A model generated the notes under the pieces. That model saw only the letters and a program-made list of their open reading frames with translations, ran no database searches and was not told where the DNA came from. The translations under genes and the position numbers were made by a program. A DNA stretch of 64,000 nucleotides from Albugo candida (lineage: Eukaryota): contig JBDOQK010000040.1 of the NCBI GenBank assembly GCA_040437565.1, positions 62,001 to 126,000 on the forward strand, read 5' to 3'. Below, in pieces: positions 1-64,000 of this stretch (within the stretch, counting starts at the first letter, position 1; each line of letters opens with the position of its first letter).

Positions 1-1855
1 ACCTATGAATTTATAAAGAGTCATTTTCGTATTCGCAACGAGTACCACGTTGCCTCAGGTAAAGCCAATGCTTTTAATCACATTCCTGTTAACAGTTTCT
101 GATACGATTTGTTCTGCTTCATTGATTGTGTTTCATACTATTTGCCTCCGTTAATACGTTTTGCTAACAGCACATTCAGTCTTCTCTTTCTGACACAAAG
201 TCATAACTTTCTTCATTGTGTATGACCTCTGCTCTCACACCCTTAGAGATGCTTGGATACATCATCTCCTTGTTTGCTGCGGAAAATGACCTCTATGGGC
301 TGATGGGTCGATGAAGTTGTGTACATTTTATTGCCTTGTGACTCATTTCTCTTCCTTGACTTCATTGACATAAAATTCGCCTATAGATTTTAAGCACTGT
401 CCAACATTAGTTGGGTCACTTTTGCATCCTTCCATATTAGAGACTAAAGTCACGTCTTCAGCGTCCACGTTCTCAGCATCATTATTATCCAAGTGCTCCA
501 TATCGATTGCAACATTACTGATCTGTGATCGAGATTTGAGTTCTGTTTTCTCGGTGGTCAATTATCAACTTCCATGCAAGTGATGTTAATTGCTTATGGA
601 TAGTTCCAAAGTCGATCGTGCTATTGGAAATGCTTTTCTTCAGCTTTACAAGATTGTAAACTTTCGTGAGCCACGTACGTTGTCGTATATTCAATCAATT
701 CGGGAGGAATGGTTTGAGCTGCTTGTAAGTATACCAAATGCGACTCTGTAGCAGCTGTCAAAGTCACGCGAGGAAAGATCCCATTATTTATGTAGCAACG
801 ACGCTTCCATTTGAAAACGCATCCTTGACTTATCCCCGACGATTAAAGTATTGTCTGGTGCGCCACTGACGTCTTTTTTCGACATCAATTGGTGTACATC
901 CGGTACCATCTTTTCCAGCGAATTGGATCGACAATCTCGTTTTTTTAGTCAGTGTATCACCCACCGCACGACCGCATGGGGCTGAAATGATGGCAGCAAT
1001 TCTTTAGCGAATGATCACGTGTGGCGCCTCAGAGTTTGTGGAGAGACAGTAAAAGGTGCAGTGACGACAAAATCCGGAATATAAACAATATATAAAATTG
1101 TTTTCACATTGAGATATCGTTCATATCGCTGGTTTTCTTTTCTTACAAGGTGTAGAAATACAACGCATTCAGCTATTTACGCGTGGCTGTAGGCCTCCAT
1201 CTCAACCGGTTTCTTGGTTTCTACACAAAACTATCGCCCGGATAGAAGAATCATCGACCGAATGCGTCAAACGAGAATACCATAAACTTCCAAGGCGAAA
1301 CGTTTCAGGCGCTACATCGCCGAATGAACATTTTGGCTCTGATAGTTTACATATTGCTTTATATTCGGTGCTTTTTAGTCTGTTGGACGAACATATAAAT
1401 TTTTATCTTGCGCTATGGATTGATTACAGATATCGTATCGGCTTCCAGAGAGAGATGTGGACCGAAAGAATCGGCATAGAACAAAGAGAAAATGTTTGTT
1501 TTTGATCAAGAAAAGAAATGCCTTCTTCACTGTATTGACGGTGTGGGGAGAGAGCAGCTCAGTTGCAGCCCACATGTGGACCTTTTATTAGCTATTATCG
1601 GCAACCTTTCAGAGTCTGCCGCCGAGCAGACAAGTGAGGAAGTCTAAATGCACAAAAATAATTTGAATTATCGGTATAGTAAAAAAGGGCAAGTAGTCTG
1701 CACTACTCCGAACGGAATACACAAAGAATGCGTGAAGACGAATACCGTACAGTACAATGAAATGGTGCAAAGGTCAAAACGTGTGAACATTATCGGTCTT
1801 GATACTTTAATGATAGAAATTGCGAAGCGGTTTGTAGCGATCCTCCGTACATGAC

Positions 1856-2647
1856 TCAGTGTTCTATTACGCTGCGCTCGCGATCTTTAGCAACCGCAAC
1901 TGAAATGAATAAACTATCATAACGCTTGATGAAAGAAACATGGCATTGCTGCAGTAGCTTGTAGCCAAGATTCCAATCGAGAGTTCCAGATAGAAAGTCT
2001 ACATCTTGTGGCTTGATTTCCAAAGGACTCTCTTGAGTAATACTCACATAATAAGCCCCATAAATCTCAATGGGATTGTCGCCATTTTTTTTTACAGCGT
2101 CTTCAAACTGAATGGGTGCGGTCACGCCTTTCGAATGTGAAAGAAATGAAAAAATGACTTTCGGGGTTGGAATGTCCTTCTCTGTCTGCCTCCGGGAATC
2201 AAACTGGCCGTATGTCTCACCCGCTTGTACAATCTTGTTGATGCTCAACTGCCATTTATCTTTGCCGTCGTTTATATGCACAACAATTTTCTCAAGCCTT
2301 GGGTGCGAAGAGGTTGCAAGTGCATCTCCGCTGCGTGAGATTAAGATTTTGTTATCCACAAAAGAAAACCAAAAATGATCACAAAACATGCCGATGCCAT
2401 CTGGGTCTAGAGAAATCTCACCAGACACTGCTACCCTTTCTTGTATTCCATCATCCCAGGTACTGCACGCCATATCTTTGAGCTCGGCATTCAATCTTAC
2501 ATTACTGGGTTCAACGACCTTGTCTTCTGTACAGACGATTCCGTGCGTAGGGATCTTGCATTTTTCTTTTTCCGCTGATGTTGATGAAAGTACAATGTAG
2601 CATATAGCTTTGATAACCAGGCAAAATTGAGTTCGGGAAATGTTCAT
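1856..2647 (-). CDS. Putative secreted protein, subfamily A, with degenerate pepsin-like motifs
   Basis: Intronless ORF. The ATG at 2647 gives a hydrophobic N-terminus (MNISRTQFCLVIKAICYIVLSSTSA) similar to that of 60558..61400. Motifs KWQLSINKIV and WNLGYKLLQQCHVSF. Confidence 0.7.
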   Translation of the reverse strand: MNISRTQFCLVIKAICYIVLSSTSAEKEKCKIPTHGIVCTEDKVVEPSNVRLNAELKDMACSTWDDGIQERVAVSGEISLDPDGIGMFCDHFWFSFVDNKILISRSGDALATSSHPRLEKIVVHINDGKDKWQLSINKIVQAGETYGQFDSRRQTEKDIPTPKVIFSFLSHSKGVTAPIQFEDAVKKNGDNPIEIYGAYYVSITQESPLEIKPQDVDFLSGTLDWNLGYKLLQQCHVSFIKRYDSLFISVAVAKDRERSVIEH

Positions 2648-5600
2648 GGTACTGATGAACTTGTCCAGATCGATAAAAATCTTGAAATGAAAGTGATCGA
2701 GCAACATACATAAATTTTTAGAGTCTCAAAAAGAGTGGCCGACAGCACATGTTAACAGTTCGATGACAACGCGGTTCTTAAACGTAGCAGTTGCTAGAGA
2801 TTTTTGTCGTTACTCGTAAGATGAGTCTGTTCGAATATTCTATTCATCAGGTTTGCAGCATACCGCCTCGATGACACAATGACCTCTACATGACACCAAC
2901 CTTGTCGTATCCCTGCCTGATGCTTCACATTCAGTTTATTATTTTATGCGATTAATTAAAATTCACAGCCAGTCATTACATTACGTGAGACAGCTTCCGT
3001 TTCTCGAGCTTTTATTAGACGTATATCAGCTCCAGTACTTTGGAGATCGTACCAATTCGAGACCATTCGCTACCTATCTCTGTTGTAGTCCCCGACGCTT
3101 TTCGAAACTGTTCATAGTAAGTCTATTTCGCAATTAGCTTCTCGTGTTTTCGTCGTTGCTCCATCCACGCATGACAAACACGTTGTATAACCAACCATCC
3201 TGCTGTAAGGCATCGTACTGACTTTGCGAACCAGCAACCGTTGGTCATTCTAGAACGAAGTGTGATAGGTAAGCCAACCATGACACGTAACGACGACTTT
3301 GGGTAAATAGCGGAAGAAACGAGTAGCTATCAGAACCATTATCGTACGTGTTTTCAGCAGGCTGCAATTCTTTAAAAATGCCCACTTGAATTTCTTCCTT
3401 ATCCAAACGATACTTGGTCAAAACAGACAGTTCATCTTACGTTTGTCTGATTAAGCGCATAAAATTGAACACGAGTTTGTTTCGATATAACATACCACAT
3501 CCAAAGTCTAATTGATTCCTGATGTCAACATACGTTGAGCCAATTCCAAATAAGTTTAGCTTGTCCAAGTTTTCCCATGGTCTAGACACGTGTTCGTACA
3601 AGTGAGCATACCAACGGTCAATGCGAAAGGATCTGGCGAATTGGGTGGACCAGAGTCATGAAGTTTGAAGGGTCTCAAAGTGACGTATCAAGTCACCCAA
3701 TTCTAGGTGTGAGCGATAAGGTAGGATATTGACCAATCCAACTCCCTAGTCTGTGTAGTTATTGTCCTGATTGGATAAAAAAAAAATCATTTTCCTTAAA
3801 GTAAAATCTGTGACGCTGTGTCTTGATAGAATGCATAAATCGTTGTAGAGTTAATATCTAGATCTGGTAATGCTACCTTATATCGTACTTGAAGATTTGA
3901 ATAGATTCATAACGAGCGAGACGTTCTGTTCAAGCAGTTGATCAGAGCGTGATTACTGGTCTAACAGTATACTAAAGAGCGTCTCTGAGTAAATGGCCGA
4001 GTCGTCGTTACCAGAAAGAATGCATTCGAATTCGTGACGACGTTAACAAGGGACATGGCTCGAACTCAAAATAATTACGCTTTCCTGCCTACAAATGTGT
4101 TAATTNNNNNNNNNNNNNNNNNNNNNNNNNNNNNNNNNNNNNNNNNNNNNNNNNNNNNNNNNNNNNNNNNNNNNNNNNNNNNNNNNNNNNNNNNNNNNNN
4201 NNNNNCAAATGTGTTAATTGCATAAATACTCTAGTGTATACTCTTTCACTTCGAAAGCAGCGCTGTGACTATTGCGTCTACCCTGAGACCACATGGATGT
4301 AGAATCTGTCCGCTCTGAATAAACACGCGTTTCGTTTTGGTTGATAGTCTCTAAGCGATGATACGGTTCCGTAACAAACGGTCGTACTCTTCCTGACGAT
4401 ATCGTGCTTTCCCTATAGCATAGACAGCAAACACAGGGATTCCATTGGATGCTGCTTGCATACAATACAGTCTCTATCAGAGACCTCGATCTTCGTATTA
4501 CACTTCCAACGTGTGAGTGTGAAAGTGCACATCAATGGATGCGGGCACTATGTATTTTCGAGCTTTCTTTGCAAATTAGGCTAAAATTCCGTCATTATGC
4601 GGTACACCAATCACCGGATCGACGAACTCTCCACCCTCGCGGAGTGGCATTTTTGGCATACGTAGACTAAAACCATTTTGTCTGAAAGCTGACTCAGTAT
4701 TATTGCTGTCGGGAGCGATGTGCAGAGATTGTATTGTTGGATTCAAATAATCGCTAAGAATTGACAGTATCAAAGAGAAAGCATGTCAATGTCTGCACGT
4801 CACTTTTCATCAAGAGCGCAGTACCACATATCAATGGAGATCTACATTACCGTTTAAATTAGATTCACGCGTGACGTGCACTTCCCTTGTGCATAAGTGC
4901 GGCTCCGGAAGCGTTAAGGCGACCCAATTTCAGTTAGAAGCTAAAGGAAGCGCCTTTGGTGTGAGGTACTCGAAGGCTCACATCGGTTGACAAAACGTTG
5001 GGATACCTGTAGATTCTGTGTCTTCCGTGCTTCTGGAAAGCTGCCGGAACAATACGGACAGACGTTTTGGTCGGACTTCGAGATGTAGACATCACGTTGG
5101 AGAACACACTTTATCAACTGTTTGCCTCTCTGGATCAGGTCGATACTCATTGTTTTTAACTTTAGCCACAGATGGATACATGAAAATGATCTACATGATA
5201 CATCACGACACATTATCGAGAAATGAGCTCCACCTTCAAGCGAGGCGGATTTGACAGCTCATTCAGTTTTAATCGGTTCCATGTCGAACCAGCAATGTGA
5301 TGGGGCTAGTGTGGACGAGAGCAGGATACAATGAGTCAGATTGCATGGAATGAAATGTGAATAATTGAAACTCGCTTTTAATTCATTCATTGCAACGCAG
5401 AGTAGCTACGACGTCAGAATTGGAGCTGAATTAGAGTCTTTGTCGGTTGAGGTCACTATCCACAGAATAGCGATTTTTTGACATTCTTCTGCACCTTACG
5501 TATCAATTTAAAAACAAAAACGAATACAAGTGATCAACACTCCACAGAGGATGCGGTTACGGGAATAGATATAGCGAAATTGAAGTTGAAGTTGAAGTTT

Positions 5601-7192
5601 TTATAATATAAAATGAACTTTTTAAGTGATGAACCAAGAAATTGATACCGTGAAGAGAACGTTATATGGCAAGTTGTTAGCAATGTGAGCGGAAAGGAGG
5701 AATCAATCCTTTACGATCTATGTACTTTCCATTTGGTGCATTGTTACTACGACAGTGTTTGTGGGTGTTTGATCGCGGACCGGGTGAATGGTTTGTAGTG
5801 TGCATTGTGGTGCCACACTGAAGTTTTCGATTGGCAACCACCGGGTTCTTTATCTCGCCTGTGACTTTTGACCCGGTTCAGAATTGCAACCAGCTTTCCG
5901 TTTTCTTCCATTATCTATACCCAAATACATTTTTATCACAACCGGCACATTCCCTGGATCCGTCTTCACAGCGGATCCTCTTTGTAAAAACTCACTTTTA
6001 CCTGCCACATCCACAGCAATGAGTGCGAAGGAGTATTTTTCAATCATTACCGTTGTTTAATAACGTATGCTCGTCGCCCATGAGCATCATCGAACTGATT
6101 CATTAAAGGGATGATATCTCGAGATAACACATTACAGTCAGAGAAGGCTAATGCATACTCGGGCAAAAGATTGCATGGGCGTTCCGAGTTCTCTCACTGC
6201 GGACGCACGTAGATTTTGGATCCGTTTGACCGCATGTATAGAACCGCACGGTTTATTAAACCCGCCTACACTCCAGGACCGTTACCAGTCATACCCGTAA
6301 ACGGTGCGATACTTGTGCTGCGGAAATAATGGACTCAATGCGTACATACACTCATGCTCCAAATACACAATGAGCTTCGTGACGGTCTCGCTTGTATCGA
6401 GTACAACGCGTATTTCTCACTGTCGTTTGCATCGGAATTAGCTTTTGTCATTGACGTACAATATCGATATAATTCTTCCCATTCGCTCCAGCTAGTTTGA
6501 ATGCCAAGTCTCTGAAAGGGGTGGGAACCGATACTACTTCATAGAACGCCAAACACTGCCCAACGGATTCCCGCTTGTTTTGAGTCTGATGAATTAACCG
6601 CTGCAGGACCCTTCATAGCTTTTATCCCAGCATCAAGTGTAATACGTACTCAAAGAACCTGTCAACTGAACCAATGAGATTATTTATTTTGCATACAGAA
6701 TTGAGTGAAGTTGGAGTGCTACCAAACAAAATGATCAATTTTTCTTGAATGAGAGTACTCCGTTGGTGGGTATGGGCGCGGGCTGACTTTATCAATCAGC
6801 TTGACGAATTCTCCCTGACAGAAGCCATCGACAGGATATTGGAACGACGTTGTATAATTGTCAGCGCCCATGGAGGGGTCTCGATGAACTATGACGCAAA
6901 AGATAACGTGTTGCATGGAGAATCGTCGATTCGGTACGATCGGGGTACGATTGCTCGATAGACCGTGTGATTGTTTCGGCTTGCAAGTAGTCGATCAAAA
7001 GTCACTTGCTTATTGAATTTGTGATTGGTTTGTACTTTTGTAATTCGACACAAAAGACCTTTACAATACAATAATCTGTCGCATTTGTTACANNNNNNNN
7101 NNNNNNNNNNNNNNNNNNNNNNNNNNNNNNNNNNNNNNNNNNNNNNNNNNNNNNNNNNNNNNNNNNNNNNNNNNNNNNNNNNNNNNNNNNNN

Positions 7193-8260
7193 ACTGGAAG
7201 AATGTTGATTGTTTTGTGGAGGAGGCAAGTAGTTTGGAGTCTGTAAGCCAGGATACGATCGCGAAGGTGTCGTAGTAGCGGGAGTGATGTGTTTGGACCG
7301 GTCCGATGGTTGTGCGATGAACGAGCCAGTAGAACCGGAATCGATACGTACGAATGCGGTTGTTGGCACTGGCATACCAATTCGTTGTGCCTGTGAAGCT
7401 GTATCGTGCTCCATCGACGCTTGCATTGCCAGCTCCATGTCACGAGCATACACCTTGCGGAAGTACCGTATCTATCCAGTGAAATACATAAGTGAATGCG
7501 ATGGTGTAAGTACGGGTTACAGTACCTTTTCGGCACGGCCAGCTGAACTCATGTACCCTGCAAGGGAAAGAATGACAACGGAGGAGAGACAAGTCCAAAA
7601 ACTGTCGCCATAGAACCAGCACGACCATTTCGCGTCATCGGCTTTACATGTGACATAAGCGGAATTAATCGAATCGATATTGTACAATCTCTGCTGTATC
7701 AGCCAGCCCCAAAGTACCAGAGAAACCGCCAATAAGATGGCTACAATGTCCCACATTAGTGATCACCCCGATCTGATAGCTGGGACGTACACGCAATGAG
7801 TGTTGTGCTCGAGATAATCCGTTCAGAGATTCCTGCTCGTGGGAAGTAAACTGCTGCGACGGAAGCGATCAATGCGACGATCGTGACGGCCGCGCCGCTT
7901 ATCGTCGTTGCCTGAACCGCTCTCATGTTGCCACTGCATAATACTTCTCGAAAACTGTCGCCATCACCCAGCATATAATTAGGGATGACTTTGGAATCAC
8001 TGCGGAATCGTATTAGTAATCGGTGGGTCATCGAACGAGGTAGGGACATACCAAAATGCAGAGTACTGTAGTGTTGTCACCGAGGCGTAAAATGGAGAGA
8101 CAATGGCGCCGGTCGAACGAAATGCGAATAAGCCAAAACCCTGATATATATCATTGCCATCACGCTGGTACTTTTGCTGAAACCAGGAAGGAAATGCGAG
8201 TGCGTGAAATGCGCATATTGCCGAAGCCAAACTCAAAATCACCGCTACAAAAGTACCATT
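7193..8260 (-). CDS. Intron-containing ~4-TM membrane protein with claudin/PMP22-like topology; start uncertain, 3' end runs into an N gap
   Basis: Consecutive minus-strand ORFs 7997-8242, 7756-8049, 7517-7756 and 7088-7453 carry four hydrophobic segments and a W...FGLF...C loop. They are followed by a Pro/Ser/Gln-rich tail and can be joined by short GT-AG introns. Confidence 0.5.
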
Positions 8261-8574
8261 AGACTTGGGACGTAGTACATGGACGTGGACGTACTTGCTA
8301 CTGTATTCTTCATAATGTGTCTGGAATCAGTTCCCAAGGTCCCGATGTGCTCTCTATCACAAAGAAAAGTGGTACGGGTGTGTTTCGTTCGACACAAATT
8401 TTGCGTTTTGGCAGATTGAGAATGAAGGTAATGAAATTACTGTTTTAGCCAGTAATATATCGTAGTCAAACGCGGAAAGAAGACGGCGTTAGGGCAATCA
8501 CAATCTTTCACTTTATTACATTTCAATTATTTTCTGAAATGGGTTGTACACCCGCTGCTAAACCCGGCTTTACC

Positions 8575-9519
8575 TCATACTTGTTTTAGCAACCATTCCG
8601 CCAGATACGCATACACTTGCTCCGATTCAGGTTCTTCAAATAGACAGTGATACATACCATCAAATACTTTCAGCTCTTTATTTTTGTCCCCAAGACGCTT
8701 ATGGAAAGCTTCCGTAGATGGGACACTGACCACCAAATCATCAGAGCCAATCATACTCAAAAGTGGCAATTGTCCAAGCGTACTTTGCGCGTCTTCAATA
8801 CGTTTGTCTTTCTTCAACCTGAGCATCGCACTTAAGCTTTGTTCACCCATTCGCGTCGTAAGTTTCTTCATCATCATCAAGGGATCCTTATTAAAGTCTT
8901 CAATTAGGGATTTATTCCTCGAGAGGCACTCATGAGGGACCGCTGAGACAATTCTTTTGCGAGGAATGAGGATCGATAAGATCGAAGCAAAAGCCGCTTG
9001 CACGCGCAGCGCTGGCGTCCATTCCACGCATACGGCCGGCGCCACCAACACAGCTGCATGGAACGTGTGTACACCTGATAGTATCGTGTGTAAACCCACT
9101 AATGTTCCGTAAGATATTCCCATGTAAATGAGTGGGAGTTTTGACTCATTGAGGCCGTATGAGGGTAAAATGTCCCTTTTGAGGGTGTGAATGAAGAAAT
9201 TAGTGTCGTCCACAAAATAATCAAAGACTCGAGCGTGCGCTCGAATTCCTGGCTCATCGTCCGCACTCTGGCCGTGGCCAATCATATCGTACGCAGCCAC
9301 AGCAAAGCCGCACGCACTTACGCGCTCAAACAATCGGAAGTAGCGGCCACTGTGATCTCCAACGCCGTGCACGAAAACGATAATCGCGCGAATAGTGGAC
9401 TGTTCCGGGAAAACGGTTCGATAGAATAAAGACTGATTCCGAGAGTTGATGATCGTTCCTTCTTTGTAATGTAAAGACTCTGGCAAATCTTGCGCGGTTA
9501 CTCGCTTGTAAAAAGTCAT
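8575..9519 (-). CDS. Monoglyceride lipase/lysophospholipase (alpha/beta hydrolase, Hydrolase_4 type)
   Basis: 314 aa with HGVGDHSGRY, DMIGHGQS, nucleophile elbow GISYG, DDLVV Asp and GMYHCLFEEPE His. Confidence 0.92.
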   Translation of the reverse strand: MTFYKRVTAQDLPESLHYKEGTIINSRNQSLFYRTVFPEQSTIRAIIVFVHGVGDHSGRYFRLFERVSACGFAVAAYDMIGHGQSADDEPGIRAHARVFDYFVDDTNFFIHTLKRDILPSYGLNESKLPLIYMGISYGTLVGLHTILSGVHTFHAAVLVAPAVCVEWTPALRVQAAFASILSILIPRKRIVSAVPHECLSRNKSLIEDFNKDPLMMMKKLTTRMGEQSLSAMLRLKKDKRIEDAQSTLGQLPLLSMIGSDDLVVSVPSTEAFHKRLGDKNKELKVFDGMYHCLFEEPESEQVYAYLAEWLLKQV

Positions 9520-10214
9520 TTCAACTCAAATTTGAAGAAAATAAGTAAGCATGACAGAATATCTACCAATCATTCGATGAAATCCCGTTAGTGAGCATGC
9601 TCAAGTATAATATACGCACCAATAACCGCATTTAATCGTAAAAATGGAAGATTTATTGTTTATCATAGTATCTGGAAGTTTTTCTCATCGCCCGTCGTCG
9701 TCCTCAGACGGTACTTCGCGAAGCGCAGGCAACTGACGGGCAAAAAGAGTGATACAATCATCCAAACCTTTGACTACGAGCGCTCGCTGATGAATCTGCG
9801 ATTCATGTTAGGTTACATAAGAGAACGTAACAGTACACGTACCGAAACATATCGTCGACAGGTGAGTTCTCTTAGCAGTGAAGTATTGTGTGACTGCACT
9901 TGCCTAAACGCACGCTTGTTAGTGTTAATTGAATTTCGCGATTTGATTGCGTCTCTTCGAATTTGACGAGCGGTTCGATAGAGTAAACTTTGTGCGTTGT
10001 GAAACATTCCTGTTGAATACTGATTTTGAACCAGTCGGAAATGTGAATCGAGTCATTATAACCAATCAGCGGCATAGTTAACTCAAGTGTGCTATAAAAC
10101 CTTTTTGTATTAAAAAAGTGACTAGATATGCAATTAGAGTGGGAAAGGTGCGCCCTCCTTATTCTGGTAAAACACATCAGTCGTATGGCAAAATACCGAT
10201 TTCGTGGCGTGTAA

Positions 10215-11117
10215 TTACTGATCCCCCCATGCATGTAACCCACCATTCGATGAGGATGCTTCATTCTCAGCAGAATATTCAATTCCATACTTATCTTTGA
10301 ACATTTGAACATTGTGAAGTCTCAGAAACGGTTGCCCCAATTTTGCCAGTCGATCTTCGGTGCTTTTTAAATATCTAATCAGGTCTCGTGCAACACAATC
10401 TTCAAGAAAAGCATGCGGGAGACGAATTGGGGCATCACCATAAAGCGAAAGTACCAATGTACTTTCCTCTGTGTTTGCTTTAGTAATCAATGTCTCCAAC
10501 ACTTGCGGAAGCAACATAAATTTGTAATTCCAATCAATAGTGAGACGCTTAAAGACTTCAGTACTCTTAGAAGGAGAATATTCGACCGCTGCCTTCGTCA
10601 ACTCCAGGAATCCGTCTTTAAGTTCATAGTACTGCATTTTAGCATTCGGAAACTTTGGGTTCAAGCACGATTTTTCGTTGATACTGAGATACCTTTGGCT
10701 CAAGCTGATACATACGCTTTCAACACGTTCTTCCTCTTTGAGTATAGCTTGGATGTTCATCACGAACTCCTGACGCTTTGGAAAAATAGCAACTTCTGCA
10801 TTTTCATCTCCCTTTTGGGCGAGTTGTAGAATATGAGAATAACAATTGTGGGACTTTTTGAGTATTTGCGCTGAAGGAAAGGGAGAGTTGTTATTTTCGG
10901 ATTGTTGCGAATTAGAAGCATAACAGTTTATGAAATTATTGGATTTCTTGACGTTTGCGACACGTTCATTGGTAAAGCGCACTATGTAAGTGGTCTTTGT
11001 GCTCTTGGATGTAACAACGGCTCCGATTTTGCCATCTTTATCCAGAAGCGTGATTTTGCCCAATGTGGTTGTTGCCAAGCACGATAGAAGAGGAAGCTGG
11101 AGCAAGATTGCACGCAT
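10215..11117 (-). CDS. Putative secreted protein, subfamily B copy 1 (300 aa), with degenerate pepsin-like motifs
   Basis: Signal-like MRAILLQLPLLSCLATTTLG. Paralog of 14853..15704. Motifs LTIDWNYKFMLLP and LGQPFLRLHNVQMF. Confidence 0.8.
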   Translation of the reverse strand: MRAILLQLPLLSCLATTTLGKITLLDKDGKIGAVVTSKSTKTTYIVRFTNERVANVKKSNNFINCYASNSQQSENNNSPFPSAQILKKSHNCYSHILQLAQKGDENAEVAIFPKRQEFVMNIQAILKEEERVESVCISLSQRYLSINEKSCLNPKFPNAKMQYYELKDGFLELTKAAVEYSPSKSTEVFKRLTIDWNYKFMLLPQVLETLITKANTEESTLVLSLYGDAPIRLPHAFLEDCVARDLIRYLKSTEDRLAKLGQPFLRLHNVQMFKDKYGIEYSAENEASSSNGGLHAWGDQ

Positions 11118-11960
11118 TTGATCCAGGAGGTGAGATTTGAGAAATGGTGTCAAAGTGTGCATACGAATATTGCATGATTCATATGTGCAGCGGACTTCCT
11201 GACGGAGTTGTTCAACGTGGTACTGCCACTGGCTACTTCAACGTTTTTGTAGCGGAATGTTCAGCCCATACAATTCCAAGCACGTTTTTGTGAACAACGT
11301 GCATCAGGTTAACTGAAACTTTATCTGAAAGTGTATATGTGTGATGTACGGGCCGACGGAGAAAGATGACTGCCACGCGTTTCGTGAATGTTCCACTCCC
11401 AAATTTTTGATTTTTTGCCCGTTGTGTTCGATCATATCGGGTAGGGAGCAAATACATTCGGGCGACACAAACGCTACCTGCAATTGATATATGTCAAGAG
11501 TAAATAATACAGCGTGATGTCATACGAAACTGGTATGATAGCAAGGTACAATCACTAGGTACGCATTGAATAGTAAATTAGCAAACATGATGCATTCATT
11601 CGCCAAATGAATGACAATCGAAAGGTTTATATAATAGCATAGCATGATACAATAACAAATAACAATGCTAGTAAGGTATCATATGATTGCTAAATAGACT
11701 ATATTAGCAGATTATAGCACAAGCGATACGAGACAATAGCAAGGAGCTACACACGCAAGGTGTGATATGATTGCCGGGTATACTATACGACCGAATCATA
11801 ACACAGTAAAAAATACCGAACAAAACCCACTATGTAACCGAGGTAGGTTATCATTACGACGTAGACTATACGCGCAGGTAAATGCAATGCAATACGTTGC
11901 GATTATATTATACTATACTAGTAAGGTATAATATAAATACCATTTTAATCGATCAACACG

Positions 11961-12125
11961 AAAATAGCCGATCAGTCGGTTGATGCGATTTCTTGCGCCA
12001 AATACACAGCCTCATATCACACAAGCGAAGTAAAGCACCACTGACCAAAACATAATCAGATATTGCGAGAAACAAGCCATTCATCAATCATACTTTTAAC
12101 GCTTGCAACAGCATCGACAGTACAC
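11961..12125 (+). pseudogene. 5' fragment of the DHHC palmitoyltransferase gene, internally deleted
   Basis: Nucleotide similarity to 16342 onward (aaaatagccgatcagtcggttgatgcga vs aaaatggccgatgaatcggttgatgcga; cttttaacgcttgc). The ATG is mutated to ATA. Confidence 0.75.
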
Positions 12126-12774
12126 CACTGCCGGGCAGTAAGATGGATATACTCATTCAAACCTATGAGCGCTCGCTGATGAATCTGCGATTCATGTTAG
12201 GTTACATAAAGTACACGTACCGAAAATATATCGTCGGAGGTGAGTTCTCTTGAAAGTAAAGCATTGTGTGAATGCGCTTGTCGAACCGCACGCTCATTGT
12301 CATTAAATGAAATTCGCGATTTGATTGCGTCTCTTTTTAAATTTGACGAGCGGTATGATAGAGTAAACTTGAAGAAACATTCCTGTTGNNNNNNNNNNNN
12401 NNNNNNNNNNNNNNNNNNNNNNNNNNNNNNNNNNNNNNNNNNNNNNNNNNNNNNNNNNNNNNNNNNNNNNNNNNNNNNNNNNNNNNNNATTGATCTAGAC
12501 CAATCCGAAATGTGAAGTAGCGTTCAGAGCCAATAAGCGAGTACGTTATAAATACATACAACCAATCAATGGCAATAGCGAGACTCCGAATACCATCAGA
12601 AAAATCGCAACTCGATATGCAAAATGTAAAGTGAAGTGGGGAAGGAAACTCTCTCCTCATTTTTGATCTATACAACCTCATGCCTCAAAACTCGACATCA
12701 CTTAGATACTCCAATACTCACTTCAATGAATCGTCTTTCAAATCGTATCGTCAAGTACCGATTGCGTGGCATGC

Positions 12775-13541
12775 GATTATTCCTTGCATGATGCACTGAA
12801 GAGGCGATGAGGATGCCTCATCCCGGAAAGAAAACCCAATTTTGAAGTACGTTTTTGTAAATTAAAACATTGCACACTGTCAGAGGTGGTTGCTTTAGTC
12901 TCCTATCATTTCCTCCATGAAAATTACTTTGGCCCTCACGCAACGATAGGAGCCCTCCGAACAACTTCTGCGAGACTTTGATTGGTGAACCACCATAAAG
13001 CGAAAGTTTAAAGTCTGCATTTTCTTTATGTACCTTTACAATCAAATAATTGAATCGTTTTGATGTCATCTAGAACAATAATGAGCGATAAGGAAGGTGC
13101 TGTCGTCGTTGTTCCCTCCAAGACTTTCCTCAACAGCAGCTTTCCATTTTCTACCGTATATTATCATCAAACGCATCTTCAAACAATGGGAGGAAGCACG
13201 AGACTTGATTGATACTCCTCTGACTTGAATCGATAGAAATGTTGATAAGTATTGCTCCTTCTTTGAGTAACTTTAGGATGTTGATTACAGTATGACGGTT
13301 ACTGTCTTTAATGAGAGCCTCTTGTATTACTTCTTCGCGTTCAGCTAGTTAAAAAGTCAATCGTGGACAAATGTTCGTGAGGGATTTTGTAGAACTTCGC
13401 TAGTGAATCACACCGAGTATTTTGCCATGACTTTAAAATTTGACAGCGGGTCTATGCAGACCAGAGCTATGTTGTGGCACGAGTCCCGAGTGGAATCGTA
13501 CACAAACATGATAGAGGAAGCTGGAGCAACATTGCACGCAT
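12775..13541 (-). pseudogene. Subfamily B secreted-protein pseudogene (copy 2)
   Basis: Reads MRAMLLQLPLSCLCTIPLGTRATT then stops. The residual ORF 12818-13069 (FKLSLYGGSPIKVS...RLKQPPLTVCNVLIYK) matches the paralog C-termini. Confidence 0.85.
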
Positions 13542-25274: not shown

Positions 25275-25723
25275 TCAATTAATTAATTAATTGAATGTTT
25301 CGNNNNNNNNNNNNNNNNNNNNNNNNNNNNNNNNNNNNNNNNNNNNNNNNNNNNNNNNNNNNNNNNNNNNNNNNNNNNNNNNNNNNNNNNNNNNNNNNNN
25401 NNATCTTATCGTTTGTGTTAAACCATAACAATGCTCACAGTCATGCCTCCCAATTCAACGAATTGACATATGCTACACCCAAAGACAGCGACTCCTCATC
25501 GCACGACACAATTCAATTATGATACAACCCAAATGCGATGAGTTGATACTCGCCACCCTCCTCATCATTACATACATGAATCATATCATCAGCCACCCAC
25601 ATCAATTCATTGAATTGTACTTTTTCTCCATATTCAACGAATTGTCACTCTCCCATCCTCTAGCACCTTATACCCCAAATCATATCAATTCTCTCAGTTT
25701 GTGTCCTTTCATTCACAAATTCC

Positions 25724-28136
25724 ATGAAATTCATTCCAGTTACCATTTCCATCTCATCTCTTTTTCTTCAAAAGTATGAATCCTCCATCTCTCATACACA
25801 TTCCATAGAATATTTAGACGCTATCCAAGACGCTCATCCAATCAATGTCTCTCACAGTTACCAATTGATCGCTCAGCTGCCACTTAAACAATTTGTATAT
25901 AAATACGATGCTGTACCTGGTCGTCGTCACATCGGCGTCGTCGGACCAGAAATCGTACATTTGATACCTGATGGTGTCCAAATCTTCCCGGAGCGTTCCA
26001 TTATAACCACAACGAAAGAAAAAATCTTCTTAAAGAATTTCCACGTTGTTGATAAAGAAAGTATTTTTATGCATAGCACCGCCGCGACGCAAGAGCTTAT
26101 ACAGCAAGTAGAGAAACTCGAGTCACTTTTGGATAAGTTGCAGCAAGAGCATGCTACCGATCAAATGCTTCGCTCAGCGATAACAGAGCATCTTGGCCGA
26201 GAAACCAGTGCGCAACTGGTCGAGAAGCGAAAGATTGCTGAAGCCAAAGTGATGCAACAGGAAATGAGTATACAAGCGATCAGCTTGCAATCTGAAAAAG
26301 AAAAAGAAGCAATTCACCTCAAGTTGAAGATGGATGAACGCTTAGAACAGGTCAAGTCGCAAGAAGCAAAGCAAAGACTACAGGATCAAAACATTTTTCA
26401 TAACAAACAAAATGAGCATTTAGTCGCATTACAGGAAGCATCTCATTCTCGTTTAGAAAGTAAACGAGAAGAAATCGAACGAAAATGGAGAAGAGAAGCA
26501 CACGACATTGAGCTTGAAAAAGCTCGAATGGAACGGAATACCTCACTGGAAAAAGCGAAAATCGATGTGGATGGACGAATTCGGCAACAGCGAGTTAATC
26601 AAGACATTGAAATGATGCAATTGCAACAACGACTCGAAGCAGATCGCATGAAAATGTTACAAGCGCTAGACGCGATTTTCGATCATTTTGGAAGAGGCGC
26701 TTCGGCACTTCTCACCGATGAGAGAAAATGGTCGCAATTAATCGGTGGATTCGTCGCAATTGCCGCGGGAATTTATTTGAGTCGCGAAGGCGTTCGTATC
26801 GCTGGCACGATTTTGGAGAAACGACTTGGAAAGCCTTCCCTTATTCGGGAAACGTCTCGATCAAGTGGCATTTGGGGACGTATGAGAACGATATTCCGCC
26901 GCAATGTCGACGACAATATGCAACTAACGGATGTGGTTCTCAACCCAAATTTAGAAACGCGCATTCTTGAAATCGCACGCTCCACCAAAAATGCCATCCG
27001 ACATCGCGCTCCCTACCGCCATCTCCTCCTGTATGGTCCTCCAGGAACCGGAAAGACAATGGTCGCAAAGCAACTTGCAAAGTGTTCTGGTTTGGAGTAC
27101 GCGATACTTAGTGGTGGCGATGTCGGTCCATTAGGTTCCGAAGGCGTGACCGAGCTACATGCGCTCTTCCGTTGGGCAAATGCATCTCCTCGAGGCGTTC
27201 TCATTTTCATTGACGAAGCAGAAGCCTTTTTAGGATGCAGAGCAACACGAAAGACACACATGAGCGAGGCGATGCGGAATGCGCTTAATGCCCTTTTATT
27301 CCACACGGGAACCCAATCACGACATTTTATGCTCGTGATTGCGACCAATCGGCCAGAGGATTTAGACTCTGCGGTGACCNNNNNNNNNNNNNNNNNNNNN
27401 NNNNNNNNNNNNNNNNNNNNNNNNNNNNNNNNNNNNNNNNNNNNNNNNNNNNNNNNNNNNNNNNNNNNNNNNNNNNNNNACCGGAAAGACAATGGTCGCA
27501 AAGCAACTTGCAAAGTGTTCTGGTTTGGAGTACGCGATACTTAGTGGTGGCGATGTCGGTCCATTAGGTTCCGAAGGCGTGACCGAGCTACATGCGCTCT
27601 TCCGTTGGGCAAATGCATCTCCTCGAGGCGTTCTCATTTTCATTGACGAAGCAGAAGCCTTTTTAGGATGCAGAGCAACACGAAAGACACACATGAGCGA
27701 GGCGATGCGGAATGCGCTTAATGCCCTTTTATTCCACACGGGAACCCAATCACGACATTTTATGCTCGTGATTGCGACCAATCGGCCAGAGGATTTAGAC
27801 TCTGCGGTGACCAATCGGATCGACGACACGCTTCACTTTGAGCTTCCCGAATTAAGTGAGCGTGTCCGGTTATTGGAAATGTATTACAAAGAGTACGTCG
27901 GTCATTTGTCTGACGCACATTTGTTACTTCCACAAGTAAAGCAATTTGGGAATTGTATTGACGGAATGAGTGGCCGCGAAATCGCGAAAATGATGTTATA
28001 CCTTCAAAGTGTTGTTTATGCGCAGGAAACCATACAAATGAATCGTGATCTTTTATCGCGAGTGATTGCGGAAAAACGCGATGAGCATGTGCGCAAATCA
28101 AATCTCTGCAATTATAATAAGAAAAAGAAGCGGTGA
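25724..28136 (+). CDS. ATAD3: ATAD3-like AAA+ ATPase with an N-terminal S74/ICA-like domain; split by an N gap with duplicated overlap (~659 aa once collapsed)
   Basis: Coiled coil, TM segment, RLGKPSLIRETSR (ATAD3 signature), Walker A GPPGTGKT, SGGDVGPLG, Walker B IFIDEAEAFL, ATNRPEDLD and GMSGREIAK. Confidence 0.9.
27047..27812. other. Assembly artefact: 333-bp exact duplication across an N gap
   Basis: 27047-27379 is identical to 27480-27812 on either side of 100 N. Confidence 0.9.
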
Positions 28137-28323
28137 GTTCCATACGGGGGTTTGTATTCATACTAATAGTGAGAATTGGATGAGTGTTGCGTCTATACGC
28201 TCTCGTTTTCTGATTTTTAAAAGATATTTATAGTGCCATTTGGGTTGTTGCTTTTTTGCAAGTTTCCTTTTCAGAGAAAGAAGGGTGTTACTATTTTGTT
28301 GTGTACGGTAGTTTGCTATTTCA

Positions 28324-29388
28324 ATGAGTGTGAAGGTGCGTTTTACCGTCGCGTGAAGAGGTTCATATGCCACTTTCTGTGTTTGGAACTGATGTGAATT
28401 GGTATTTCTGATATAGAATTTGTTGTTGCGTGGATTTGGGACACATGTGGATATTGATATTGCTCTAGAGTGTGAAGAAAGTGCGACGGAAGGAGCAAGT
28501 CCGCTGTACCGTTTGGATTCAACTAGAGAATTACCGGTAATATTGCAACGAATAAATGGAGTGGTACACTTAACAATACCGGAAGGAAAGAAATTGGAGC
28601 ATAATGGAATCAAAATATATCTGTTGGGGCATATCGAGACTCCTTCCGATCGGCAGAATTCTGTTATGGAGATATTGAACTTGGAACAAGAGCTTGAAGC
28701 GGCTTCGACGCTGACAGTAACAAATGGTACCGATACCCAGTACCGATTCTCGTTTCACCCAATCACAACAGAAGTATATGAAAGTTATTCCGGTAACCTC
28801 TTTCGAATTCGGTATTTTCTACGGGCGATGATAAATCGTACTTACGCGGCTAACATCAGTAAGGAACAAGATATAGCAGTACAGTTGATTGGAAAGCCTC
28901 CGGAAACCAATAACCTTATACAATTAGAAGTCGGCATTGAAAACTGCCTCCATCTCGAACTTCATTGTTCGAAATCAAAGTACGTCAACGATGAAACCTT
29001 TTTCACAACATTACCCTTGTAATTTGATGATTCTAGATATCATCTTCAAGATTGTGTCATCGGAACGGTCCATTTCCTTCTCGTACGAATCAAGTTCAAA
29101 CGGATGGAATTGGCTATTGTACGTAGGGAAACAATCGTTCATACTGGGGATAAACAGGTCGAAAGCCAGACGGTTGCAAACTTTGAGCTCATGGACGGAC
29201 CACCGATGAAAGGAGATCGTATACCTGTGAGACTCTATCTCCATCCCTGCAATCTGAGTCCAACGTACCAATCACTGCTCTCCAAATTCTCCGTTCAGTA
29301 TTTCCTTAATCTGATTCTGATCGATCAAGAAGGCCGAAAATACTTTAAACAACAGGAGATGTTTTTATGGAGGTCAAAATACGGGTAG
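28324..29388 (+). CDS. VPS26: Vacuolar protein sorting 26 (retromer subunit), two introns
   Basis: MSVK|gt..ag|NLLLRGFG. Motifs GKKLEHNGIKI, YESYSG, LEVGIENCLHLE, FELMDGPPMKGDRIPVRLYL and GRKYFKQQEM. Confidence 0.92.
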
Positions 29389-29443
29389 CACCGAGTACAC
29401 CTTCAAGCAACAGGCAATTCTAAGTACCTTACATAAAATATCA

Positions 29444-30361
29444 TTAGGAGACTGATCGTGATTTCGATCTCGATGGAGATACAGAACGCTTTCGATCGCG
29501 TGACCGAGAACGGGTTCTGGATAACGACCGATGTCGTCGACGACGACTTTGTCTTCTTATCTTGGAGCGTGATCGAGAGGCTGAGGGAGAATATCGTCTT
29601 CTCCGGCGGTCCCGACGATCAGATCGAGATGGTGAGCGAGACGTAGAGCGAGAGCGAGATCGAGAAGCTGATCTTGAACGAGATGTTGGTCGTTCACGCT
29701 CTTGACGGATTTTGATCCGCTCACCATTCAATTTTGCATCACGAAGTTTTCGTATCGCACGTTCCATTTCTTGCTGATTTGTGAATGACGCAACGCCATT
29801 ACCACGTCGATCCACGTCTGCATGCACAACCACTCCTCCAATACGGAGAAAATCCTTCAAATCCTGCCAGCTAACGGATCGGGGAATGTGAGAAAGCTCC
29901 ACTCGAAACTGAGTTCCATGATGTCTATAAAATCGCTATGAATAAAATATAATCTACAGCTTATAGCATACTATACCGTCCACCAAACTTTTCGTCGCGA
30001 CTTTCTTTAGGTCCGTTCCTCGATATTTCCACGCGTATCTGAGCGCCGTGTAGTTCCTTCCTTGATTGTAGAAGTGTATATCAGCGAGAGCGTGTCGTAT
30101 CATGCTTCGTACATACCCATGCATCTCTTGTACAGCATCTTCAGCATCGCGTAAATCTTCATATTCCTGCAAAATGTGTCATCGTAGCTCTAGCCAAGTG
30201 AAACAATTGAATTTGCTTTCACATACAATAAACGCAAATGGAGGCGGTCGACGCGGGAACTTTAATATGACATTAACGATTTTCCCAAACTCACCAAAGG
30301 TTTTCTCCAATTCCGGCTCAGAAATCGCTTCTGGTAGATTTCCAACAAATATCTTTGGCAT
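29444..30361 (-). CDS. SR splicing factor, SRSF1/ASF-SF2-like (two RRMs plus RS domain; multi-exon)
   Basis: KIFVGNLP (RNP2), PPPFAFI (RNP1), pseudo-RRM SWQDLKD and an RS-rich tail. Confidence 0.92.
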
Positions 30362-30475
30362 TGCGTTGGAATCGATCGAGTGGATGGACACGCGAGGATG
30401 CGAATACAAAGCGGTCTTCTATATCGATTGTGCTCCTGTTATTACTTATATCAAAGATTAGTTGGTGGAGGTTTA

Positions 30476-31044
30476 ATGGCTTTCCTCTTGTTTGCGTATA
30501 CCGCTTGGCTAGTGGTAATCCAGGCGACTTCAGAGCTCTATAAAGAGTGTTTGGAACAGGGATTTGATGCGGAAATTCTGCAATGTAAAACATGCACGGA
30601 ACTTGGTACATTTATGCGGAAAAAGTACGCACTAGAAAGGGTGGAAGAAGTGCAATCGCTACTCAACGGTTGTCAAGCGTGCTGTCACGAAACGTCGAGC
30701 CCGAAGGACAAGGAATCAGAGCAATACCCGTTGGCTGTGCTGGAGATACGCCGTCAAAGTCAGAAGCGATATCCCTCTATCGTCACATTTATCAAAAACC
30801 ATGCCGAGGATTTTCCCGGTTTGACCGTGAAATACACAAAGTTACGTCAACCGCCTCGTATTGTGTTTTACAATAAGGAAAATGTGCAACAAGAACTAAT
30901 TAGGTATGTCACATTATGTGAGGCTATTACCATTTACACTCTTCCAACAGCATTGCGCTCTGGAACGTTGAAGCCATTACAGCTTTTTTGAAGCGCAATC
31001 TGGTCACAAAACATGAATCGAATACCGTCCATAAAGAATTATGA
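30476..31044 (+). CDS. Sep15/SELENOF-like ER thioredoxin-fold protein lacking the redox motif (one intron)
   Basis: Signal peptide; Cys-rich CLEQGF...LQCKTC...CQACC; YPLAVLEI...RYPSIVTFI...FPGLTVKY. The spliced C-terminus ends HKEL*. Confidence 0.82.
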
Positions 31045-31908
31045 GCGCATTAGAGCTGATTCAACTCGACGTACGGCTGTGAGCATTGAAGAGCAAGGAA
31101 TAGCAGAGTGATGGTCCCTACATAAACGCAGACTACCTTTCATAAATGTAGTGATATTTTTTACGTGACTACAGTTCTATCTGATGGGTACGACTAACAA
31201 CGCTTGCAGGACACGATCTCTGATAATGACACATTAGAAACCTTTGATGGAAGAGTAAGCAACTGTAACAATGTGCAACAAGTGAAATTGCTTGCATTTG
31301 GATAAATGACGCTATTAGTGAGATGTTTTCCATCGCTTTCTCCTCCAGATAATCGAACGCGTGTGTCTCAACATTACGAGTCAAGTTTAAGAATGAACAT
31401 GCTGTATTTTCTACGCACAGGCGAATGTGTACTGGATGTATCCGCTGTGCTGCATGTTTTTGCGATGGAATGTTTGTACCGGTCGATAAAGTGGCACTAA
31501 CCTCCAGATGATTCATTGCTTACGTGGCCATGTCCTATCCATGTTGTCAAATCATCGTACCTTTGTCGTGCAAACGAAACCAAATACATAGCCCTACTCT
31601 ATTTAGCCTGTCATTTCCCGTCAAATGTTGTACGAAAAAGCCCGTAGGGGGCCGAAAGCTGCACTCCTCAGCTGCACGCTATCCGTTTATGTACTAATTG
31701 CCGTGTTGTCTTCCACAATTGTGCAATTGCACAAAGTTGCAAATATATTATTGGCTGAGGTGAAGGAATATTGCTATTTACCTTAATCGCGTGTGTGTTC
31801 GTGCCTAAAAACGAAAATCAAGTCGCGGATAGACGTTTTGTCTTCTTTTGTGCTCTGGAATATTATCATTTGTGGATTTTCTTCATTCCCCGCTCTGATC
31901 AAAACGAA

Positions 31909-32598
31909 ATGATTTGCTTGAGTAAACGCAAACTGATCTTCAGTGTAATCTCGCTAAGGCTTATCGCTATGGCTGGCAGTTGTCCTTTTTCTTTGATGTG
32001 AAAATGTGATAGTCAGCAGAAAAAATCATATCGGGTCTCACTGGATCAAGCTAAGAACACTACAAAGTTGATGTGTAACACGAAAGCCCGATTTGATCGT
32101 AATAAAGTGGTGGACCTATCTCCATCAGGTAGTGGAACACATTGTGAGACTTACGAGTATGGATTGCGTAGTAAGATGCCATGTATTTTTGTTACTGCAC
32201 TTTCCGTTTTACCTAATGGGCTCACGGTTCCACTAGTTGAAAACACGAAGGATTGGATAGTGGAATACATGGAGGCCAAAATCACGTCCTCCTTTAATGA
32301 GCTTCCAATATTCAGGGAAATTAAAAATCGCGGTAGCATTGAATTTGTCGTAACAATGACGGAGCTTTATCTACCTTCTTCACAACATGACACTCAGCTC
32401 GGCAAGTCTAAAACAAAGTTTTCTTTTAAATTTAAAAACGGGCATATCGAATTTGAAATAGCGAACGGATGGATCAAAGTCAACGATAAAAATGAATGGT
32501 TGTTTGGAACGCAAATAATGGAAATTCTTGATGTTCGCCTCCGGAAGGAAAAGAATTGTCATGTGGTTTTCAATAAGAAAGACTTTGCAGAAGACTGA
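31909..32598 (+). pseudogene. Subfamily C secreted protein with a single in-frame TGA
   Basis: MICLSKRKLIFSVISLRLIAMAGSCPFSLM*KCDS continues in the same frame into ORF 32068-32598. Paralog of 41415 and 44442 (VNDKNEWLFGTQIMEILDVRLRK). Confidence 0.8.
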
Positions 32599-34329
32599 CT
32601 CGCCGATGAAAGAGAAGTCACGCTCAGCTATCACGTATTGAGGATCACATATTACACCTTGAGAATAGTGGACATTCGCGAAAGCTTGCTACAAGTGACT
32701 GCTCAACAAAATAAGATCCCCTTTTGCTGCTCTCACTCACCAAGTCGAACAGACCAATCCTCCCACATTGTGCGAGTAATACGCAACAGCTAGACCACTA
32801 AATCACTTACGTACCCGTTCCATTCAAAACTCGAACGGAGCTCTGCCATCCTTCGCACATCTACCGTAAATCTCCTGAGTAAAGAGAGCTCAGTATCGGT
32901 CGAAAACCGTACAAGTACTAATTCTCAATAACGGGTCCGCATTAGTCTCAGCACATTTTACTACGTTGCGTTTAGTGTACGAATAAATTTGAATATTGAA
33001 GCAATAATAGGATGAAAGGATTGATAGTTGAACATCTTTATCGTATTTGGATGGTTTTGGGCTTGAAAATCTATCTGGTTCAGTGATGTTGCAATGGGTC
33101 TACTAAGAAATGACGAGGATTTTCACCGTGTTATGCCTTCATGCCGTTGTTGACGTGAAAGACTCATTGGGACCTGACACCAGGCGAAACTACCCGCTGA
33201 ATGTGTGAGCTGTTGTGCCACAGCTTCCAACCTCGATTGTCAATTCGAAGCTTTTATTCAATACGAGCAAGACCAAATCGCTTTTTCAGAATTCTAGGCT
33301 ATCAAAGTGATCATAATGGTTGGCGGCACGGAGTACGGAGGTCTTTCTGAAGCCAAAACAGCTGACTGGATCTCAATAATGCTTTCATCCTGTATACAGA
33401 CGGAAAAACAAGAGAGCTGATACAAATGTACTCCCACTTGATTGACTTCGATTTGGAGTGAGAACTTTGTTACACTTGCCGTTGCAGTACCCGCACACAT
33501 ATTAGAATTGTTACCCTCTGTATAGACTACTCCAAACCATTTTCTCAATACCAAGACCCTCTAATAAGAGATTCGGGAGACTGTACCATTTCATTAGGAA
33601 ACAAGAGGGGAAGTTGCTTACGTGAGCTTTGCAAGTTTGAAGAATTCGGGCTGCCCACATTTGTACTTTTCTTTCTAAAATGGAGGATGAATCCAGGAGG
33701 TATGGAAGACTTGTGCGACCAGTCCAGACTAGTTCTCTCCATGCTTGCTCAATTGCCTAGTAGCCTTCCAAAAGAGCCCAGTCGTCAATCAAAAACATCA
33801 AGGCGGCGAAGACTTGCCTAGATCCATTTCACGTTCGAAGTTAGGATCTATTCCTTAACCGATTAAATATCCTCATGTATCGCTGCGGAAGTAAGAAATT
33901 TAGATGATAATATTCCAAGTATGCTTGGAAACGACTGGTTATTCCATTTTGTTACGAGCCAATTTATAGCCGCTTGATGCTAATGAAGTACTTTTTATAG
34001 TCTAAAATGTCTACTAGCGGATGCTAAGATCTTCCAATGCAAACGTGCTTGGAGTTACGTACATTGAGCACAAACGGTGCGCGGATGAAAGGGTGAAAGA
34101 GGTACAACCGTTACTTAACGGTGCTCAGGCGTGCTGCCATGAAACGACTAACTCGGAGGACAAGGATGCAGAAGAATAACCAGTGGCCGTGTTGGCAATA
34201 CTTCGTCAAAGCCGAAATCGGTATCTCTGCTGAAATTAGTGAAAAATAAGTATTCAGATATGCGCTTGCTGCAATAGAGGTAAAAGTAAAGTAAAATACA
34301 TTCAGCATTGACCTTTTTTCTAACACTAT

Positions 34330-37300
34330 ACCATGCATGTGCAACGGCATTACAAATCTGACTAAGTCACCTTCTACATGACGTTCGTCTGGGCCCACGT
34401 GCTGCCGTCTCTCCTCGTCCCGTCTGTCACGTTGTATCAAAACCCCGTTCAGGTAAGGTCGGACTCTACCAGCAATGAGTCTTGTTGTTAAAATCAAGCC
34501 CTTGACGACCTGTCAGAAAACGATATCGTCTAACACTCCTCCTCGACCTCATCCTCGATGTCCTTTTTGCCAATACATTTCATGCAGGTCCAAGATCCTT
34601 GGCGCTGGTATTTTCTTCGTCAACAGATCCGCCATCATATCATCAGACGTGACAAAGCTTAGCTGCACGAGCTTAGCTTGAGCATGGTGACAGATAAAGT
34701 TTATATAAATGTCGAAATGTTTCGCGCTTGAGGTACTCTTCATGCTTTCCGTTGATCGCCGCTTTATTGTCCATCCGCATGAGCATCGTGTCAACACATG
34801 TCATGTCCAGTTCCTCAAAACATTCCCTCGTCCCTAAGAAGCTCAGAACCAGCATGCAACGCAGCGATGAACTCCTCTTCCATGGTGCTATGCGAGAACT
34901 CAGTCTGCTTCTTTTTCATGTCCACGATACCACTACATTGTCCAACATCATCACGCATCCTGATACTGAATTCATATCCGACATGCCCGCGGCAAAGTCC
35001 ACGTCGCTTCGGCTTTCGATCTTTATGGGGTCCCATGGTTGGCTTGCACTGTGGACGCACAACTTCAGCGCCTTCGTCTACTTTAGATTCGCGCAATTTG
35101 CTTGACCGTTTTCCATTCCGTCGTCGTCAGTTTCTGATTCTTCCCGATTGCGTGGCGCACTGCAAAACCGATATCAGAGGGAGTGTATTGTGCAATCCAT
35201 AGTAGATTCAAACGAAGAAGTGAAAGACCTTGATGCTTGCTACTCCTCCTTCGAATGACGCAACCAAAAATTATGAACCTCGCGTTTTTTCTTCGTTGCA
35301 TTCTTCGCGAATTGGGGTCCGAACCCCATTCTCCGAATCCAACACATGGTCCTATAACAGCAAGTCGATTGTCACATTTTGATCAAGCACATAAACCGCC
35401 TCAGAGTCCAATATTATACATCAACCCAAAAACTTGTTCCCATTCTGGTGCTTGGTGTTTTCGATATGCGACGTTACATGGTGTATTTGTTGTCAATTTC
35501 CAGTCCGGGCAGTACACCTGATTGCAGCTATGAGATGTTTGAGCACAAACTGATTCGATGGGACTTGTGTACGTTATATCAAGTGCATTTTGTATCGCCG
35601 AGGTAGTTTTCCAAGCACTGTCTATCCAAGCACATCCAAATCTTCTATTTCGAGTGACACCATGCTGTCAAAAATTGTCCAACGAGATTGGTTATAGTCC
35701 TTGCAAATCGAATGGCGCTGAAGTTTGTGCATGAGGAATCTGGAGGACATTTGCTTGATTAGTTTGATGCGTGCCGTGTTTCTACCTATCGAGGAGCGTA
35801 ATGATGCAACCACTTAGGTTTAGAACGATTGGCGTAACACATTAATTTTCTCCAATATACTCCTATTTTTATCTATCAAAGCTACCGGCGGTCCGAGGGC
35901 CGTCTCTGCGTCGAGCTTGTCTGTTCAACCGAAGTACCGAAGTCTCGGTGGCCAATAAGTCGTCGACATACAGACCAACAATCGTATCTTTTCCATCGGT
36001 TCTTTTACCCTACAGGCACATGTCTATTGTACACTGCTTGAGACCCAGATCGACCACTTTGGATGCAGTAGCTTGCTCCATAGCCTTCCGGTCTGCCTCA
36101 GGCTATATAGCTACTTCATTAACAACAATATGCTTGATTCTATGTTGATTCAAGATATCTTGACCGACTTGCATCTCAACGTAGACTGTACTGAACCCGC
36201 CTCTTTTGTAAGGTAAGGACTGACGAAACCAGTGTTCATTAGAGGATCCGACCCAACGCTTTATACAAAAAAAAGAAAGTAGATAGTGTGCTGTAACACC
36301 AATGAAAGAAGCGTTTCTGGGTTAGGGCGATAGACTTCGGTGATTCATCTTAAAAGTATCGTTCTTCAGTCCAAACGTCCTATTTGAAACGATCAGAAAA
36401 TCTTCCGGGTTTCTCCTGAAGATTTGAATTGGACGTACATATTTCGCATTGTGTCTGATCTCATTATCATGGACTCATCGTGGAGTGCATCCATAAGCGA
36501 GTAAGTAGCGTGAACGGTAGATAAGGAATTACAATACATGTTTCTAGACCGGTGTTCCTGGTCTCTATTACATTGGTATTAGATAGTATATATCGCCATT
36601 TCGCTCATGATGAGTATCTCCTATGCTTTATTATAACCATTAGGATCATCGGAAGTCAACGTGGTACAGAGTCAATTTATCATTTCGGAACCGAAAGTCA
36701 TGTGTCGTGCTCGTTCTTTACCCAAGATTTGAAAACGCTGCTGACGGCATTAATTTGAGTGAAGTAGAGATGATTCGATTCAACAAACGCTAAGACAATT
36801 TGCTAAAGTTGAGCTTCGCACCAGATCCATCCCAATTAAACGTTTCGAGCGTTCAAGAGTATTAAAACAAAAGTAGACCAAGAGTTACATTTATGAAGCT
36901 GCAACTAGGAACTGGAGTATGCAAAGCGTTTGCTACAATTCGCTTGGCACTCTCATGTATACCAGACATATGCAAGTACCAATATCATCTTTACGTTCAC
37001 AAGTTCCATTACCGCAGCGAAAGTCAAAGTGTAATCGAATTTAATTAGTTTTTCATTGCCACTGTTGCCTTTATTTCAAAAATAATAAACACTAATTTTT
37101 TAAGCTTGTTCATAAATAATTCCACACAATTTATCTCCCTACATTTTCATTAGCCTCTATCCTCGTCTTGAAACCCCGCTTATTGTGGAGAACGGGTGAG
37201 TCTTTGTGCGGAACTATCACTTCCCACGCCATTTTCATCCAAAGCGTTCGGCTTTCCATTCATCGCCACAAAAACATATATTTGCTATTTTTCTTTATAG

Positions 37301-40300
37301 ATTCGCCGTAGTTTCTTGGGTCTGGTTATCTGATAGTGCTGTAAATGTCTTGAAGTTCAATTGTGTTACATCTAGCACTTGGCTTATCGACTTCATCGCG
37401 TGTTTACCATCGTGTCTATTTGAATGACCTGATGTTTGTTTAACGCTTGCCATGGTTTCCATCAGGATCTTTCTGACCTTCAACACCATGCAAAGCTTTA
37501 CCCAGTCCACTGTCTCGAATATCGGTTAGGGTTTCAATATTGCGAACATTCTGATTTACCATCTCTATACGCTCCTTTGGTACGTAGACCCGATATCCCT
37601 TCATCTTATCGTACTTCCATAATGATCGCCGCTTTGCCGCGCACACCAACAGATTTGTTGTTATTGTTCAGGTGCATCGTGCATGGGGAGTCAAAGACCA
37701 CAATGTCCCTCGATTCCCGTTGTTTCTTGTTCAACATCTTTATAGATGAGATGCAAGCTTCATTTGCCTTGGTGGGACTTCGATGAAGAATGTAGGCTGC
37801 ATATTAAGCAGCATCGCCCCAAAATTTCAAGGGTAGCAAACACCCTTCTCGCACCATGTTTATGACGGTGCGATGCATCCATTCAGCCTTGCCCGTACTT
37901 GCCTGGTTTCTTCTTTTACTTAATTGTCGTAAGACAACAGTTTCCTTGCAAAAAAACGTTCGGAGGTTTGTATTCGCCTCCACCTTCTGTACTTTGAAAG
38001 GGGTATACGGCAATTTAACCCTTTTAGAGACACCAAGAAATTCTCGAACTTCATCGCAGCAAAATCCCCAGTCTTCGTGAGGAACACTCGGCAATAGTTT
38101 GACCGGTGAGTGATACCGTTGATCAAATACTTATTGCCTAGTCGATCACAGGGATTGGTGGAGCCTTTTAGATCGGAACAGATGACGCCAACAATCACAT
38201 CGATGTGAAAATTCAAGCCGCTGTCCTTTCGTGACTGTACGTTTTTCGTCTTCGTGCCTTATGCGCATGCGAAGCAGGTAATACGCCTTGTATCAATCAT
38301 TTTGATATCAGAGGCAGGATTTTGGGCCATCTTGGTGGTTGTGTCATATCACAGATGTTACAAATGACGATAAAACTGGAACAAGCTACCATGCTAAACC
38401 CTTAGGTTATGTTCATGTTCCTCACAATTCGCCATTGTCATGACCGCCTCATTTGGTTAAATAAATCCACGAAAATCGTCAATCCAAATATCGTCGTAAA
38501 CTGAAACGATTAACACATCTTGATACGGTCAACGTTTATGATGGGTGCACCACCAGAATTTGAGATCATGACACGCCTCCCTTCACGATATTCAGGAACG
38601 CATACCTTCTTTTCCAATTTTTCGAATTAAATGATGTTACGCCCCAAATTGGATGCGTATTGAGAATAGAAAAGTCGGATGGTCGTTACAAAACCAAGTG
38701 CCTTGACCCGGATCATCACACTTCCTTCTTTGTTGATCGTTGAAGGCCCCCCATCAGAGGCTTTAGAGAAGCATTCGTTATTGCAGTCGACCGTATCGTC
38801 AAGAAGATTCAAGTCATTGTCCAAATGGCACCATGAGCCGCTGTCCAAAACCCAGTTGCTGGTTGAGCTTGACCGTCCTTCGCTATCAGCTAAAATGAAA
38901 ATTTCATACTGTCTTTTTCGCCTTTCTGCAGGCAAACTGCCTTGAGGTGACCAGTCACTTCCTTATTTCCTTCTTCGGCTCAACGACGTTTACTACGTCT
39001 CTACCGAAATGTTTTACTCGAATATCAACCTCCGTCGATTGTACAAATTGGGCGAGCTTTTCCGCCTATCGTAGGTAGCCAACCCTATTCAGGCCAAACG
39101 GGGCAGCATGGTCGTGCACATCGTTGTATCAGCACAATGGTGTCCAAGACAATGCTTTCGGCGCTTCTGCACGCGTCAAACAGCTGGCAAGTACAAGAGA
39201 TGTTACGTCGATCTACGCTGCGATAACTTGGGCAAAATATACAATTTCATGCTCTAGGAAGGTGTTATCTTGGTAGTAAAAGTCTGGATCAGCCTTTGCA
39301 TAGCATACTCCAACGTTTGCCTCTCAGAACCCCACGTTTGCACCTGCCGACGAAAATATTTCTGCTCAATGCTGGCAAGGTGTTGACCAGGATCACCATC
39401 CTTGATGTTTTCAGGCCATACAAAACCACAGGCAAGCTCGGAGAATCCAACTTGTCGCGCAAGCTCTTTTCCTCATTCAATGAACCCCCTACCATGTCCA
39501 TAGTAGAGTATCTTTCCGTCGAAAGGTTGTAGCGTCAATTCTCGTTGCTGACCATCAGGTACGCCTTCGGGTACCTGGTCAGGTTGTTGATATCTAGGGT
39601 AGCAAATGGATCCTCTGGATCCGGATCTGAGAGTTGGGTCCATTTGCTAAACGGATCTGGATCTAGATCCATTGCAGCCCTAGTAATAACCATGACATGG
39701 TATAGCATACCTGGGTACACTCCTTCAGGTGAACCCTTCGGATGAAAAAAAGCGTCAGATCTCTCACAAATTCCATTTTTGCCATTGACTTGAGCAGGTG
39801 GGTCAACAATATCCCCAGCATAAGCTGGTTATCGGGCACTAAGGTAGGTGGCCGGCGAAACATTCGGTGAACGTTGGGGAGAAGGGGAATGCTCCACAGG
39901 CTGGAGGTTTATACCTACCCTATTCCCAAATACAAATCAAAAGTGCTTGACTTCACATAGTCCTTGCGATGTCGGCTGGCTTGTCAATTCTGCGAGAATT
40001 CCGTCCTACACATCCGCTTCGACAAATCCCCAAGCATGGCGATCACCTCGTCCAGCGCCGCCGCGGGCAGTGCCGGCTATTCTTCGAATTGTTGGTCGTT
40101 GGTCGTGTCCTTACCATTGACCACCACAGCAGGTGCAGATTGCTGAGACGCGCCACCACCACGTTCGTTTGGCCTCATAGCCTCTCTGCTAAAGTATTTG
40201 ATATGAACTTGTTTAATAGCGGTAGAAGCTAGAGTAAATTATATATAGCATCAACTTTGTTTGTCAAAACTAAACATGCATGTGCAATGGCATTACAAAC

Positions 40301-40490
40301 TTGACTATGTCACGTTTCGGATGACTTCCGTCTGGTCCGACGAGGCGAATGTCTCCCCTCGTCCGATATGTCATGATCTCACCAAACAGCCGTTCGGGCG
40401 ATGTCGTACTGTACCTGTAATGGGTCTTGCAGTTGCAGCTCAGGTTCTTGACGACCTGTAAGAAAATAGTATCGTTGAGAATCCTTCCCT
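34330..40490 (-). mobile_element. Degenerate Ty1/Copia LTR retrotransposon (possibly composite)
   Basis: Broken protease WVLDSGSWCHL (38627-38935), integrase GKAEWMHRT...FWGDAA (37804-38216), and RT/RNase H HSTMEEEF, KHFDI, MMADLLTK (34549-36130). Diverged direct repeats at ~34333-34535 and ~40277-40480. PPT at 34536-34545; PBS-like GGCTATGAG at ~40172-40180. Confidence 0.85.
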
Positions 40491-41414
40491 CTCGCATTTC
40501 TCAAGAACCACCCCGCGGATTTTCTCGGTTTGAAAGTAGATCAACCACGTCCTCGTCTGTTCTATTATCTTGAAAAACGTATTAGGTAGACCACATTATA
40601 CGAGGCACTGTCCTCCACAGTCAGTTCGAACAGAATTACGCGCTATGCGGAGTGGCACCTACATGACCGCAAACATTCTTACATAGATGTTGATAAATGT
40701 GATTCGACGTGACTTTGATTATATCTCATCGGGGCAGTAGAGAATGCTAAAAAATTATCGCACGAAGACACAATGTTTTTTTTTTATAAATAATACATAA
40801 GGAATTCTTTTATCAAAAAGTGAGCCGTTTTGGCGATGCGCATCAGCTATATTGCTGACACTGAGTTATTTTCTATTTATCACGTTTCAAAGAGACGCTT
40901 TCGTCATTTTTCTCCTTCAAATATTCAAACACCCGTGTCTCAACGGTGTCAAATTCAAAAATGACCATTTACTGTATTTTCTATGCACATAAAAGTGTGT
41001 AGTGAATGTGTCTTTTTTGCTGCATGCGTTTGCGATAGAATTGTTTATACCCTTTGTACCCGTCGATTTCGAATGAAAAAGTAACAAAAAATCAGCTGGC
41101 TCGTGGCCACGTAGCCATGCCCTATTCATGTTGTCAATTAGCGTATCGCTGTCGTGCAAACAAAACCAAATACACAGCCCTGCGCCATTTAGCCTTATAT
41201 TTTTGCAAGATGTTGTACGAGAAAAGCACGTAGGTATCGGAAGGCTGCACTACTCAGCTGCGTGTTGTCTGGCTGAAGGAATGGAACCAGAGCAATTTGA
41301 CGTTGCCACGTGTGTGCTCGTTCGTGAACCAACAAATCAAGTCGCAAAAAAAGTCTGCCTTCGTCATTTTGCCAGTCTTCAAATCATTTGCAGATCCCTT
41401 CGCTCCAAAGACTC

Positions 41415-42128
41415 ATGACTGTATTTCGTCGCTTATTTCTGTTGGCCCAACATATCTGCGGATTGGTAACGTATGGAAATCGAGAATGCCCCTTTGATCC
41501 TGCATGGGAATGTTTTCCAAAAGAAATAAAAGGTACAACAAAGTTTAAAGTAGTCGGTGAAATACGATCAAGCACACTTTTGTATTGTAAGGTTGAGAAT
41601 CCTTCAATTGTAAAAACTATTGATCTTCGTCCAACAGGACTGGGCGAACCCTGCACGAACTTCGAGTATACGCTTCGTCAATCTGAGTCAAGCCACTTGC
41701 AACCGCATGTCAGCACAGATCAGCCGAGCTTTACAGTACAACTTACTGATGAAGCCTTAAAGTCGAATCAATGGATGGTAAAATTCAAAAGAGGACGTAT
41801 CTCGGTGCAAGACAAGTCTCGACATGAAGATTTTTCGATATGTAACTTCATCATGTTCAGTGCGCAAAGATCAAAACTGGTTGTACCTTCCGTATATCGC
41901 GACATATTTAAAGAGAAGTATGGTACCGACCAACTCTTCGCCTTTATCTTCGAATTTGAATCGGGGCAAGAAATCACCTTCAGTTTGAAAGGCGAACACA
42001 TCGATTGGACTAAAGAACAAAACGATTGGATATTTGGAACAATCGTGATGGAACTTTTGGATATTCGCCTCAGGAAGACCGGAGAAATGTCGAAATTTGA
42101 AGTAATGTTCAACAAGATTGAAGGGTAG
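41415..42128 (+). CDS. Putative secreted protein, subfamily C (237 aa)
   Basis: MTVFRRLFLLAQHICGLVTYG then ECPFD. Motifs DLRPTGLGEPC and WIFGTIVMELLDIRLRK. Confidence 0.8.
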   Translation: MTVFRRLFLLAQHICGLVTYGNRECPFDPAWECFPKEIKGTTKFKVVGEIRSSTLLYCKVENPSIVKTIDLRPTGLGEPCTNFEYTLRQSESSHLQPHVSTDQPSFTVQLTDEALKSNQWMVKFKRGRISVQDKSRHEDFSICNFIMFSAQRSKLVVPSVYRDIFKEKYGTDQLFAFIFEFESGQEITFSLKGEHIDWTKEQNDWIFGTIVMELLDIRLRKTGEMSKFEVMFNKIEG

Positions 42129-42518
42129 CATTGCGCGAAGACTAGCACAAAGAAGAAAGCTTATGTCCAATGTCTAGCAATGACACCACGACACAGTTCA
42201 CCTCTGGTTGATAAGAGCGACTGATAAATAATATAAGCTTTCTTCTTGTTTCTTCATTTTATTACTCGCTGTAGCTCGACCAAGTCATACCACAAACATT
42301 TGGGCTTATGAGAAGCAATCATGCACCAGAATAACAAAGAGTACCAAACGATACCACAGTATGCGAGGCTATTGTCATTCACAATCATTAAGGTGCTCAA
42401 ATGACTAAGGCATCATATNNNNNNNNNNNNNNNNNNNNNNNNNNNNNNNNNNNNNNNNNNNNNNNNNNNNNNNNNNNNNNNNNNNNNNNNNNNNNNNNNN
42501 NNNNNNNNNNNNNNNNNN

Positions 42519-43520
42519 GACTGTATTTCGTCGCTTATTTCTGTTGGCCCAACATATCTGCGGATTGGTAACGTATGGAAATCGAGAATGCCCCTTTGAT
42601 CCTGCATGGGAATGTTTTCCAAAAGAAATAAAAGGTACAACAAAGTTTAAAGTAGTCGGTGAAATACGATCAAGCACACTTTTGTATTGTAAGGTTGAGA
42701 ATCCTTCAATTGTAAAAACTATTGATCTTCGTCCAACAGGACTGGGCGAACCCTGCACGAACTTCGAGTATACGCTTCGTCAATCTGAGTCAAGCCACTT
42801 GCAACCGCATGTCAGCACAGATCAGCCGAGCTTTACAGTACAACTTACTGATGAAGCCTTAAAGTCGAATCAATGGATGGTAAAATTCAAAAGAGGACGT
42901 ATCTCGGTGCAAGACAAGTCTCGACATGAAGATTTTTCGATATGTAACTTCATCATGTTCAGTGCGCAAAGATCAAAACTGGTTGTACCTTCCGTATATC
43001 GCGACATATTTAAAGAGAAGTATGGTACCGACCAACTCTTCGCCTTTATCTTCGAATTTGAATCGGGGCAAGAAATCACCTTCAGTTTGAAAGGCGAACA
43101 CATCGATTGGACTAAAGAACAAAACGATTGGATATTTGGAACAATCGTGATGGAACTTTTGGATATTCGCCTCAGGAAGACCGGAGAAATGTCGAAATTT
43201 GAAGTAATGTTCAACAAGATTGAAGGGTAGCATTGCGCGAAGACTAGCACAAAGAAGAAAGCTTATGTCCAATGTCTAGCAATGACACCACGACACAGTT
43301 CACCTCTGGTTGATAAGAGCGACTGATAAATAATATAAGCTTTCTTCTTGTTTCTTCATTTTATTACTCGCTGTAGCTCGACCAAGTCATACCACAAACA
43401 TTTGGGCTTATGAGAAGCAATCATGCACCAGAATAACAAAGAGTACCAAACGATACCACAGTATGCGAGGCTATTGTCATTCACAATCATTAAGGTGCTC
43501 AAATGACTAAGGCATCATAT
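42519..43520 (+). other. Exact ~1 kb duplicate of 41417-42418 across an N gap (probable assembly overlap artefact; includes a second copy of the subfamily C ORF)
   Basis: Identical by eye, including the 3' flank, and abuts both sides of a 100-N gap. Confidence 0.8.
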
Positions 43521-43569
43521 GCACGATATGGTAGTATACGTAGGAACGAGATATAGTCAAGGTCGCATT

Positions 43570-44360
43570 GCGCGCTACGCGGAGTAGCACCTGCATGAAC
43601 GCAAACATTATCACATAGATGTAGAAAAATGTGTTTTGACATGACTATAATCATATTTGATCGGCGCCAGAGACAATCCTAGAATGGTCGTCACAGCAAG
43701 ACGCAATTATTGAAAGTGATACATGAGAAAAGCTTCTATCAAAGTGAGCTGCTGTAACAAAGTGCACCAACTCTGTTGCTGATGTTGAGAAAATTTCTAT
43801 TGATGACGTCTTCAGAGAGACGCTTTCATCCTTTTTCTTCTTCAAATATATGTTTGAACGCCTCTGTCTTTCCGTTACGTGTCAAATTCAAAAATGAACA
43901 TATACTGTCTTTTCTATGTACGGAGGAGTGTGTAGTGAATATATTTCCTATGCTGCATGCGTATGTGATGGAATTTTTGATACCCTTTGTACTGGTCGAA
44001 TTCCAATGAAAAAGAAGCACCAACCTCCAGCTGGTCCGTGGCATTAAATAAAGGACAGCGTATAAAGAAATTTGAAAAAAAGCATGCCCTACCCATGTTG
44101 TTAAATCAGGGTATCTCTGTCGTGCAAACAAAACCAGATACACAGCCCTGCGCCATTTAGCCTGAAATTTTTGCAAGATGTTGTACGAAAAAAGCACGTA
44201 GGTATCGGAAAGCTGCAGTGCTCAGCTGCGTGCTATCCGTTTGTGTACTAATTGCTGTGTTGTCGTTATGAAGAGTGCAATTCCGCAAACTTGCAAAGAT
44301 ACTATTGGCGGAAGTAAACGAATATTGCTATTTACCTTAACCGCGTATGCAAACGTGCTT
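43570..44360 (+). repeat. Conserved upstream block shared by subfamily C genes (other copies at ~31340-31805 and ~40640-41270)
   Basis: Shared gtcgtgcaaac.aaacca.ataca.agcccT...gttgtacga.aaa.gc.cgtagg...agctgca...ctcagctgc in all three copies. Confidence 0.85.
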
Positions 44361-44441
44361 GAAAAGTTCATTGTTCCGTGCTCTTATTGAATTACGTTCA
44401 TTTACGAACTTACTTCATATCACACACCTATCAAGACAAAA

Positions 44442-45221
44442 ATGATTTGCTTTGGATTTTTCCAGCTGGTTATCCACTCGATATGCCTGATGCTTCTATT
44501 CGCGAAGGAAAATTGTCCATTTGATAGAACAGTGAAGTGTGATAGCGAAAGCGATACATTCAGCAAGACGTATAAATTAACAAGCTATGTGGAATCAAAC
44601 GGCATAGAACTCCAGTGTCGTAGTGACGAAAGTCACCTCAAGGCCAAGCTGGATCTCCGTCCCGATGGTGATGGCACACATTGTACAACTTTTGAGTTTG
44701 CGTTTCGTCACGAGTTACCAAGCATTTTCCAAAAAATGCCTTGTTATCTTCCTACTTCGTTCAGTGCTCCCGTTACAAACAAAGATTTATGGGAAGTGAC
44801 GTATTTATGCGGAGCCATCAATGGAAAAGGAAACGGAGTCTCTGGACCCATAAACACTCGAGGTGATACAAAAATCAACTTCAAACTGGAAGAGACCAAA
44901 CTTCTTGTGCCATCTAAACACCAGGCCGATATTCAATCTCTAGGTGAAACGACATTGGCATTTACATTTGATTTTGACAACGGAAAGCTAAAGTTTGAGA
45001 TAGAAGATAAGTGGATTGGAGTGAACGACAAAAATGAATGGGTCTTTGGAACATATGTCATGGAACTTCTGGATGTTCGCCTCCAGAAAAACAAGGAATA
45101 TCCACTTCACCAGGTGGTGTTCAATTCTAGACACCACGCTCATCGACATGACAATAAAAGGCTGAAGCCACACGATTATTTCTCGGATATTAAAATCGAA
45201 CCTTATGGCGCCCACGCATGA
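44442..45221 (+). CDS. Putative secreted protein, subfamily C (259 aa)
   Basis: Signal-like MICFGFFQLVIHSICLMLLFA then ENCPFD. Motifs DLRPDGDGTHC, LWEVTY and WVFGTYVMELLDVRLQK. Confidence 0.85.
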   Translation: MICFGFFQLVIHSICLMLLFAKENCPFDRTVKCDSESDTFSKTYKLTSYVESNGIELQCRSDESHLKAKLDLRPDGDGTHCTTFEFAFRHELPSIFQKMPCYLPTSFSAPVTNKDLWEVTYLCGAINGKGNGVSGPINTRGDTKINFKLEETKLLVPSKHQADIQSLGETTLAFTFDFDNGKLKFEIEDKWIGVNDKNEWVFGTYVMELLDVRLQKNKEYPLHQVVFNSRHHAHRHDNKRLKPHDYFSDIKIEPYGAHA

Positions 45222-48200
45222 GAAAAAAGTAGATTTTGGCGAGACCCATGCATGGATAATCGCCATAGAATACTTTTTGCTGTTACATGATCTTCATTTC
45301 TATCTCACTGAATCTTTTCTTCCACAATGTTCAAGCGTGAGAAGTGATAGCTCGACCACTACACACAACCTTGAGCCAGAAATCCTCTCTTATGTGTATC
45401 AATAACTGAGGCGGCGATGCTGGGTATGAAACTTTAGTGCCATTTCCAAACTGGCAAGATACTGTAGACCCTTGCGCATAGTAACAAGCGGTCTCGATAC
45501 TGAGAAGTTGTTACTAAATTGCGTCGGTTGTGCGATTACATTATCAGTATTTCATCAAGAGAACATTGCGGCAACACTTGTATAACCTGGATGATAGCGG
45601 AGCACTTTAAATTGCGTCCTGTGGGTTTTTTTAGTCTCAGAAGTCCATAGTAGTAAGTGATATTAAAGTTGGTAAACTAAGAAGATGAACATTTCTACCG
45701 TATTCCACCTTTATGCAGATGTCACCGTGAGGAAAATACAGTGTGATTAAGCGATCACACGGTCGAAAGCAAATATAATACCAACTATATTCTTCCAGTA
45801 CCAAAGTATCAAAGAAATTAGAATGTCTTGCGGAATAGTGGTAGGTAGCTCTCGATCAAGATGTGTAGCCGACCGGATCAATCGTTGTCATCTTGTGAGC
45901 ACGCGGCCAAAATTGTGGATCAATTCATATATCATCCAAGTCAATAGTTGAAGCTATCCATTTGCGCCTGAAAACCATCGTAACCAAAAATGAGTGAGGA
46001 TCAATGACTACACAAATACGGGTTGCAAATTGATTCAGCTCAATAGGTGTTGTGTTGGTTGCGCTGCTCCGTAATACGTTTTGAAGTTGCAACCTTGCGA
46101 ATTGAATATGTGCAGTGTGTTGGAATTGCCTGATCTACCTATCTACCTATAATTAAGAGGTGCACCCCGGGAGATTATCGCTAATGAATACTGATACTTT
46201 AGTCATTCTCCGCTCACAAACGTATCATTGTTTATGCCCCATAAAGCACTTTAAAGAAAGAAACTCGCGTCACTTAATACCATCTATAATAAATGCTGAT
46301 CGAATTCGAGTGGTCCAGACATCAAAGAGTTCATATCCGAATATTCTTTGATCTGAAGATCCCCCTACTTGCGTATTGGACACAGCCAAAAGGCGTAACC
46401 TTCGAATTAAAAAGTCATATCGGTGACTTGAATGAAGAAATTCCTGATCCGTAGCCTCCATGTCACGAAAGAAAGACTTCTGATCGGTACAGAATTTTGC
46501 ACTCGACTCAAAAATGATGTAGCTTACAAAACGTCAGCAATCGATACTTTCTCTTGCTTTGAACTTCCACTAAAGATTCTATTTTTTGAAGTGCTTGAAG
46601 GAATCCAAGTGATTGGTGCCTATATTTAGCTAGACGCTCTATACCTGGCTCACTTTTCAAAAAAGCTATACCCTACGTAATGCTTTCTTCGACGTTTGCC
46701 GCCTTGTTGTGCTTGATTCACAGCTGAATTGCACTCTTCACATATTCTTACCTGACGACGGTATGCGATGATCAAAGTGTCAATTTGCTCGTATTTAAAG
46801 CATGTTCGACGTCCGGCGATTTTACCAAAGCGATTGCGATACAGCTTGTGTTTTGATCAGCTGTGTATGTGTATATCTCTCAGTCAAGTAGATATACAAA
46901 CGCTTTACTGATGGGGACGATTTGGTCGACCGCTCTGGTGCTGCTAAAAGCGATATATGATTTGATGGTGGTACAGTTCAAACAAGACGTTGCGCACATG
47001 TGCGCGTCATCGTTTTATTTCAGAGAGGGATAAATGTATTCTCCGCGCAAAATGAACTCGTTTATGAGCAGTGCAATAGCGTTGGAATGATACTTTAGAT
47101 TATCGGCGTCTAGCTGAATCTTTGAAAAAAAAATCGATTCCAGTGTGCTATTTCCATTAGTGAATACCATCTAATTATTATGTTACGAGACAGATGCATT
47201 TCATTTCTTCAGCGGAGAGAAACACTAATAAAATGATCTTGGAATTTGATTGTCGGAACAGAGCAGGGCCGCCGTGGATAGTAAATCTCCATCAAAAGCG
47301 GAAATTGAACCCTCATATAAGAAAGCGGGTAGTAAGGTGAAACCATAGTAAAGTGAAACCATCGGCCTGAATTCTCCTCTTGCTTGCTAAGTCGTCCAAT
47401 AGCCTTTTGAAAAGCCCAATCTCATCGAGTTGACAAGATCGAATTGATCCAATTCACGTTCAGTAGTACGAACTTGCGCTCATCAACGACGGATCCTCAT
47501 GTGTCGCCACGTAAATGAAGAATTGAGTTGAGAAGACTTCATAGATCTTGAGAATGGCTGCCCCTTTCATTTCATTATTGACTCATTTGCTTCTACTTGA
47601 CGCGATAAAGAATATTTTCCGATGTCTGATTTTGGCGCAAGATTCGCTTTTTGGTCATAAGGAAGTCAATACGTATACCTGCAAGGTCACGATACCATGC
47701 TATATCGCTCATTCTGTAACAAACACAATGTGGTCTCACACTCTCCAATATTAGAAGCTAGCTGCATTTAACGTGTTTTATTGTAGAAAGCTGTACCTTC
47801 GGCAGTAAGCAATGGGATGAATACTTGATTGTATTTCGAAATTTTCAATAGCTTGCTTGAGAAGAAATATCAGCGCACTCTTAAAGCTAACGCATCACAC
47901 TTTCTCCAACATATCGTTTCGCTAAGTACTGTCCTCTAGGTAAGTTATCTTGGGGTCAGATCTGTCAGGTAGTTGGACTCGTATGCGTATAGTGCTTATA
48001 ATTTGGATGATCTATGGAAGGATTAAAATGAATAAAAGTAGACTGGTTTTTCATCTCAGATTTGCAACACCTTGAGCATTTTTTTTCGCCGCAAAAAAAG
48101 TCACCTCTAACTGATAGACCCTTTCAAGTCAACTTCATTAATAATGAAAGACGTTTTAAAGCCTACAATCATGGGCCATCTTACTTTTTCCACGTTGTGC

Positions 48201-49557
48201 ACTTGACGTACTCCAGATTGGTTTTTGTTTGGGAATGGTTCATGGGTGTATATGTGTGAAATTTGCGGCCACCAATGATTGCTGACAGCTCTAACTTCAA
48301 CCACTACCTTATTTACATTGGTACGATTACTGCTGCGTAGCTTCATTATCCCTCGGAATAGTTTCAGGATTACCAACGTCAGAAGGATGAATGTTTTGTC
48401 ATGATAATCCATGCCTTAGATACAAATCACTATAGCTGGTAGCGAGCAATTTACATTAATCTTAGGCTTACTCAAGGGGATGTGATAATCCTGAAAAGCG
48501 TTTCGTCACGATGACTACGTTTTGAAGGCCACAATAGTGAAAGGAATTACTTCGCGTATTTCTACAGTTCGGGACTGTAATTTCACCCTTAGTTCAAAAA
48601 TTTACCAGTTTGAATAGTCCGATTTCCAGAATGAACACTAGCTCGACTATTGCTCTGACAGGATTCTCGATTTTCTATAGTTTGCCTCTCGCTCTTTCCG
48701 ATAAAAGCAGATAGTGGCCAATCCATATTAAAGGAAACTTCTTGCTTGAGGGTACACTAATTCCGAACTTTCGTGCACATTGTATGGCATCGGTAGAGGA
48801 TCGTCCAGTTCTTAATCAAGTGGCACTTTTATGAAACCCATTATTATTGTCTAACATTAGTGAATTTCGTAGCTGACCTGGCCTCATGACTTATGGTTTC
48901 GATCGTGACCCCAGTTGCGATAATGAATTCTTTAGTAATTTCTACCTCAATTTGTCGGTATCGTTCCGCATTCAATGCTAATGTTTTGGCTGAATAGAGA
49001 ATCGAGAACTTTCCGGAGCATTGATTTCTATCCCTATGTGTTATCCGTATGCCTCACAAGATAAAAAACGAATTCTCTTGATGGTATCATTTATTCCATC
49101 CAATCAGTTCATATGTTGTAAACCTATCTTGAACTTCGTGGTGGATTGTAAAAACATGTCCAGTATGTAGTTTCCTGATCCACAACACAGAAGCAATTAA
49201 CATCTTGGGTACCCTGTGCGGATGGTGAGAGTGTACGATGTTTCCGCTCTTTTTTGTTTTGTGGAATTCTCAATTTTGTAAAAGACTAAGGCTTCTCATG
49301 TCACCGAAATATGTGCAAGTACGGGTATTTGTGAACTGTTGCATCCAAAATGAAGCATCAGATTTCCTTTCCGATTGAAATACGACTTATGCGACGCAAC
49401 TCTGTAAAAAGGCTCCATCTATCGCGCTAAAAATTTCTTTATCTCATTGAATATTATGTTCAATATTGTTGTGAGAAATGGTCGTACCAACGCTTTCAAT
49501 TTGGTATCTGTCCCGACCCTGCACGACTTCAAGGGGCGCATTTTACCCACGAAATAC

Positions 49558-64000: not shown

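Follow-up and report, generated by a model that had tools for sequence, protein, structure and literature searches.

ATAD3 is essential in animals, plants and Plasmodium, but there is as yet no agreement on the way in which its N-terminal part forms oligomers and extends to the outer membrane. In the window, the 64,000-nucleotide stretch of Albugo candida DNA analysed here, an earlier note made from the letters alone had recognised an ATAD3-family ATPase that carries a domain of the intramolecular-chaperone (ICA) type at its N-terminus. The question raised by this locus is whether such a domain is really present on ATAD3, whether it can still cleave and, if not, what role it would play there.

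The open reading frame list and the sequence place the gene, an ATAD3-family gene with a single exon, at 25724-28136 on the + strand. This region contains an assembly artefact at 27380-27812 (no strand), which consists of 100 N (27380-27479) followed by an exact copy of 27047-27379 at 27480-27812, and which lies outside the coordinates of the N-terminal finding. The gap is bridged by contigs of runs X1, X2 and X6, which join 27379 directly to the sequence at 27813. Removing the N run and the duplicate on this basis gives the true coding sequence, 25724-27379 plus 27813-28136 on the + strand, which encodes a protein of 659 amino acids followed by a stop codon (P0003). P0003 is identical to the window over residues 1-150 and differs from it at 2 of the 552 window-encoded residues. 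The reading frame, described earlier as uninterrupted, is indeed open across the N-terminal finding, but it is broken after residue 552 by the 100 N and the duplicate. The contigs of X1, X2 and X6 measure 3.6-6.3 kb, span the whole of this stretch at a depth of about 115-135 and resemble DNA; run X4 yielded two small pieces only, 25954-26161 and 26875-27199, at a depth of about 4. The start at ATG 25724 matches those of the A. laibachii orthologue P0004 (659 amino acids) and of the public A. candida model P0263, and the closest in-frame stop lies 21 codons 5' of it. The peptide quoted in the earlier note was found in this + strand frame, within residues 29-146.

By its sequence, the gene is the A. 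candida orthologue of ATAD3. Its predicted product starts with a short N-terminal segment and the ICA domain; the long ATAD3_N coiled coil comes next, and a membrane span leads on to the AAA+ ATPase. The Pfam scores (121 bits for ATAD3_N, cut-off 25; 78.6-85.7 bits for AAA, cut-off 21.2) bear out the assignment to an ATAD3-family ATPase with the ICA domain at its N-terminus. Residues 1-28 (25724-25807, + strand) form a short, weakly hydrophobic segment of low model confidence: its best 12-residue Kyte-Doolittle mean, at residues 4-15, is 1.95, and residues 1-25 have a pLDDT below 50 in the full-length model. Relatives have a clearly hydrophobic N-terminal segment in the same place, with 89 of 109 reaching at least 2.0.

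The full-length AlphaFold model (mean pLDDT 82.5) predicts one continuous helix, unbroken over residues 111-329 (26054-26710, + strand), that includes the C-terminal stalk of the ICA domain and extends along the ATAD3_N coiled coil, whose Pfam match covers residues 156-375. The hydrophobic segment at residues 339-357 (26738-26794, + strand) has the top 19-residue hydropathy of the protein, 1.37, and sits inside helix 333-368, at the end of the ATAD3_N match. It is the presumed ATAD3 membrane span, a call made from a simple hydropathy scale and not from a dedicated predictor. Residues 434-552 (27023-27379, + strand; Pfam AAA 7.4e-22) make up the first part of the AAA+ module and contain both the Walker A (GPPGTGKT) and the Walker B (IDEAE) motif. 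The rest of the module, the C-terminal helices and the stop codon follow beyond the artefact (residues 553-659, 27813-28136, + strand). By analogy with animal and Plasmodium ATAD3, as presented in the available part of PMC13249166, we assume that Albugo ATAD3 is a hexamer located at the mitochondrial inner membrane.

The N-terminal ICA domain and its catalytic positions

Residues 29-146 (25808-26161, + strand) constitute an ICA domain of the Peptidase_S74/MYRF_ICA type that lacks the catalytic dyad, and both their sequence and their predicted fold make them homologues of the ICA domains known from MYRF and from the tailspikes and tail fibres of phages. A phmmer search of the PDB with the single Albugo sequence retrieved 7dc3, the crystal structure of the MYRF ICA domain, with an E-value of 1.7e-5, and no other match with E < 1. 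When a profile of 40 N-terminal relatives was used, 7dc3 was found at E 7.3e-20 and 8hqz, the ICA domain of the phage T5 L-shaped tail fibre, at E 3.7e-8; the next match was at E 0.12. These E-values rule out a chance similarity to ICA domains. The profile check proposed in the earlier note therefore gave a mixed outcome: the homology to solved ICA domains (7dc3, 8hqz) held, but Albugo residues 1-150 missed both Pfam gathering cut-offs, scoring 21.9 bits with MYRF_ICA (PF13887, cut-off 24.1) and 18.3 bits with Peptidase_S74 (PF13884, cut-off 22). At E <= 0.01, PF13884 was detected in 25 and PF13887 in 22 of 61 orthologues, with 36 of the 61 lacking a PF13884 match. The Pfam cut-offs miss the domain in most orthologues, which amounts to an annotation gap.

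Five Albugo residues, G71, P82, N105, A121 and L125, are invariant or nearly so and match conserved MYRF positions in the printed alignments. Identity between A. candida and A. laibachii is 79% in the ICA domain and 83% in the AAA module, compared with 59% in the coiled coil and 46% in residues 1-28. A conserved N-x-S/T motif at N41 could be taken for a glycosylation site. As MYRF and some relatives have Asp in place of this Asn, and as helix 42-50 starts directly after it, N41 is more simply, if tentatively, read as a helix cap.

The AlphaFold model of the domain (pLDDT 90.8) is predicted to adopt the ICA fold. The first ten entries retrieved by Foldseek were all ICA domains (7dc3, 3gw6 and 3gud), and the next entry had an E-value of 0.45. 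The match to 7dc3 was the closest (E 1.5e-7, TM 0.64-0.69), and those to 3gw6 and 3gud, the phage C-terminal ICA domains of the K1F endosialidase and of the GA-1 neck appendage, had E-values of 0.002-0.009. The single-sequence search, the family profile and the structure comparison all lead to ICA domains, in agreement with the call made in the earlier note.

In the profile and pairwise alignments to 7dc3, the motif EYLDAI at residues 29-34 (25808-25825, + strand) is aligned with the S-D-x-R-x-K of self-cleaving ICA domains, so that E29 takes the place of the Ser and I34 that of the Lys. These alignments show that the Ser-Lys dyad for self-cleavage is replaced by Glu and Ile in Albugo, as had been read from the letters. 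As the dyad is absent, the domain should not be filed as a peptidase. Across 133 ATAD3 proteins with an ICA match, a set that includes near-identical strain copies, the Lys column contains Y in 65, L in 30, I in 15, F in 9, K in 6 and a gap in 8, so that Tyr, Leu, Ile or Phe occupies the base position in 119 of the 125 proteins having a residue there. The nucleophile column of the ATAD3 proteins with an ICA match contains no conserved Ser, Thr or Cys.

Distribution of the fusion and of the dyad

The ICA domain is found on 106 of the 120 best ATAD3 relatives, among them those of oomycetes, brown algae, diatoms and bolidophytes; the carriers include Phytophthora, Pythium, Saprolegnia, Aphanomyces, Ectocarpus, Thalassiosira, Triparma and others. 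Within the same 120, no ICA match was obtained for two Ginkgo proteins and seven other full-length relatives, and the oomycete matches listed without the domain are N-terminally truncated gene models (P0043, P0050, P0053). The comparison shows that oomycetes, brown algae, diatoms, bolidophytes and other ochrophytes have this fusion in common, their ATAD3 proteins carrying a hydrophobic or aromatic residue where the Lys would stand. At the level of sequence, the fusion is a stramenopile-wide trait and not an oddity of Albugo.

Alignments also show that a small ATAD3 clade, which includes the thraustochytrid Hondaea, keeps a canonical dyad. The Hondaea fermentalgiana protein (P0276) has the canonical SDERLK. 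P0218, P0221 and P0222 match Peptidase_S74 from profile position 1 with about 42 bits (cut-off 22) and have ATAD3_N and AAA as well. For one member of the clade, the record bears the name of a dinoflagellate, and a record of this clade has Cys instead of Ser (CDKRLK). The survey of orthologues suggested earlier, for the fusion and for dyad retention, thus found the former throughout the stramenopiles, but the latter in a labyrinthulomycete-type clade. When the Hondaea-type domain was compared with the ESM Atlas, all matches were generic 'chaperone of endosialidase' clusters (0.90-0.91), with no taxonomic signal.

A quick maximum-likelihood tree was calculated on the non-ICA part of 33 rows. 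The Albugo protein falls within the ATAD3 family, and all ICA-bearing rows form one clade with an SH-aLRT of 96. The dyad clade is nested inside it with a support of 82 and a branch length of 1.0; given this weakly supported position, the tree is compatible with one loss of the dyad as well as with several.

A literature search on ATAD3 combined with ICA, S74, MYRF, tailspike or stramenopiles returned no paper that links ATAD3 with an ICA domain. The statement that this architecture is not recognised as described agrees with this result, but automatic database annotation had already flagged it: precomputed Pfam matches to PF13884/PF13887 exist on several orthologues, and UniRef names the Triparma retinervis orthologue 'Peptidase S74 domain-containing protein'.

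A proposed trimerisation head and its alternatives

We propose that the Albugo ATAD3 orthologue has kept its dyad-less ICA domain as a non-cleaving trimerisation head, an explanation that we consider, as a whole, reasonably probable. From the models and by analogy with MYRF and phage proteins, we infer that this is the most likely function of the domain. Modelling of three copies of residues 25-150 gave an ipSAE of 0.81, whereas the best of 3 controls scored 0.00. In calibration, this mark was reached by 21 of 30 proteins whose solved form is a pair of one chain and by 0 of 23 whose solved form is a single chain; for eukaryotes, it was reached by 17 of 29, though by only 1 of the 7 that lack an older solved relative, and single chains gave 0 of 30. 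Unlike the calibration, this job used three copies, and it did not draw on the alignment made in this analysis. The runs agree in at least 88% of the contacts, with a partner pLDDT of at least 78, and the modelled contacts are heptad-spaced along residues 111-147. The trimer modelling proposed in the earlier note therefore separated clearly from its controls, but the predictor may simply have reproduced known structures, because trimeric ICA structures (7dc3, 3gw6) are already solved. According to the available part of PMC3742443, homo-oligomers still form with the K583A catalytic mutant of MYRF, and the ICA domains of phages are autonomous trimers.

The fusion may go back to a single event in the stramenopile ancestor or earlier, and its source would have been an S74-type domain able to cleave. 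In the Albugo line, catalysis would have been lost and the domain retained as a non-cleaving trimerisation head. Since the stalk helix is predicted to be continuous with the coiled coil, the ICA trimer would nucleate a three-stranded ATAD3 coiled coil and set its register, and two ICA trimers would be present for one AAA+ hexamer. The hydrophobic N-terminal segment of most relatives may be a sorting signal or may fix the head in a second membrane. The corresponding segment of Albugo is weak compared with theirs.

Two features do not sit easily with a trimerisation head. To our knowledge, every known ICA domain is located C-terminal to the part whose folding and release it brings about. The Albugo domain has only 28 residues in front of it, which leaves no C-terminal position behind a trimeric passenger, and the known ICA role consequently does not transfer directly. 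Furthermore, the symmetry of a three-fold head does not match that of a six-fold AAA+ ring, which argues against this explanation.

A broader reading, which we put forward tentatively as a possible one, is that a phage-type self-cleaving ICA domain was captured on the N-terminus of ATAD3, no later than the stramenopile ancestor, still cuts in labyrinthulomycete-type lineages and, where the cut has been lost, serves as a permanent three-fold hub that bridges membranes. The cut in the former lineages would shed the N-terminal hydrophobic anchor from the ATPase and act as a MYRF-like switch at the organelle membrane. The hub of oomycetes and ochrophytes would clamp the coiled coils and tie the N-terminal anchor to the inner-membrane ATPase, making a fixed bridge between two membranes with two trimers on one hexamer. 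If true, cellular eukaryotes would have put the ICA domain to use a second time, MYRF being the first case, and would have done so for the first time on an AAA+ machine.

The domain might instead have been kept as a docking or recognition surface, for partners at the outer membrane or the endoplasmic reticulum or for other dyad-less modules, and not as a homotrimeriser, which we regard as rather doubtful. Dyad-less N-terminal modules of this kind do occur outside ATAD3: P0202 combines one at 43-131 with a canonical Peptidase_S74 domain at 672-733 (69.8 bits), and P0133, which also has one, ends in an SDSRLK-type start. Likewise, the N-terminal part of human ATAD3A is described, in the available part of PMC13249166, as reaching the outer membrane and the cytoplasm and contacting other organelles. 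However, the residues shared with MYRF (G71, P82, N105, A121, L125) belong to the core and the stalk of the trimer, confidence in the three-copy model is high, and no docking partner is known.

Continued self-cleavage through residues other than the canonical Ser and Lys is very improbable. The predicted fold is intact, and the CDKRLK of the dyad-keeping clade points to some freedom of the nucleophile. Against this stand the two catalytic columns of the ATAD3 proteins, the unsuited nature of both E29 and I34, and the block of MYRF processing by catalytic-residue mutation reported in the available part of PMC3742443. Least credible of all is an N-terminal region that lies outside the working protein, through a misplaced start, splicing or removal with a targeting sequence: a run of 100 N does lie 321 bases upstream of the ATG and residues 1-25 are poorly modelled, but the in-frame stop lies just upstream, the domain is as conserved between the two Albugo species as described above with a pLDDT above 90, it heads ATAD3 in most of the best relatives, and both parts occur in one product in Bolidomonas P0078 and in P0244 'Transcript_19002' (transcriptomes by name).

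A non-cleaving ICA head would mean that, across a branch of a eukaryotic supergroup, ATAD3 begins with a trimerisation domain whose structure is understood, and would provide a natural experiment on how three-fold and six-fold parts fit in one machine. The putatively cleaving (Hondaea-type) and non-cleaving (oomycete, diatom) forms would offer a paired comparison for the role of self-cleavage. The known eukaryotic uses of the ICA domain would extend beyond MYRF transcription factors, and the domain could apparently persist over long evolutionary times once catalysis is lost.

Comparison with known ICA and ATAD3 proteins

The MYRF ICA domain (animal, Dictyostelium; 7dc3) is the best match of the Albugo domain in both sequence and fold, and the elements follow in the same order in both: the helix at the N-terminal end is short, a β-hairpin core comes next, and the stalk helix at the C-terminal end is long. 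As described in the available part of PMC3742443, MYRF carries S-D-x-R-x-K, cleaves itself and frees its N-terminal transcription factor, the ICA domain being followed by a span of the endoplasmic reticulum membrane. Unlike MYRF, Albugo ATAD3 has Glu and Ile at the dyad positions and nothing N-terminal to release, and its ICA domain is followed by the ATAD3 coiled coil and the AAA+ ATPase. The ICA domains of phage tailspikes and fibres are C-terminal, fold a trimeric fibre and cut themselves off, whereas that of Albugo is N-terminal and devoid of the dyad.

The Albugo protein resembles the ATAD3 proteins of animals, plants and Plasmodium in combining the ATAD3_N coiled coil with a hydrophobic span and with an AAA+ module that contains both Walker motifs, A and B. 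In the available part of PMC13249166, human ATAD3A is described with an N-terminal proline-rich motif and two coiled coils, and PfATAD3 without the proline-rich motif; no ICA domain is listed there for either protein, in line with the earlier statement that animal ATAD3 has no such domain. Ginkgo ATAD3 also differs from Albugo in having no ICA match. The dyad-keeping ATAD3 proteins (Hondaea P0276; P0218, P0221 and P0222) share the overall architecture of the Albugo protein and its clade in the tree of the non-ICA part. In contrast to Albugo, they carry SDERLK or SDVRLK right after a signal-like N-terminus, measure 886-1006 amino acids with a longer coiled coil, and pass the Pfam cut-off.

The ATAD3 gene in the window

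The ATAD3 ORF starts on the forward strand with an ATG at 25724, 21 codons downstream of an in-frame stop, and its first 552 codons end at 27379. It is broken in this assembly within the AAA+ coding part by 100 N (27380-27479) and, directly after them, a second, identical copy of 27047-27379 (at 27480-27812). In contigs of three public sequencing runs (X1, X2 and X6), 27379 joins directly to the sequence standing at 27813. The gap and duplicate (27380-27812) are thus an assembly artefact, and the real coding sequence is 25724-27379 plus 27813-28136, encoding 659 residues. The protein-collection record P0003, whose cluster includes records named Albugo candida, is that 659-residue protein; it matches the window exactly over residues 1-150, with 2 differences across the 552 window-encoded residues. 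At 659 residues, P0004, the orthologue in A. laibachii, has the same length and aligns without gaps.

A public A. candida model, P0263 (1228 residues), has the same start but continues into downstream ORFs and looks like a chimeric gene model. The window ORFs 28420-29022 and 29104-29388 recur inside it, and elsewhere in that cluster its downstream parts are recorded as individual proteins of 191, 94 and 199 residues. A minus-strand ORF at 29444-29902 (152 residues in the ORF listing) has a long Arg-Ser-rich tail and presumably resembles an SR-type RNA-binding protein. A second run of 100 N (25303-25402), 321 bases ahead of the start codon, leaves the promoter and 5' region of ATAD3 incomplete in the window. 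Single-base differences from the X1, X2 and X6 contigs, at 25537 (G>A) and 25770 (A>G, which would put Arg in place of Gln at codon 16), probably reflect a strain difference.

An ICA domain with a lost catalytic dyad

An earlier note had proposed that this protein carries an N-terminal intramolecular chaperone (ICA) domain of the MYRF/Peptidase_S74 type without the catalytic Ser-Lys dyad, and the peptide that it quoted is present in the forward-strand ORF. Pfam recognizes ATAD3_N (121 bits) and AAA (79 bits) in the protein. Over residues 1-150, MYRF_ICA (residues 108-140, 21.9 bits, cut-off 24.1) and Peptidase_S74 (38-73, 18.3 bits, cut-off 22) remain below threshold, and Pfam cut-offs would leave Albugo's own ICA sequence unannotated. 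When residues 1-150 were compared with all PDB sequences, the MYRF ICA structure 7dc3 was matched over residues 40-141 (E 1.7e-5) and no other PDB sequence at E < 1. The same query against 1.84 billion representatives retrieved 130 proteins at E <= 0.001, 42 of them at <= 1e-10. With a profile built from 40 short proteins of this search (A1), E was 7.3e-20 for 7dc3 and 3.7e-8 for 8hqz, the L-shaped tail fibre of phage T5; after these came a match at 0.12. The AlphaFold2 model obtained with the A1 alignment (pLDDT 90.8) was submitted to Foldseek against the PDB: ranks 1-10 were exclusively the ICA entries 7dc3, 3gw6 and 3gud (7dc3: E 1.5e-7, TM 0.64-0.69), and the next E was 0.45. These sequence, profile and structural matches make the assignment of the domain (residues 29-146, window 25808-26161) secure. 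Identity between A. candida and A. laibachii is 79% in the ICA domain, 83% in the AAA module, 59% in the coiled coil and 46% in residues 1-28.

The 7dc3 chain reads A-D-L-R-A-K at the catalytic motif, where the earlier note gave S-D-L-R-A-K; we take the Ala to be a crystallization mutant. Both pairwise and profile alignments match E29 of Albugo to the first residue of the motif and I34 to its Lys, as the note had claimed. In a local HMM alignment of all fetched proteins, 133 had an ICA match and a Walker A motif. Their Lys column contains Y (65), L (30), I (15), F (9), K (6) or a gap (8), counts that are non-independent, as the set contains near-identical strain copies, several Albugo entries among them. 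In the rows without Lys, the Ser column, often outside the local alignments, shows no conserved residue where filled.

An N-x-S/T pattern at N41-V42-S43 (window 25844-25852) is present in most relatives; MYRF and some of the relatives have Asp in place of N41. Roughly 20 residues upstream, a second N-x-T occurs in many oomycete orthologues. These patterns and the signal-like N-termini could indicate glycosylation, or the pattern could simply be a helix cap. The segment preceding the domain (median 33 residues) is clearly hydrophobic in 89 of 109 relatives (12-residue hydropathy of at least 2.0), weaker in A. candida (1.95) and weaker still in A. laibachii (0.96). Its role may be membrane anchoring or protein sorting.

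Distribution of the fusion and a dyad-keeping clade

A full-length search scored 7999 candidates, of which 919 reached E <= 1e-10, and a local HMM detected the ICA domain in 106 of the best 120 of these 919. The other 14 comprise five models or fragments with short N-termini (P0050, P0053, P0058, P0105 and P0106), two Ginkgo proteins and seven proteins with other N-termini. The fusion, which the earlier note had suggested surveying in stramenopiles, is shared by oomycetes (Albugo, Phytophthora, Pythium, Globisporangium, Plasmopara, Nothophytophthora, Saprolegnia, Aphanomyces, Achlya, Thraustotheca), brown algae (Ectocarpus, Scytosiphon, Hapterophycus, Ascophyllum), the diatom Thalassiosira, the bolidophytes Triparma and Bolidomonas, and also Chrysoparadoxa and Chrysophaeum, a range that rests on the roughly one quarter of proteins with names. 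At E <= 0.01, Pfam found Peptidase_S74 in 25 and MYRF_ICA in 22 of 61 chosen orthologues. Automatic annotation had already flagged the domain in some of them: it stands in precomputed Pfam lists, and UniRef names the Triparma retinervis protein 'Peptidase S74 domain-containing protein'.

The same dyad-less ICA-like module also starts the non-ATAD3 proteins P0202/P0261 (850 residues), P0133, P0140 and P0152, and is thus not confined to ATAD3. At least one of them, P0202, has a canonical Peptidase_S74 domain at its end (672-733, 69.8 bits, SDRRLK), and P0133 has an SDSRLK start close to its C-terminal end.

The dyad loss described for Albugo extends to most of the ICA-bearing ATAD3 proteins and not to all. 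Three records of 886-979 residues, P0218, P0221 and P0222, combine ATAD3_N and AAA with a Peptidase_S74 match (about 42 bits) that starts at profile position 1. Behind a hydrophobic segment, about 20-45 residues into the protein, they carry SDERLK or SDVRLK. A search with P0221 retrieved Hondaea fermentalgiana P0276 (domain 82% identical, SDERLK) and P0277, a record named Durusdinium trenchii (56%, CDKRLK). P0277 has a canonical-type ICA with Cys in place of Ser and groups with the thraustochytrid-type clade; it may belong to the dinoflagellate genome or may be foreign to that assembly.

We built a quick maximum-likelihood tree from the region between 260 residues before Walker A and the protein end (33 rows; 40 picked, 7 dropped as the Walker A pattern was unmatched). 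The ICA-bearing rows form a single clade (SH-aLRT 96), outside which fall Ginkgo and two ICA-less proteins. Inside this clade the dyad-keeping rows make up a group of their own with a long branch (support 82). This topology fits a single ICA-ATAD3 fusion event and leaves the order of events unsettled. The dyad-keeping sister form is predicted to be cleavage-competent.

A putative trimerization head on ATAD3

A three-copy model of residues 25-150 scored an ipSAE of 0.81 in all three runs (range 0.81-0.82); the best of three controls scored 0.00. The runs share at least 88% of contacts, with partner pLDDT of at least 78, and the modelled interface comprises residues 111-147, with heptad spacing, and includes strand residues 52-73. 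Calibration of the ipSAE mark used jobs of a different copy number: of proteins solved as one-chain pairs 21 of 30 reached it, and of those solved as single chains 0 of 23. For eukaryotes the figures were 17 of 29, but only 1 of the 7 that lacked an older solved relative, and 0 of 30 for single chains. Since trimeric ICA structures are already solved, this pass may reflect likeness to them rather than independent evidence. In a full-length model (61-sequence alignment A2, mean pLDDT 82.5), a single helix spans residues 111-329 and so carries the ICA stalk helix unbroken into the ATAD3 coiled coil; next come a helix at 333-368, which contains a hydrophobic span (339-357), and then the AAA+ fold.

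According to one published study, phage ICA domains are autonomous trimers, the ICA domain drives trimerization of MYRF, and the MYRF catalytic mutant K583A retains homo-oligomerization (PMC3742443). The analysis shows the predicted fold, the dyad loss, the conservation and the position of the Albugo domain. From these findings, the trimer model, the continuous helix and the published ICA trimers, we infer that the domain would act as a non-cleaving trimerization head nucleating the ATAD3 coiled coil. Two ICA trimers per AAA+ ring, a hexamer being the expectation for an AAA+ protein, would be the simplest answer to a three-fold head, which we offer as a guess.

ICA domains and ATAD3 are each well known. 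In the literature searched we found no paper connecting ATAD3 with ICA/S74, although a 2023 pan-eukaryotic ATAD3 review may mention the link. The accessible part of a 2026 Plasmodium ATAD3 paper gives ATAD3 architectures without an ICA domain (PMC13249166). The putatively cleavage-competent sister form makes the question testable. What appears new here is a known ICA domain in an undescribed context, ATAD3, with its catalysis lost.
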